NCBI GenBank assembly: GCA_937936785.1
Contig: CALDDQ010000015.1
Coordinates: forward strand, 189 to 64,188
Origin: an uncultured Endomicrobiia bacterium
GTDB taxonomy: Bacteria; Elusimicrobiota; Endomicrobiia; DTEH01
Direction of reading: 5' to 3'
DNA length: 64,000 nt
In this document: positions 1-64,000 of the stretch, in pieces
Layout of the letters: every line of letters starts with the position of its first letter
Numbering within the stretch: the stretch's first letter is position 1
Program-made: the position numbers and the translations under genes
The notes under the pieces: model-generated
Seen by the model: the letters and a program-made list of their open reading frames with translations, nothing else
Database searches by the model: none
What the model was told of the DNA's origin: nothing

Positions 1-2
1 AA

Positions 3-587
3 ACAAAAGAGTTAAAAAATAAAATATTAACAGTTGCAAAACGTATGCTTAATAGACAGGATTATCACGAAATTGTAGTTGAAGAAATTGCAAAAAAAGC
101 TGGTGTCGCGAAAGGGACAATATTTTTTCATTTTAAATCAAAAGAAAATTTTGTTAAAGAAATATTTGAATCAATGTTGAAAGATATTGGCGTCTTGTTT
201 GACGATATAGTTAAAAAAGAGGTTTCTGTTATTGAAAAATTAAAACTTTTATATGACACATATGCAGATTATATTTTACACAATACTCATATTTTTATGA
301 TGCTAAGACAAGAAATGGTTAAAGAAAATTGTAAGATGAAAAGTATTGCAAGAAAATTTTATAGGTCAATAGGAGGAAAATTGATCCCACTAGTGTTACA
401 AGGATACAAAGAAAAAGTGTTTAAAAAATACACAAAAGAACCGTTAAATCCAGAGATTATAATGTCATTAGTTTTTACTTATGGTTTATCCGTAGCACAT
501 TTTACTATACAAAGTAAAAATAAGTATAATTATAAAAAAGTGAAAGAAATTTTTTGGAAAACATTATTATATGGGATAATAAAATGA
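3..587 (+). CDS. TetR/AcrR family transcriptional regulator (5' end beyond window)
   Basis: Frame is open from the window edge; HTH motif VEEIAKKAGVAKGTIFFHFKSKE; stop overlaps the TolC start (ATGA). Confidence 0.9.
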   Translation, partial: TKELKNKILTVAKRMLNRQDYHEIVVEEIAKKAGVAKGTIFFHFKSKENFVKEIFESMLKDIGVLFDDIVKKEVSVIEKLKLLYDTYADYILHNTHIFMMLRQEMVKENCKMKSIARKFYRSIGGKLIPLVLQGYKEKVFKKYTKEPLNPEIIMSLVFTYGLSVAHFTIQSKNKYNYKKVKEIFWKTLLYGIIK

Positions 588-1894
588 AAAGAAAATATAT
601 ATTCTTAATTATATTTGTGTTTAAATTTTTAATACTTGCCCATACTTTTGCAGAAACGAAAAAGTTAACTTTAGAAGAATGTTTAAACATTGTAATAACT
701 AAAAACCAACAGATTTTACAGGCAAGGTCAAAATTAGACCAGGCAAATTATAAAAAGATAGAGTCCTTAACATCTTATATGCCGAAATTGCAAGGTCAAG
801 CAAGATATACAAAACTTTCCCAAGCGCAGTTTCAGTTACCACCAAGTGCACAGATGTTATTTGGTTCTTCACTATCTCCTGCATTGACATCAGATCAGAC
901 ATATACTTTAAATCTTACAGTATCACAATTATTATTTTCATCTTTTAAGATATATGAATTTTCAAGACAAGCATGGTTAAATTATGAAATTGCAAAACAA
1001 GAATATGAAAAAACTAAAACGGATTTAATAACAAAAACTAAAGAAAATTTTTATAAAACATTACTTGCAAAAAATGTTTTAGATGTATCATTAGAATCTG
1101 TCAAAATAAGTTCTGAAAGTTTGGCTGTGTCATCATATTTATACAACGAAGGCAGAATTTCTTATTTTGACTTATCCAATGCTAAGATAACTTTTTTAAA
1201 TTCAAAAACAAATCTATTAAAAATGGAAAATATGTATAGGTTGTCTAAAGAAGGTTTGTTAAATTTGTTAGATATGAAAGAAGAAATAGATTTAGTTGGA
1301 GATTTGTCAGAAGAAGAAAAAGATTTAGATTTACAAAATTTAAAATCAAACATTATGAATTTACCAGATATGAAAATAATTTTAGCACAGATAAAAATTG
1401 TTAATTCAATTACAAGAAATACTTTAAAAGAAGTTATGCCAACGGTTGTGTTATCTGGTTCTTATGATTGGACAATTGACGATTATACAAAATCTTTTGA
1501 TCAATGGGATGACAGATACAGTTGGTCAATAGTATTATCTTGGCCATTATTCAATGGTGGTGCAACAGTAAGCCGATTTATGCAGATGAAAGAAAGTTTA
1601 AAACAACTTAAGTTAACCAAAGAAAGTTTAGTAAACATTTTGGAATTAGAACTAAAATCTTTATATTTAAACTATTTACAACAAAAAGCAACATTAAAAC
1701 TTAACCTAGAGAGTATAGAGTTAGCTAAAGAAAATTTAGAAGTTGCTAACACATATTATTCCAAAGGCAGAATTTCTTATTTAGAACTTTTACAATCGCA
1801 ACTAAATTATTCACAATCAAAGATAGCTTATTATCAAACATTGAGTGATTATTTAGTTAATTTAGCCAAGATAGAAAAGTTTAATATTAAATAA
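584..1894 (+). CDS. TolC family outer membrane efflux protein
   Basis: Signal peptide, LTLEECLNIVITKN, LSWPLFNGG, YSKGRISYLEL; start moved to the ATG overlapping the tetR stop. Confidence 0.9.
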   Translation: MKRKYIFLIIFVFKFLILAHTFAETKKLTLEECLNIVITKNQQILQARSKLDQANYKKIESLTSYMPKLQGQARYTKLSQAQFQLPPSAQMLFGSSLSPALTSDQTYTLNLTVSQLLFSSFKIYEFSRQAWLNYEIAKQEYEKTKTDLITKTKENFYKTLLAKNVLDVSLESVKISSESLAVSSYLYNEGRISYFDLSNAKITFLNSKTNLLKMENMYRLSKEGLLNLLDMKEEIDLVGDLSEEEKDLDLQNLKSNIMNLPDMKIILAQIKIVNSITRNTLKEVMPTVVLSGSYDWTIDDYTKSFDQWDDRYSWSIVLSWPLFNGGATVSRFMQMKESLKQLKLTKESLVNILELELKSLYLNYLQQKATLKLNLESIELAKENLEVANTYYSKGRISYLELLQSQLNYSQSKIAYYQTLSDYLVNLAKIEKFNIK

Positions 1895-1910
1895 AGAGGG
1901 TGATTTTAAT

Positions 1911-2816
1911 ATGAATAGAAAAAAAATAGTTATAACAATAGTAATTTTAATTTTAGCAATTTCAATTTTTCGTATATTTCAGTCCGTTAACAAGAAAATA
2001 AAAATGTCAAAACAATCAAAAGACACAGGTGTAATTTATACGGTAAAAGTTGTTAAGGCAAAATATGATAAACTTTTTGACAGCACAAATTTTGTTGGCG
2101 AGATAAAAGGTATTAACGAAGTTTCAGTATTTTCAAAAGTTCCAGGGAAACTTAACAGAAAAGTTGTTGATGAAGGAGAAAGTGTGATAAAAGATGAAAC
2201 CATCTGCGAGATTGACCGAGATGAACCAGTATTAAGATACTCTATTTACGAACTTAAATCTCCGGTATCTGGTGTGATTTCTAAATATTTTGTAGATGTA
2301 GGAGGGACAGTTTCACCTCAAACACCAGTGTGTAATATAAGTGATATAACAAGAGTTAGGATAGTTTTTGGTATAGCAGAAAAGTTGGTTTCAAAAATTA
2401 CTAATAATTCTTATATAAAATTTAAAACTACGACATTACCAGACAAAATTTTTTATGTAAAAAATTTGCAATTAGGTAACTATATAGATCCTATGTCAAG
2501 GCTAATGGAAATAAGATGTGTAATGTCTAACGATAATAATATATTTAAATCAGGAGGGTTTGTAGAAGGAGAACTGATTTTTAGTGAAAAAAAAGTTTTG
2601 GTTTTGCCAATAGATTGTATAGTCAACACTTTTGATAACAAAAAAGTTGTTTATGTTATACAAAATAATATTTCAACAAAAGTAGAAGTAACAACAGGTC
2701 TTGAGTATCGTGGCAAGATTGAGATATTAAAAGGGATAAAAGAAAATGATATTGTAGTATATCAAGGTCAAGAGTTGTTAACAGAAGGGATGAAAGTTAA
2801 TATTGTAGAGGAATAA
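1911..2816 (+). CDS. RND efflux periplasmic adaptor (membrane fusion protein)
   Basis: N-terminal TM, lipoyl half-motifs (VFSKVPGKL..VDEGE; LKSPVSGVI), VTTG..EILKGI..D.VV..G; SD AGAGGGTGAT. Confidence 0.9.
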   Translation: MNRKKIVITIVILILAISIFRIFQSVNKKIKMSKQSKDTGVIYTVKVVKAKYDKLFDSTNFVGEIKGINEVSVFSKVPGKLNRKVVDEGESVIKDETICEIDRDEPVLRYSIYELKSPVSGVISKYFVDVGGTVSPQTPVCNISDITRVRIVFGIAEKLVSKITNNSYIKFKTTTLPDKIFYVKNLQLGNYIDPMSRLMEIRCVMSNDNNIFKSGGFVEGELIFSEKKVLVLPIDCIVNTFDNKKVVYVIQNNISTKVEVTTGLEYRGKIEILKGIKENDIVVYQGQELLTEGMKVNIVEE

Positions 2817-2821
2817 AAAAA

Positions 2822-5800
2822 ATGAAATTAACCGAACTTGCAGTAAAAAGACCAATTTTAACCAGTGTAGTATACATTTTTTTGATGATACTATCTATTA
2901 TTTCGCTGTATAATCTTCCAATAGATGTTTTTCCGGAGATAGAATTTCCAGCATTAACTATAGTATCACTTTATCCGGGAAGTTCTGCAAAAGATGTTGA
3001 AGAACGAATTACAAAAATTTTGGAAGAATCTGCATTAACATTACCTGGAATTGACAGAGTAGAATCAAGATCTCAAGAAGGAGTTTCTGCAATAACAGTA
3101 ATTTTTAAGTGGGGCCAGAATCTTGATGTTAAAGCACAAGATTTAAGAGATATGATAGAACTTTCAAAGACACGGTTACCTGATGATATAGAGACACCGA
3201 GAATATTTAAGTTTGACGCATCAATGATGCCAGTAATGTTTTTAACTGTTTATCCAAAAGATACAGTACCAAATTTACGTTATATAGTGGACAAAAATCT
3301 TGCTGAAGAAATTAAAAAAGTTGATGGTGTCGGCGCAGTAATTCTTCGTGGTGGTGATGAAAAAGAAGTTACTATAACAGTAGATCCGAAAAAACTTGCT
3401 TTTTACCGAATTTCAATACAACAACTTGTTAATTCTATAAGTTCAGAGAATGTAGAGATGCCGTTAGGGAATGTGTATGATGGATATAGAAAATATAACT
3501 TAAGATTACCGATGAGATTTAATAATGTTGACGAAATTAAAAGTTTGATAGTAGGAACATTTGCTGCTAAACCAGTTTATTTACATCAAGTTGCAACTGT
3601 TGAAGATGGGTATAAAGAAAAACTGGGGCTAACAAATGCAGACGGGCAAGAAGCAATGATGCTTGTTGTAAGAAAGAGGTCCGGATATAACACGGTCAGT
3701 GTTTGTAGAAAAATTACACAAAAAATTGAACAATTACAAAAAAAATATCCAAAACTTGACATAAGTATTATGATGGACAGTTCAGAGTTTATATTAAAAA
3801 CGGTAAAAAATTTGCGAAATACAATTTTGTATGGTGGAATACTTGTTATACTAACAGTATTATTTTTTATGGGCGATTTTTTGCCTGCGTTAGTTGTAGT
3901 TTTACAAATTCCAATATCGTTATTTTTATCTTTTATATTCTTATATTTATCAGGGTTCACTATAAACATAATTTCATTATCAAGTTTATCAATTGCACTT
4001 GGTATGGTGGTAGACAATTCTATAGTTGTAGTGGACCATATTTTAAGACATATATTTAAAGGAAAATCTCCTATAGATTCTTCAATAGATGCAACAGGCG
4101 AAGTTGGTAGTGCAATAACTGCTTCTACCTTGACTACAATAGTAGTTTTTGTTCCGTTATTATTTGTAAGTGGGTTGATACCAATATTGTTTAAACAATT
4201 AGCATATTCAGTAATTATAACACTTTTAGCATCGTTATTTGTAGCGTTTACATTATCACCGATGATAATGGCACGATTTTGTGGTTGTGATGAGAACAAA
4301 AAAATAGGTGTAATTTTTATTACTGAATTTATTGGAAAAATAGAAAATTTTTATACAGAAATTTTAGATTGGTCACTAAAAAATAGACGAAAAATAGTTG
4401 TAAGTTTTTCTTTATTATTTATGATATCTTTGATAGTATTTATATTTTTTACAGGGAAAGAATTTATGCCAAAATCTGATGAACAGATGTTAGATTTGGC
4501 ATTTGAAGGATCTAAAGGTATGCAGTTAGAAGATACGATAAAAATTTCACAACAGATTGAAAGAACAATTGCAGAAAAAGTTGGTAAAGAAAATATTTTT
4601 AAATATGTATTACGAGTTGGAGAAAGTGGGTTGGGAGGATTAGCAATTGCTTTTGGACAAAAAGAATCGTCATATAGTGGTTCAATGACAATAAAACTTG
4701 TAGAAAAAAATAAAAGAACACTTTCAGTATTTGATGTTGCAGAAATATTACGTCGTGAATTAAGAAAGATTGCTGGGTTGGTTAAAATTGAGGTTTTTGT
4801 TCGTTCTACTGCATCGTCAACATTTTTCGGTGGAAGTAAAGTTGTTTCTATAGAACTTCGTGGAAATGATATTGATAGAGGATTAACCATTGCTAACGAG
4901 TTAAAAAATAATCTTGAAAATATTAATGGTGTTAGAGATGTTACAATAAGTTTAGAAAAAGGTAGTTATGAACTATGGATAAAACTTAACCGTGAGAAAG
5001 TTAAAATGTTAGGGTTGTCTTCATATGGTCTTGCAGACACATTAAGAAAAATTTATTATGGAATTACAGTTGGCAGGTTTAATCCGCAGTCTATGACTTT
5101 TGAAAATGAATACGATATATTTGTAAAAATTTCAAAACAAGACAAGTCGGATTTAAAAAAATTATATAGTTTACCAATTTTGTTACCTTCAGGGAAAGTT
5201 GTGCCATTAAACAATATTGCAGATTTTAAACGAGAATTTGGACCAGAAGAAATTTTACGAAAAGATGGAGTAAGAGTTATAAAAATTGAAGCAGACATTT
5301 ATGCTCGTGCATTAAGTGAGATAAGAAAAGATATAGATAATATGTTAAAAAATTATGGAGTTCCAGCAGGGTTTGATATAAAGTTTGGCGGAGAAATTAA
5401 AGAACAACAAAATACATTCCGTGATTTAACTTTGATGTTATTTTTAGCGATATTGTTAGTATACTTAATTATGGTAGGACAATTTGAATCATTTGTTGAC
5501 CCATTTATAATTTTATTTTCAATACCATTTGCTGTTACTGGTGTTTTGATAGCATTATTTTTGTGGGGACAGAATTTTAACGTGTTATCATTTGTAGGTT
5601 TATTGATATTGATAGGAGTTGTTGTAAACAATGCGATAGTTTTAGTAGATTATATAAATCTTTTAAGAAACCGTGGGATGGAAATTTTTTCTGCGATAAA
5701 AGAATCTGGCAAAACAAGGTTAAAACCTGTTTTAATGACAGCAACAACTACAATTTTAGGTGCGTTACCATTAGCAATAAGTAATGCAGAAGGTGCAGAA

Positions 5801-5926
5801 TACTTTTCAAGTATGGGAGTAGCGATTATTGGTGGATTGTCAATCTCAACTTTGATAACACTAATTTTTGTGCCTGTGGTATATTCTATAATTCATACAA
5901 AATATATTAAATCAAAAACTAAATAA
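2822..5926 (+). CDS. AcrB/AcrD/AcrF family RND permease
   Basis: 1034 aa; LPIDVFPEIEFP, GMVVDNSIVV, GVVVNNAIVLVD, RLKPVLMT. Confidence 0.95.
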   Translation: MKLTELAVKRPILTSVVYIFLMILSIISLYNLPIDVFPEIEFPALTIVSLYPGSSAKDVEERITKILEESALTLPGIDRVESRSQEGVSAITVIFKWGQNLDVKAQDLRDMIELSKTRLPDDIETPRIFKFDASMMPVMFLTVYPKDTVPNLRYIVDKNLAEEIKKVDGVGAVILRGGDEKEVTITVDPKKLAFYRISIQQLVNSISSENVEMPLGNVYDGYRKYNLRLPMRFNNVDEIKSLIVGTFAAKPVYLHQVATVEDGYKEKLGLTNADGQEAMMLVVRKRSGYNTVSVCRKITQKIEQLQKKYPKLDISIMMDSSEFILKTVKNLRNTILYGGILVILTVLFFMGDFLPALVVVLQIPISLFLSFIFLYLSGFTINIISLSSLSIALGMVVDNSIVVVDHILRHIFKGKSPIDSSIDATGEVGSAITASTLTTIVVFVPLLFVSGLIPILFKQLAYSVIITLLASLFVAFTLSPMIMARFCGCDENKKIGVIFITEFIGKIENFYTEILDWSLKNRRKIVVSFSLLFMISLIVFIFFTGKEFMPKSDEQMLDLAFEGSKGMQLEDTIKISQQIERTIAEKVGKENIFKYVLRVGESGLGGLAIAFGQKESSYSGSMTIKLVEKNKRTLSVFDVAEILRRELRKIAGLVKIEVFVRSTASSTFFGGSKVVSIELRGNDIDRGLTIANELKNNLENINGVRDVTISLEKGSYELWIKLNREKVKMLGLSSYGLADTLRKIYYGITVGRFNPQSMTFENEYDIFVKISKQDKSDLKKLYSLPILLPSGKVVPLNNIADFKREFGPEEILRKDGVRVIKIEADIYARALSEIRKDIDNMLKNYGVPAGFDIKFGGEIKEQQNTFRDLTLMLFLAILLVYLIMVGQFESFVDPFIILFSIPFAVTGVLIALFLWGQNFNVLSFVGLLILIGVVVNNAIVLVDYINLLRNRGMEIFSAIKESGKTRLKPVLMTATTTILGALPLAISNAEGAEYFSSMGVAIIGGLSISTLITLIFVPVVYSIIHTKYIKSKTK

Positions 5927-5950
5927 ACAATAATACAACTGATAAACTTA

Positions 5951-5979
5951 TTGTTTTTCTAATCAAAATATGTTAAAAA
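5951..5979 (+). promoter_or_regulatory. Candidate sigma70 promoter for rsmD (leaderless geometry)
   Basis: TTGTTT-17bp-TAAAAA with TGn extension; ATG 6 nt downstream. Confidence 0.35.
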
Positions 5980-5985
5980 AATTTC

Positions 5986-6630
5986 ATGTTAAAAATAATT
6001 TCAGGTGAAAAAAGTGGGTTTGAAATAAGTTCAGCAGAAAATATTAGACCTATTCTTGCCCGAATTAAAAAATCTGTTTTTGATATAATAACTCCAAAAC
6101 TTAATAACGCATTATTTTTAGATTTATTTGCTGGCAGTGGTGCTGTTGGATTAGAATCGTTATCTCGTGGTACAAAAAAAGTTGTTTTTGTAGAAAAAGA
6201 CAGTAGAAGTGTGTCTTTTATTTATAAAAATATAAACAAACTTGGATATAATGATAGAAGTTATATAATAAAAGCAGATATTTTAAAAGATTTGTTTTGG
6301 ATTGATAAAGTAAGAAAATTTTTTGATAAAAATGGTGATGTAGGATTTGATATAATTTTTATTGGAGCACCGTATGTCGCAGATGTTTCAAATTATAAAT
6401 TTAAAGTTAAAAGTTTTCAATATGATACCTATAATCCAAAAACAAAAAATAAAGTATTGCTAAACTTTTCTTCTCCTACATTAAAACTCGTTTATAACAG
6501 TGAGATATTAAAAAAAGATGGTATTTTAATTCTTCAACATAGTATAAAAGAAAAAGTTAATTTTTATAATTATAAAATATGGAGAACAGAAAAGTATGGT
6601 GATACAATTGTAGATTTTTTAAAAATATAA
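5986..6630 (+). CDS. rsmD: 16S rRNA m2G966 methyltransferase RsmD
   Basis: MLKIISG..G, IRP, FLDLFAGSGAVGLESLSRG, KYGDT; motif IV reads GAPY instead of DPPY. Confidence 0.85.
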   Translation: MLKIISGEKSGFEISSAENIRPILARIKKSVFDIITPKLNNALFLDLFAGSGAVGLESLSRGTKKVVFVEKDSRSVSFIYKNINKLGYNDRSYIIKADILKDLFWIDKVRKFFDKNGDVGFDIIFIGAPYVADVSNYKFKVKSFQYDTYNPKTKNKVLLNFSSPTLKLVYNSEILKKDGILILQHSIKEKVNFYNYKIWRTEKYGDTIVDFLKI

Positions 6631-6670
6631 ATATTTATAAATTATTTAATTAGAAAATATAAAGTTTTTT

Positions 6671-7678
6671 ATGATTAAAGAAATTAAAAAGGAACTAATT
6701 TTAGCAGCAATACTTTTAGTAATATTATTTACATCTGGTATTTTAGGATATAAACTTATTGAAGGATGGAACTTTATTGATTCTGTTTATATGACGGTGA
6801 TAACTTTAGCTACGGTAGGTTTTGGCGAAACGCATCAATTGTCTATAGGAGGAAGAGTTTTTACTATATTTTTAATAATCTTTGGTATAACAACATTTGT
6901 ATATGCAATTAGCAGGTTACAATCATTTTTTATTGAAGGAGAATTGACAGGAATACTTAGGAGGCGAAAAATGGAAAATAAAATAAAAAATTTGAACAAT
7001 CATTATATTGTTTGTGGTTCTGGCGATGTTGGAAAAACTATAATTGAAGAACTTTTGTTAACAAAAAATAATTTTGTTGTAATTGAAAATGATAAATTAA
7101 ACTATGAACTGTTAATTAAAAACGACAATATTTTGACGATAAACGGCAATCCTGCAGATGATAAAGTGTTATTAGATGCTGGGATAAAGAGTGCAAAAGG
7201 ATTAATTTGTGCTATACCATCAGACAAAGATAATTTGTTTATAGTAATTTCTGCCCGTAGTTTAAATCCTAACATAAGAATAGTAGCACGCGCATTAGAC
7301 CCAACCTCAGTCCCAAAACTTAAGAAAGCAGGTGCAGATAGTGTTGTTTCTACTGATGTTATTGGTGGGTTAAGGATGGTTTCTGAATCTATTAGACCTA
7401 CTGTAGTATCATTTCTAGATACTATGCTAAGAGAAAAGGATGTTTGTTTACGAGTTGAAGAGGTTGAGATTTCGCAGAACTCAAATTTTGTTGGAAAAAC
7501 TTTAGCACAGACACAAATTTATGAAAAAACAGGTTTGTTAACCATTGCAATAAAAAATAAAGAAAATAAAAGTTATGTATACAATCCAAGATCAGATTAT
7601 AAACTTTCTGCAAAAGATGTATTGATAGTTATAGGAGATGTGGAACAAGTTATTAATTTACGTTCAATGGTTGGATAA
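6671..7678 (+). CDS. Potassium channel protein with RCK (TrkA-N/C) domains
   Basis: 2 TM plus selectivity filter TLATVGFG; HYIVCGSGDVG Rossmann RCK-N; C-terminal RCK-C. Confidence 0.9.
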   Translation: MIKEIKKELILAAILLVILFTSGILGYKLIEGWNFIDSVYMTVITLATVGFGETHQLSIGGRVFTIFLIIFGITTFVYAISRLQSFFIEGELTGILRRRKMENKIKNLNNHYIVCGSGDVGKTIIEELLLTKNNFVVIENDKLNYELLIKNDNILTINGNPADDKVLLDAGIKSAKGLICAIPSDKDNLFIVISARSLNPNIRIVARALDPTSVPKLKKAGADSVVSTDVIGGLRMVSESIRPTVVSFLDTMLREKDVCLRVEEVEISQNSNFVGKTLAQTQIYEKTGLLTIAIKNKENKSYVYNPRSDYKLSAKDVLIVIGDVEQVINLRSMVG

Positions 7679-7698
7679 ATCATACAATATGAAGAAAT

Positions 7699-8823
7699 AT
7701 GAACAAAAATAATTTTTTAATATTTTTTGTGATTGTATTAAATATATATTGTAGTATGAATTATTATGTTTATAATAGAATAATTAATGGATTGAAGTTA
7801 TCAGGTAATGTTAGATTTTTGACAAAACTACTTTTTATATTTTTTGCGACATTATTTGTGTTAGGAGAATTTTTAGATAGAACTACGCCGGTTTATTTAA
7901 TTAAATTAGTGGGTTCTGTTTGGTTAGGAATATTATCAATTGCAGTGGCTATATTTATATTAAAAGACATAACATGGTTTTTTTATAAACAGGAAAAGAT
8001 TTTAACTTCGGTATCTTTAGTAATAATTTTTGTAATATCAATAATTTCTTTATATCAATTATATTCAGGTGTTGTTGTTAAAGAAATAAAGTTAGAAGTT
8101 GATAAACCAAATTTTACGTTACCAAAAGTTTCTATAGTACAGATTTCTGATTTACATTTTGGCACTTTGGTTTGTGAAAAATGGTTATCAAAAATTGTTG
8201 ATAAAGTAAATTCTTTAGAAGCAGATATTGTTGTTATAACAGGAGATTTAGTTGATGGCAAAATTTTTGACAAGAGAGAAAATTTGGACAAATTAAAAAG
8301 TTTAACTGCAAAAAAAGGTGTATATATTGTTACCGGTAATCACGAATTTTATTTTGGTATTGATAAATTTACAAAAATTATAAATGAAACAGAATTTAAA
8401 TTGTTAAGAAACGAAAATGTTATTCTTGAAAACGGTATTATAATTGCTGGTGTGGATGAGATTACAGCAGAACGGTTTATAAAAGATGGTGGACCAAATT
8501 TGCAAAAGACATTTAATAATATTGATAAAAACAATTTAATAATATTTTTATCTCATCAACCTGACTTGTTTGATGAAGCAAGAAAGTATGGTATAGATAT
8601 ACAACTTTCAGGGCATACACATATGGGTCAAATTCCGCCTATGGATTTGATAGTGAAATTATATTTTAAGTATCCTTATGGTTTAATAAAAAAAGATGAT
8701 TCATACATTTATACAACTTCAGGGACAGGTTTTTGGGGACCACCAATGCGATTTTTATCTCAGTGCGAAATAGTAAAGTTTGTAATAATTAACAAGTTTT
8801 ACCAAAGTGAAAAAAAAGTTTAA
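7699..8823 (+). CDS. Membrane-bound metallophosphoesterase (YkuE/YaeI-like)
   Basis: N-terminal TMs; SDLH, TGDLVD, GNHE, SHQP, SGHTHMGQ. Confidence 0.9.
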   Translation: MNKNNFLIFFVIVLNIYCSMNYYVYNRIINGLKLSGNVRFLTKLLFIFFATLFVLGEFLDRTTPVYLIKLVGSVWLGILSIAVAIFILKDITWFFYKQEKILTSVSLVIIFVISIISLYQLYSGVVVKEIKLEVDKPNFTLPKVSIVQISDLHFGTLVCEKWLSKIVDKVNSLEADIVVITGDLVDGKIFDKRENLDKLKSLTAKKGVYIVTGNHEFYFGIDKFTKIINETEFKLLRNENVILENGIIIAGVDEITAERFIKDGGPNLQKTFNNIDKNNLIIFLSHQPDLFDEARKYGIDIQLSGHTHMGQIPPMDLIVKLYFKYPYGLIKKDDSYIYTTSGTGFWGPPMRFLSQCEIVKFVIINKFYQSEKKV

Positions 8824-9469
8824 AGCAATAATTTTTGATTTAGACGGAACACTTTTAGATACTATTGATGACATTGCTTATTGTGCAAACAAAATTTTAA
8901 AAAAGTATAATTTTCCATTACATAAAACTTACAGATACAAACTTTTTGTTGGTGATGGTATAGAAACTCTGGTTTACAAAATTTTACCAAAAGATAAAAG
9001 AGAACCTAAGTTAATAAAAGAAATAGTTAGTAGAATAAAACTTGAGTATAAAAATAACTTTGCAAATAAAACAAAAGTGTATACTGGTATTATGGATCTT
9101 TTAAATATGTGTCAGTTAAAGAATATTAAAATGTCAATTTTGTCCAACAAACCGGATAAATTTACAAAGATTATGGTGAAACATTTTTTCCCGCAGATAA
9201 AATTTAGTTTTGTTTTTGGAACTAAAAAAAACTTACCAAAAAAACCAAATCCAACAACTGCATTATTAATTGCAAAAAAGTTAAAATTAAAATTGAACGA
9301 GTTTGTTTATTTAGGAGATACAGACACTGATATGCAAACTGCAAAAAATGCTAAAATGTTTGCTGTTGGAGTGTTATGGGGTTTTAGGACCAGGAATGAA
9401 TTAATAAAAAGTGGTGCAAATATTGTAATAAAAAGTCCAATGGAATTGTTTGAGAAAGGTTTTATATAG
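8807..9469 (+). CDS. HAD-superfamily hydrolase (phosphoglycolate phosphatase-like)
   Basis: FDLDGTLLDT, SNK, KKPNP, GDTDTD. Confidence 0.9.
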   Translation: MKKKFKAIIFDLDGTLLDTIDDIAYCANKILKKYNFPLHKTYRYKLFVGDGIETLVYKILPKDKREPKLIKEIVSRIKLEYKNNFANKTKVYTGIMDLLNMCQLKNIKMSILSNKPDKFTKIMVKHFFPQIKFSFVFGTKKNLPKKPNPTTALLIAKKLKLKLNEFVYLGDTDTDMQTAKNAKMFAVGVLWGFRTRNELIKSGANIVIKSPMELFEKGFI

Positions 9470-9513
9470 TTAAAAAATTTGATTACGAATTTTTAAGGAG
9501 AATAAAAAAAAGT

Positions 9514-10059
9514 ATGAAACTGAAAGAAAAGTTATATAAGAAAATATGTATATACAAAGGTAAATCAGTAAATTTTTTTGCAGACAAAATTTTGTTACCA
9601 AACAAAAAAGTTGCAATAAGAGAATATGTTGACCACCCGGGAGCTGTTGCAGTATTGCCTATTTTAGATAACCAAAAAATAGTTTTAGTAAAACAGTTTA
9701 GATATCCAGTAGGAAAAATAACTTACGAACTTCCAGCGGGAAAGTTGGATAGAAAAAAGGCCGAATCTTTAAAAAGGTGTGTTATACGCGAGTTGGAAGA
9801 AGAGACAGGATATAAAAGCAAAAATGTAAATCGGCTGGTTTCTTTTTGGCCAACCCCAGCATTTGGGAATGAAATTATACACATATTCGTTGCAAAAAAT
9901 TTGTTTTTTGGCAAAAAAAATCCTGATGAAGACGAATTTTTACTAACTAAAATTGTAACTTTTGACCAAGCAGTGCAATGGATAAAAAAAGGTAAAATTA
10001 AAGATTCTAAGTCTATAATAGGAATTTTGTATTGGATGTTGATGAATGAAAAAATTTAA
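9514..10059 (+). CDS. NUDIX hydrolase, ADP-ribose pyrophosphatase (NudF-like)
   Basis: REYVDHPGAV, QFRYP, Nudix box ELPAGKLD..RELEEETG, DEDE. Confidence 0.85.
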   Translation: MKLKEKLYKKICIYKGKSVNFFADKILLPNKKVAIREYVDHPGAVAVLPILDNQKIVLVKQFRYPVGKITYELPAGKLDRKKAESLKRCVIRELEEETGYKSKNVNRLVSFWPTPAFGNEIIHIFVAKNLFFGKKNPDEDEFLLTKIVTFDQAVQWIKKGKIKDSKSIIGILYWMLMNEKI

Positions 10060-10798
10060 TGGTTTAATTATATTACTAACTTTTTTTAACTTAATTGTTG
10101 GTAAAGAGTTTATTAGCACTAAAGAAAAAATTGTTTCAGAAAAATTTTTTCTTGTTGGTAATTATTATGAACCAAAAGATGGTAAACCTATAATAGTCTT
10201 ATTACATGGTTTAGGAAGTATAAGACAAGAATGGGATAAGTTGACAAAGATTTTAATAGAGCAAGGTTTTGGTTATTTTTCCTTTGATTTACGAGGGCAT
10301 GGCGAAAGTATTGAAACTGTTTCAGGAAAACAAGTTTTAGTTAATGAATTTAAAAAAGTTGGTCAAGGGTCAGAATGGGAAAAAATGGTAACCGATTTGG
10401 ATGTTGTGATAAAATATTTGGTTAAAGAAAAAAAAGTCAAAGAAGAAAATATAATTTTATGTGGGGCAAGTTTGGGTGCTAATATATGTTTAATTTATGC
10501 AACAAAAAATCCACATGTTAAAAATCTTATTTTATTATCACCTGGCTGGGAATATGTTGGACTAAAGTTAGAAGAACCAGCAAAAAAAGTAGCAGTAAAA
10601 AGTTCAAATATTTTATTTTGTGCATCTCCAAGAGATGCTTATTCATATTCTAGCACAAGACAGATTATGAAAATTATGAAATCTTTTGGTCAGGAGGCAA
10701 CATTTTTAGAAGGTAAAGATGCACAGCACGGGGTGGAAATGTTTGAAAAAAAATTTTTAGATGATTTAATTTTTTGGATAAATTCTTTGATAAAATAA
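10046..10798 (+). CDS. Exported alpha/beta-fold hydrolase
   Basis: Signal-like N-terminus; LLHGLG, DLRGHGES, nucleophile elbow GASLG, catalytic His in QHG. Confidence 0.8.
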   Translation: MKKFNGLIILLTFFNLIVGKEFISTKEKIVSEKFFLVGNYYEPKDGKPIIVLLHGLGSIRQEWDKLTKILIEQGFGYFSFDLRGHGESIETVSGKQVLVNEFKKVGQGSEWEKMVTDLDVVIKYLVKEKKVKEENIILCGASLGANICLIYATKNPHVKNLILLSPGWEYVGLKLEEPAKKVAVKSSNILFCASPRDAYSYSSTRQIMKIMKSFGQEATFLEGKDAQHGVEMFEKKFLDDLIFWINSLIK

Positions 10799-10829
10799 TT
10801 AGAAAAAAAAATTTGTTTTTAATAATTTT

Positions 10830-12062
10830 ATGAAAACTAATATTGCAGTAGTTTTTTATTATACTAAAATTAACAGATATAGTTTTAATGCGTTAATGGG
10901 TGCGATTGAAGTTGATAAATATTTTGATAATTTAAAAATATTTTGTATCCGTAATTCAAAAGATCTAATCATTAAATTAAACGAAGTTGTTAATATTTAT
11001 GACAAAATAGTTTTAGGAATATCATTTTTTACTATTCAAAAAGAATATATTAGTAAACTTTTGTGTTATTTAAAAAATGAGTTTGGAGAAAAAATAATTT
11101 ATGTTGCAGGTGGTCCACATCCTACCGGTGAACCGGTGCAAACTTTAAATATGGGTTTTGATATTGTTGTTTCATCAGAAGGAGAAGAAACTTTTAAAAA
11201 TGTTTTAAAAGCAATAATGGAAAACGGTGATTATAAAAATGTTCAAGGAATAAATTTTTTTGATAAAAACAGAAAAATAGTTTTTACTGGAAAAACTCAA
11301 CAAGTTGATTTAGACAGTTATCCTCCAGTAACAATAAAATATAATCATTTTGGTCCCATAGAAATTACTCGAGGATGTGTTTTTGGATGTTATTTTTGTC
11401 AAACAGCATATATATTTGGCAAGACATTGAGGCATCGTAGTATAAAAAGTATAATAAAATATGTAAAGTATATGGCTAAAATAAAACTTAACGATTTTAG
11501 GGCAATATCGCCAAACGCATTTTCATATGGTTCTAAAGATGGTAAAAAGATTAACTATGAACAGATAGAAACTCTTTTGTGGAATATAAAAAAAATTGTA
11601 AAGCCTGATGGTAAAGTATTTTTTGGAACATTTCCTTCAGAGGTTAGACCAGAACATGTTAACAAAGAAACAATAAAATTAATTTTGAAATATACTGACA
11701 ACACAAACCTTGTTATGGGAGCACAATCTGGTAGTCAACGAATATTAGATCTATGTAATCGTGGTCACACTGTTAAAGATATTTTTGATGCAACAGAACT
11801 AATTTTAAAGAACGGGTTAAAAGCAAATATAGATTTTATTTTTGGTTTACCAGAGGAAACAGAAAAAGATGTTCAAGAAACGATTAAAGTAATAAAAGAA
11901 TTGGTAAAGATTGGTGCAAAAATTCATGCACATACATTTTATCCATTACCACAAACACCGTTTGCAACCAAAAAACATGAAAAAATTGGTAATGAGTTAA
12001 AACTGTTAATAAAAGAATATTTGCCCAAAGGATATATTTATGGAAATAATTTTTTAGTATAA
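10830..12062 (+). CDS. B12-binding domain/radical SAM protein (MJ1487-like family)
   Basis: GGPHPT..EGEE, EITRGCVFGCYFCQ (CxxxCxxC), FFGTFPSEVRPE. Confidence 0.8.
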   Translation: MKTNIAVVFYYTKINRYSFNALMGAIEVDKYFDNLKIFCIRNSKDLIIKLNEVVNIYDKIVLGISFFTIQKEYISKLLCYLKNEFGEKIIYVAGGPHPTGEPVQTLNMGFDIVVSSEGEETFKNVLKAIMENGDYKNVQGINFFDKNRKIVFTGKTQQVDLDSYPPVTIKYNHFGPIEITRGCVFGCYFCQTAYIFGKTLRHRSIKSIIKYVKYMAKIKLNDFRAISPNAFSYGSKDGKKINYEQIETLLWNIKKIVKPDGKVFFGTFPSEVRPEHVNKETIKLILKYTDNTNLVMGAQSGSQRILDLCNRGHTVKDIFDATELILKNGLKANIDFIFGLPEETEKDVQETIKVIKELVKIGAKIHAHTFYPLPQTPFATKKHEKIGNELKLLIKEYLPKGYIYGNNFLV

Positions 12063-12075
12063 AATTTAAAAATAA

Positions 12076-12603
12076 ATGAAAACAAAGATAAAAATATTTA
12101 AAGGAGATATTACTAATATTCATGTAGAAGCAATTGTTAATGCAGCTAACAATACGCTTTTAGGTGGAGCAGGAGTAGACGGTGCGATACATCGTGCTGC
12201 AGGACCAAAATTGTTAGAAGAATGTAAAAAGTTAGGTGGATGTAATACAGGAGAGGCAAAAATTACCAAAGGGTATAACTTAAATGCAAAATTTGTTATT
12301 CACACAGTTGGTCCTGTGTGGTACGGAGGAAAAAATAATGAAGAAGAACTCCTTGCTTCTTGTTATAGAAACAGCCTTGAATTAGCAGAAAAAGCAGATG
12401 TTAGAACAATTGCTTTTCCATCAATTTCTACCGGGGCTTATAGATTTCCTATAGAAAAAGCTGTAAACATAGCGATGTGTGAAATAAAAAAATTTGTTGA
12501 GAAAAATGATACCATAGAAGAGATAATTTTCGTTTTGTTTTCTGAAAAAGATTATTTATTGTATAAGAATAAAGTGAAAGAAATATTTGGTTTTGAAATT
12601 TAA
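12076..12603 (+). CDS. Macro domain protein (O-acetyl-ADP-ribose deacetylase, YmdB-like)
   Basis: [41 protein letters not shown]. Confidence 0.92.
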
Positions 12604-12641
12604 AAATTTTGTGTTTTTTAAAGTATAAATATTTTTTTCCA

Positions 12642-12670
12642 TTGATAAAAAAGTTAATATTTGATAAATA
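12642..12670 (+). promoter_or_regulatory. Candidate sigma70 promoter for ybaB
   Basis: TTGATA-17bp-TAAATA with TGn extension; GGAGG SD downstream. Confidence 0.45.
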
Positions 12671-12703
12671 AAAAAACAAAATTTTTTATGGAGGATATAT
12701 TAT

Positions 12704-12961
12704 ATGTTTGACAAACTTAAACAAGCAAAACAATTGTTAGAACTACAGTCACAACTTAAGAAAGAAATAGTTGAATCAGAAAAAAATGGTATAAAGATTG
12801 TGATAAATGGCAAACTTGAAGTTGAAGAAATAATTTTAAATCCGTCATTAGATGTAAAAGAACAGGAACATTTATTAAAAGATTGTTTTAACGATGTGAT
12901 AAAAAAGATGCAAGTAAAATTAGCACAGAAGATGGCAGGAATGCCGGGTTTGGGGTTGTAG
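12704..12961 (+). CDS. YbaB/EbfC family nucleoid-associated protein
   Basis: 85 aa; MFDKLKQAKQL..LQ, IKIVINGKLEVEEI, C-terminal MAGMPG; SD GGAGG. Confidence 0.8.
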   Translation: MFDKLKQAKQLLELQSQLKKEIVESEKNGIKIVINGKLEVEEIILNPSLDVKEQEHLLKDCFNDVIKKMQVKLAQKMAGMPGLGL

Positions 12962-13039
12962 TTGTTCATAGATATTCTTAAATTGATAAAAAAGTTTTTT
13001 TTGAGTTAACAAATTTTATATAAAGATGTATATAAAAAA

Positions 13040-13771
13040 ATGAGAATACTAATAAAACTTAGTGGAAAAGTTATTGATGATAAAGAAGAGTTAAAAAACT
13101 TTATTACAAGTATCAAAAAATTACATAAAAACAATCAATTGATAGTTGTTCATGGTGGTGGGAAACAAGTTTCTTCCTGGTCAGAGAAATTAGGTTTAAA
13201 AACTATATTTGTAAACGGATTAAGGGTTACTGATGAAAAAATGTTAGAAGTGGTGATATCGGTTTTGTGTGGCTTGGTGAACAAAAAGTTAGTTTTTGAA
13301 TTTATAAAAAATAATCTTAAAGTAGTAGGATTGTCGTGTATAGATGGAAAAATAGTTGAAACAAATATTGAAAAAAAGTTGGGTTTTGTAGGTAGTAAGA
13401 TTAAAAAAGTAAATATAGAAATAATAAAAATTTTGCTTAAACAAAAATTTATAGTTTTAATTTCTTCAGTAGGTATTGGTGACGGCAAAATTGTAAACAT
13501 TAACGCAGACAATATTTCTTATGCATTAGCGAAACAGTTAAAAGTGGACAAACTGATATTTTTAACTGACAAACAAGGTGTTTTAGATAAAGAAAATAAA
13601 GTTATCAAAGAACTAAAAATTAGTCAAATTAAAAACTTAATAAACAGAGGTGTTGTTACAGACGGTATGATACCAAAACTTAATTCAATAAAAGATGCAA
13701 TAATGTCAGGTGTAGGAAATGTTATAATTTCAAACAATTTGAACAGCATAGGAACATTAGTAAAAAAATGA
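13040..13771 (+). CDS. argB: Acetylglutamate kinase
   Basis: IKLSG, VVHGGG, GLRVTD, NINAD, GMIPKL. Confidence 0.92.
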   Translation: MRILIKLSGKVIDDKEELKNFITSIKKLHKNNQLIVVHGGGKQVSSWSEKLGLKTIFVNGLRVTDEKMLEVVISVLCGLVNKKLVFEFIKNNLKVVGLSCIDGKIVETNIEKKLGFVGSKIKKVNIEIIKILLKQKFIVLISSVGIGDGKIVNINADNISYALAKQLKVDKLIFLTDKQGVLDKENKVIKELKISQIKNLINRGVVTDGMIPKLNSIKDAIMSGVGNVIISNNLNSIGTLVKK

Positions 13772-14931
13772 TTCCAGAATATAACAAAAACTTTTTAAAA
13801 ACTTATAAACGGTTTGATATAATATTTGAAAAAGGTAGTGGTAAATATCTTTATGACCGAAAAGGTAAAAAGTATTTAGACTTTTTTTGTGGTATAAGTG
13901 TATGTAATTTAGGACATTGTAATAAAAAAATAGTTTCTGCGATAAAAAAACAATCAGAAAAACTATGGCATATTTCAAACTATTTTAATCATCCGAAACA
14001 AAGTGAATTAGCAGATTTATTAGTAAAAAAAACTTTTAAAGGAAAAATCTTTTTTTCAAACTCAGGTGCTGAGTCAATAGAGTGTGCAATAAAGTTAGCA
14101 AGAAAGTTTGGCAGTAAAACTAACAGGTACGAAATAATTTCGTTTAAAAATTCTTTTCATGGAAGAACTTTGGCTACGCTTACAGCCACAGGCCAGGAAA
14201 AGTTTCACAAAAATTTTGGTCCTTTAGTGAAAGGATTTAAGTATGCAACTTTAAATAATATTAATTCAGTAAAAAGTTTAATTTCATCAAAAACCGTAGC
14301 AATAATTATAGAACCAATCCAGGGCGAAGGTGGGGTAAATCCTGCAACAAAAGAATTTTTAGAATGTTTAAGAACCATTTGTAACACAGGCAATATTTTA
14401 TTAATTTTTGACGAAGTTCAGACAGGATTTGGTAGAACGGGCAATTTTTTTGCATTTCAACATTTTGGTATAAAACCTGACATAATTTGTATGGCAAAAA
14501 GTATTGCAAACGGATTACCATTAGGAGCAACATTAGTAGATGAAAAATTTTCTAATATTTTTGATTTTGGAGATCATGGGACAACTTTTGGAGGAAACAT
14601 TTTAAGTTGTGTTGCAGGGATTGAAGTCGTAAAACTTATTGATAAAAAAATGTTGTTTAATGTAAGAAATGTTGCGGGATATTTTTTTAAAAAATTAAAT
14701 GAGATTAAAGACAAATATGAGTTTATAAAAGAAGTTAGAGGAGTAGGGTTGATGGTTGGGGTAGAGCTAAATTTTGATGCGAAAGAAGTTGTAGAAAAAT
14801 GTTTAGAGGAAGGTTTAGTAATAAGTGTGGTTCAAAATAATGTTTTAAGATTTTTACCACCGTTGATAATTAACAAAAAAGATGTTGATGAATGTATAAA
14901 AATTTTAGATAAAATTTTTTTCACATTATAA
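13768..14931 (+). CDS. argD: Acetylornithine aminotransferase
   Basis: FFSNSGAE, SFHGRT, EPIQGEGG, FDEVQTGFGRTG, HGTTFGGN; overlaps argB. Confidence 0.9.
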   Translation: MIPEYNKNFLKTYKRFDIIFEKGSGKYLYDRKGKKYLDFFCGISVCNLGHCNKKIVSAIKKQSEKLWHISNYFNHPKQSELADLLVKKTFKGKIFFSNSGAESIECAIKLARKFGSKTNRYEIISFKNSFHGRTLATLTATGQEKFHKNFGPLVKGFKYATLNNINSVKSLISSKTVAIIIEPIQGEGGVNPATKEFLECLRTICNTGNILLIFDEVQTGFGRTGNFFAFQHFGIKPDIICMAKSIANGLPLGATLVDEKFSNIFDFGDHGTTFGGNILSCVAGIEVVKLIDKKMLFNVRNVAGYFFKKLNEIKDKYEFIKEVRGVGLMVGVELNFDAKEVVEKCLEEGLVISVVQNNVLRFLPPLIINKKDVDECIKILDKIFFTL

Positions 14932-14941
14932 ATAATTTTTT

Positions 14942-15619
14942 ATGACAAAAAATATTTTTACTTTTGTAGTAAATTTTTATGGTACCAATAGTTATATTTA
15001 TAAGAATTTAAATAGTAATTTTGCAATAATAATAGATCCTGGTGGCGAGATAGACGAAATTGTTGATGTGATAAAAAAAAATAATTTGAAAATAGAACAT
15101 TATGTTTTAACACACTCGCATTTTGATCATATATCTTCGTTAGAAAAAATTTATAATTCATATCCAGCAGTAGTGATTGTTCATGAGAAAGAATTTAATA
15201 ATGTTATAGATAACAAAAAAAATCTTTCTGCTATGTTTGGTGTTGATGGTATAAAAGATGGTGGTAAAAACATAAAATGGAAAAAAGTGAAAGATGACGA
15301 GAAATTTTTTTGTGGTAATCAGGAAATAAAAGTTATACATACACCGGGGCATACTGTTGGTGGGATATGTCTTTATATTGATGAGAGTTCGGTAAATAAA
15401 AATGGAGATTCTGAAAAATATTTGTTTACCGGAGATACACTATTTCGTGGTACTATAGGTAGGACAGATTTTGAAGGTGGGGATTATAATATTTTAATGA
15501 TGTCATTAAAAAAGTTGGCAAGTTTACCAAAAGAAACAAAAATTTTTCCAGGTCATGGACAATCAAGTGTTTTAAGATACGAATTGGAAACCAACGAATA
15601 TTTTAAAAATATTATTTAA
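14942..15619 (+). CDS. MBL-fold metallo-hydrolase (glyoxalase II-like)
   Basis: THSHFDH, HTPGHT, FTGDTLF..IGRTD, PGHG. Confidence 0.9.
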   Translation: MTKNIFTFVVNFYGTNSYIYKNLNSNFAIIIDPGGEIDEIVDVIKKNNLKIEHYVLTHSHFDHISSLEKIYNSYPAVVIVHEKEFNNVIDNKKNLSAMFGVDGIKDGGKNIKWKKVKDDEKFFCGNQEIKVIHTPGHTVGGICLYIDESSVNKNGDSEKYLFTGDTLFRGTIGRTDFEGGDYNILMMSLKKLASLPKETKIFPGHGQSSVLRYELETNEYFKNII

Positions 15620-15631
15620 TAAATAATACTA

Positions 15632-16540
15632 ATGTATAAAGATTTAGACGATTCTTTAGTGGAACAATTTTTAAGATATGTGCAGTTTGAAAAAGGTTTA
15701 AGTAAAAATACAATTTCTGCATACAAGAATGACTTACAACAATATTTTATGTTCTTACACAGTATCAGTAAAAAAATTGAAAATGTTACTGCAGAAGATA
15801 TTTCAGATTTTTTGTGGAAACTGAAACAAAAAAATTTAAAGAGTTCATCTATATATCGCAAAACTGCTTGTATTGTACAGTTTCACAAATTTTTGATTAT
15901 TGAAGATATTACAAAAAACGATCCTGTAGAATTTTTAAGCAGACCAAAACTTTATCGTAAATTGCCTCAAGTATTATCTGTAGAAGAAGTGGATAAAATA
16001 TTAAATTACATACCGGCTAAAAAGTTTAGTGACATAAGAAATCGTGCAATTATAGAACTAATTTATGCTGCTGGGTTAAGAGTTTCGGAAGTTGTAGGTC
16101 TAAAATTTGAAGATTTAAATTTAGAATCACAATTTGTCAAAGTTAGAGGTAAAGGTGGTAAAGAACGGATAGTTCCCATTGGTAAAAAAAGTGTTTCAGC
16201 AATAAAAGATTGGTTGAAAGTTAGACAACAAAAATTTTCAACAAAAATTTTGCCTGATAATGATGTTTACATTTTTTTATCTAAACTTGGACGGCCAATT
16301 TCAAGGATAGGTTTTTGGCAGGAATTAAAAAGTTATGTAAAAAATGCTGGCATAATAAAAGAAGTTTCACCACACACTTTAAGACATTCATTTGCTACAC
16401 ATATGTTAAAATATGGCGCAGATTTAAGAGTAGTTCAAGAATTATTAGGTCATTCAGACATCGCTACTACACAAATTTATACACATGTAGATAAAGAACA
16501 TTTAAAATCGGTACATAAAAAGTTTCATCCACGAGGGTAA
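15632..16540 (+). CDS. xerD: Site-specific tyrosine recombinase XerD
   Basis: EKGLSKNTISAY, GLRVSE, GKGGKER, SPHTLRHSFATH, LLGHSDIATTQIYTHV, FHPRG end. Confidence 0.9.
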   Translation: MYKDLDDSLVEQFLRYVQFEKGLSKNTISAYKNDLQQYFMFLHSISKKIENVTAEDISDFLWKLKQKNLKSSSIYRKTACIVQFHKFLIIEDITKNDPVEFLSRPKLYRKLPQVLSVEEVDKILNYIPAKKFSDIRNRAIIELIYAAGLRVSEVVGLKFEDLNLESQFVKVRGKGGKERIVPIGKKSVSAIKDWLKVRQQKFSTKILPDNDVYIFLSKLGRPISRIGFWQELKSYVKNAGIIKEVSPHTLRHSFATHMLKYGADLRVVQELLGHSDIATTQIYTHVDKEHLKSVHKKFHPRG

Positions 16541-16569
16541 AATAGCTAAAAAGTTAAAAGTTACAAGTT

Positions 16570-17517
16570 ATGGAAAAAATAAGGTTAGGCATTAGCAGGT
16601 GTTTGTTGGGGTATAATGTTAGATATGACGGTGGTCACAGGTTAGACCATTATTTAACAGATACTATTGGCAAGTATGTTGATTGGATTGATATATGCCC
16701 AGAGGTAGATTGTGGATTACCGGTTCCACGAGAAGCTATGCGGTTAGTCGGTGATCCAAAAAGTCCAAGGTTGGTTACTATAAAAACAAATATAGATTAT
16801 ACAGAAAAGATGTTAAATTGGAGCAAAAAAATTTTGCCAAAATTATCAGAACAATCTTTAAGTGGGTTTATTTTTAAGAGTGGTTCTCCAAGTTCTGGGT
16901 TACAGAATGTTCGTATATATAATAAAAAAGGTATACCGACAAGAAATGGGGTTGGAATTTTTGCAAGAGAATTTGTTAAATATTTTCCTTTACTTCCTGT
17001 AGAAGATGATGGTAGATTACATAATTTGCAGATAAGAGAAAATTTTTTTGAACATATATTTGTATATAACAGATGGCAAGAGTTTTTACAAAATGATAAA
17101 TCAATTGATGGGTTGGTAAAATTTCATACCGCACACAAACTTTTAATAATGTCTCATAGTCAGAAACATTTATCTTTATTAGGTAAACTTGTTGCAAATG
17201 CAAAAAGTTATGACAAAAGATATGTTTTTAATGAATATATAAAAATTTTAACAGAAGGAATAAAAAAAATTTCAACACAAAAAAATCATATAAATATTTT
17301 TTTGCACATAATAGGATATTTTAAAAAACAGTTGTCTTCAGAGGAAAAAAAAGAATTTTTAGAAATTGTAGAACAATATAGAAAAAATTATGTTCCGATA
17401 TTAGTTCCAATAACAATTTTGCGACATTATATAAACAAATATGATAACAAATATTTAAAACAACAATATTATTTAAATCCACACCCGGCAGAACTTATGT
17501 TAAGAAACCATGTTTAA
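16570..17517 (+). CDS. DUF523-DUF1722 (YbbK/YbgA) fusion, 2-thiouracil desulfurase-like family
   Basis: GISRCLLG..VRYDGGH, CPEV.CGLPVPRE, KSGSPS, YLNPHPAELMLRNHV. Confidence 0.85.
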   Translation: MEKIRLGISRCLLGYNVRYDGGHRLDHYLTDTIGKYVDWIDICPEVDCGLPVPREAMRLVGDPKSPRLVTIKTNIDYTEKMLNWSKKILPKLSEQSLSGFIFKSGSPSSGLQNVRIYNKKGIPTRNGVGIFAREFVKYFPLLPVEDDGRLHNLQIRENFFEHIFVYNRWQEFLQNDKSIDGLVKFHTAHKLLIMSHSQKHLSLLGKLVANAKSYDKRYVFNEYIKILTEGIKKISTQKNHINIFLHIIGYFKKQLSSEEKKEFLEIVEQYRKNYVPILVPITILRHYINKYDNKYLKQQYYLNPHPAELMLRNHV

Positions 17518-17540
17518 AAAATTTGTTAATAATAGCGAAG

Positions 17541-17569
17541 TTGAAAGTAGGAAAAATTTTTTATATAAT
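17541..17569 (+). promoter_or_regulatory. sigma70 promoter for tRNA-Cys
   Basis: TTGAAA-17bp-TATAAT about 45 nt upstream of the tRNA. Confidence 0.7.
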
Positions 17570-17613
17570 AAAAAAAAAGTTATTTCTTATAATAAATCTT
17601 CTAAATAACAAAC

Positions 17614-17686
17614 GGCGTGGTACCCAAGCGGTTAAGGGAGCAGTCTGCAAAACTGCGATTCGTCGGTTCAATTCCGACCCACGCCT
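17614..17686 (+). tRNA. tRNA-Cys (GCA), CCA not encoded
   Basis: Acceptor GGCGTGG/CCACGCC, anticodon arm GCAGT-CTGCAAA-ACTGC, T arm GTCGG-TTCAATT-CCGAC, U73 discriminator. Confidence 0.97.
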
Positions 17687-17889
17687 TTTTTAATATGGTG
17701 TGATTATTTGTTCTTAAAATAATTTTTTCATAACAATGATCTTGTCTTTCATAATATAAAAACTAATTTTTTTAAAATTAATTAACCAGGATTTTGTGTG
17801 TAAAGTTAGTTTTATTTATAAGATAATAATTTTTGTATGTTAACTTGTGAAAAAATTTTATGTAATAATTTTTGTTGTTTATTAAAGTA

Positions 17890-17918
17890 TTGAAATTGTG
17901 TAACACATATGATATTCG
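17890..17918 (+). promoter_or_regulatory. Candidate sigma70 promoter for pyrD, overlapped by two short inverted repeats
   Basis: TTGAAA-17bp-TATTCG with TGn; TGTGT-A-ACACA in the spacer; ATGATA-TTCG-TATCAT over the -10. Confidence 0.4.
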
Positions 17919-17949
17919 TATCATTTAGAAAGATTATGATAAACAAAAA

Positions 17950-18837
17950 ATGAGTAATTTAAAAACACATATTGGAAAGTTAGAACTAAAAAATCCGGTG
18001 CTAATTGCAAGTGGCATATGTGGTTTTGCAGAAGAAAATATTGATGTATTGAATAAAGTTGGGGGAACAATTTTTAAGACGGTAACATTAAATCCGACCA
18101 ATGGGAATTGTCCACCAAGAGTTGTTGATACTTATGAAGGTATGTTAAATTCCATCGGGCTAGAAAATCCTGGTGTTGATGGTATAAAAGATAAGTTGAG
18201 TTATATAAAAAAAATTAGAACTAAAAAAATAGCAAGTTTTTTAGGTTTTGATGAAAAAGAGTTTTATTTAATACTAAAAAAACTTGAAAACTATAAAATT
18301 TTTGATGCATATGAATTAAATTTATCTTGTCCAAATGTAAAAAAGGGAAAATGGTTTTATAATTTAAAAAATTTAAGAAAGTTATTAAAAAATATACGTT
18401 TTATTACTAAAAAGCCGCTAATAGCAAAGTTATCTCCTGAAACACAAGTTGTAAAAATTGCACAAATATGTAAAGAATTAGGATATGATGGAGTGACTTT
18501 AATAAATACATATTCTGCAATTGCAGTGGATTATAAAGAACAAAAATTTTGTTTAGGAAATATTTTTGGTGGTTTATCTGGTCCAGTGATAAAACCGTTA
18601 GCGTTAAGATGGGTTTATGAAGTGAAAAAAAGTGTTGGTATAAATATTATTGGTTGTGGTGGTATTATTGAAGGTAAAGATGCAATAGAACATTTTTTAG
18701 TTGGTGCATCTGCGGTACAGATAGGGTCAGGATATTTTAGAAATCCGCAGTTGCCGATAGAGGTTGTAAAGTTTGTTGAAAAATATTTAAAAGAGAAAAG
18801 AGTTAGTTTAAAAGATTTAATTGGTAAACTTATTTAA
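17950..18837 (+). CDS. pyrD: Dihydroorotate dehydrogenase class 1 catalytic subunit
   Basis: LKNPVLIASG, MLNSIGLENPG, ELNLSCPNV, GGLSG, IIGCGGI. Confidence 0.93.
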   Translation: MSNLKTHIGKLELKNPVLIASGICGFAEENIDVLNKVGGTIFKTVTLNPTNGNCPPRVVDTYEGMLNSIGLENPGVDGIKDKLSYIKKIRTKKIASFLGFDEKEFYLILKKLENYKIFDAYELNLSCPNVKKGKWFYNLKNLRKLLKNIRFITKKPLIAKLSPETQVVKIAQICKELGYDGVTLINTYSAIAVDYKEQKFCLGNIFGGLSGPVIKPLALRWVYEVKKSVGINIIGCGGIIEGKDAIEHFLVGASAVQIGSGYFRNPQLPIEVVKFVEKYLKEKRVSLKDLIGKLI

Positions 18838-18863
18838 AATTAATAATTTTAAACAGAAAAACA

Positions 18864-19553
18864 GTGATAAAAAAAGTTGTTATAATAGATTATGGTGCAG
18901 GAAATTTAAAAAGTATTACTAAAGCATTGAAAGTTTTAGGTTTAAATCCGATAGTATTAAATCCGTTATTGCCAGAAACAAATTCTCAAATATTATCTTG
19001 TGATTTAATAGTTCTACCGGGTGTGGGAGAATTTGGTTCCTCGTTGAGAGTTTTAGACAAAATAAAAGATATAATCATTAAACACGTTGTTTCTAACAAA
19101 CCGTTATTGGGTATTTGTTTAGGGATACAACTTCTTTTTAACAAAAGTGAAGAAAGTCCAGGTAAAATAGGATTAGGAATTGTTCCTGGTAAAGTGGTAA
19201 AGTTTAAATTTAAAAATTTGAACAATAGATTAAATTGCCAACATATTAACTCATTACCTATTCCTCATATGTGTTGGAACAAAGTAAAATTTGTAGATAT
19301 AAAAAGTGAAAAAGATAAAAGGAAAATAATATTACAGAAATTAAAAAAAGAAGAATTTTTTTATTTTATACATTCATATTATCCTATTCCTAAAGATGAA
19401 AGAATATGTTTTGGAACAACAGAATATGGGAAAGAATTTTGTTCCATGATTGTAAAAAATAACATTGTAGCGACACAGTTTCATTTGGAAAAAAGTGGAG
19501 ATAAAGGCCTTTTATTGTTAAAAAATGTAATTAAGTATTTAGAAAAAATTTAA
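18864..19553 (+). CDS. hisH: Imidazole glycerol phosphate synthase glutaminase subunit
   Basis: IDYGAGNL, LPGVG, LGICLG, FIHSY, TQFHLEKSG. Confidence 0.92.
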   Translation: MIKKVVIIDYGAGNLKSITKALKVLGLNPIVLNPLLPETNSQILSCDLIVLPGVGEFGSSLRVLDKIKDIIIKHVVSNKPLLGICLGIQLLFNKSEESPGKIGLGIVPGKVVKFKFKNLNNRLNCQHINSLPIPHMCWNKVKFVDIKSEKDKRKIILQKLKKEEFFYFIHSYYPIPKDERICFGTTEYGKEFCSMIVKNNIVATQFHLEKSGDKGLLLLKNVIKYLEKI

Positions 19554-19575
19554 AGATAAACAAGTTAACTAAATG

Positions 19576-19932
19576 TTACTTAACATATTTTTTTATCACT
19601 GACTTTAATTTTTCTAAATCTATGGGTTTAAATATAACTTCAATATTTCTTGTCATACCAAGATTTTTATAATTTTTTTCTCCGATGCCGGTAGTAACAA
19701 TAATAGGTATATCAGATAAATCTTCATATTCTTCTATCATAGTTATCATTGTATCTCCAGAAATATTTGGCATTTGGATATCTGTAATTATTAGGTCAGG
19801 TTTATTTTTTAAAGCGATCTCAATAAGTTTTTGTCCATCGGACGCAGCTAAAACTTCGTACCCTTCATTAGTTAGAAATTCTTTTAACAGTTCTCTATTA
19901 AAATCTTCGTCTTCTGCAATTAATATTTTCAT
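19576..19932 (-). CDS. Single-domain response regulator (CheY-like)
   Basis: MKILIAED, PDLIITDIQMP, FKP; start moved to MKIL. Confidence 0.88.
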   Translation of the reverse strand: MKILIAEDEDFNRELLKEFLTNEGYEVLAASDGQKLIEIALKNKPDLIITDIQMPNISGDTMITMIEEYEDLSDIPIIVTTGIGEKNYKNLGMTRNIEVIFKPIDLEKLKSVIKKYVK

Positions 19933-19941
19933 TATATATAA

Positions 19942-19970
19942 GAAATACAAAAATATTAACTTGTTTTCAA
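19942..19970 (-). promoter_or_regulatory. Candidate sigma70 promoter for the response regulator
   Basis: TTGAAA-17bp-TATTTC on the minus strand; ATG 9 nt downstream. Confidence 0.35.
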
Positions 19971-20091
19971 GTATGATGTGATTTTTTAGAATTGTTAAAA
20001 ACACGATTGATATTATGTTTTTGACCTGTGGAAAAAAAAAATTGTTTTTTGTATAAAGATAAAAATATATTAAATAATTTCAGGTTATATA

Positions 20092-20904
20092 ATGGAAATA
20101 GAAAAAATTTTATTTGCTTTTATGTTAACATTTTTTGCTGGTATATCAACTGGTATTGGAAGTTTAATGTCATTTTTTTCAAAAAAGTTTAGTAAAGGAT
20201 TTTTATGTGGAGCGTTAGGTTTTTCTGCTGGTGTGATGATATATGTTTCATTGGTTGAAATATTTGCAAAAGCAAAAGATTCGTTGATGGTGGCACATGG
20301 TAATAGAATAGGTTATTGGATTACTGTTATGTTTTTCTTCATAGGTATATTAATAATTGCTTTGATTGACAGGTTAGTTCCATCATTTGAAAATCCACAT
20401 GAAATAAAAAATATTGATATAGATGTTTCAGTTGAACAGAATTATGACAAAAGATTACATCGTATGGGAATATTTTCTGCCTTAGCAATAGCAATACACA
20501 ATTTTCCAGAGGGATTGGCAACTTTCATAGGAGCATTGCATGAACCTGCTTTAGGTATAAGCATTGCAATTGCAATAGCAATACACAACATTCCAGAAGG
20601 TATATCTGTTGCAGTGCCAATATATTATTCTACAAGAAGTAAGAAAAAAGCGTTCTGGTTTTCATTTCTATCTGGTTTAGCGGAACCTGTTGGTGCAATA
20701 GTCGGTTTTTTTATTTTGAAAACATTTTTTAACAAATCAACTTTTGGTATAATTTTTGCTATTGTTGCTGGGATAATGGTTTATATTTCTCTGGATGAAC
20801 TTTTGCCAACAGCAGAAGAATATGGTAAACATCATATAGTAATTGGAGGTTTAATTATTGGGATGTTTGTTATGGCGACAAGTTTGTTGTTGTTCTCGAA
20901 ATGA
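20092..20904 (+). CDS. zupT: ZIP family zinc transporter ZupT
   Basis: GFSAGVMIYVS, AIAIHNFPEG, HNIPEG, SLDELLP. Confidence 0.93.
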   Translation: MEIEKILFAFMLTFFAGISTGIGSLMSFFSKKFSKGFLCGALGFSAGVMIYVSLVEIFAKAKDSLMVAHGNRIGYWITVMFFFIGILIIALIDRLVPSFENPHEIKNIDIDVSVEQNYDKRLHRMGIFSALAIAIHNFPEGLATFIGALHEPALGISIAIAIAIHNIPEGISVAVPIYYSTRSKKKAFWFSFLSGLAEPVGAIVGFFILKTFFNKSTFGIIFAIVAGIMVYISLDELLPTAEEYGKHHIVIGGLIIGMFVMATSLLLFSK

Positions 20905-20989
20905 TCTTGGATATTTAAAATTAATGATACAAAAAATAAAAAAAACTTTTGATAAGGAAATCTAAAAAATAATTTTTAAGGTTATAAAA

Positions 20990-21799
20990 ATGTATACTAT
21001 AAGAGTAATTCCATGTTTAGATGTAAAATCGGGCAAAGTGGTTAAAGGTATAAAATTTAAAAATTTACGTTATACAGGAGATCCTGTGGAACTTGCCAGA
21101 TGCTACAGTGAATCTGGAGCAGATGAAATTGTGTTTTTAGACATTACTGCAACAATAGAAAAACGTAAGACAATACTTGATGTTGTAACAAGGACAGCGG
21201 AGAATGTTTTTGTTCCGTTGACAGTTGGTGGTGGTGTTAGGATCGTTGACGATATTCGTGCGTTGTTAAATGCTGGTGCGGACAAAGTTGCAATAAACTC
21301 TGCAGCGGTAAGAAATCCTGATATAATTCGCAAAGCAGCAAAACAGTTTGGTTCACAATGTATTGTTGTAGCAATAGATGCAAAAAAACAAATTGTAAAG
21401 TGTAGAAAAAAACAATCGTCAAATATTAATTTTAATTTATTACCTAATTGTAAATGGGAAGTATATATTGATGCAGGACGTATTTCAACGGGTCTGGATG
21501 TTATATCCTGGGCAAAAAAAGTAGAAAAACTTGGTGCAGGAGAAATTTTGTTAACCAGCATTGATGCAGATGGAACAAAAGAAGGTTATGACATAGAACT
21601 TACAAAAGCAGTTGTCAATGCAGTATCGATTCCAGTTATAGCAAGTGGTGGAGCAGGAAAAATTCAGCATATGGTTGATGTTGTAAAAAACACAGGTGTA
21701 TCTGCAGTATTAGCTGCATCAATATTTCACTATTCAGAATTTGCTATAAAAAATGTGAAGTGGGGGTTGAAATCTTACAATATCCCAGTTCGGATATAG
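20990..21799 (+). CDS. hisF: Imidazole glycerol phosphate synthase cyclase subunit
   Basis: [46 protein letters not shown]. Confidence 0.96.
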
Positions 21800-21873
21800 T
21801 AATAAAATACACTTAAAAATCAAAGTAAAAACTAATGGTTTTTCTGTTAAACAAAATTATTTTTAATTTTTAC

Positions 21874-21902
21874 TTGACACATTGCATTTTAATGTGTATA
21901 AT
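21874..21902 (+). promoter_or_regulatory. Consensus sigma70 promoter for the hinT-rpsU-dnaG-rpoD operon
   Basis: Perfect TTGACA-17bp-TATAAT. Confidence 0.85.
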
Positions 21903-22056
21903 ATTAGGACAATATTTTATTGTTTATAACAAACGAGTATTTTGGGAATAATTATGCTATGTAGGCTGGCTATTCAACAAGTTTTATGTAGCAAGAAAAA
22001 TTTTACTAAATCTTCCCAAATAAAAATTTAAAGAAAATTTTTGTAAGTGACTTATT

Positions 22057-22401
22057 ATGAAAGAATGTATTTTTTGTAAGATAGCAAATGGTTATTTAAA
22101 GACAGATTTTATTTTTGAGGATGAAAATTTCGTTGTGTTTAAAGATTTAAATCCACAAGCACCGGTACATTTATTACTAGTTCCAAAACAACATATTGTA
22201 TCAATTAATGATGTTGATGATGAAAACAAGAAATTTTTAGCAAACTCGTTTGTAACAATAAAACATGTATCGCAAAAGTTAGGTTTTGATAAGACAGGTT
22301 ATAGAACGGTGATTAATACAGGGAAAGATTCTGGTCAAGAAGTGCAGCATATACATTTTCACATTTTAGCAGGGCGTAAATTAGGTTGGCCACCAGGATG
22401 A
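22057..22401 (+). CDS. hinT: Histidine triad nucleotide-binding protein
   Basis: CIFCKI, DLNPQAPVH, GQEVQHIHFHILAGR.LGWPPG. Confidence 0.93.
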   Translation: MKECIFCKIANGYLKTDFIFEDENFVVFKDLNPQAPVHLLLVPKQHIVSINDVDDENKKFLANSFVTIKHVSQKLGFDKTGYRTVINTGKDSGQEVQHIHFHILAGRKLGWPPG

Positions 22402-22455
22402 TTTTAAAAACCTATAATTTAAGTTTGAAATAATGATAAAGGGGGGTGAGATGAA

Positions 22456-22716
22456 ATGGTAGAAGTGAGGGTTCGTGAAGGCGAAAATTTAGAAGATGCA
22501 TTAAAACGGTTTAAGCGAGAAGTTGAAAGAGAAGGAATTTTGCGTGATGCAAGAGAAAAAATGTATCATAAACCAGATAGTGTATTAAGAAAAGAGAAAA
22601 ACGCGTATATCAAGCGTAGGTTAGAACTTAGAAAAAAAAGACGTGACAACAAAGGTGCAGTTCCACAGAGGACATTTAAGACAGGAAGAAGTTTTGGAGC
22701 AAACAAATCATATTAA
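22456..22716 (+). CDS. rpsU: 30S ribosomal protein bS21 with C-terminal extension
   Basis: VRVREGENLEDALKRFKR...GIL; upstream of dnaG-rpoD; strong SD AAAGGGGGGTGA. Confidence 0.9.
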   Translation: MVEVRVREGENLEDALKRFKREVEREGILRDAREKMYHKPDSVLRKEKNAYIKRRLELRKKRRDNKGAVPQRTFKTGRSFGANKSY

Positions 22717-22823
22717 GGAATTGTTTAGCAAGAATAAAAAATTTGTTGATAAACTTCTTTTGTTGATGGGAGAAAATGATGAAACAAGGACGAAAAAGTA
22801 TGGTTCCAATGAAGAATTCTTCA

Positions 22824-23783
22824 ATGAAACTAATAGATTTTTACAATTTTATAATAGATTTTGGTATAAAGAATGATCTCCGGGGTGAGAAAGAAGTTCG
22901 TGAATTATTAAAAAAGGAAAAAGAAAAGTTTGATAAACTTTCAGATAAAGAAAAAAAATATTTTGATCAAGAGAAATTTTCAAATCCATACAAAGACACA
23001 CGTATTTTGTTTGGTGACCCAGATATATATGTGCAGAATATTCTTGTTGGCATAGATATGGAAGTTTCAGAAATATTACTTGCTAACACATTAAATTCTT
23101 TAGGCAAAAAAGTTGATTTAGTTTTGGCACATCATCCGGAAGGCAAATCGTATGTAAACTTTTATGAGGTAATGAACTTACAATCAGATGTTTTGAACAA
23201 GTTTGGCGTTCCGATAAACATAGCAGAAAATATTACCGAACCGAGAATCAAAGAAGTTTCACGTCGTGTTATGCCGTTAAATCACAACCGAGCAGTTGAT
23301 ACAGCAAAATTGTTAAATATACCATTTATGAATTGTCATACTCCATCAGACAATTGTGTAGCAAATTATTTACAAAAAATGTTTGATAACAAAAAACCAA
23401 AATTTTTAAGTGAAATTATAGACTTGTTATTAGAAATTCCAGAATACGATTATGCAGCAAGATTTGGTAATGGTCCAACTATACTTATAGGCCATCCAGG
23501 ACGAAAATCAGGTAAAATTTTTGTTGATATGACTGGTGGGACTGAAGGTTCGGTAGAGATGTTTGAAAAACTTGCCAATGCCGGAGTTGGAACTATTGTG
23601 TGTATGCATTTAAGTGAAGAACATTATAAACAAGCAGAAAAAAGTAAATTAAATGTTATTGTTGCAGGACATATTTCTTCAGATAACTTAGGTTTAAATC
23701 TTGTATTTGATGGTGTGGAAAAAAAGTTTGGAAATATAAATTTTATTGAAACATCAGGATTTAAAAGATTTAAACATCTCTAA
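22824..23783 (+). CDS. NIF3/NGG1p-interacting-factor-like protein
   Basis: NPYKDTRIL, VGIDME, AHHPEG, HTPSDN, DMTGGTEG, AGHISSDNLG; alternative start at 22776. Confidence 0.8.
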   Translation: MKLIDFYNFIIDFGIKNDLRGEKEVRELLKKEKEKFDKLSDKEKKYFDQEKFSNPYKDTRILFGDPDIYVQNILVGIDMEVSEILLANTLNSLGKKVDLVLAHHPEGKSYVNFYEVMNLQSDVLNKFGVPINIAENITEPRIKEVSRRVMPLNHNRAVDTAKLLNIPFMNCHTPSDNCVANYLQKMFDNKKPKFLSEIIDLLLEIPEYDYAARFGNGPTILIGHPGRKSGKIFVDMTGGTEGSVEMFEKLANAGVGTIVCMHLSEEHYKQAEKSKLNVIVAGHISSDNLGLNLVFDGVEKKFGNINFIETSGFKRFKHL

Positions 23784-23813
23784 ACTACAGATAAAAAAAG
23801 TATTTAAACAAAA

Positions 23814-25610
23814 ATGATAAAACAAGATAGTATTTTAGCATTAAAAGAGAAGTTAGATATTTTAGACATTATAAAAGATTATTTTCCAAATCCAAAACGT
23901 AGTGGACGAAATTATTTTGTTCATTGTCCATTTCATAACGAACGCACTGCCTCGTTCTCAATTTCTCCAGAGAAAAAGATAGTTCATTGTTTTGGTTGTG
24001 GATATAATGGAGACATAATAAAATTTGTTCAGGACATGGAACATGTTACATATTTTGAAGCAGTAGAAAAAATTGCAAAGAAAATAAATTTTGTCTTAGA
24101 ATATTCACATTATGACAAAGAAAAGTATAACGAAAAAAAAATTTTGTTAGAATTATTAGATGAAGTATCTTTTATATATAATGAAATTTTGTTAAAAGAC
24201 AAAATTGCTGCAGGAGCACGTAGATATCTTGCATTACGTGGGATAACACCCGGTACTATAGAAAAGTTTAGATTAGGTTTTGCACCTGATGGTAATTATA
24301 TTACAACAAATTTCAAAAAGTATGATTTGTCCACATTATACAAAGCAGGATTAATAAATTTTCGTCAACCAAATGATGATAAAGAAGAAATTAAAAAATA
24401 TGATCATCCATATGATTATTTTAGAGACAGAATAATTTTTCCAGTGATAAACCTTTCTGGTAATGTAGTAAGTTTTGGAGGCAGAATTTTGCCCGGGAGT
24501 ATTTATTCAGTAAAAGAAAATGTTCCTACTTATTTAAATGGTCCAGAAACTATTGTGTTTAACAAAGGAACAAGTTTATATGGTTTATTTCAAGGGAAAG
24601 ATGAAATTGTCAAAAAGCAAACTGTTAACATTGTAGAAGGATATATGGATACATTAATGTTGCACCAGGAAGGGTTTTGTAATACAGTTGCACCGTTAGG
24701 CACATCTTTAACTGAAGCCCAAGTACGAGTTTTAAAACGGTTCACTGAAAATATTTGTATAATATTTGATCCGGACCAAAGTGGACGTAGTGCAACAATT
24801 TCTGCTGCACAAACAGTGTTTAAGTGTGATTTATTTCCGCAAACGGTGTTGTTACCTGACAACACCGATCCTGACGAATATATATTACAACATGGAAGAC
24901 AAAAGTTTTATAATTTAGTTTCAACACCGTATTCTATAGTAAAGTTTATAGTAGACCATTACTTAAAACTTTTAGATAAAGATAGTGTAAAAAATTTAGA
25001 TACAAAAGAACGTATTAATTTGTTAAAAAAAGTTATAGAAACTTTAAATACAATAACAAATCCAGTTGTAAAGTCCGATGTAATAAAAGAAACAGCAGAG
25101 AGATTATCTGTTAATGAAGAACTTTTAAGGTCTGAAATAAAAAAATATTTTAATAAAAATTTAGCCTGCGAAGAATCATTTGAACAAACTCAAAGGCCGT
25201 ATAGTTGTGAAGAAGAACTTTTATATTTGTGTCTTCACAATCCGCAACTTATGAACGAAATTCCGGATGAAATTTTTGACCATAATCAAGAGTTTATGGA
25301 CACATTTAAAAAAATTAAAGAAACATATTTTCGCACAAACGATATTTCACAAGTTATAGATGAGTTACAATCTCCAATGAAAGAAACTGTAATAAGAATG
25401 ATTTTTGATACAAAAGAAATTTATGGTTCTTTAGAACAGAAAGTTGCTCGTTTGTTTGAAGATATTTCAAAAGCGAAACATATTAAAAGATACAAAGAAT
25501 TAAAACCTATTATTACAAAAATGTTAGAAGGTAGTTGTCTTGTTGACCAACAGAAGTTAAACGAATTTAAACAATTGGTAGAAATACTGAAAAAACGGTA
25601 TGTGTATTAA
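23814..25610 (+). CDS. dnaG: DNA primase
   Basis: CPFH..CFGC zinc finger, FRDRIIFP, FGGR, VEGYMD, DPD TOPRIM motifs. Confidence 0.96.
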   Translation: MIKQDSILALKEKLDILDIIKDYFPNPKRSGRNYFVHCPFHNERTASFSISPEKKIVHCFGCGYNGDIIKFVQDMEHVTYFEAVEKIAKKINFVLEYSHYDKEKYNEKKILLELLDEVSFIYNEILLKDKIAAGARRYLALRGITPGTIEKFRLGFAPDGNYITTNFKKYDLSTLYKAGLINFRQPNDDKEEIKKYDHPYDYFRDRIIFPVINLSGNVVSFGGRILPGSIYSVKENVPTYLNGPETIVFNKGTSLYGLFQGKDEIVKKQTVNIVEGYMDTLMLHQEGFCNTVAPLGTSLTEAQVRVLKRFTENICIIFDPDQSGRSATISAAQTVFKCDLFPQTVLLPDNTDPDEYILQHGRQKFYNLVSTPYSIVKFIVDHYLKLLDKDSVKNLDTKERINLLKKVIETLNTITNPVVKSDVIKETAERLSVNEELLRSEIKKYFNKNLACEESFEQTQRPYSCEEELLYLCLHNPQLMNEIPDEIFDHNQEFMDTFKKIKETYFRTNDISQVIDELQSPMKETVIRMIFDTKEIYGSLEQKVARLFEDISKAKHIKRYKELKPIITKMLEGSCLVDQQKLNEFKQLVEILKKRYVY

Positions 25611-25645
25611 TTTTTTAGGTAATATAGGGAGAACTTTTGTGTAAA

Positions 25646-27352
25646 ATGAATAAAGATACAATTATAAAACAATTATTATCTCAAGCTAAGAAGTATGGAT
25701 ATATAACTTTTGATGAAATAAACAAAACTTTTGAAGATAAAGATATCTCTGCAGAAGAAAAAGGTGATTTTATAGAATCGTTGACAGAGAGCGGAGTAAA
25801 AATCATTGAGGTTGAGAAAAAGAAAGGTTTTGTTCATGTTAGTTCAGAATCTTCGGAAGATTTGGTTCAAGAGGAACCGTTACGTGTTTTTCTTGATGAA
25901 GTTAGTAGAATAAATTCTATGGATAGACAAACTGAGATTGAAGTTGCAAAAAGTATTCGTATGAACGAACGTAAATTGTTGTCTATAGTATTAAGTTCAC
26001 CAATAGCATTACGCGATCTTAACAACTGGGTATTTTTATTAAAAAACGATGAAATGACTGTTAAAGAACTTATGAAACGTGGTAGAAAATCCAAACGGTC
26101 TATGATAAAAATGAGACGAAAAATTTCTGCTACTGTGAATAGAATTAATAGATTGTCAAAAAAAATTTCAAAGTTAAAACGAGAATTATCTAATCCGAAT
26201 ATTCAATTACGAAAAAAGAAAGAATGCCAGGAAAAAATTACAAAATTTAATTCTAAGATTATAGATTTGATAATGTCATTGGATTTAAATACAGAAAAAG
26301 TTAAACGTTTAGTAAAACGATCACAAAGTATTGCGGAGAAAGCTATTCAGGTAATTGAAGAACAAAAAAAGTATGAGCAAATGTTATCTATGGATTACTA
26401 TAGCGCAAAGAAATTGTTGAAGAAAGTCAAAAAACGCAAAATGTCTCCAACAGCTTTTCGTAAAGTTGTAGGATATTCTGTTAGTGCAGCCGAGACATTG
26501 TTAGAAAATTTTCATAAAGTAATACAAAAGTTAGAACAATATGAGAAAGAGTTAGAAATGAATCCTCAAGAAATTCATGATTTGTATTATACAGTTAATG
26601 AACTTATGCAAGTTATTGAAGAAGATAAAATGAAGTTGATAAAATCAAACTTAAACTTAGTAGTAACTTTTGCAAGAAAATTTTCTATGTTAACAGGGGT
26701 TGATGTTGACGATTTGATTCAGGAAGGAGCGACAGGGTTGTCAAAAGCAGTAGAGAAGTTTGAGTGGCGTAAAGGATATAAATTTTCCACGTATGCTCAC
26801 TGGTGGGTAAGACAAGCGATAAGTCGTTACATGGCAGATTATGTAAAAACCATACGTTTACCTGTACATATAAGAGAATTAGTTTCAAAGATGATAAAAA
26901 TGTATAAAAATTTTAAACATAAACATAATAGAGAAATTACAATAGAAGATTATAGTGACAACTTGAAAATTCAACCAAAAAAAATTATAGATACTATATC
27001 TGTGTTAGCAGATCCGTTGTCTTTTCATACGCCAGTAGGTCAGGATGAGGAAGCTACAATACAAGATTTTGTTTGTGGTCCTGAACAAGAAGTGCCAACA
27101 TTTGCAGTTATGGAAGAGTATAAGAGAGAAGTCATAAACAGTTCTATGGAAGTGTTAGATGATAGGGAACGAGAAATTTTACGGTTAAGATATGGATTTT
27201 TAGATGGTAAAGAATATACATTAGAAGAAGTAGGTAAAATGTTTAGTATAACCAGAGAACGTGTGCGACAAATTGAAGCGAAAGCTATTCGCAGATTACG
27301 TGATCCAGAAATTTTAGCAAAATTAAAAGAGATATATCCAATAAAAGACTAA
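25646..27352 (+). CDS. rpoD: Primary RNA polymerase sigma factor RpoD (divergent)
   Basis: Region 1.1, long non-conserved region, DLIQEG..GL.KAVEKFE, KFSTYAHWWVRQAI, TLEEVG..F.ITRERVRQIE; follows dnaG. Confidence 0.93.
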   Translation: MNKDTIIKQLLSQAKKYGYITFDEINKTFEDKDISAEEKGDFIESLTESGVKIIEVEKKKGFVHVSSESSEDLVQEEPLRVFLDEVSRINSMDRQTEIEVAKSIRMNERKLLSIVLSSPIALRDLNNWVFLLKNDEMTVKELMKRGRKSKRSMIKMRRKISATVNRINRLSKKISKLKRELSNPNIQLRKKKECQEKITKFNSKIIDLIMSLDLNTEKVKRLVKRSQSIAEKAIQVIEEQKKYEQMLSMDYYSAKKLLKKVKKRKMSPTAFRKVVGYSVSAAETLLENFHKVIQKLEQYEKELEMNPQEIHDLYYTVNELMQVIEEDKMKLIKSNLNLVVTFARKFSMLTGVDVDDLIQEGATGLSKAVEKFEWRKGYKFSTYAHWWVRQAISRYMADYVKTIRLPVHIRELVSKMIKMYKNFKHKHNREITIEDYSDNLKIQPKKIIDTISVLADPLSFHTPVGQDEEATIQDFVCGPEQEVPTFAVMEEYKREVINSSMEVLDDREREILRLRYGFLDGKEYTLEEVGKMFSITRERVRQIEAKAIRRLRDPEILAKLKEIYPIKD

Positions 27353-27413
27353 AAAATATAATAAATAAAAACAATTTTATTTTTCATAATGTTGTGTAAA
27401 AAGGAGAAAACAA

Positions 27414-27785
27414 ATGAGAACACGAAGTGGAGTTTATACTCGTAGCAGAAAAAAGAAATTTTTTAAAATTGCAAAAAGATATTACGCAAAACTTGGTACT
27501 TCATGGAGAATGGTAAAACAACAAGTTCCTATTTCGTTAGAATACCAGTATAGAGATAGAAGAGATAAAAAAAATGTGTTCAGGTCGTTATGGATTTCGA
27601 GGATAAATGCAGCAGTTAATAAACATGGGTTAAAATATAACGAGTTTATTTTTGGATTAAAAAAAGCAAATATTGTTTTAGATAGAAAAGTTTTAGCTTA
27701 TATATCGATTGAAGATCCACAAACTTTTAAAATTATAACTGATCTGGTAAAAAAATCTTTAGGAAAAGAAATCAGTGCTGCATAA
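27414..27785 (+). CDS. rplT: 50S ribosomal protein bL20
   Basis: YQYRDRRDKK..FRSLWISRINAA, LDRKVLA; SD AAGGAG. Confidence 0.95.
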   Translation: MRTRSGVYTRSRKKKFFKIAKRYYAKLGTSWRMVKQQVPISLEYQYRDRRDKKNVFRSLWISRINAAVNKHGLKYNEFIFGLKKANIVLDRKVLAYISIEDPQTFKIITDLVKKSLGKEISAA

Positions 27786-27815
27786 ATAATGTAAAGTAAT
27801 ATATACTACTATTCT

Positions 27816-29126
27816 ATGAAATTTTCTCCATCAAAAGTTATAATACTGTTTTTTATTGTCATAATTTTCTTAGGAACGATACTTTTAATGTTGCCATTTT
27901 CTACCACTGAACCAACAAAATTTTTAGATAAACTTTTTACAGCTACTAGTGCAACTTGTGTAACTGGACTTACAGTTTTTGATATAGGAACAAAATTTAC
28001 AATTTTTGGACAGATGGTAATATTGTTGTGTATTCAAATTGGTGGGTTGGGTTATATGGTATTAGGAACATTGTTAATGATATTTTTTGGCAGAGTAAGT
28101 TTAGGACAAAAAAATGTAGTAAGCGAATCGTTAAACTTGAACAATTTAACCCATTCAAAACAGTTAAACAAAGTTTTATTACAAGTTTTAATTTTTACTT
28201 TTGTGATAGAAATTATAGGTGCTGTTTTGTTTTTTATACGTTTTTATTCAGAAACAAGTAGTATTTCTAAGAGTATATACTATGGAATATTTCATTCCAT
28301 TAGTGCATTTTGTAATGCAGGATTTACATTGTTTTCTACAAATTTTGAACGGTATAGTTCAGATATTATGATAAATTTCATAATTCCAATTTTAACAATA
28401 ACAGGTGGATTAGGATTTGTTGTAGTATTAGATTTAGTAAACAAATTAAGGACAGGACAAAAAATGTTGTTTCATTCCAGGATAGTTTTTTTAATTACAG
28501 GTAGTTTAATTTTTATAGGTATGATATTTATTTTACTATTAGACAATTCTACTTCGTTTTTAAGTTTAAGTGTTAAAGAAAGAGTTTTGATAAGCTGGTT
28601 TCAATCTGTAACTTCCAGAACGTCCGGATTTAATACGTTTTCAATTAACAACTTTTCAGGACTTAGTGTTTTGGTAATAACATTTTTGATGTTCATTGGC
28701 GCATCACCTGGTGGTACTGGCGGTGGAATAAAAACTACAACATTTTTTGTTGTTTCATATTTTATATATACATTTTCTCATGGAGAAAAAGATTTGTCAA
28801 TATTCAAAAGACGGATTAGTATAGATATTGTTATAAAAAGTTTTGTAATATTTGTTTCTTCGTTATTTTTTGTGTTGATAATGTCAATGATATTATTTTA
28901 TGTGAGCAATTTTAGTTTTATGGAATGTTTTTTTGAAACAGTATCAGCATTTGGTACAGTAGGATTATCTTTAGGCATTACACCAAATCTTGATAATCTA
29001 AGCAAAATATTGTTAATTATTACAATGTTTTTAGGTAGGGTAGGAAGTTTAACTTTGCTTACAGCTTTGTTATTAGGAGAACCTAAGGATGTAAAATATT
29101 TGCAGGAAGACATTGCAATAGGATAA
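27816..29126 (+). CDS. TrkH/KtrB potassium uptake membrane subunit
   Basis: FTATSATCVTGL, FHSISAFCNAGF, GASPGGTGGGIKTTT, SAFGTVGLS. Confidence 0.93.
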   Translation: MKFSPSKVIILFFIVIIFLGTILLMLPFSTTEPTKFLDKLFTATSATCVTGLTVFDIGTKFTIFGQMVILLCIQIGGLGYMVLGTLLMIFFGRVSLGQKNVVSESLNLNNLTHSKQLNKVLLQVLIFTFVIEIIGAVLFFIRFYSETSSISKSIYYGIFHSISAFCNAGFTLFSTNFERYSSDIMINFIIPILTITGGLGFVVVLDLVNKLRTGQKMLFHSRIVFLITGSLIFIGMIFILLLDNSTSFLSLSVKERVLISWFQSVTSRTSGFNTFSINNFSGLSVLVITFLMFIGASPGGTGGGIKTTTFFVVSYFIYTFSHGEKDLSIFKRRISIDIVIKSFVIFVSSLFFVLIMSMILFYVSNFSFMECFFETVSAFGTVGLSLGITPNLDNLSKILLIITMFLGRVGSLTLLTALLLGEPKDVKYLQEDIAIG

Positions 29127-29130
29127 AAAC

Positions 29131-29844
29131 ATGGAGCTAAAGAAACCAAAACATTTTGCAGTGATAGGATTAGGTGTGTTTGGTGCTAATGTGGTAAAAT
29201 TTTTGCATGAACTTGAAGTAGAGATTCTGGGTATTGACAAAAACGAGCGCAAGGTTGACGAAGTAAAACAATATTTAAAACTTCCTGTAGTTGCTGATGC
29301 GACAGATCAAAAACAGTTACAAGATGCTGGTTTTAACAAAGATAATATTGATGTTGCAATAGTTGCTATTGGAGAAAGTGTTGAGACAAGTATTTATGTT
29401 ACTTTGTTATTAAAAGAGATAGGGATAAAACAAATCATTGCTCGTGCAATGAATAACCAACATGCAAAAATTTTAGCGAAAATTGGTGTTGACAAAATAG
29501 TTTATCCTGAATCTAATGCAGCAGAACATTTGGCAAGGTCAATAGTTTCGCCACATATTCTTGAAATGATAGAATTATCTTCAGAATACAGTATAGCAGA
29601 GATAGTTGCAGCAAAAGAATTTTATAAAAAAACTTTAAAAGATATTGCTATAGGTTCAAGATATAAAGTTATTGTAATTGGCATAAAACGTAAAACACCA
29701 ATTTTAGTTGAAGAAACTGGAGATACAGATTTAAAAGAAGAGATTTTGCTTATTCCTGGGTCAGAAGAAAAAATTATTGATGGAGATGTTTTTATTGTTG
29801 CAGGTCGTAATGAAGATATAGAAAAAATGAGGAATGCTAAATGA
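29131..29844 (+). CDS. TrkA/KtrA RCK regulatory subunit
   Basis: FAVIGLGVFG, ADAT, VYPE; follows trkH. Confidence 0.9.
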   Translation: MELKKPKHFAVIGLGVFGANVVKFLHELEVEILGIDKNERKVDEVKQYLKLPVVADATDQKQLQDAGFNKDNIDVAIVAIGESVETSIYVTLLLKEIGIKQIIARAMNNQHAKILAKIGVDKIVYPESNAAEHLARSIVSPHILEMIELSSEYSIAEIVAAKEFYKKTLKDIAIGSRYKVIVIGIKRKTPILVEETGDTDLKEEILLIPGSEEKIIDGDVFIVAGRNEDIEKMRNAK

Positions 29845-30104
29845 AAAAAAACAAAAGTGGTGAAGATCCGTTAGAACCTGGAAAATTTTATATTTTAAAC
29901 AACCAATATTCTGAAGCAGAAAAATTTTTTAAAAACTATTTGGAGACAGATCCAGGAAATCCTGAAGTATACTATCATCTTGGACTTATTTATGAAACAA
30001 AACATGAAATAAGTCTTGCAATAGATATGTATGAAAAAGTTTTATCAATACAACCAAATCATGTTCTTGCAAAAAAACATTTAGACAAACTTGTAGGATT
30101 ATAA
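29841..30104 (+). CDS. Small TPR protein
   Basis: Y..A..F...L..DP.N..VYYHLG.IY...A...YEKVL...P TPR pattern. Confidence 0.75.
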   Translation: MKKNKSGEDPLEPGKFYILNNQYSEAEKFFKNYLETDPGNPEVYYHLGLIYETKHEISLAIDMYEKVLSIQPNHVLAKKHLDKLVGL

Positions 30105-30136
30105 TTTTAATAATCAAGGGAAAAAATAAAACTTCA

Positions 30137-31216
30137 ATGCCGGAATTAACTGAGAAAAATTTGTTAAAACTAAAAGAAACTTTTATCTCACAATTAAAAG
30201 GTATAAAGAAAGAAGAGATAGAAACTTTAGAGACGAGATATTTTGGTCGCAAGGGAGAAATTCGTAAATTATACCAAAAATTGTCTTCTTTATCTTTGGA
30301 AAAGAAAAAAAAGTATGGTGAGATGATAAATTTGTTGTCGAAAGAATTAGAGTCGCTTTTAAACCAGAAAAAGATTGAATTTTCGTATGATCAAGCAACA
30401 AAACAAACATATGACGAACAACTTTTAGAAAGTTCTCTTCCAGGAACAAATTTTTTTTTAGGACATATACACCCACTGCAACAGGTTTTAGATGAAATTA
30501 TATCCGTATTCCGTAATTTAGGGTTTAAAGTAGAACTTGGTCCTGAAATAGAGTTAGAAGATTATAATTTTACAAAACTTAATATTCCAGAAAACCATCC
30601 TGCACGTGATATGCAAGATACTTTATACTTAGATATGCCAGATACTGATAAAGGAAAAATAGTTTTAAGAACACATACTTCACCAACACAAATAAGAACA
30701 ATGTTGTCACAAAAACCGCCAATAAAAGCTATTATGCCTGGTCGGGTTTATCGTAGAGATAATTTAGATGCTAGTCATCAGTTTAATTTTCATCAAGTGG
30801 AAGGACTTTTAGTTGATAAAAATGTTAGATTATCAGATTTAAAAGGAGTATTAAATTATTTTGTAAAATCAATTTTTGGAGATGTTATTTTAAAAGATAG
30901 TCAAGAATCTAACGAAACAGTTTCACGTTTTAGGCAGTCATATTTTCCATTTACAGAACCGTCTTTAGAGATGGATATGAAATGTTTTATATGTAAAGGG
31001 ACAGGATGTGGAGTTTGTAAGAATACAGGTTTTATAGAATTGTTAGGGTGTGGTATGGTACATCCTGAAGTATTAAAAAATGTTAACCTTGCTCCTGAAG
31101 TTTATACTGGATTTGCTTTTGGTATAGGAGTAGAACGGGTTGCGATGTTGAAATATCGCATTGATGATATGAGATTATTTTATACAAATGACATAAGGTT
31201 TTTAAAACAATTTTGA
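30137..31216 (+). CDS. pheS: Phenylalanine-tRNA ligase alpha subunit
   Basis: HPARDMQDT, LRTHTSP, FHQVEG, YFPFTEPS, GFAFGIGVER. Confidence 0.97.
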   Translation: MPELTEKNLLKLKETFISQLKGIKKEEIETLETRYFGRKGEIRKLYQKLSSLSLEKKKKYGEMINLLSKELESLLNQKKIEFSYDQATKQTYDEQLLESSLPGTNFFLGHIHPLQQVLDEIISVFRNLGFKVELGPEIELEDYNFTKLNIPENHPARDMQDTLYLDMPDTDKGKIVLRTHTSPTQIRTMLSQKPPIKAIMPGRVYRRDNLDASHQFNFHQVEGLLVDKNVRLSDLKGVLNYFVKSIFGDVILKDSQESNETVSRFRQSYFPFTEPSLEMDMKCFICKGTGCGVCKNTGFIELLGCGMVHPEVLKNVNLAPEVYTGFAFGIGVERVAMLKYRIDDMRLFYTNDIRFLKQF

Positions 31217-31273
31217 TAATAACAATTACATAAAAACATAAATTACTGCAAAATAATTATATAACAAAAAACA

Positions 31274-33694
31274 ATGAAATTATCGTTAAACTGGTTATTA
31301 GAACTCTTACCTGGACTAAAAAATTTTACTGATAAAGAAATAATTTCTGCTATTGAACATTTAGGTTATGAGTTAGAAGATATTAAATTTTTAGGTAAAG
31401 GATTAGAGTGTGTCCGTATAGTAAAAATTTTAAACATTAAAAAACATCCATTAGCAGACAAATTGCAATTAGTAGAGATTACTGATGGCAAAGAAATTTT
31501 CACGGTAGTATGTGGTGCAAAAAACATTTATGTAGATATGGTTGCACCATATGCTGATGCAGGAACAGTTTTACCTAACGGGTTAAAAATTGAAAAAAGA
31601 AAAATCAGAGAAATAGAATCTAACGGAATGTTATGTTCGCAACAGGAACTTTTGCTAGGCGATGATCATTCAGGTATTATGGATTTAGGGACGGAATTTG
31701 TTTTAGGTGAAAGTCTGAAAAAATATGTTTCTGATACAATAGTTGAAATATCAACTCCAGCAAACAGGTTTGATTGTTTAGGGCATGTTGGTATTGTTCG
31801 TGAGTTAGCAATAAAGTTTGGGTTGAATTATCCTCCTGAAAAAATGTTAATTGAAGAAACAAAAAATTTGCCTTTTTATGATTTAAAAGTAGAAAATTCA
31901 TCAATATGCCCAAAATATATAGCAACCAGCATCATTAATTTAAAGAACGATTTTAAATTGCCATATTTTATTAGGCACAGAATATCTGTTTGTGGATTAC
32001 GAAGTATAAATCCGTTAGTAGACATATCAAACTATGTATTACTAGAAACTGGTCATCCTGTACACATATTTGATACAGAAAAGTTGGAGGGAAACAAAAT
32101 AATAGTTCGTAAAGCAAAGAATGGTGAAAAAATTTTAGCTTTAGATGGTAAAGAATACGAACTTTCTTTAGAAGACATTGTTATTTCAGATGAGAAAAAT
32201 CCAGTTGCAATTGCGGGTATCATTGGATCAGAAAAAGCATGTGTTAGTAATAGCACAAAAAACATACTTATTGAAAGTGCATTATTTAATCGTGAGATGG
32301 TACGTAAAACTAGAAAAAGGTTAGGAATTATAACCGAAGCTTCATATAGATTTGAGCGTGGTTCAGGATGGGACATGTGCAACTATGCTGCGTTTAGGAC
32401 GGTACAACTTGTACTATTATATTGTGGTGGACAGTTGAACAAATTTATTGATTTAAAAGATGTTCAATACCAGCAATCTTTGAAAAAAAATTTAAAGTTA
32501 AACTTAACATTTATTTCAAACCTTTTAGGGATACAGGTTTTTGAAGATGATTTATTTAGAGTGGTAAAAGATTTAGGTGGAGAAATAGTTTTTGCTGAGA
32601 AACAAACTGGAGATTATATAATTGTTCCACCGAACAGTCGGCCTGATTGGATTTACCAAGCAGATGTAGCAGAAGAAATAGCACGGTTTAAAGGTTATGA
32701 AAAAATTCCTTCAACATTCCCGTATATTTATAATTCTGAACCTGAAGATATTAAACAAGAACTTTTTTTAAAACAGGTAGTGAACTATTTTGTTTCAATT
32801 GGTTTTTTTCAAACAATTAATTATAGTTTATGTTCTGAAGAAGAAAATAAGTTGGTCAAAAATTATGAAACTGATAGAATTATTATTTCTAATCCGTTAT
32901 CAAAAGAATATTCTCAGATGAGATTATCTTTGTTTAGTGGTCTTTTACGAAATCTTATTACTAACAAGAATGTGCAAACAGAAAAACTTTTGTTATTTGA
33001 ACAAGGTAAAATATACTATAAAAGAAATTATAAAATTAACGAAGAGGAGAGGATAGGTTTTATAATTACAGGAGAAAAAAAATTTATATCTTGGAAGAAC
33101 GAAACAATTAAGTATGATAAATATTTTATAAAAGGTGTTGTAGAATCGTTATTCAAAAAATTAGGTGTTGAATATAAAACAAATTATCCAAAATTAGAAC
33201 AGAAACAATCTATGTGTAATTTAAACGATGATTTAATAGAAAGATTAATAGAATATGTAATTGAAGATAAAATAATATCTTTTGTGTGTGAAATTGACAA
33301 ATCAAAGATTAAAGTGAAATCAAAATATCCAATTTTTTATGGAGAATTGTTCATTGATAGAATTGCTGAAATTATAAAAAATAACAACAAACATTTCGTT
33401 GAACTACCAAGATATCCTTTCGTGATACGTGACTTGTCTTTGACAGTTGGAAAAAATATTAAGTATGAGGATGTTGTTAATATTATAAAAAATTTTTCAA
33501 ACAACAATCTATCAACAGGCGAAATTATAGAAATAGAACTTTTTGATTATTATAAAAAAGATGATATAACAAACATTTCCTTATCGTTAAAATTTCAAAA
33601 TAGAGAAAAAACACTTACTGACGAAGAAACTAACAAAATATTTTTTAGTTTAATTAACGAACTAAGTAAACACAGTATTGAGTTAAGAAAATAA
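31274..33694 (+). CDS. pheT: Phenylalanine-tRNA ligase beta subunit
   Basis: HPLADKL, VVCGAKN, SNGMLCS, NRFD, ASYRFERG, RDLS. Confidence 0.96.
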   Translation: MKLSLNWLLELLPGLKNFTDKEIISAIEHLGYELEDIKFLGKGLECVRIVKILNIKKHPLADKLQLVEITDGKEIFTVVCGAKNIYVDMVAPYADAGTVLPNGLKIEKRKIREIESNGMLCSQQELLLGDDHSGIMDLGTEFVLGESLKKYVSDTIVEISTPANRFDCLGHVGIVRELAIKFGLNYPPEKMLIEETKNLPFYDLKVENSSICPKYIATSIINLKNDFKLPYFIRHRISVCGLRSINPLVDISNYVLLETGHPVHIFDTEKLEGNKIIVRKAKNGEKILALDGKEYELSLEDIVISDEKNPVAIAGIIGSEKACVSNSTKNILIESALFNREMVRKTRKRLGIITEASYRFERGSGWDMCNYAAFRTVQLVLLYCGGQLNKFIDLKDVQYQQSLKKNLKLNLTFISNLLGIQVFEDDLFRVVKDLGGEIVFAEKQTGDYIIVPPNSRPDWIYQADVAEEIARFKGYEKIPSTFPYIYNSEPEDIKQELFLKQVVNYFVSIGFFQTINYSLCSEEENKLVKNYETDRIIISNPLSKEYSQMRLSLFSGLLRNLITNKNVQTEKLLLFEQGKIYYKRNYKINEEERIGFIITGEKKFISWKNETIKYDKYFIKGVVESLFKKLGVEYKTNYPKLEQKQSMCNLNDDLIERLIEYVIEDKIISFVCEIDKSKIKVKSKYPIFYGELFIDRIAEIIKNNNKHFVELPRYPFVIRDLSLTVGKNIKYEDVVNIIKNFSNNNLSTGEIIEIELFDYYKKDDITNISLSLKFQNREKTLTDEETNKIFFSLINELSKHSIELRK

Positions 33695-33714
33695 AATTTT
33701 TTTTACTAACACCT

Positions 33715-33788
33715 GCGCCTGTAGCTCAATTGGATAGAGCGCCGGGCTTCGAACCCGTAGGCTGAGAGTTCAAGTCTCTCCAGGCGCG
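33715..33788 (+). tRNA. tRNA-Arg (UCG), CCA not encoded
   Basis: Acceptor GCGCCTG/CAGGCGC, D arm GCTC-AATTGGATA-GAGC, anticodon loop CTTCGAA, T arm GAGAG-TTCAAGT-CTCTC. Confidence 0.95.
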
Positions 33789-33841
33789 AAGTTAAAAATA
33801 ATTAAAAATTAAAATTGAACAAATTTATATGATAAAAATAA

Positions 33842-34549
33842 ATGAACTCAATTTTTAGTATAAGAAAAGAAATTATAGAAATTTGTAGATTAATTTATAC
33901 AAGAGGTTTAGTTACAGCTACTGATGGAAACATTTCAGCACGAATTGGAGAAAATGAAATTTTGATAACACCAAGTGGTAAAAATAAAGGTATGGTAGAA
34001 GTACAAGATTTGGTAGTGATAGATTTGCAAGGGAAGAAAATTTCTGGTATTATGCAACCATCAGGTGAATATCGTATACACACAATGATATATCAACAAC
34101 GGCCAGATATTAACGCAGTGGTCCATGCTCATCCACCATATGCAACAGCATTTTCTGTTGCAGGGATAAGTTTAATGCAGTGTGTGTTGCCGGAAATTAT
34201 ATTAACAATTGGTGCCGTTCCGTTGGCAGAGTATGCAACTTTGTATACAGAAGAACTTGCTTCATCGATAGAAAAATATATAAAAGATTATAATGCAGTA
34301 TTACTAAAAAATCATGGTGTAGTGACTATTGGAAATGATTTGTTATGTGCATATCATAGAATGGAAAAAGTGGAACATATGGCTAAGATAATTTATCTTG
34401 CACGAACTTTGGGCAATATTGATGTATTAACTAAGGAACAGATTGATTCGTTAATGAAAGTTAGAGAAAGTTTAGGTCTAAGTTCAATATCGCTATGTGA
34501 TACGTGTGAGAATATGTGTGGTATAAAAAGTAGTAAGAACAATATATAA
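33842..34549 (+). CDS. Class II aldolase/adducin family protein (FucA-like)
   Basis: DGNISAR, ITPSG, PSGE..H, VVHAHPPYATA, LLKNHGV; C-terminal CDTCENMC. Confidence 0.88.
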   Translation: MNSIFSIRKEIIEICRLIYTRGLVTATDGNISARIGENEILITPSGKNKGMVEVQDLVVIDLQGKKISGIMQPSGEYRIHTMIYQQRPDINAVVHAHPPYATAFSVAGISLMQCVLPEIILTIGAVPLAEYATLYTEELASSIEKYIKDYNAVLLKNHGVVTIGNDLLCAYHRMEKVEHMAKIIYLARTLGNIDVLTKEQIDSLMKVRESLGLSSISLCDTCENMCGIKSSKNNI

Positions 34550-34726
34550 TTACATATTTTGTATAAAAGTTAACAAGATCAGGTAGAGATTTAAAGTATA
34601 CAAGAAATAAAATTTATTTTGTTAATGAAATTTTTTAAGATAATTTTTAGTAAAAACTATAAAAATTGTATTTATTCATAGTATGATAGAATTTGTTTGT
34701 TTTAAAAATGTTAAAAAGCAACTTTT

Positions 34727-36346
34727 ATGAAAACTTCATTGGAAAAAAAGTATAAAGAAAAAATAAATCGTGGAAAAAAGTTTTGTTATAAAAATAGTAA
34801 GTTTATAAAAAAAGGTTTTATTCAACAACTAATAGAATCAGTTGTATTTTCTGGTGACAGAGTGTGTCTTGAAGGAGATAATCAAAAACAAGCAGATTTT
34901 TTAGCGCGGGAATTGACAAAACTCGATCCCAAAAAAATTAAAAATTTACATTTAGTCCAATCATCAATTGTTTTACCAGAACATATTCAACTGATAAATT
35001 CTGGTATTGTAAAAAAAATTGATTTTGCATATTCTGGTCCGCAGGCAAAACCGTTAGCAGAATCTATAAAATCTAAAAAAGTTGAACTTGGTGCGATACA
35101 TACTTACATAGAACTTTATGCACGATATTTTATAGATTTAACTCCAAATGTAAGTTTTATAGTAGCTGAGAGTGCAGATAAAGAAGGGAATTTGTTTTTA
35201 GGACACAACTCTGAAGATACACCGGTAATTGTAGAAGCTACGAAATCTAAGTATGGTATTGTTATAGCACAAGTATGCAGGATTGTAAAAACTGTTCCAC
35301 GAGTTGATATTCCAAAAGATTATATTGATTTTATCATTGAGACAAAACAGAAATATTATCTTCAACCATTATTTACCCGTGATCCATCAAAAATTACTAG
35401 AGAACAAATTTTTATGGCGATGTTAGCTTTGAAAGGAATTTATCTGCCGTACAAAGTGCAGACATTGAATCATGGCATAGGTAATGCTACTGCTGCGATA
35501 GAACTGATTTTACCCACTTATGGTGAACAGTTAGGAATGAAAGGTAAATATGCTACACACTGGGTTTTAAATCCGCATCCGACATTAATTCCTGCAATAG
35601 AGAATGGTTTTGTAAAAAATATTTATAGTTTTGGTGGTGAGCCTGGGATGGAAAAATATATAAAATTTAGGAAAGAAATTTTTTGTGTTGGTCCTGATGG
35701 AACCTTGAAATCTAATCGTTTATATGCACATATGTGTGGGTTGTATGGTATTGATATGTTTATTGGTTCCACATTACAAATTGATCAGTTTGGTAACAGT
35801 TCTGCAGCAACTTTTGGTAGAATAGCAGGTTTTGGTGGTGCGCCAAATTTAGGTTCTACCCCACCGGGCCGCAGGCATTTAACAGAAAGTTTTTTAATGT
35901 GTGAAAAAAAAATTAATAAATATTCTACAGGCAGGAAACTTGTGGTACAGATTACACCAACTTTTACTGCGAAAGGAATTCCAGTTTTTGTAGAAGAACT
36001 TGATGCGGAAAAGTTTTATAAAGAAAAAATTTTGTCTTATGTCCCAATAATGATTTATTCAGATCAGATTACTCATATAGTAACAGAACAAGGTATTGCC
36101 TGTTTACATCTTTGTTCTGATGAAAAAGAACGACAATTGGCAGTTGCTTCTGTTGCTGGGGATACTTCTGTTGGTAGAAATGTTACTTTAGAACAAAAAC
36201 AACTTTTAAGACGAAAAAAAATTTTTATTACACCACAAGATTTAGGTATAAAATTTGATGAAGCAACAGATAATTTACTTTCAGCAAAAAGTTTTGATGA
36301 TTTAGTAAAAATCTCCAAAGGATATTATAATCCTCTCATTGTTTAA
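34727..36346 (+). CDS. mdcA: Malonate decarboxylase alpha subunit
   Basis: GDRVCLEGDNQKQADFL, AIHTYIELYARYF.DLTP, LNHGIG, LNPHPTLIPAIE, GFGGAPN, THIVTEQGIA. Confidence 0.9.
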   Translation: MKTSLEKKYKEKINRGKKFCYKNSKFIKKGFIQQLIESVVFSGDRVCLEGDNQKQADFLARELTKLDPKKIKNLHLVQSSIVLPEHIQLINSGIVKKIDFAYSGPQAKPLAESIKSKKVELGAIHTYIELYARYFIDLTPNVSFIVAESADKEGNLFLGHNSEDTPVIVEATKSKYGIVIAQVCRIVKTVPRVDIPKDYIDFIIETKQKYYLQPLFTRDPSKITREQIFMAMLALKGIYLPYKVQTLNHGIGNATAAIELILPTYGEQLGMKGKYATHWVLNPHPTLIPAIENGFVKNIYSFGGEPGMEKYIKFRKEIFCVGPDGTLKSNRLYAHMCGLYGIDMFIGSTLQIDQFGNSSAATFGRIAGFGGAPNLGSTPPGRRHLTESFLMCEKKINKYSTGRKLVVQITPTFTAKGIPVFVEELDAEKFYKEKILSYVPIMIYSDQITHIVTEQGIACLHLCSDEKERQLAVASVAGDTSVGRNVTLEQKQLLRRKKIFITPQDLGIKFDEATDNLLSAKSFDDLVKISKGYYNPLIV

Positions 36347-36378
36347 ATTTTTTTAATAATACTAATTTACTTATCTAC

Positions 36379-36407
36379 TTGAAATATAGGTTTTAATTTA
36401 TTATTAA
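36379..36407 (+). promoter_or_regulatory. Candidate sigma70 promoter for the pal operon
   Basis: TTGAAA-17bp-TATTAA; SD GGAGGT downstream. Confidence 0.5.
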
Positions 36408-36447
36408 CTATGCGAGTAAAATTTTATCAAAATGGAGGTCAAAAGAG

Positions 36448-36957
36448 ATGAAAAATTATAAGAATATGATATTTTTATTATTGGCAAGTATAGTGTTCTT
36501 TGGTTGTCCTAAAAGAATAAAAAAGGTTGAAGTTCCTGTACAAGAAACAATCCAGATTGAAAGTGATCAGGATGAACTTAACATTCGTGGAGATGAATTT
36601 GTGTCATTGTCTGAATTAAAACCGGTTTATTTTGATTTTGACAGGTTTAATTTATCAGAATCAGCAAAAAATATTTTAGATCAAAATTCAAAGTTTTTGT
36701 TATCACGACCAGAATTAGAAATATTGGTGGAAGGACATTGTTGCGAATGTGGAACAAACGAATATAATTTAGCTTTAGGCCAAAAACGTGCTTCTATTGT
36801 GAGAGATTATTATATTAACTTAGGAATTAAAGGAAATAGAATTGCAACAATTTCTTATGGAGAAGAAAAGCCTATTAACAAAAATGTTGCTCCACCAGAT
36901 GTTCCTGCTTGCATTCCTAATCGTCGTGTTGAAACAAAAGTTAGACAAAAAAAATAA
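36448..36957 (+). CDS. pal: Peptidoglycan-associated lipoprotein Pal (atypical GHCCECG motif)
   Basis: Lipobox FFGC, VYFDFD, EYNLALGQKRA, ISYGEEKP, NRRVE; next to cpoB/tolB. Confidence 0.88.
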   Translation: MKNYKNMIFLLLASIVFFGCPKRIKKVEVPVQETIQIESDQDELNIRGDEFVSLSELKPVYFDFDRFNLSESAKNILDQNSKFLLSRPELEILVEGHCCECGTNEYNLALGQKRASIVRDYYINLGIKGNRIATISYGEEKPINKNVAPPDVPACIPNRRVETKVRQKK

Positions 36958-36998
36958 TTTTTTCGGACTAATAAATTTTTTCTTAGGACAAAAAATAA

Positions 36999-37685
36999 AT
37001 GAAAGTTTATGTTCTGATATTTGTTTTAGTTTTTAGTTTTATACTATCTAGTTGTATAATTACTTCTAATGAAATAGTAGAACTAAGAAACGATTTTGCA
37101 ATATTAAAATCCGAAATAAACATATTAAAACGTAACCAAGCAGAGTTAAATTCTAAGATGGACATTTTAAACAATAGTTTACAGATTTATACTGAAAAAC
37201 TTGAAGAAAACAAGTATAAAATGTCAATTTTAGCCCAACGTATGGATGATGTTCATTCCAGTTTGACCCAGAGGATGGATATATTATCAAAACAACTTCC
37301 AAAAGTTGATAATTCAATATTACCTTTACCTACAGAATTGTATCAAATTGCATATAATGATTATGTGAAAGGAATGTATGATTTATCAATTCGTGGGTTT
37401 AGAGATTATTTGGACAAATATCCTGATAGCGAACTTGCACCGAAAGCATATTATTATCTTGCAGATTCATATTTTGCAAAAAAACAGTATAATGAATCAA
37501 TAAAAATTATTGATATGTATCTTACAAAATATTCCAAAGACGAACTTGTTTCTTCAATGTTATACAAAAAATCTCAATGTTTTATTAATTTAGGATGGCC
37601 AAAACAAGCAAAAGAAATTCAGGATTATATTTTAAAAAATTATCCTAACAGCACAGAAGCGCAGAGTATAAAAGATACACAATAA
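36999..37685 (+). CDS. cpoB: Tol-Pal protein CpoB/YbgF (lipoprotein, coiled coil plus TPR)
   Basis: LSSC lipobox, coiled coil, LYQIAYNDY..G.Y....GF..YL.KYP.S.LA..A.Y. Confidence 0.8.
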   Translation: MKVYVLIFVLVFSFILSSCIITSNEIVELRNDFAILKSEINILKRNQAELNSKMDILNNSLQIYTEKLEENKYKMSILAQRMDDVHSSLTQRMDILSKQLPKVDNSILPLPTELYQIAYNDYVKGMYDLSIRGFRDYLDKYPDSELAPKAYYYLADSYFAKKQYNESIKIIDMYLTKYSKDELVSSMLYKKSQCFINLGWPKQAKEIQDYILKNYPNSTEAQSIKDTQ

Positions 37686-38297
37686 ATGGATCATTTAAGA
37701 TTAAAAATCTCGTTTTTTATTTCAAGTTTTTTTCATATAGTTTTAATAGTTGGGATAAATTTTATTCCAAAAAAAACTCCAATTATAGTTTCTTTTCCAG
37801 TGGAACTGATTACACTACCTTCGTTAGAAAAAGTTGCAAAAGAACCTGAACTTGTAGTTCCTGTAATGTCTGAGAAAAAAGAAGTTATAATTCCAAAAAA
37901 AGTTACAAAAGTTACAAAACCAATAGAACAAAAAAAGGAAGTTGAAAAACCAAAAGAACAGGTTCAAAATAATGTTCAGCCAGTAACCCAACAATCGTTA
38001 ACAGTAGAAACTTCAAAATTTCCGTTTTCATATTACTTAAGACAGATTCAGGACAAAATTAGCAATAATTGGACATGGTCACAAAGTTATTCAGGTGATT
38101 ATAAAACAGTAGTATATTTTAGAATACTACGTTCAGGAGAAATTTCAGAATTAAAAATAAAAAATTCTTCTGGAAATAAACTTTATGATAATTTATGTTT
38201 ACGTGCAGTAGAAGTTTCGTCACCATTTGCACCTTTACCACAGGGATATGAAGAGGATTGGCTGGGTGTTTTTTTTGAATTTAAATACAAAGATTGA
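37686..38297 (+). CDS. TolA/TonB C-terminal domain protein
   Basis: TM with SxxxH (SSFFH), K/E/P-rich linker, F.ILRSG.I....SSG...YD...RAV...PF.PLP. Confidence 0.8.
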   Translation: MDHLRLKISFFISSFFHIVLIVGINFIPKKTPIIVSFPVELITLPSLEKVAKEPELVVPVMSEKKEVIIPKKVTKVTKPIEQKKEVEKPKEQVQNNVQPVTQQSLTVETSKFPFSYYLRQIQDKISNNWTWSQSYSGDYKTVVYFRILRSGEISELKIKNSSGNKLYDNLCLRAVEVSSPFAPLPQGYEEDWLGVFFEFKYKD

Positions 38298-38307
38298 GTT
38301 TAGAGAA

Positions 38308-39597
38308 ATGAAAATAAAAAAAACAAAACGTATTGTAATAGTGTTGGTGTGTTTATATCAATCCATGTTATTGTTTTCGTCAATTGATGTTTATATTAAA
38401 ATTGTCAAAGGTGGGAAACGGTTAGAACTTGGAATTTCAAAATTTGTTTCTAAAGATCCGAGTTATAAAAATGTTGCGCAAGATGTAGAAAAAATTTTAA
38501 TTGACGATTTAATGTTTACACGAATTTTTAACATAATAGAACCTGGATGGCAATATTTGCCAAAAAAAGAAATTTCTGAAAAATGGAAAAAATACAATGT
38601 TAGTGTAGTAGTTTGTGGTGAGGTAGAACTTGTTGGGAAAGAATATGTGTTAAAAGGCACGATGTATGATGTTGAAACTACAGAAAAAATTTATGAAGAG
38701 AAATTTGTTTCAAATGATATAAGATATTTGGCACATATTTTTGCTGACAATATAATTATGCGTTTTACTGGTGAATATGGAATTGCAACTACAAAAATTT
38801 ATTTTGTTAATGATATGACAGGAAGTAAAGAGATTTATTCAATGGATTATGATGGTCATAATTTGCAACAAATAACTTTTGACAACAGCATAAATATTTA
38901 TCCACGAGTATCTCCTGATGGAGAAAAGATTATATATACCACATACAAATATAGTAATCCTGACTTATATTTATTAAACTTAAAAACGAAAAAGAAAACA
39001 CCAATTTCATCTCGGCAAGGATTAAACATTACAGCAAACTGGTCAGCAGATGGTAACCAAATACTTGCTACGATGACTCGAGCACAACATCAACCGAACA
39101 TTTTTTTGTTAGACCTTAATGGTAATATTATTAAACGTTTAACTTCAATTAGAGCAAGTGATGTTTCGGGATATTTTTCTCCAAACAATAGAGAGATAGT
39201 TTTTATTTCAGACCGAGCTGGTTTTCCACAGATGTATATTTCAGATATTGATGGGATAAATTTTCGCAGATTAACAACTCCTGCATACACAGATTCTCCT
39301 ATGTGGTCTGCGAAAGGTGATAGGATAGTTTTTTGTATGAGAAACGAAAAATCAATGTTCGATATTTATACATATGACATTTCCCGAGGAACTTATTATA
39401 GATTAACACAAGACAGTAGAAGTAATGAAAATCCATTTTTTTCTCCGGATGGAAGATTTATAGTTTTTTCATCTAACAGAAATGGCAAATACGAACTTTA
39501 CACTATGTTTATTGATGGCTCAAGTCAAAGACGTATATCTCAAATTAAAGGGAATTCGTATACTCCAAACTGGGGACCAAGAAGAATAAAAAATTGA
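38308..39597 (+). CDS. tolB: Tol-Pal beta-propeller protein TolB
   Basis: RYLAHIFAD, TKIYFV, PD40 repeats (SPDG, FISDRAG.PQ.Y). Confidence 0.9.
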   Translation: MKIKKTKRIVIVLVCLYQSMLLFSSIDVYIKIVKGGKRLELGISKFVSKDPSYKNVAQDVEKILIDDLMFTRIFNIIEPGWQYLPKKEISEKWKKYNVSVVVCGEVELVGKEYVLKGTMYDVETTEKIYEEKFVSNDIRYLAHIFADNIIMRFTGEYGIATTKIYFVNDMTGSKEIYSMDYDGHNLQQITFDNSINIYPRVSPDGEKIIYTTYKYSNPDLYLLNLKTKKKTPISSRQGLNITANWSADGNQILATMTRAQHQPNIFLLDLNGNIIKRLTSIRASDVSGYFSPNNREIVFISDRAGFPQMYISDIDGINFRRLTTPAYTDSPMWSAKGDRIVFCMRNEKSMFDIYTYDISRGTYYRLTQDSRSNENPFFSPDGRFIVFSSNRNGKYELYTMFIDGSSQRRISQIKGNSYTPNWGPRRIKN

Positions 39598-39622
39598 ATT
39601 TAATGACAAAATTTTGTATATA
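39594..39622 (+). promoter_or_regulatory. Candidate sigma70 promoter for degP
   Basis: TTGAAT-17bp-TATATA. Confidence 0.35.
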
Positions 39623-39661
39623 AGAAAAAACAAAATTTATTTTTATTAGAGGATTTAAAAT

Positions 39662-41206
39662 ATGAAGAAAGAAATTATAAAGTTAATATTACTTATGTTA
39701 GTGTTTGTTTTTGGAGTTATAATCACTAATAATTCTATTACTGTTAAAAGTTATAATCACACGTCAGAATATAAATTAGCAAAATATGAGAATATATCTT
39801 CAGATGCTATTTCGCTACAAGAATCTTTTGTAGGAGTAGTGCAGAAGTTAAAACCTACGGTGGTAAATATATCAACCACCTATAGTTATGAAGAGCCACA
39901 GATAGAATTTTTTTTTGGTGATCCGTTTGAAGATTTTTTTAACGAATTTTTTGATTTTCCTCGTCGTCGTAGTCCACAGCGACAAAAACCTCGTTCAAAA
40001 AGGTACAATGTGCAGGGAGGTGGTAGTGGTGTGATAATTTCTGAAGATGGATATATTTTAACAAATGAGCATGTGATAAAAGATGCAACAGAAGTTAAAG
40101 TTTTAGTTAACCAATCCGGTCAGGAAAAAGAATATAAGGCTAAAATAATAGGTCGTGATGCAAGAACGGATCTTGCAATAATAAAGATAAACGCAAAAGG
40201 GTTGGCATATGCAAAACTTGGCGATTCGGACAAGGTAAGAATTGGAGAATGGGTTTTAGCAATAGGATCACCATTTGGATTAGAACAAACAGTAACATCT
40301 GGGATTGTATCTGCATTAAGACAACGGTTAACTATTGAAGGGCGAGAATATCGTGATTTTATACAAACAGATGCTGCAATAAATAGAGGTAATTCTGGTG
40401 GACCATTGTGTAATATAAAAGGTGAAGTGATAGGTATTAACACTGCAATTTATGCTCCTACGGGTGTTTTTGCTGGAATAGGGTTTGCAATTCCTATTAA
40501 TAGAGTAAAACAAATTTTAGACGATTTGATCCACAAAGGTAAGGTTACTCGTGGTTGGTTAGGAGTAGAGATTGCTCCTGTGGATAACGTAATTGCAAAA
40601 CAGTTTGGTTTAACAGATGCCAAAGGAGTTTTGATTAATAGTGTAATGCCGAATACTCCAGCACAAAAAGCAGGGTTAAAACGAGGAGATATTGTGTTAG
40701 AAATAGAACATAAAAATAAAAAAGTTCAAGTGAATTCTCCATCAGAGATGCAGGATATTATATCATCTTTAGCACCGAAAGAAAAAATTGTATTAAAAAT
40801 TCTTAGAGACAAAAAGGAACAATTTATTTCAGTAGTTTTATCTGAGATGCCACAAGATTTGACAAAATTGGAAGAAGGAAGTAGTTTAGATGATCAAGAA
40901 GCAAAAAAAGATGAAAGACATAGTTGGTTAGGACATCAATTTATTAATTTAACTTCGGGATTAAGAAAAAGATTAAATTTATCTGAAGAAATAAAGGGTG
41001 TTTATGTAGTAGCAATAGACCGGAAGGCAAAAGAGTTTGAAGACATAGGTTTACGTGAGGAGGATGTTATAATATCAGTTAACCAACGCGAAACAGATAA
41101 TATAGCGAAACTGAAAAATGTTTTAAAGACAGTAGATTTGAAAGAAGGGGTTGTGTTTGACATAATTCGTGATGGTAAACCGATCTTTATTTCCTTTAGT
41201 AAATAA
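39662..41206 (+). CDS. Do/DegP/DegQ family serine endoprotease with two PDZ domains
   Basis: GSGVII, TNEHV, DLAII, IQTDAAINRGNSGGPL, RGWLGV. Confidence 0.95.
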   Translation: MKKEIIKLILLMLVFVFGVIITNNSITVKSYNHTSEYKLAKYENISSDAISLQESFVGVVQKLKPTVVNISTTYSYEEPQIEFFFGDPFEDFFNEFFDFPRRRSPQRQKPRSKRYNVQGGGSGVIISEDGYILTNEHVIKDATEVKVLVNQSGQEKEYKAKIIGRDARTDLAIIKINAKGLAYAKLGDSDKVRIGEWVLAIGSPFGLEQTVTSGIVSALRQRLTIEGREYRDFIQTDAAINRGNSGGPLCNIKGEVIGINTAIYAPTGVFAGIGFAIPINRVKQILDDLIHKGKVTRGWLGVEIAPVDNVIAKQFGLTDAKGVLINSVMPNTPAQKAGLKRGDIVLEIEHKNKKVQVNSPSEMQDIISSLAPKEKIVLKILRDKKEQFISVVLSEMPQDLTKLEEGSSLDDQEAKKDERHSWLGHQFINLTSGLRKRLNLSEEIKGVYVVAIDRKAKEFEDIGLREEDVIISVNQRETDNIAKLKNVLKTVDLKEGVVFDIIRDGKPIFISFSK

Positions 41207-41211
41207 AATTT

Positions 41212-42138
41212 ATGGCAAAAGTATTGGTTATAGATGACGATTTGGATTTACAAGATTTGTATAAGTTTACATTTGAATCTGCTGGGCATGAGATATATCA
41301 AGCATTTAATGGTAAAGAAGGTCTTGAAAAGATTGAAAAAACAAATCCTGACATAATAATTTTAGATGTTATAATGCCTGAGATGAACGGTTTTGAAGTG
41401 ATGCAGGAGATAAGATTACGACCTGAAATGTGTTTAATACCAGTCATAATGTTGACATCATTATCAAAAGCAAAAGATAAGTTAACAGGTATAAAATTAG
41501 GTGCAGATGATTATTTAGTGAAACCACTTGAACCATATGAACTTTTATCTCGTGTTGATGAATTATTAAAAAGGTATTATGACACTTTAATATCGTCTTC
41601 ATTAACTCATTTACCAGGTAGAACAAAATTAGAATCGGAAATAAAGATTAAAATAGACAAAAAAAGTAATTTTTCAATAATTTATATGGACATTAACAAT
41701 TTTAAACAATATAATGCTAGGTATGGTTATGAATCTGGTGACAAAGTATTAAAATTATTAGCAGGTACTCTACGTTCACTTGTTACTTCTTATGGTAATA
41801 CCAACGATTTTATCTCACATATAGGTGCAGATAATTTTGTTATATTATCTACTAAAGAACAAGCAGAAGAAATAGGTAAAAATTTAATAAATTTATTTAA
41901 CGAGTTAGTAAAAAAATCTTATGATCAAGAAACTTTAAATAAAGGTTATTTTGTTGTAAATAACAAAGATGGTTCTGAAGAAAAAGTTGGTTTGATGACT
42001 TTGTCCATTGGTATTGCTCACATAGACACAAGAATATTTCAACATCAGACACAAGTTTTAGATTATATAAAAGAAGTTTGGTTAGCTGCAAAAAAGCAGA
42101 GTAATATTAACAACCAAAACGCTTTAGCAGTAGCATAG
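41212..42138 (+). CDS. Response regulator with a degenerate GGDEF domain
   Basis: REC (VIDDD, LDVIMP, KP) plus GGDEF-like domain with HIGADNF and DINNFKQYNA. Confidence 0.85.
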   Translation: MAKVLVIDDDLDLQDLYKFTFESAGHEIYQAFNGKEGLEKIEKTNPDIIILDVIMPEMNGFEVMQEIRLRPEMCLIPVIMLTSLSKAKDKLTGIKLGADDYLVKPLEPYELLSRVDELLKRYYDTLISSSLTHLPGRTKLESEIKIKIDKKSNFSIIYMDINNFKQYNARYGYESGDKVLKLLAGTLRSLVTSYGNTNDFISHIGADNFVILSTKEQAEEIGKNLINLFNELVKKSYDQETLNKGYFVVNNKDGSEEKVGLMTLSIGIAHIDTRIFQHQTQVLDYIKEVWLAAKKQSNINNQNALAVA

Positions 42139-42140
42139 GT

Positions 42141-43742
42141 TTATCTCAAAAAAAATAACAATACTCCAACTATAATTCCGATTGATAAAAAAGTAGCAAG
42201 CAAATTTCCTGTAATGTTACGATTTTTTTCTTCTTTAACAGCAAGTTTTTTTAATTCTTCTTTTTCTTCTTTTGTAAGTTTTTTAACCAGTTCTACTTGT
42301 TCAACAAGTTTAGTTTCGTTTCCTGAATGATCCTTTGAGATAAAAGTTATGTTATTTATACCTAATTTTAAAACTATAGAAGTAAAAAATTTTCCATCAG
42401 GTTCAACTTCTATAATTCTATCATTAACCTTTAATGTTGCACTGGATTCTGTAATTCCTGTGATATTAAAAAGTTCAGTATCTGTTTTTGTTCCAGAAGA
42501 AATATTTACTTGGAGCATAGGTGGAGTGGTGTCAAGAACAAAACTTTTTATTGCGGAATCACTTTCAAACCCAAGTTCATCAATGTAAGATATTTTGTAA
42601 AAATATTTTCCATCTGGAATCCCAATTTTTGTTAAATCCATAGACAAACGTCCATCAGCAGACAATTCTTTTGTTTCATCATAAACAATACGTTTAAATT
42701 CTGGATCTTTTGATACTAAGATTCTATATTTTTTTATTATTTTTCCAATAGTTTTGGGTTTAGTTTTTTTTGTGTCAATTTCCTGGTATGAAGTTTGGAA
42801 TGAAAGTTTAGATTGTTCTTGTAAATCAGATTTTGTCTTTAGTGGGATAGATTCAGTTGTTGGTATTAATTTTTGTGGTTCAATTAAAGAAATTTGTAGT
42901 TGAGAATTTTTATTGTTTAGTATTAATTCATTATTCTCTGAAATCTTTATATTAGGAATATTATATATAGCCAATTCTGGCGGAGGAGGTAATTCTTTTG
43001 GTACCGAAGGTGGCGATAGAGGTTTAATTTCTGTCCCGAACCCTTTAGGAACAACAACAGTTTTCCCTTGAGCAGAAACATCGACTAATCCTTCATAAAC
43101 TTCTACTAAAGTAGTTTTGTCATCTTTAATTTTAGTTTTATAATCAATCTTTTTTGTATTAGGATCAGCTTTAGGTGTTATGGTAGCATTTTCTGTTATA
43201 ACTTTAGCTTTTGAAGCACGAACACCACCTTGTAAAAGAGTTACTTCTTCTTGTTTTAGTTCAGGGCGTATGGTGATAAAAGAATTTTCTTCTACAGTTA
43301 AAATTTCTCCGGAAAAAAATTTAATATTAGCACGAGATTTATCTTGTGTTATTAAAGAATCGTCATTGTATAGTTCCATATTAATTTTAGCATCTATCCA
43401 GTCAGAAAAATCTTTTTTTCTAGTTTTTACTTTGTTTAAAATATATGTTAAATGTGCAGGACGAAATTTTTCTTTAACTAAGATAATAGGAACTTTAAGT
43501 TTTATTCCTGGTAGAGGAGCATAAATGTCGCTAGTAGTAAGTGTGTTATATTTTAATAATTCAGGCCATAGTTTAGGATCTTTTAAATAATAATTTGATA
43601 TATAAGATAAAGTTTGACCTTCTTTTACTTCAATTTCTTGCAGAATAATTTCGTGTTCTTCAGATTCTTGTATAATATTTTGAGCATATAAAATGTTTGA
43701 AAATATAAAAACAAAAATCAGAAATAATATATTAAGTTTCAT
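42141..43742 (-). CDS. Exported LysM + FecR + Ig-like protein with C-terminal membrane anchor
   Basis: Signal peptide; VKEGQTLSYIS..YL.DP.LWPELL..N (LysM); D.L.T...SRA.I.F..G..L.V.ENS and VEVYEG.V.V (FecR); DTTPP.L Ig domain; C-terminal TM. Confidence 0.75.
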   Translation of the reverse strand: MKLNILFLIFVFIFSNILYAQNIIQESEEHEIILQEIEVKEGQTLSYISNYYLKDPKLWPELLKYNTLTTSDIYAPLPGIKLKVPIILVKEKFRPAHLTYILNKVKTRKKDFSDWIDAKINMELYNDDSLITQDKSRANIKFFSGEILTVEENSFITIRPELKQEEVTLLQGGVRASKAKVITENATITPKADPNTKKIDYKTKIKDDKTTLVEVYEGLVDVSAQGKTVVVPKGFGTEIKPLSPPSVPKELPPPPELAIYNIPNIKISENNELILNNKNSQLQISLIEPQKLIPTTESIPLKTKSDLQEQSKLSFQTSYQEIDTKKTKPKTIGKIIKKYRILVSKDPEFKRIVYDETKELSADGRLSMDLTKIGIPDGKYFYKISYIDELGFESDSAIKSFVLDTTPPMLQVNISSGTKTDTELFNITGITESSATLKVNDRIIEVEPDGKFFTSIVLKLGINNITFISKDHSGNETKLVEQVELVKKLTKEEKEELKKLAVKEEKNRNITGNLLATFLSIGIIVGVLLFFLR

Positions 43743-45844
43743 GATAGATCTTTTGGTATATAAAAAATAAATTTAGCTCCTTCACCTAAATTTGACTCGA
43801 CCCATATTTTACCACCATGAGCTTCAATAACATGTTTACAAATTGTTAATCCCAGCCCTGTTCCTCCCTTGGATTTATTTTTAACCTGACCAAACTTTTC
43901 AAAAATAGTTTTTAAATGTTCTGCAGGGATACCTTCGCCAGTATCTTTTACATATAATAAATATTTTTTATCTTGTTCTTCAGCACCTATTGTAATTTTA
44001 CCATTTTCTGGTGTAAACTTTATCGCATTACCTATCAAATTTATAAAAACCCGTTCAATAAAATTTGTGTCAATTTTCATAAAAATCTCTTGTTTGTTTG
44101 ATACAATTTCAACACTAATTTTTTTACGTTCATATTGAGGTTGTGTTATATCTAGAACTGACTTAATAATCTTTATAATATCAGCAGAAACAAGATTTAA
44201 TTCCATTTTACCTGCTTCAAGTTTTGCTATGTCTAATATATCATTTATCATACCGAGTAATCTAAAAGAAGCACGGTCCATGGTTTCTAACATTTTTTTT
44301 TGTTGAGGGTTGAGTTCACCTGCTACCCCGTCAGATAAAAATTTTATAAAACCGCGAATAGATGTCATAGGATTTCTTAAATCATGAGTTATAGAATGTA
44401 AAAAGTCGTCTTTAATTTTTTCTAATTCTTTTTCTAAAGTTATATCATGTAGCACAGAAACAATACCAATTTTTTCTCCTTTTAAAGTTGTAACTGGTGT
44501 TGCAGAGGTTTCATAAATTTTTGTAAAGTTAGATTGTGATATATTAAGTTCAAAAAAAGTGTTTGGATTTTTTATTGCGGATTGTATTACTTCATTAACT
44601 TCTTTTGGTAATAAATTTTTAATATTTTTATTTTCAGGTTGTTGATTTGTAAGATTTAAAATACTTTTTGCTTTGTTGTTGATAAGAATAATTTCACCTT
44701 CGTGATTAGTTAAAATTATACCATCCTGGATTGAAAAAATTATTGCTTCAGTTTTAGTTTTTTCAGCAATAAGTTTATCAAGTTGAATCTCTGCATATTT
44801 ATTAAGTTTTTGTGCCATGTTGTTAAAAGTTTCACCTAAAATCTCAAGTTCATCTCTGGTTTTTATATTTAATGAAACATTAAAGTTTCCTGAAGAAACA
44901 GTTTTTGCAGCATCAATAATTTTTAGTATTGGTTGTGTAATTCCAGTCGCTATAAAAAATGATATTAAAGCAGAAAGAATAATTGCAAGCAAAATTAGTT
45001 GAGTAACTTGTTGAGATAGTATTATTGAAGACCGATAAGCTTCTTTTTTTTCTTGTTGTAGAATTGCTACCCAGTTAATTATAGGAATAGAAACATAAGC
45101 AGCAATATATTCCTGCCCATTATATTTAAATTCTTTAGAACCAGTAGTTAAAGATTTTGATGCAATGTCAACTAAAGGGTTGGCAGATAACGTATTTCTA
45201 ACTTCAGAGTTTGTTGAGTTGGTATAAATAAGTGATTTATCTTCAATGTCAAATATTGAAACAAAACCAGTATGTCCAACACGTTCATTAGAAAGTTGTT
45301 TAAACAGAGGTTCTAAAGTTAGTGTTATGCATATATAAAAATTTTTTTCTTTATAAAAACCATCAATTTTATTAGAATTCTCAGAATAATACATTTTAGA
45401 CAAAAAATATTTTTGGTTTGATATGGCAAATTTTTTAAAAAATTCATCATTAGAAAAATTTCGCAATTTAGGTTCTTTGAGCAAATCAGGGTTGTAAATT
45501 TTAGTTTTTTCTTTTCCTGAGAGATCTAAAATTGATATCGAAACTATATTTTTGTTAGTATCAATTAATGATTCTAAAATATTTTGTTTATTCTCCCAGG
45601 ACATATCTGTTCTTGATATTGTATTTTGTATAAATGGTAACGATTTTGATAAAGAGTCGAAATGATTTTGTATTTTTGTTGCGATATTTGTTACAGTTTT
45701 TGTATGCAGTTCAAGATAAACTGTTTGTAATGCATTTTTATTAATTTTTGAGGTTTGTATGTTTATGATTATTAAAGGAACTGTAGATAAAGTTATTAGA
45801 ATAATTACAAATTTTTGAAAAAAAGGAAGGTATATTTTTTTCAT
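43739..45844 (-). CDS. Sensor histidine kinase (Cache-HAMP-PAS-HisKA-HATPase)
   Basis: 2 TM, DELEILGETFNNM HAMP, THDLRNPMTSI, NLIGNAIKFT, DTGEGI, GTGLGL. Confidence 0.93.
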   Translation of the reverse strand: MKKIYLPFFQKFVIILITLSTVPLIIINIQTSKINKNALQTVYLELHTKTVTNIATKIQNHFDSLSKSLPFIQNTISRTDMSWENKQNILESLIDTNKNIVSISILDLSGKEKTKIYNPDLLKEPKLRNFSNDEFFKKFAISNQKYFLSKMYYSENSNKIDGFYKEKNFYICITLTLEPLFKQLSNERVGHTGFVSIFDIEDKSLIYTNSTNSEVRNTLSANPLVDIASKSLTTGSKEFKYNGQEYIAAYVSIPIINWVAILQQEKKEAYRSSIILSQQVTQLILLAIILSALISFFIATGITQPILKIIDAAKTVSSGNFNVSLNIKTRDELEILGETFNNMAQKLNKYAEIQLDKLIAEKTKTEAIIFSIQDGIILTNHEGEIILINNKAKSILNLTNQQPENKNIKNLLPKEVNEVIQSAIKNPNTFFELNISQSNFTKIYETSATPVTTLKGEKIGIVSVLHDITLEKELEKIKDDFLHSITHDLRNPMTSIRGFIKFLSDGVAGELNPQQKKMLETMDRASFRLLGMINDILDIAKLEAGKMELNLVSADIIKIIKSVLDITQPQYERKKISVEIVSNKQEIFMKIDTNFIERVFINLIGNAIKFTPENGKITIGAEEQDKKYLLYVKDTGEGIPAEHLKTIFEKFGQVKNKSKGGTGLGLTICKHVIEAHGGKIWVESNLGEGAKFIFYIPKDLS

Positions 45845-45854
45845 TTATAAGAAA

Positions 45855-47172
<1,318 letters not shown>

Positions 47173-47192
47173 TAATTGGATATTAAAAATTT

Positions 47193-48761
47193 GTGAAAAA
47201 AATTTTGTTATGTATATTTATTTTGTTTATAAGATACAATTTAATTTCAGAAGAAAATTTTTTTGCAACGAAACCATTTTCTATGGGCAATGCATATACG
47301 GCTGTTAGTGGAGATATATTTTCGTTGTATTACAATCCTGCTGGAATAGCATCTTCGCAGAATATTTTTTTTAATTTAGACATAGGTGGTGGGTATAATT
47401 TTAGTGGAGGAATATTATATAACATAAATGAGATAATTTCTATTTCAGAAAAATTTTCAAAATTATCCCAAATTCAAACATATGGTGGTAGTATAGATAT
47501 AACTCAACTTACAGCATTGTTTTATGCGATAAAAAATTTAAATGACATATCATTACCTGGAAAAGGCATTATTGCAAAATTAAATGGTGGTGTTGGTATT
47601 AAAATAAGAAATTATGGTTTTAGTGTGCGTAATTATACTGTTTTAGGATTAAAGCCAACCCTGGATACAGGATTTTATTTAGGCAATATGACACTGAACA
47701 CAATTAATTTTGTAAAATCAATAAATTTTCCTACAGAAATTGGTGGAGTTTATATTTCTAATATTTCCACAGGTCCTGTTACAGATCCTGATTTGGTTGA
47801 AATACAAAGTAAATTAAAAGATGTTGTGGATACATTTTTAGACACAAAATTGTTAAAAGATTTTGGTATATCTATACCTTCGGACATTTCTTCAGACCAG
47901 ATTGCAAATGCACTAATAAATGTTGCGTTAGAAAACGGAATTTCAGCACAAGAAATTAAAGATGCAGTAAAAAAACTTACAGATAAAGATTTTCAAGACA
48001 AAATAAAAAAGTTTATAGAAGATTATCTGTCAGATTTAAAAAAACAATTTTTTTCTGATAACAAAAGTGGTTTATTAGTTCAAGGGTTAAATATTACTGA
48101 ATTAAGTTTAACTTATGCAAGAGAACTTTTTTTTCCTAATTTATATATTGGTACAAATTTAAAATATTTGTTAGGATCTACAATATATTATAACTACTTA
48201 ATTTTTAAAGAGACAAAAAAGTTAGATTTTTCTAATATGGCAGAATTAAAAGATAGAATAACAAAAAAATCAAACGCGGTTTCTGTAGATTTAGGAGCAA
48301 TTTATCAGTTACCTATCAAAATAAAACCAATAAAAACTAAATTAGGAATAGTAGTTAACAACTTGGTAGAACCTGAGTTTGAACTTGCAGATTCAGAAAA
48401 TAAATTAAATCTACCACGAAAGTTAAAAACAGGTTTTTCTGCAGAAATGTTTAAACTGTTAACTTTTTCTGCAGATTTTGATATTACAAAGACAAAAACT
48501 TTAATTCCAGGATATTATAATCAAAATTTATGTTTTGGATTAGAAGTTAACCCAACAACATTTTTTGTTTTACGGGCAGGATTTATAAAAAATATTGCTA
48601 TGATAAGAGATGAAACAATTACTGCAGGTTTAGGATTAAAACTTTTTGGCCTAAATATAGATTTAGCAACAGCAGCAAGTTCTACAAATGTGTATTTAGA
48701 TGAAACAGTTCTTGTGCCAAGTAGTGCATTTGTATCATTAGGTGTAAATTTCGGTTTTTAA
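47193..48761 (+). CDS. Outer-membrane beta-barrel of the TraF_2/PorV/FadL-like superfamily with a large helical insertion
   Basis: Signal peptide; SMGNAYTAV.GD...LYYNPAG N-terminal motif; C-terminal amphipathic strands ending in F. Confidence 0.65.
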   Translation: MKKILLCIFILFIRYNLISEENFFATKPFSMGNAYTAVSGDIFSLYYNPAGIASSQNIFFNLDIGGGYNFSGGILYNINEIISISEKFSKLSQIQTYGGSIDITQLTALFYAIKNLNDISLPGKGIIAKLNGGVGIKIRNYGFSVRNYTVLGLKPTLDTGFYLGNMTLNTINFVKSINFPTEIGGVYISNISTGPVTDPDLVEIQSKLKDVVDTFLDTKLLKDFGISIPSDISSDQIANALINVALENGISAQEIKDAVKKLTDKDFQDKIKKFIEDYLSDLKKQFFSDNKSGLLVQGLNITELSLTYARELFFPNLYIGTNLKYLLGSTIYYNYLIFKETKKLDFSNMAELKDRITKKSNAVSVDLGAIYQLPIKIKPIKTKLGIVVNNLVEPEFELADSENKLNLPRKLKTGFSAEMFKLLTFSADFDITKTKTLIPGYYNQNLCFGLEVNPTTFFVLRAGFIKNIAMIRDETITAGLGLKLFGLNIDLATAASSTNVYLDETVLVPSSAFVSLGVNFGF

Positions 48762-48781
48762 ATAATACAATATATAATAAT

Positions 48782-49558
48782 ATGCTGAAGACAAATAGAA
48801 ATAAACTAATAAAAATTATTTTTATACTTGTGGCAATTAACAATTTTTTTTGTTTAGACATAATTTTTTCACAAAGAATATTTTCAAAACAAAATATTCG
48901 GGATAAAAAAATGTTTAGTAGTAAAAATAATTTTTTTGAGTTAAGAAAACAGATGGTAGAACAACAGCTCAAAGGTAGAGATATAGTAGATAAAAAAGTT
49001 TTAGATGCTATGATGAAGGTGGAGAGGCATAGGTTTGTTTTAGAAAAATATTTGTCTGATGCGTATGATGATACGCCGTTACCAATAGGTTTTGGACAAA
49101 CAATATCGCAACCGTATATTGTAGCACTAATGACACAGCTATTAGAATTAAAAGGCGATGAAAAAGTTTTAGAGATTGGCACTGGTTCAGGTTATCAAGC
49201 AGCAATTTTGGCTGAGCTTGTGGGCAGTGTTTATAGTATAGAAATTATTCCTGAACTTGGACAAAAGGCAGAGTCGTTGTTGAAAGATCTTGGATATAAA
49301 AATGTTTTTATAAAAATAGGAGATGGTTATTTAGGTTGGCCACAAGAAAGTCCTTTTGATAGGATAATAGTAACATGTGCTCCTGATCATATCCCTGGTC
49401 CGTTGATAGAACAATTAAAAGTTGGTGGTAAAATAGTTATACCTGTAGGTGTTTATGTACAGGAACTTGTTGTGGTAGAAAAAACAAAAGACAAAATTGT
49501 TAAAAGAAGTATTATCCCAGTTAGTTTTGTTCCTATGAAACGCAATGTTGTGGAATAA
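48782..49558 (+). CDS. pcm: Protein-L-isoaspartate O-methyltransferase
   Basis: RHRFV, PLPIGFGQTISQPYIVA, VLEIGTGSGYQAA, GDGY.GW; alternative start at 48911. Confidence 0.93.
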   Translation: MLKTNRNKLIKIIFILVAINNFFCLDIIFSQRIFSKQNIRDKKMFSSKNNFFELRKQMVEQQLKGRDIVDKKVLDAMMKVERHRFVLEKYLSDAYDDTPLPIGFGQTISQPYIVALMTQLLELKGDEKVLEIGTGSGYQAAILAELVGSVYSIEIIPELGQKAESLLKDLGYKNVFIKIGDGYLGWPQESPFDRIIVTCAPDHIPGPLIEQLKVGGKIVIPVGVYVQELVVVEKTKDKIVKRSIIPVSFVPMKRNVVE

Positions 49559-49569
49559 AAAGTTAAAAA

Positions 49570-50604
49570 ATGAAAATTATAGATTTGACAGAGAAAATAA
49601 GAAGTGATAATTTTATAGAAGAAAAAATTTTATCTGCAGTTTGTGCAATTAAGAGTGGAGGTTTAGTTATTTTTCCTACTGAGACAGTTTATGGTCTTGG
49701 TGCGGATTGTTTTAACAAAACAGCAGTAAAAAAAATATTTATTACCAAAAAAAGACCGTTTAACGATCCGTTAATTGTTCATATTAGTGACAAAAAACAG
49801 TTGTTTTTATTAACAGAAAAAGTTGATCAAAGAGTTAAGTCGCTTATAGAAAATTTTTGGCCTGGACCGTTGAGTATAGTTGTCAAAAAAACTTCGTTAG
49901 TGCCAGATATAGTTACTGCTGGAAAAGATACGGTATGTATTCGTATGCCAAAAAACGTTGTTGCAAAAAAGTTTATACAAATGTGTCAAACTCCAATTGC
50001 AGCGCCTTCTGCAAACCTTTTTAGTAGGGTTTCTTCCACTCATATAGATCATATTGTAAAAGATTTTTCTGATACTAAAAATATTGATTATGTAATATAT
50101 GATGGATATTCGTTTTACGGTATGGAATCAACGATTATAGATTGCACAGAATATCCATTCAAAGTTTTAAGATATGGTAGTATACCAATTTTTAAAATAA
50201 AAGAAAAAACTAAATTAATAATAAAAGAAAAAAACTTGTTCAAAAAAACAGAAATAAAAGTTCCCGGAATGTTTAAAAAACATTATGCACCCAGTAAAGA
50301 AACATTTTTAGCCAGAAATATCTTTAAATATGTCAAGGAACAAAAAGATGAATGTATAGAAAAAGTTATGATTATATGTAGTGATAACACACAAAAAAAG
50401 TTGTTAAACCAATTTGGTTTTAACATAAAAATTTTGTCTTATGGAAATAATTTTTCACAAATTGCAAAAAAATTATATTATATTTTACGTCTTGCTGAAC
50501 AATCTATGTGTGAAAAAATTGTTATAGAACCTGTTGCCAATAGAGGACTGGGAAAAACTATTTTGGATAGAATAATTAGAGCAAGTGAAGGTAAATTTGT
50601 TTAG
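49570..50604 (+). CDS. sua5: Sua5/TsaC threonylcarbamoyl-AMP synthase
   Basis: FPTETVYGLGAD, KRP..DPLIVH, FWPGPL, AAPSAN, HYAP plus Sua5 domain. Confidence 0.93.
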   Translation: MKIIDLTEKIRSDNFIEEKILSAVCAIKSGGLVIFPTETVYGLGADCFNKTAVKKIFITKKRPFNDPLIVHISDKKQLFLLTEKVDQRVKSLIENFWPGPLSIVVKKTSLVPDIVTAGKDTVCIRMPKNVVAKKFIQMCQTPIAAPSANLFSRVSSTHIDHIVKDFSDTKNIDYVIYDGYSFYGMESTIIDCTEYPFKVLRYGSIPIFKIKEKTKLIIKEKNLFKKTEIKVPGMFKKHYAPSKETFLARNIFKYVKEQKDECIEKVMIICSDNTQKKLLNQFGFNIKILSYGNNFSQIAKKLYYILRLAEQSMCEKIVIEPVANRGLGKTILDRIIRASEGKFV

Positions 50605-50688
50605 AAAACATAGTTTGGAAACATTTTATTTTAATAAATTAAAACTTTTCAACAACAATAAAAATATTTTATATTTTAAGCAATTATA

Positions 50689-50717
50689 TTGACATTTGTA
50701 GTATGATTTTATAGAAA
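50689..50717 (+). promoter_or_regulatory. Candidate sigma70 promoter for pilM (leaderless geometry)
   Basis: TTGACA-17bp-TAGAAA; ATG 6 nt downstream. Confidence 0.5.
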
Positions 50718-50723
50718 CAAAGT

Positions 50724-51815
50724 ATGGATTTTAAATTTTTAAGTAAACCTGCAATTGTAGGACTTGACATTGGTTCAAAAAATGTTAAAGTAATATTTCT
50801 TAAATCAACATCAAAAAACAAATATAAATTAGAGAAATGGGCTATATTACCTTTACCAGACAATATTGTTTCACAAGAAGTACTTCCAGAAACACGAAAT
50901 CCTGTGGTAATCCAAACTGTAAAAGATTATTTTAACAAAAACAAAAATATTCCAAGGTATGTGTCAATTTCAGTTTCAGGTCCATCAATAGTAATAAGAT
51001 ATATTAAACTTCCTATAATGACAAAAGAAGAATTAGAAAAATCAATAAACATAGAAGCAGAACCATTTATTCCTTTTCCAATATCAGAGGTGAATTTAGC
51101 TTTTGATATTATAGGTGAGGTTATGGATGAAGGGGTAAAAAAAAATGAAGTTGTAGTAATTGCTGCAAGAAAAGATGTTATAGATGCTAAATTAGAGTTG
51201 TTAAAAGAATGCAAACTTATACCAAGGCATGTTGATGTAGATGTTTTTGCTTTAGAAACAATTGTTAGGCATAGTTATGATATAGAAAAAGAAGTTATAA
51301 GTATTATAAATATTGGAACAAATATAACAAATGTAAGTATCATAGAAGATGGTGTGACACGTGTTAGTAGAGATTTGCCTATAGGAATGAATTATATAAT
51401 TCAAAACATTAAAAGTATTCAGAATATAGATGATGTTAAGATTTTATATGATATGCTAAAAACAGATGGTTTGATTATTAAAGAAGAAGATAAAGAACGT
51501 TATTTGCAAGAAGAAAAAAAAGATTCGTTGTTGTTTTCTAAAAATTTAATTTCAGTATTAAAAGAACTTTCTACAGAATTACACAAGATTGTGGACTTCT
51601 ATTATTTTCAGAAAGGAGAACAAAAGTCGTTATCTAAAATATTTATTAGTGGAGGAGGAACTGTTATAAAAAATTTAGATAATTTTATAGAAGAAGAATT
51701 TAAAGTTCATACAGAAATTTTTGATCCATTTCGTAGAATTGAAGATGGAAAACGTATTCCTGAAGATATAAAACCCTTGTTTGCAGTAGCGGTTGGGTTA
51801 GCTTTAAAAAAATGA
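50724..51815 (+). CDS. pilM: Type IV pilus assembly protein PilM
   Basis: VGLDIGS..VK, EAEPFIPF, SGGG, AVAVGLAL. Confidence 0.92.
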   Translation: MDFKFLSKPAIVGLDIGSKNVKVIFLKSTSKNKYKLEKWAILPLPDNIVSQEVLPETRNPVVIQTVKDYFNKNKNIPRYVSISVSGPSIVIRYIKLPIMTKEELEKSINIEAEPFIPFPISEVNLAFDIIGEVMDEGVKKNEVVVIAARKDVIDAKLELLKECKLIPRHVDVDVFALETIVRHSYDIEKEVISIINIGTNITNVSIIEDGVTRVSRDLPIGMNYIIQNIKSIQNIDDVKILYDMLKTDGLIIKEEDKERYLQEEKKDSLLFSKNLISVLKELSTELHKIVDFYYFQKGEQKSLSKIFISGGGTVIKNLDNFIEEEFKVHTEIFDPFRRIEDGKRIPEDIKPLFAVAVGLALKK

Positions 51816-51821
51816 AATTTT

Positions 51822-52397
51822 ATGGTTAACATAAATCTTTTACCGAAAGAAATATTAGAGAAACAAAAGGTACAGCAGATGTTAAAATTATCAATTACTG
51901 CTGTTGTTGGTATTATTTTTATAACGGCGATAATTTTTTTAGTGAAAGCATCTGTTTTGCCAGGGTATAGTGCTAAGTTATCAAGTTTAGAGAAGGAACT
52001 TAAACAGGTTCAGCCGATTGTAGATGAAGTAAATAAATTAAAAGGAATAAAATCTACTTTAGAGAGTAGAAAACAGTTAGTTGAACAACTGTTAAACAGC
52101 GGGTTAATATACCCAAAATTTATGACAAGTTTAATGGAGACATTGCCTGAAGGGATTTGGTTTACAAACATAAATACAGTTTCAAATCGTGGTCCAGATA
52201 AAAATATTATTTCGATAAAAGTTAATGCTAATTGTAATTCTTATGATAAAATTGTTATAGCAGATTTTATTTCAAATTTAGAAAATAATCCAACATTGTT
52301 TAAAGAAGTAAAATTAGGACCTATAAATATAATCCCTGAAGGGAGTTATGAAAAACATACTTTTAACATAATGTTTGATTACATAGTGCCACAATAA
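51822..52397 (+). CDS. pilN: Type IV pilus assembly protein PilN
   Basis: N-terminal INLLP motif, TM, LPEGIWFT. Confidence 0.9.
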   Translation: MVNINLLPKEILEKQKVQQMLKLSITAVVGIIFITAIIFLVKASVLPGYSAKLSSLEKELKQVQPIVDEVNKLKGIKSTLESRKQLVEQLLNSGLIYPKFMTSLMETLPEGIWFTNINTVSNRGPDKNIISIKVNANCNSYDKIVIADFISNLENNPTLFKEVKLGPINIIPEGSYEKHTFNIMFDYIVPQ

Positions 52398-52403
52398 TAG
52401 ATT

Positions 52404-52937
52404 ATGAAAAAAGAACAACAAATATTAGTGATTGTAACAATAGTTGTAGTGTTTTATTTATATGCATTTTTAAATTTTATATTGGTCCCTTTAAATATTA
52501 AAATTTCGCAAGTGAAAAAATTAATAAACGATAAAACAACTAGTTTAGAACAAGCAAGGTTGTTGACAGAAAGTTTGCCTAAGTTGAAACAAGAAACAAA
52601 ATTGTTAGAATTAGAAATAGTTGAACTGGAAAAAAAATTGCCAAAACAAACAAATTTACCTTCGTTAATAAAAATAATAAGTCGTCAAGCACAAAATTAT
52701 GGTATAAAACTAAATACATTGACTCCACAATTAATAGATTCTTCATCGCCACAGTTTAAAGAAATACCGTTTACAATAAGTTTTATGGGAAGTTATCATT
52801 CTGTAGGACAATTTTTATCAGAACTTGCTCAAGGAGAGCGAATTATTGCGTCAAGAGATTTAACTTTAACTTATAGTGGTCAAAAAGATTATCCAATAAA
52901 TGGAACTTGTATCATTTATGCATTTTCACTAAAATAA
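52404..52937 (+). CDS. pilO: Type IV pilus assembly protein PilO
   Basis: TM, coiled coil, LP....LPSL, EIP..I...GSYH.VG.FL. Confidence 0.88.
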   Translation: MKKEQQILVIVTIVVVFYLYAFLNFILVPLNIKISQVKKLINDKTTSLEQARLLTESLPKLKQETKLLELEIVELEKKLPKQTNLPSLIKIISRQAQNYGIKLNTLTPQLIDSSSPQFKEIPFTISFMGSYHSVGQFLSELAQGERIIASRDLTLTYSGQKDYPINGTCIIYAFSLK

Positions 52938-52942
52938 AACAT

Positions 52943-53452
52943 ATGAGAAAATATTTTGTATTACTAATTTTTTTTGTGGTGATATTTATTGGTTGTGATG
53001 ATAAGTCAACACAAATTGTAGAAGGTACAAGACAAATAAAACCATCTACTATAGAACAACCAACGCTTGTAACTTCATTATCAAAAACAGAGAAAAAAAA
53101 GTATGTTTATGGAGGGCTGTCTTTTAGAGATCCTTTTATGCCTACTTCTGGTGGTAAAATGGCAAAAGCAAAGTTAGGAATTACAAAAAAAGCTGTAGCG
53201 CCAAGTTTAGGTAGTTTAAATTTGAAAGGTATTGTAGTTGATGAAAAAGACAAAGTAGCATTATTTGTTAGTCCGTATGGGAGTTATATGTTTGTTAATG
53301 GAAAGTTATACGACAGCCAAAATCGTTTAGTTAGAGGAGTTTCGGGAAAATTAATTTCAAAAGATAACGATGGTAATCTAAACGGAGTTGTTTTGATTAC
53401 TGAAGAAAATTATTATAAAGAATTTTTTTTGAAAGACAAAATTAGTAAATAA
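52943..53452 (+). CDS. pilP: PilP-like lipoprotein
   Basis: Lipobox FIGC, RDPF motif, L.LKGIV; lies between pilO and pilQ. Confidence 0.7.
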   Translation: MRKYFVLLIFFVVIFIGCDDKSTQIVEGTRQIKPSTIEQPTLVTSLSKTEKKKYVYGGLSFRDPFMPTSGGKMAKAKLGITKKAVAPSLGSLNLKGIVVDEKDKVALFVSPYGSYMFVNGKLYDSQNRLVRGVSGKLISKDNDGNLNGVVLITEENYYKEFFLKDKISK

Positions 53453-53502
53453 TTTAAATTATTTTTATAAATGGATATGACCATTTGTATGGAGGAATAA
53501 TA

Positions 53503-55248
53503 ATGACAAAAATAGTTTTTTGGTTAATAATTTTTTTGTTTGTTAATAGTTTAGTCGCACAAGAAAATGTTCAGTTGGATAAATCAACAGGAGAATTAAC
53601 AATAACAGATACATCAAAAACTGTTTCTCAAGATACTAAAATAAACGAATTAGTTGGTGTAAAAGTTGATAATAATATAGTATTTTTAGAATTTAGTAAA
53701 AAACCAGATTCAACAAATTTTTATTTAGATTCACCTGCAAGAATAGTTATAGATGTTAAAGAATGTAGTTTAAAAAAAGATATTATAATACCAAAATTTC
53801 AAGAGAATGAATTTGTTAACAAAATTAGAACAAGTCAATTTGAGACAAGACCAACCAAGATTGTGCGAATAGTTCTTGATTTAAATAAAAAATATGATTA
53901 TGAAGTTTTTACTGAAGACAATGTTGTGAAAGTAACAATATTGCCAACAGAAATTTCTTCAAAAAAAGTTTCAAAACCACAACAAGAAAAAAATTATACT
54001 TTAAAAGAAAAGAGTATTTTGCCAAATGTAATTGTAAGTTTAGAATATGACGATGCTGATTTAACAGATGTGCTACAAATGTTAGCAATAAAAGCTAATC
54101 TTAACATTATTTATGGTCCTGATGTTACTGGAACAATTTCTTTAAGTTTAAAAAATGTTCCTTTTGATAAAGCTTTTGATACGATACTAAAACTAAAAGG
54201 TCTTACTTATATCCCAATATCTGACAATATAATTCGTGTAGCGACACCTGCTACAATAGAATCTGAACGTTCCCAACAGATGGTCTATACTAAAATATTT
54301 CCTTTAAACTATGTAATTGCAGATGAGGTAAAAACTCAGATAGATTCAATTCGTGCAGCAGAAAATAGGTCTAAAGGAGCAGTTTCAGCAGATAAACAGA
54401 CAAATTCTTTGATAGTAACAGAGACAGAAGAAGGTTTAAATTTTATTGAAGGATGGATAAAAAAATTAGACCAAAAACCATATCAAGTATCAATCGAAGC
54501 ACAAGTGATAGACATTTCTCTGGATGATTTGAAAGAAATTGGGGTTGATTGGTCCTATACTGGATTGGAAACAAAAGCTGGTTCTGGAATAGATTATAAG
54601 ATGACACCAAGAACTTCAATTGGTGGAGCAACTTTTTCTGGGACTGTTGGAGAATTAGGTGTAAATCAAGCAGATATTAGTGTAGGTCTTCCTGCAAGCG
54701 GTGTGTCATTTCAGTTTGGCCAAATGACAAACAGTATGTTATTAACATCAAAGATAGCAGCATTAGTAACACAAGGTAAAGCTAAAGTTTTATCAAAACC
54801 GAAAGTTACCACAATTAGTAACAAAACAGCGACATTGTTAGCAGGAGAAAAAGTGCCTTATAAAACTACAACAATAGCAAATACTGGTGTTGCAACTGAA
54901 TCGTGGGAATTTTTAGATGCAGGAGTAAAACTTACAGTAACACCTACAGTTACACCTGACAAATGGGTAAAACTTACTGTTGTTCCTGAAGTTAGTGTTC
55001 CACAACCAGCACCTGTTGGAGTAGCTCCTACAGTAAGAACAAGAAATACTCAGGTTACAGTAATGGTAAAGAATAATGAAGCGTTGGTTATTGGTGGATT
55101 AATCTCAGATGCAGATTTGGAAACGATACAAAAGGTTCCTTTTTTAGGTGATTTACCTATATTAGGATATTTTTTCAAATATAAATCTACAACAAAAAGA
55201 AGATCTGAACTGGTAATACTAATTACGCCAAGGATAGTAGAAGACTAA
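53503..55248 (+). CDS. pilQ: Type IV pilus secretin PilQ (AMIN + secretin)
   Basis: P.RIVID/VRIVLDL AMIN domain, QVSIEAQV, LSKPKV, KVPFLGDLPILG.FF, ELVILITPRIV; SD GGAGG before ATG 53503. Confidence 0.92.
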   Translation: MTKIVFWLIIFLFVNSLVAQENVQLDKSTGELTITDTSKTVSQDTKINELVGVKVDNNIVFLEFSKKPDSTNFYLDSPARIVIDVKECSLKKDIIIPKFQENEFVNKIRTSQFETRPTKIVRIVLDLNKKYDYEVFTEDNVVKVTILPTEISSKKVSKPQQEKNYTLKEKSILPNVIVSLEYDDADLTDVLQMLAIKANLNIIYGPDVTGTISLSLKNVPFDKAFDTILKLKGLTYIPISDNIIRVATPATIESERSQQMVYTKIFPLNYVIADEVKTQIDSIRAAENRSKGAVSADKQTNSLIVTETEEGLNFIEGWIKKLDQKPYQVSIEAQVIDISLDDLKEIGVDWSYTGLETKAGSGIDYKMTPRTSIGGATFSGTVGELGVNQADISVGLPASGVSFQFGQMTNSMLLTSKIAALVTQGKAKVLSKPKVTTISNKTATLLAGEKVPYKTTTIANTGVATESWEFLDAGVKLTVTPTVTPDKWVKLTVVPEVSVPQPAPVGVAPTVRTRNTQVTVMVKNNEALVIGGLISDADLETIQKVPFLGDLPILGYFFKYKSTTKRRSELVILITPRIVED

Positions 55249-55272
55249 TCAATTTGTTTCGGAAATAATAAA

Positions 55273-56775
55273 TTGCAACAGTTAAATTTAATAGAATCAC
55301 TGGAATTGGTTTTATTGGTAGTTTTTTTTGTTTTCTTGCCGATTTTATTCTGTGCAGTTCCAATGTTTTCAAAATTAGTTTTGTTGTTTATAATATTTGC
55401 CGTGTTTATAATTAATACTTATAAAATTCAAGTAAAAAAAATGAGAATAAGTTTTTTAACAAATAAAGTTTTTGTTTTGTTTATAGTATTTTTTATATAT
55501 CTTGTTTTTAATACATTTTTTGTTTCAAAAATTATTTATGATAGCAAGGTTGAACTAATAAATTTTGTTATCTACACAATAGTATTTTTTGTGATTTTAT
55601 TAGTTGATAACGAAAAATTAACAAAATCTTTATTATATTCATTTTTTGTGGTAATAATATATTTTTTAGTATCATATATTTCAAGTGACAATGATAGAGA
55701 AAAAATAATTTATTATTTCTTTTATAATCCGAATATTTTTGCAGGGTATTGTTTAATAAATTTATTTTTTTCTTATGTTTGTGTTAGAAACAATTTTAGT
55801 GATAAAATTATAATTTTAATAAATTGTATTTCATCTTTATTGTTGTTAATTTTTATGAAAAATTATGCTGCGTTATTTGTTATTTTTTTATTAGGATTTT
55901 TTTTAATAAAGAAATACTACAAGATTTCTTTTATTACTATAATAATTATTATATTTTTTTTAGCAAATGTTATTATATTAATTAATTACCAAACTTTTGT
56001 TGATAGAACGGTTTGGTTTATTGCAGGTGTTAGAATTTTTTTGAAAAATATATTTTTAGGGATTGGTTTAAACAATTTTAAACATTTTTATTTGTCTAAT
56101 ATTGTTGAACCAGTTTTTCCTTCTGTTGCAACTATATATTTGCATAATTATTTTCTTCAATTGGCATTAGAAATAGGTGTTTTGGGAATATTATTAAAAA
56201 TTATAATATTGTTTATGATTCTAAGATTTAAAAATAATAATTTATTTTTTTATCCAATAATTGCAATACTAATTTTAAATTTTTTTGATTATAATTTAGT
56301 TATACCACAAAATAGTATTTTGCTATATACGATGTTATCTGGATATGTAAAGAATACGGGCCAGTTTTTGTTTGTTGAACAGAAAAATAAATATATATAT
56401 TTTTTTGTAATAACAGTATTTTTTTTAATAGGATTTTATATGACAAAAAAGTATTATGATATTGAAATGTTGTTTAAGTATCCAGATAAAAATAATTTAA
56501 AACAAATAATAAATATTGACAAAACTTGTTGGCAGGCATATGCTGATATGGCAAAAATAAATATTGCAGAGAAAAATTTATATTTAGCATTAGACAATTT
56601 ATTTTTAGCTACAAAATATAATTCACAATATTCAGAAGCATATTTCTACATAGCATTGATATATAAAAAGTTAAATATTAACAAAAATTTTGTATACAAA
56701 AATTTATCTAAAGCAATAAAACTCAATCCTAAAGCATCTGATAGATATATAAAATATTTCAATTCTAATTTTTAA
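55273..56775 (+). CDS. O-antigen ligase (Wzy_C) family membrane protein with C-terminal TPR
   Basis: Multi-TM; NPNIFAGY, R...W, LGIGLNNF, HNYFLQLALEIGVLG; TPR tail. Confidence 0.75.
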   Translation: MQQLNLIESLELVLLVVFFVFLPILFCAVPMFSKLVLLFIIFAVFIINTYKIQVKKMRISFLTNKVFVLFIVFFIYLVFNTFFVSKIIYDSKVELINFVIYTIVFFVILLVDNEKLTKSLLYSFFVVIIYFLVSYISSDNDREKIIYYFFYNPNIFAGYCLINLFFSYVCVRNNFSDKIIILINCISSLLLLIFMKNYAALFVIFLLGFFLIKKYYKISFITIIIIIFFLANVIILINYQTFVDRTVWFIAGVRIFLKNIFLGIGLNNFKHFYLSNIVEPVFPSVATIYLHNYFLQLALEIGVLGILLKIIILFMILRFKNNNLFFYPIIAILILNFFDYNLVIPQNSILLYTMLSGYVKNTGQFLFVEQKNKYIYFFVITVFFLIGFYMTKKYYDIEMLFKYPDKNNLKQIINIDKTCWQAYADMAKINIAEKNLYLALDNLFLATKYNSQYSEAYFYIALIYKKLNINKNFVYKNLSKAIKLNPKASDRYIKYFNSNF

Positions 56776-56785
56776 AAATTATCTA

Positions 56786-57508
56786 ATGAACTATATATTA
56801 ACATGTGCTTATAACGAAGAAAAAAATGTTTATGAACAAATAAATTCGTTACGTTGTGAGTTTAAGGATAAAAATTATAAAATAATTTTTGTCAACGATG
56901 GTTCAACTGATAATACCAAAGAAATAGTTAACAGTCTTAAAAGTGATGATTTAATATTATTAAACCACAACAAAAATTTAGGTTTAGGTTGTGCAATAAA
57001 AACAGGTCTGCAACATATATGTTCGTTTGCAGAAGAAAATGATGTTGTTATAACAATGGATGCTGATAACACACATGATGTTAAAATAATAAGGTTAATG
57101 ATAGAAAAAATTAATTGTGGATATGACATAGTTATAGCATCTCGGTATGCAAATGGTGCAATACAGATAGGAGTAAGTATTTTAAGACGGATGTTGTCTT
57201 TTTTTGCAAACAAATTTTTTAAAATTATTTTTAACATACCTAATGTTAAAGATTATACTTCTGGTTACCGTGCATATAGTTATATTGTAATTAAAAAACT
57301 GTATGATAAAAAAGAAGAAAAACCTATAGAGGAAAAAAATTTTGTTATACAATTAGAACTACTAGTAAAAATGATTACCTTTAATCCAAAAATTGTAGAA
57401 GTTCCAATATTTTTAAGATATGATAAAAAATATGGAAAAAGTAAATTAAAAATTGTAAAAACAGCATTGTCATATATTAAATTCATAGTGAAAACAAATC
57501 TTTTATGA
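56786..57508 (+). CDS. Glycosyltransferase family 2 (polyprenol-phosphate sugar synthase-like)
   Basis: AYNEE, VNDGSTD, NLGLG.A, TMDADNTH, DIVIASRY, DYTSGYRAY. Confidence 0.88.
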   Translation: MNYILTCAYNEEKNVYEQINSLRCEFKDKNYKIIFVNDGSTDNTKEIVNSLKSDDLILLNHNKNLGLGCAIKTGLQHICSFAEENDVVITMDADNTHDVKIIRLMIEKINCGYDIVIASRYANGAIQIGVSILRRMLSFFANKFFKIIFNIPNVKDYTSGYRAYSYIVIKKLYDKKEEKPIEEKNFVIQLELLVKMITFNPKIVEVPIFLRYDKKYGKSKLKIVKTALSYIKFIVKTNLL

Positions 57509-58503
57509 AAGAAAAAATAGTTGCTATAGGGATAGACATTGGTGGAACAGAGATAAAGTATGGTTTGGTATTAAAAGAGAATAACGAGTATTACTTGATA
57601 AACCATGGTTCTGTTAAGACTCCGAAAAATGATGTAAAATCTGTAGTAGAGATTATTTTTATGGTAGTTGATAAATTACAAAAAGTTTATCCAAATATTG
57701 ATGCTGTTGGTATAGGAGTGGCTGGGATAGTAGACAATAACAGAGGCAAAGTTTTTTATGCACCAAATTTAAAATGGGAAAATATAAATCTTAAAAAAAT
57801 TTTATTAAAAAAGATTAAAGTTCCTCTATTTATAGATAACGATGCTAATTTTGCTGCTATAGGGACTCATTCTTATGAATTAAAAAAAAGGTATAAAAAC
57901 TTAGTTTGTTTAACTTTAGGCACAGGTGTAGGTGGTGGAATAATTATTGATAACAAAATTTACAACGGTTATTTTGGTTTAAGTGGCGAGTTCGGTCATA
58001 TGACGATATATCCTGATGGTGAAAGATGTAATTGTGGGAATAGAGGTTGTTTAGAAAGATATGTTGGAAGTCAGTGGTTTTTAAAAATGGCAATAAAAAA
58101 GATAAAAGAAAATAAAGGTTTTCAATACAAACAAATTTTATCTTTAGTAGGGAATGATATTAATGCAATAACTACTAAAACATTATATCTTGCAGCAAGA
58201 AAAAATAATGTTTTTGCAAAAAATCTGTGGTCGCAATATGGTAAGTATTTGGGAATTTTGGTTGCAAATATTGTTGTAACAATAAATCCACAGATAATAG
58301 TTTTTGCTGGAGGTCTATCAGGTGCAAACAAATATTTCTTACCTTCCTTAAAAAAAGAAGTTAATAAAAGAGTTTTTCCATTAGTGACGAAATGTGGCAG
58401 TAATTTCTTTTCTATAGAAAAAGTAAAATATTATTGTTCTTCCAACACAAAAACATTAGGTATTTTAGGTGCTGCAATTTATACTATAGAAAATATTTTA
58501 TGA
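57505..58503 (+). CDS. ROK family sugar kinase (glucokinase-like)
   Basis: GIDIGGT, DNDAN, TLGTGVGGG, GEFGH..CNCGNRGCLE. Confidence 0.9.
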   Translation: MKEKIVAIGIDIGGTEIKYGLVLKENNEYYLINHGSVKTPKNDVKSVVEIIFMVVDKLQKVYPNIDAVGIGVAGIVDNNRGKVFYAPNLKWENINLKKILLKKIKVPLFIDNDANFAAIGTHSYELKKRYKNLVCLTLGTGVGGGIIIDNKIYNGYFGLSGEFGHMTIYPDGERCNCGNRGCLERYVGSQWFLKMAIKKIKENKGFQYKQILSLVGNDINAITTKTLYLAARKNNVFAKNLWSQYGKYLGILVANIVVTINPQIIVFAGGLSGANKYFLPSLKKEVNKRVFPLVTKCGSNFFSIEKVKYYCSSNTKTLGILGAAIYTIENIL

Positions 58504-60449
58504 AATGGTTTGTCTTACCTACGAAAGTAATTATTATAACTGTCATATTTTTCATTAACATTTATGCAAAAGACAGTTTTGTTTTGAATGCAGAAAGTGT
58601 TGTATATGATGGTGAAAACAAGAAATTAATTGCTAAAACAGATGTTATTTTAAAATATAAGGATACAATAATAAAAACTCAAGAAGCTATTTACGATACT
58701 GAACGTGAGTTGGTATATACAACAACAGATACTGTTATTTATCGTGATAAAAATATTATAAATTTAAGTAATATGGTTTATGATATTACTACAGGTTCTA
58801 TAACTGCAGAAAATTTTTCTAGTTTTTTTGACCCATATTATTTTTATGCTGGAAGTTGTGTTATAAAAAAAGACAAATATATTTTGATAAACACAAAAGT
58901 TACACATTGTGATGAACCAAATCCACATTATTATTTTGAAGGGAAAAAAGTTGTAGTATATCCAAAAAACAAAATTGAAATATATACTCCTAAAATTAAA
59001 ATATTTGGGATACCAATTTTATGGTTACCATACTATGAAATTTCATTAAAACATCGTCGTGATTGTATGATAATAGAACCTGGATACGATAGTTATAACG
59101 GTTCATATGCGAAGATTAGATATATTTATTCTTTGTCACAATCAAATTCTGTACATTTGTTATTAGATTTATTTCAATATCAAGGAGTTGGTACAGGGTT
59201 GGAGTATAGGTATTATTCCACAAAACAAAGTGGCCTTTTTTATGCTTACTATATTAAACAACGGTCAGATAATAAAATTAGGTGGAATCTGTTATTTAAT
59301 GATTCTCACAAGATAAGTAATATGTGGACTATGCAAACAAGTTTAGAATTTTTAAGTGATCAGGATGTGTATTATTACTACAATAAAGAAAATTGGTATT
59401 TGTTAAGAAATGAAATTAATTCCAGCATATCTTTTATTCGTAATGCAAACAGGACAACCTTAAGGACAACATATTTACGAAAAGATGAATATGATTCTTT
59501 GACAGAAAAATTTGTTAATAAATATTATCAGATACCAGTGAATTTTATTTATTATCCAAGTAATATTGGAAAATTAACCATTATGGAAACATTTTCTTTC
59601 ATCCCAACTTTTATTGAATCAACCAACTACTATAACATTTATGTTGCTAATCAAATTTCAGCATTTTATCCGTTAAGAATATCAATATTTGCACTAACAC
59701 CTAATTTGTATTTAACAACAAATTTTATTAAACCAGATCAATATAAAGATTTTTATTATTATAATGTTTATACATTTGTTTTTCCTTTAAGGTACAGAAT
59801 AAGAAGTTTTGGTATAGCAGATATATCTTATAATTATGGCATAAAGTCGTTAAACAACAGTTTTTTGTTAGATGAGAGTTCTGATGGAGTAACAAAGAAT
59901 AGTATAGTTCCAAGAATAGATCTTTTTTATAGGAGAAAGTATTTAAGAACATATTTTGAATATAACTTTTTAGTTAGAACAGGTGATTGGACAGATAATA
60001 TTACTCCAATAAAAACAGATTTAGGAACAGATTTTGGTAATGTTGATATAAATTTACATACAAGGTTTAATGTTAAAAATAACGTAGTGGAAAACTCGCA
60101 GGTTTCGTTAGGATATAAATTTAATTTAAGGAATCGTTTTGGAATAACCTATGTTAATGACATAAATAATCCTGAAACACATATAATACATACATCAGTT
60201 GATTTTGCACTAAAAAACTTGTGGCAATTTAGAATACAAACAGTAGGAAATTATGTTAAATATTATGATATTATAAATTCAACCTATGAAATTTATAGGA
60301 ACTTACACTGTTGGGAGACAAAAATTGCATATTCTGACCGTAAAAATGTTCAAGAAATTTGGTTTTATATAGGATTTAGATTTAAATCTTCTTCAGAAGA
60401 AAGATTGGACCATCTTGACAGACAGTATATGCCATGGCGTAATAAATAA
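58500..60449 (+). CDS. LptD-like LPS assembly outer membrane protein
   Basis: Signal peptide, beta-jellyroll N-terminus, THCDEPNPHY, IPILWLPY, C-terminal RNLHCWE; start overlaps the ROK stop. Confidence 0.75.
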   Translation: MKWFVLPTKVIIITVIFFINIYAKDSFVLNAESVVYDGENKKLIAKTDVILKYKDTIIKTQEAIYDTERELVYTTTDTVIYRDKNIINLSNMVYDITTGSITAENFSSFFDPYYFYAGSCVIKKDKYILINTKVTHCDEPNPHYYFEGKKVVVYPKNKIEIYTPKIKIFGIPILWLPYYEISLKHRRDCMIIEPGYDSYNGSYAKIRYIYSLSQSNSVHLLLDLFQYQGVGTGLEYRYYSTKQSGLFYAYYIKQRSDNKIRWNLLFNDSHKISNMWTMQTSLEFLSDQDVYYYYNKENWYLLRNEINSSISFIRNANRTTLRTTYLRKDEYDSLTEKFVNKYYQIPVNFIYYPSNIGKLTIMETFSFIPTFIESTNYYNIYVANQISAFYPLRISIFALTPNLYLTTNFIKPDQYKDFYYYNVYTFVFPLRYRIRSFGIADISYNYGIKSLNNSFLLDESSDGVTKNSIVPRIDLFYRRKYLRTYFEYNFLVRTGDWTDNITPIKTDLGTDFGNVDINLHTRFNVKNNVVENSQVSLGYKFNLRNRFGITYVNDINNPETHIIHTSVDFALKNLWQFRIQTVGNYVKYYDIINSTYEIYRNLHCWETKIAYSDRKNVQEIWFYIGFRFKSSSEERLDHLDRQYMPWRNK

Positions 60450-60515
60450 ATACTATAGAAAATGTTAGTAATTATAGATTTTAAATGTAGTATTAGTGCG
60501 CACTTGTTTCAATGC

Positions 60516-60544
60516 TTGACAATAAAAAAATTTTTGTATATAAA
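60516..60544 (+). promoter_or_regulatory. Candidate sigma70 promoter for the nrdR-DGC-histone operon
   Basis: TTGACA-17bp-TATAAA; ATG 9 nt downstream. Confidence 0.6.
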
Positions 60545-60553
60545 AATAAAAAT

Positions 60554-61048
60554 ATGAAATGTACTTATTGTGGTTATTCTGATACTCAGGTAATAGATAC
60601 ACGGTCAATAAAAAGTGCTTCTATTATAAAACGAAGAAGGTTATGTAAAAATTGTCGCCGTAAGTTTACAACTTATGAACGTATTGAAGAGATACCATTA
60701 CGTGTTATTAAACAGAATAATCAAAGAGAACCGTTTAGTGTAGAAAAGTTAAGAGAAGGAATTTTGCGTGCAGTTGAGAAACGACCAATAAGTTCAGAAA
60801 CTGTTGAACAAATTATAACAGAAGTTCAACAAGAAATTGCAGAAAAGTTTACTTTAGAAGTTCCATCAAAAACTATTGGTAAGATGGTTTTGGAACGATT
60901 ATTTAGTTTAGATCCAGTTTCTTATATAAGATTTGCTTCGGTATATTATCATTATGATAGCATAGAAAATTTTTTAACAGAAATTCGTAAATTACGTCGT
61001 GTGTACAAAAAAAAGAATAATATCCCAAAATTAAATTTTAAATCTTAA
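60554..61048 (+). CDS. nrdR: Transcriptional repressor NrdR
   Basis: MKCTYCG..DTQVIDTR, RRR.C..C..KFTTYER, ATP cone, YIRFASVY. Confidence 0.95.
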   Translation: MKCTYCGYSDTQVIDTRSIKSASIIKRRRLCKNCRRKFTTYERIEEIPLRVIKQNNQREPFSVEKLREGILRAVEKRPISSETVEQIITEVQQEIAEKFTLEVPSKTIGKMVLERLFSLDPVSYIRFASVYYHYDSIENFLTEIRKLRRVYKKKNNIPKLNFKS

Positions 61049-61055
61049 ACAAATA

Positions 61056-62180
61056 ATGTTGGAAAACAAAATGGCACAAGATACTCATGCTGTAGAAGAC
61101 TTATATGACGAAATAAAATCCTATGGATTTAATATAGAGAGTATAGTTTCTGGAGATGTTTCTGCACCAAAAAATATTAAAGAAAAAGTTGACAAACTAA
61201 TTTCTTTAGACCAAAATTTTTATACAAAATTATTACAACAGTTTGTTTCAGAAGATTTTGAAGAAGAAGAAGCGAAACGTTTATGGTTTGAGATTTTGTC
61301 TCACAAATATTCAATTTCAGAAAAACTTGGACGAAATGTTGGACTAAAAGTTGCATTATTAGATTATTTAGAGAATATAAAAGGTATAATAAAATCATCA
61401 AAAATTATTGAAGAGGAAGAATTTATAAAAACATTAAAAATGGCTACAGTAGATCCTTTGACAGGTTTATATAATAGACAACATTTTTTTGAATTAGTTA
61501 GAACAAGAATTCGTCAGGTTAAACTTTACAGTATTGCATTTCTTGATCTTGATGGTTTTAAACTATATAATGATGCAGAAGGGCATCAGGCAGGTGATTT
61601 GATTTTACAAGAGTTTGCTTTTATGTTAAAAAATAGATTTGGTTCGGAAAATAATATTGTTGGAAGGTATGGGGGAGATGAGTTTATTGTTTGTATGTTA
61701 GGTTTAGGGAAAGAGAAATCTCAGCAACAAATGGATGAATTTAGAATTTTAGTACAAGAACAATTTTCTGCAGTGAAAATTACTGTTAGTATTGGAGTTT
61801 GCGAATATCCTAACGATGCAAAAGATTTATATGAACTTATTGCAAAATCAGACGAACTTTTGTATAGAGTGAAAGAATTTGGTGGTAACAAAGTTTTTAG
61901 GTTAAGAACCATAGTTTTTGATTATTATCCACAACCAAATCAAAAATCTAAAGAAGTTTCTGTAGTTGGTGATTTTAATAACTGGGATCGTAAGCAAGGT
62001 ATGATGGAGTTTGTTGAAAAAGAAAATAAATGGACAAAAAAGTTGTTACTTAAACCGGGCAATTATAGATATAAATTTTTAATAGATACAAACTTTTGGC
62101 AAGTGGACAAAAATTCAACTAAGTTTTCAGATGATGGTTTTGGTGGGCAGTGTTCTGTTTTAACAGTATTAGAAAAATAA
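61056..62180 (+). CDS. Diguanylate cyclase with N-terminal helical (DUF4032-like) domain and C-terminal CBM48/AMPK1-type glycogen-binding domain
   Basis: DPLTGLYNR, DLDGFK.YND..GH..GD, RYGGDEF; C-terminal VSVVGDFNNW...W.....L.PG.Y.YKF.ID..W..D..DGFGG..SVL. Confidence 0.85.
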   Translation: MLENKMAQDTHAVEDLYDEIKSYGFNIESIVSGDVSAPKNIKEKVDKLISLDQNFYTKLLQQFVSEDFEEEEAKRLWFEILSHKYSISEKLGRNVGLKVALLDYLENIKGIIKSSKIIEEEEFIKTLKMATVDPLTGLYNRQHFFELVRTRIRQVKLYSIAFLDLDGFKLYNDAEGHQAGDLILQEFAFMLKNRFGSENNIVGRYGGDEFIVCMLGLGKEKSQQQMDEFRILVQEQFSAVKITVSIGVCEYPNDAKDLYELIAKSDELLYRVKEFGGNKVFRLRTIVFDYYPQPNQKSKEVSVVGDFNNWDRKQGMMEFVEKENKWTKKLLLKPGNYRYKFLIDTNFWQVDKNSTKFSDDGFGGQCSVLTVLEK

Positions 62181-62213
62181 TAATATATTTTTAAAAATAG
62201 GGGGAATAAAAAG

Positions 62214-62396
62214 ATGTCTGAAATATTGGTAGTGGTAAGTAAAATAAAAAAAATGGTTAAAGAACAAGGATTAAGAACAGGAGAAGATTATATAACAAAT
62301 TTGTCTGCAAAAGTAGAAGGTATGATTAAACAATCAGTAGAAAAAGTAAAATCAGAAGGCAAGAAAAAAACTCTTGGAGCGGAAGATTTGTTGTAA
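62214..62396 (+). CDS. Bacterial histone-fold protein (Bd0055/HBb-like)
   Basis: 60 aa, basic; E.LVV.SK.KK..KE.G N-terminus and KTL.AED C-terminal histone-fold signature; SD AGGGGG. Confidence 0.85.
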   Translation: MSEILVVVSKIKKMVKEQGLRTGEDYITNLSAKVEGMIKQSVEKVKSEGKKKTLGAEDLL

Positions 62397-62426
62397 AGCA
62401 ATTTTTAGTGTTTAAAATAAAGTTTA

Positions 62427-62798
62427 GTGTTGCGGGTGAATAAATCATTAGGGTTGGGTGATATATTTTTAATTTTGTTTTTATTAGTATTTTCTGTTTA
62501 TAGCTACACATACATAACAAAATTTTTCATTTTGGTAGAAAATCTTCAACTAAAAATTTTTTCAGAAAAAAAAGAAGAAACTTTTCCGTTATTGAAAGAT
62601 TTTGAGATTTTAAGAAATGGTGTTAGAATAGTAGTTCAAGGAAGAAAAGTTTTTGTATTGGAATCAACCTGTCAAAATAAGAATTGTGTAAAGATGGGAA
62701 AGATTAGCAAAGCAGGACAGTTTATAATTTGTGCACCAAATAAAGTTGTAATAAAAATAGTTTCACAGAACTTACCTATAGATACTTTAGGATTCTAA
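62427..62798 (+). CDS. NusG domain II-containing (DUF1312-like) membrane-anchored protein
   Basis: GD plus TM; STCQNKNCVKMGKIS..GQ.IICAPNKV.I. Confidence 0.82.
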   Translation: MLRVNKSLGLGDIFLILFLLVFSVYSYTYITKFFILVENLQLKIFSEKKEETFPLLKDFEILRNGVRIVVQGRKVFVLESTCQNKNCVKMGKISKAGQFIICAPNKVVIKIVSQNLPIDTLGF

Positions 62799-62799
62799 A

Positions 62800-63876
62800 A
62801 TGCAAAATGAAAAAGAAGTTTTGGGTTATTATATTTCTATTGCTGCGTTGTTACAAATAATTGACAGTATGATTCCATATCCTGTTGTCGGAATAAAACT
62901 TGGGCTATCAAACATTGTGACATTGTTTGTTTTGAACATTTTTGGTATTGTTCCTGCAATAAAAGTTGCACTGTTACGTCCTATAGTAGCGGGAATAGTG
63001 ATTGGTAGTCTTGGTAATTCAATGTTTGTTATAAGTTTTTTTAGTTCAATTTTGTCAACAATTTTAATGGTTTTTGCATTTAGTTTATTTAAGAATATTT
63101 TTTCAAACATAGGAATAAGTATTATTGGTGCTGTAGGGCATAATCTGTCGCAATTAGTAATTGTGTATTTTATGTTCATATCAAATGAAACAGTATTTTT
63201 ATTAGTGCCAATTTTGATATTGATGGGAATAATATTTGGTTTTATAACTGGGTATCTTGTAAATGAAATAATTTCTATGGTGCCAAAAAATAAAAGTATA
63301 AAAAAAATATTTAATAAAGATACTATTGTAGAAAAATTAGATTCTTCAGTTTATGAAGGAAAATTATATTTTATACTTTTTTTTATAATAATATTAGCGA
63401 TAGTATTAGGATTTATCATTATAAAAGATATTAAGATGATAAGTTTTATATTTTTATTTTCTTTAATACTAAAAGGTGTAAATATGCTTTTTTTTGAAAA
63501 GATTAATTTGTTTAATAAAATTAATATAGTTAAAACAATAACACAAAATTCAAAATTAAAATTTTTTTTTGTAATGATGTTTGGGATATTTTTGATAAAT
63601 ATAATTTCTATATTTTTATACAAACACTCTTTTGAACAATCGCAGTCTATTCTAAAAAATGTTTTAATATCAATTTTGAAACTTACAACATTTATTTTGT
63701 TGTTGGAAGAATTGTTAAAATCAAAGTATTTGTATAATATATTAAAAAAGGTTCCAATGGTTTTTTATAGCATAAATCTGGTGAAACAAATTTTACCTGA
63801 AATAAAAATTGACAAAAAAATGGGTTTAAAATTTATATTAATAAAACTTTTAGTTAAAGATGTGTATCAAGATTAA
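62800..63876 (+). CDS. Gx transporter family protein with a C-terminal multi-TM extension
   Basis: IP.P..GIKLGLSNIV, LLR, S.IGISIIGAVGHN..QL; about 190 extra hydrophobic residues. Confidence 0.75.
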   Translation: MQNEKEVLGYYISIAALLQIIDSMIPYPVVGIKLGLSNIVTLFVLNIFGIVPAIKVALLRPIVAGIVIGSLGNSMFVISFFSSILSTILMVFAFSLFKNIFSNIGISIIGAVGHNLSQLVIVYFMFISNETVFLLVPILILMGIIFGFITGYLVNEIISMVPKNKSIKKIFNKDTIVEKLDSSVYEGKLYFILFFIIILAIVLGFIIIKDIKMISFIFLFSLILKGVNMLFFEKINLFNKINIVKTITQNSKLKFFFVMMFGIFLINIISIFLYKHSFEQSQSILKNVLISILKLTTFILLLEELLKSKYLYNILKKVPMVFYSINLVKQILPEIKIDKKMGLKFILIKLLVKDVYQD

Positions 63877-63898
63877 TAAATTTTTTTGATTTATGAAT

Positions 63899-63927
63899 TT
63901 GTAAGTTTTTGTCAATTAAAATATAAT
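63899..63927 (+). promoter_or_regulatory. Candidate sigma70 promoter for the next gene beyond the window
   Basis: TTGTAA-17bp-TATAAT. Confidence 0.5.
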
Positions 63928-64000
63928 CAAAGGTGTCTGTTTTTTTTTGTATTTCGTTGATTTGATTTAAATCATTGCCTATAACAAAAATTGCAGTTGA

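Follow-up and report, generated by a model that had tools for sequence, protein, structure and literature searches.

Does a frame of sixty codons in AT-rich DNA from an uncultured Endomicrobiia bacterium encode a genuine bacterial histone and, if so, to which class does it belong, and what does a lysine in the place of the clamp arginine mean for its way of binding DNA? Research on bacterial histones is young; structures have been solved for two types, the dimer of HBb and the tetramer of HLp, and whether they bind DNA as end-on filaments or by bending it is debated. Elusimicrobia or Elusimicrobiota have already been named as histone-bearing (PMC10627809, PMC11390915, PMC11317129); Schwab et al. 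place bacterial dimers predominantly in phyla that include Elusimicrobiota and give the class motif as RKTxxxD (PMC11390915), and Hu et al. describe the DNA-contact residues of HBb as conserved in Elusimicrobiota relatives (PMC11317129). In the titles and abstracts returned by literature searches neither an experiment on an Elusimicrobiota histone nor a Lys-for-Arg clamp was found; Supplementary Figs 10-13 of Hocher et al. and Supplementary Figs 14-15 of Schwab et al. may show the Lys clamp as well as gaps in the phyletic distribution.

The gene and its surroundings

The window, that is, the whole stretch of 64,000 nucleotides analysed here, belongs to a genome assembly of 1.56 Mb in 25 contigs (95.9% complete) in which the histone gene is single-copy. 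The basic frame of 60 residues reported by the first-pass annotation was recovered with the same coordinates and with a translation that agrees letter for letter; it runs on the + strand from the ATG at 62214 to the last base of its stop codon at 62396. The product (P0001) is a protein of 6.6 kDa with a pI of 9.30, 11 lysines, a single arginine and a net charge of +3. The features at the locus are the following:

60512-61048: NrdR gene, upstream of the histone gene
61056-62180, + strand: gene whose product joins a GGDEF diguanylate cyclase to a glycogen-binding module (AMPK1_CBM/CBM_48) and resembles DUF4032 in its N-terminal part
62160-62189, + strand: promoter-like site, TTAACA, 18-nt spacer, TATATT (10 of 12 consensus matches), overlapping the 3' end of the upstream GGDEF gene
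62199-62204, + strand: Shine-Dalgarno (SD) sequence AGGGGG, 9 nt 5' of the ATG, with a pairing energy of -9.3 kcal/mol
62214-62396, + strand: histone gene, 60 codons plus TAA, identified as an ORF and by homology, predicted fold and predicted dimer

By predicted anti-SD pairing, the SD of the histone gene ranks second among 59 ORFs of the window (the histone ORF and 58 others of 100 aa or more that do not overlap), a ranking that assumes the canonical anti-SD, which may not be that of this genome's 16S. Pairing is weaker than -2 kcal/mol at 37 of the 59, in line with the earlier remark that a strong SD stands here amid many genes without one. The other four of the five strongest SDs precede genes for an OmpA-family protein, ribosomal protein L20, a NUDIX protein and RpoD, so a strong SD in the window mostly goes with usually well-expressed genes; an SD-like core was also found 5' of 75 of the 76 parsed orthologues. 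The promoter-like site might be a promoter, although matches of this kind near the gene number 8 against 5.0 +/- 2.1 in shuffled sequences, which is barely above chance in DNA that is AT-rich. A scan of 61800-62900 returned no intrinsic-terminator-like site.

The histone gene is followed on its 3' side by genes for a NusG-domain-II protein and a membrane protein resembling heptaprenyl-diphosphate-synthase component I. The order NrdR, GGDEF-CBM, histone is found at four of five loci of the window's family and at none of six loci elsewhere in the phylum, and no neighbour common to the phylum emerged among these eleven compared loci; the histone is therefore read as a free-standing gene. On the scale of the window, 55 of the 59 scored ORFs lie on the + strand, GC skew is positive throughout (0.11-0.28) and GC content is 26-29%, as would be expected if the window were part of the leading strand of one replichore. 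At some distance upstream (58434-60449, + strand), an ORF of 671 aa has as its only Pfam match a sub-threshold, LptC-related one (E 4.5e-4, 20.3 bits where the cut-off is 21) and may encode a putative LPS-transport outer-membrane protein.

A relative of the Bdellovibrio histone

P0001 had been aligned by eye, over its whole length, with Bd0055/HBb of Bdellovibrio. A phmmer comparison with PDB chains gave that same protein as the best match (8fvx/8cmp, E 1.2e-7), the alignment spanning residues 1-58 of both, and next came Leptospira HLp (9qt0, E 1.4e-3) and archaeal HTkC (9f2c, E 1.9e-3). With a family profile of 117 sequences the E-values were 1.1e-11 for HBb, 1.8e-7 for HLp and 1e-6 for HTkC, and beyond these three no PDB sequence was retrieved at E<=1, archaeal nucleosomal histones included. 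Identity with P0177, an HBb-like representative, is 44% (BLASTP). A set of 5.8 billion proteins holds 283 relatives at E<=1e-3, and tblastn confirmed 196 species-level loci (one genome per species, about 185,000 species); among the best 80 of these 196, 75 are labelled Elusimicrobia, Elusimicrobiota, Elusimicrobiales or Endomicrobia/Endomicrobium and five only 'bacterium'. The matches in Elusimicrobiota share 55-82% identity, and none of the matches across the searched genomes of the phylum has an internal stop. Conservation was read from 117 of the 120 relatives listed among the 283 matches, three with N-terminal extensions of 72-84 aa and the same motif being omitted; S9, K10, K12, R21, T22, K51, T53, L54, G55, E57 and D58 are invariant in all 117. 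The first two of these form the N-terminal S9-K10 motif of bacterial histones described by Hocher et al. (PMC10627809).

Automatic annotation gives little hint of this relationship. Scans of P0001 with Pfam and NCBIfam gave no match at E<=10; the gathering threshold of PF00808 (CBFD_NFYB_HMF) is not reached, 33 of the 117 clade members matching this family at E<=1 with a best value of 0.0033, and another 33 match Hydantoinase_B as weakly, and spuriously. The latter match explains the name 'N-methylhydantoinase B/oxoprolinase/acetone carboxylase alpha subunit' that JGI gives to some members; in one source members are also named 'lactoylglutathione lyase'. The relatives with a named origin are MAG proteins from Endomicrobiia/Elusimicrobia and all bear the label 'hypothetical', so the expectation that such short genes are often left as hypothetical held: source names are either 'hypothetical protein' or wrong. 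The annotations of Elusimicrobiota thus hide a probable major chromatin protein. P0001 itself, as an orthologue within a family that has been recorded in print before, is an ordinary find for the window, its clamp variant being apparently conservative.

Predicted fold and dimer

An AlphaFold2 (AF2) model based on the 117-sequence alignment (mean pLDDT 81.5, pTM 0.52) contains helices at residues 2-17, 24-48 and 56-58 according to DSSP. The modelled layout is alpha1-L1-alpha2-L2-short-alpha3, so the histone arrangement whose absence the first-pass annotation would have counted against its reading is present in the predicted structure. On the DNA, the segments lie as follows:

62217-62264, + strand: helix alpha1, residues 2-17 (DSSP on the AF2 model), with S9-K10 and K12 invariant and K13 and K16 near-invariant
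62265-62282, + strand: loop L1, residues 18-23, with R21-T22 invariant; one residue shorter than L1 of HBb
62283-62357, + strand: helix alpha2, residues 24-48 (25 residues, AF2 model), a short central helix typical for bacterial histones
62358-62378, + strand: loop L2, residues 49-55, G-K-K-K-T-L-G, with K50 inserted and variable, K51 in the clamp-Arg column and K52-T53 as the conserved DNA-contact KT pair
62379-62387, + strand: one-turn helix alpha3, residues 56-58, A-E-D, with D58 (62385-62387) as the clamp aspartate and E57 replacing HBb R57

In a Foldseek search against the PDB, ranks 1-9 were taken by HBb (TMq 0.79-0.80, 40-41% identity), HLp (0.72-0.73) and HTkC (0.71), all with a probability of 1.00, and they were followed by eukaryotic H4, H2B, TAFs and other histone folds. 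The best E-value was 4.4e-3 and no PDB match reached E<=1e-3, which is expected for a chain of 60 residues and is still weak by that measure.

A dimer model had also been proposed as a check, and the two-copy model indeed forms a handshake dimer with a score of 0.75 (0.72, 0.75 and 0.77 in three runs) against 0.00 for the best of three controls; the runs have at least 98% of their contacts in common and partner pLDDT is at least 86. In calibration, 20 of 30 proteins with a solved structure as one-chain pairs reached the mark for this score, as did 1 of 23 with a solved single-chain structure and, since HBb dimers are already solved, a pass means likeness to solved dimers and is not proof of dimerisation. 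The modelled interface sets L1 (residues 20-23) against L2 (residues 52-56) of the other chain, as in the histone handshake, and the contacts that R21 makes with T53 and L54 of that chain have the lowest expected error. PDB sequence match, predicted fold and predicted dimer all support the HBb/Bd0055-type identity first put forward for this frame, and P0001 is taken as a genuine bacterial histone of the HBb type.

The lysine clamp and the longer L2

The L2 signature of P0001, G49-K50-K51-K52-T53-L54-G55-A56-E57-D58, reads GKKKTLGAED as previously claimed, and the two peculiarities deduced from it, a clamp Arg replaced by Lys and one added residue, were both reproduced in a MAFFT alignment and in a BLASTP alignment with the HBb-like representative: K51 falls on the clamp Arg (HBb R51), K52-T53 on the KT pair and D58 on the clamp aspartate, and K50 stands opposite a gap as the extra L2 residue. 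HMMER places this gap one position later, so that the register of L2 is not unique; K51 is taken as the clamp position on account of the fixed spacing from T53 to D58, the variability of position 50 (K in 64, G in 33, N in 13 of 117, and others) and the existence of relatives with G-K-R-K-T. The literal RKTxxxxD motif is replaced by K51-K52-T53-xxxx-D58, with K, T and D in register and Lys for Arg. The codon of K51 is AAA (62364-62366). Among the species-level orthologues that were parsed (76 from the best 80 of 196 loci), 71 have Lys and five have Arg at the clamp, and all 76 have both the clamp aspartate and the extra L2 residue. The Lys clamp together with the longer L2 is a signature of the Elusimicrobiota clade and not a peculiarity of this organism.

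AT bias was considered as the source of the Arg-to-Lys exchange and rejected. The 76 orthologue loci range in GC from 0.28 to 0.70 (median 0.60), over which K51 is kept, being encoded by AAG at loci with 55% and 62% GC; furthermore, R21 is kept in the present genome at 26-29% GC. A quickly built tree over 60 columns compared 86 rows of the ingroup with 6 canonical rows as outgroup, the clamp column being left in for the count. The five Arg rows fall in three places among the Lys rows, so that at least 3 changes are needed; resolution is poor, with 2 of 77 inner branches starred, and several rows are duplicated between collections. This pattern suggests that Lys and Arg interchange at the clamp within the Elusimicrobiota family, and such an interchange is better explained by a salt bridge to D58 that has been retained than by a novel mechanism. 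The Lys clamp looks conservative and unlike the mark of an altered mechanism.

DNA-contact residues and a proposed mode of action

Twelve residues of HBb contact DNA according to Hu et al., who combined crystals and molecular dynamics (PMC11317129). Seven of them are identical in P0001 (S9, K10, K12, K16, T23, which is T22 here, K52 and T53) and the remaining five differ: Val stands for T8, the invariant Arg21 for N22, Gly for S24, Glu for A25 and an invariant Glu for R57. HBb R57 is given as the second most DNA-contacting residue in the molecular dynamics (PMC11317129), and with this residue changed to an invariant Glu and T8 to Val the binding geometry of HBb may not transfer to P0001. Bd0055 is described as being without the 'sprocket arginine', which elsewhere enters the minor groove and is held there by the L2 threonine (Hocher et al., PMC10627809). 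R21 of P0001 aligns in HMMER with the L1 arginine of HTkC, where HBb has Asn, and it may be a candidate sprocket arginine of the archaeal type, its equivalence to that of HMfB being drawn from published description.

On these grounds the following mode of action can be proposed. Two P0001 chains would pair head-to-tail in a histone handshake, as modelled, and the pairing would build two composite L1-L2 sites. By analogy with the HBb-DNA crystals, S9-K10, K12, K16, T22, K52 and T53 would be placed for sequence-independent contact with the phosphate backbone; Lys51, in the place of the clamp Arg, would form a salt bridge with the invariant Asp58 and so hold the shape of L2, and the invariant Arg21 may enter the minor groove like the archaeal sprocket arginine. 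Most likely, P0001 would then be one of the abundant nucleoid-associated proteins, acting independently of HU to bend or coat DNA, a role suggested by its solved relatives and its conservation, and chromatin in this organism may be histone-based, as first suggested for this frame. The probability that P0001 is an alpha3-truncated histone of the 'bacterial dimer' class acting by this mechanism is put at roughly 0.8.

Histone class and alternative readings

The 'bacterial dimer' category of Schwab et al. is defined by sequence clustering (PMC11390915). HBb is the best PDB match of P0001, histones of the face-to-face (FtF) type scoring about 1e4-fold worse with the family profile, and in the AF2 model alpha3 is truncated to three residues, where the class has 3-4, and alpha2 is shortened; RKTxxxxD, which combines the RD clamp and the KT contacts, is treated in the papers as a conserved feature and not as a class-defining criterion. 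The tetramer interface of nucleosomal histones is described as requiring a three-turn alpha3 and an alpha2 histidine (Hocher et al., PMC10627809). The chain of P0001 ends at residue 60, two residues after its one-turn alpha3, and none of the 117 relatives has His at position 47, which is Ser here and A/Q/T/S/N/R across the clade. The bacterial dimer class fits P0001 better than the FtF or the nucleosomal class does.

That the frame is a chance or decaying one has its appeal in only 183 bases of DNA at 26-29% GC with no Pfam or NCBIfam match, but the 283 homologues, the 196 species-level loci, the lack of internal stops, the invariant motif columns and the retention over 0.28-0.70 GC refute it, and its probability is practically nil. 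A more serious rival, though quite improbable, is that P0001 is an FtF histone like HLp and HTkC, forming stable tetramers that wrap about 60 bp of DNA. These two are the next-best relatives both by sequence and by fold, R21 is aligned with the L1 arginine of HTkC at a position where HBb has Asn, HMMER pairs the near-invariant K44 with an HLp arginine four residues before the tetramerisation Asn, and eight of the 117 relatives have Asn at position 49. On the other hand, the HBb score is better by the four orders of magnitude mentioned above, and the residues that would make the tetramer are different. Schwab et al. mark the FtF profile by tetramerisation residues R48 and N52 upstream of RxTxxxxD (PMC11390915); judged from this published description, P0001 has neither, the Asn position being Gly49 (or Glu48 in the gapped register of HMMER) and the Arg position Val45 in the ungapped and Lys44 in the gapped register. 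Additionally, bacterial dimers are reported to give no confident AlphaFold multimer above the dimer (Schwab et al., PMC11390915), and larger Elusimicrobiota genomes hold a separate FtF-like paralogue with R...N-G-R-K-T, which makes the two histone types distinct lineages.

Another rival, which we regard as very improbable, is that P0001 is a specialised, low-level histone-fold regulator or complex subunit outside general chromatin organisation. Such a role would agree with the near-universal presence of HU in the phylum (382 of 401 genomes), with the failure to find the gene in three large families and with the sequencing runs that match positions 60500-63900 of the window, which are three DNA runs of one study and none of RNA; Hocher et al. 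raise non-DNA roles for some histone folds (PMC10627809). It is opposed by the lack of a phylum-wide conserved partner gene among the loci compared, by the conserved strong SD of a single-copy gene and by the fact that the HBb DNA-contact residues are the most conserved positions; moreover, HBb and HLp are reported to be abundant and to bind DNA non-specifically (PMC10627809, PMC11317129, PMC12701072).

Distribution in Elusimicrobiota

The family is large (196 species-level loci) and tightly conserved. In 401 sampled genomes of the phylum, a search with P0001 found matches in 125 (100 of 293 high-quality genomes, 77 of 123 genera), and a broader histone profile found them in 142 (111 of 293 and 84 of 123, respectively). 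The histone is near-universal in most Elusimicrobiota families, for instance in 8 of 9, 9 of 11, 9 of 9, 10 of 10 or 41-43 of 48 genomes. Three families depart from this rule. In f2, which belongs to the window's class, none of 89 genomes gave a match with either P0001 or the broad profile, and the 20 matchless genomes listed are 97-100% complete. In f20, none of 118 genomes matched P0001 and five matched the broad profile weakly; the three of these five that were inspected sit inside frames of 589-648 aa, cover profile positions 9/10-44 only and were rejected as small histones. In f24, P0001 matched in two and the broad profile in nine of 47 genomes, seven of the nine weakly (E near 1e-3, frames around 130 aa long). 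This looks like a lineage-wide loss of the histone in f2, f20 and f24, which may, given their small genome sizes, be host-associated lineages. Genome reduction alone does not explain the absence, since the window's own family, with genomes of 1.2-1.9 Mb, keeps the gene; whole families without a histone imply that it is not indispensable to such cells. A bin labelled Candidatus Endomicrobium trichonymphae (L052) carries a Lys-clamp histone on a contig of 8.9 kb, against the apparent absence in one Endomicrobiia family.

Genes of the HU/IHF family are present in 382 of the 401 genomes, with or without a histone and also in f2, f20 and f24, and this genome has two of them. The histone always occurs together with HU, and it therefore adds to HU and does not replace it. 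Larger Elusimicrobiota genomes often contain a second histone of more divergent sequence (profile E 1e-15 to 1e-20), which a genome search did not find in the window's own genome. Five of the six fetched examples (L015-L019, from G344, G078, G130, G072 and G398) have the canonical clamp N-G-R-K-T...H-D and an FtF-like R...N, and L020 differs; the presence of this canonical-clamp paralogue indicates that the Lys-clamp type is a separately maintained lineage. Other arrangements were seen as well: P0127 (279 aa) begins with an unrelated N-terminal region and ends in a histone domain of the Lys-clamp type, and many matches of 118-162 aa (P0132-P0136, P0139, P0142, P0143, P0150 and others) are tandem doublet histones with canonical RKT clamps.

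Comparison with known histones

P0001 resembles HBb/Bd0055 (8fvx, 8cmp, 9ezz, 9f0e) in its length class, in its full-length alignment at 40-44% identity, in the short alpha2 and one-turn alpha3, in S9-K10, K12, K16, K52-T53 and D58, and in the predicted handshake dimer; its net charge and pI equal those of the HBb-like representative. Unlike HBb, it has Lys for the clamp R51, an L2 longer by one residue and an L1 shorter by one, as a result of which T53 and D58 keep their HBb numbers. N22 is exchanged for the invariant R21, R57 for an invariant Glu and T8 for Val, and the position of HBb D49, which reinforces the clamp (PMC11317129), is variable in the clade (E/D/A/S). Because the family differs from HBb precisely at the disputed residues (the clamp, the sprocket position and R57), it offers a natural comparison set for the determinants of the binding mode. 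A bolder proposal, which is conceivable and rather doubtful, goes further: the Lys-clamp histones would form a distinct Elusimicrobiota subfamily, with a longer L2, a shorter L1, a sprocket-like Arg21 and Glu57, whose DNA geometry would be unlike both published modes of HBb (minor-groove insertion of Arg with canonical bending in place of end-on coating); in most Elusimicrobiota lineages they would act as the chief organiser of the nucleoid, and a few large families, mostly of small genomes, would have lost them entirely.

HLp of Leptospira perolatii (9qt0-9qt2) and HTkC of Thermococcus kodakarensis (9f2c) share with P0001 the alpha3-truncated fold (TMq 0.71-0.73) and equivalents of T53 and D58, to which HTkC adds the L1 arginine. 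P0001 is unlike them in the weaker similarity (profile E 1.8e-7 and 1e-6), in having no tetramerisation Asn and in the Lys that stands for the clamp Arg. The second Elusimicrobiota paralogue is of the same phylum, size class and fold family, and it differs by its canonical clamp and its FtF-like signature. With archaeal histones of the HMfB type, P0001 has in common the histone fold, an L2 spacing of the RxTxxxxD type, an acidic pair ahead of the motif's end and possibly, going by published descriptions, an L1 arginine of the sprocket type; unlike them, it has no three-turn alpha3 and no tetramer His, and its alpha2 is about one turn shorter.
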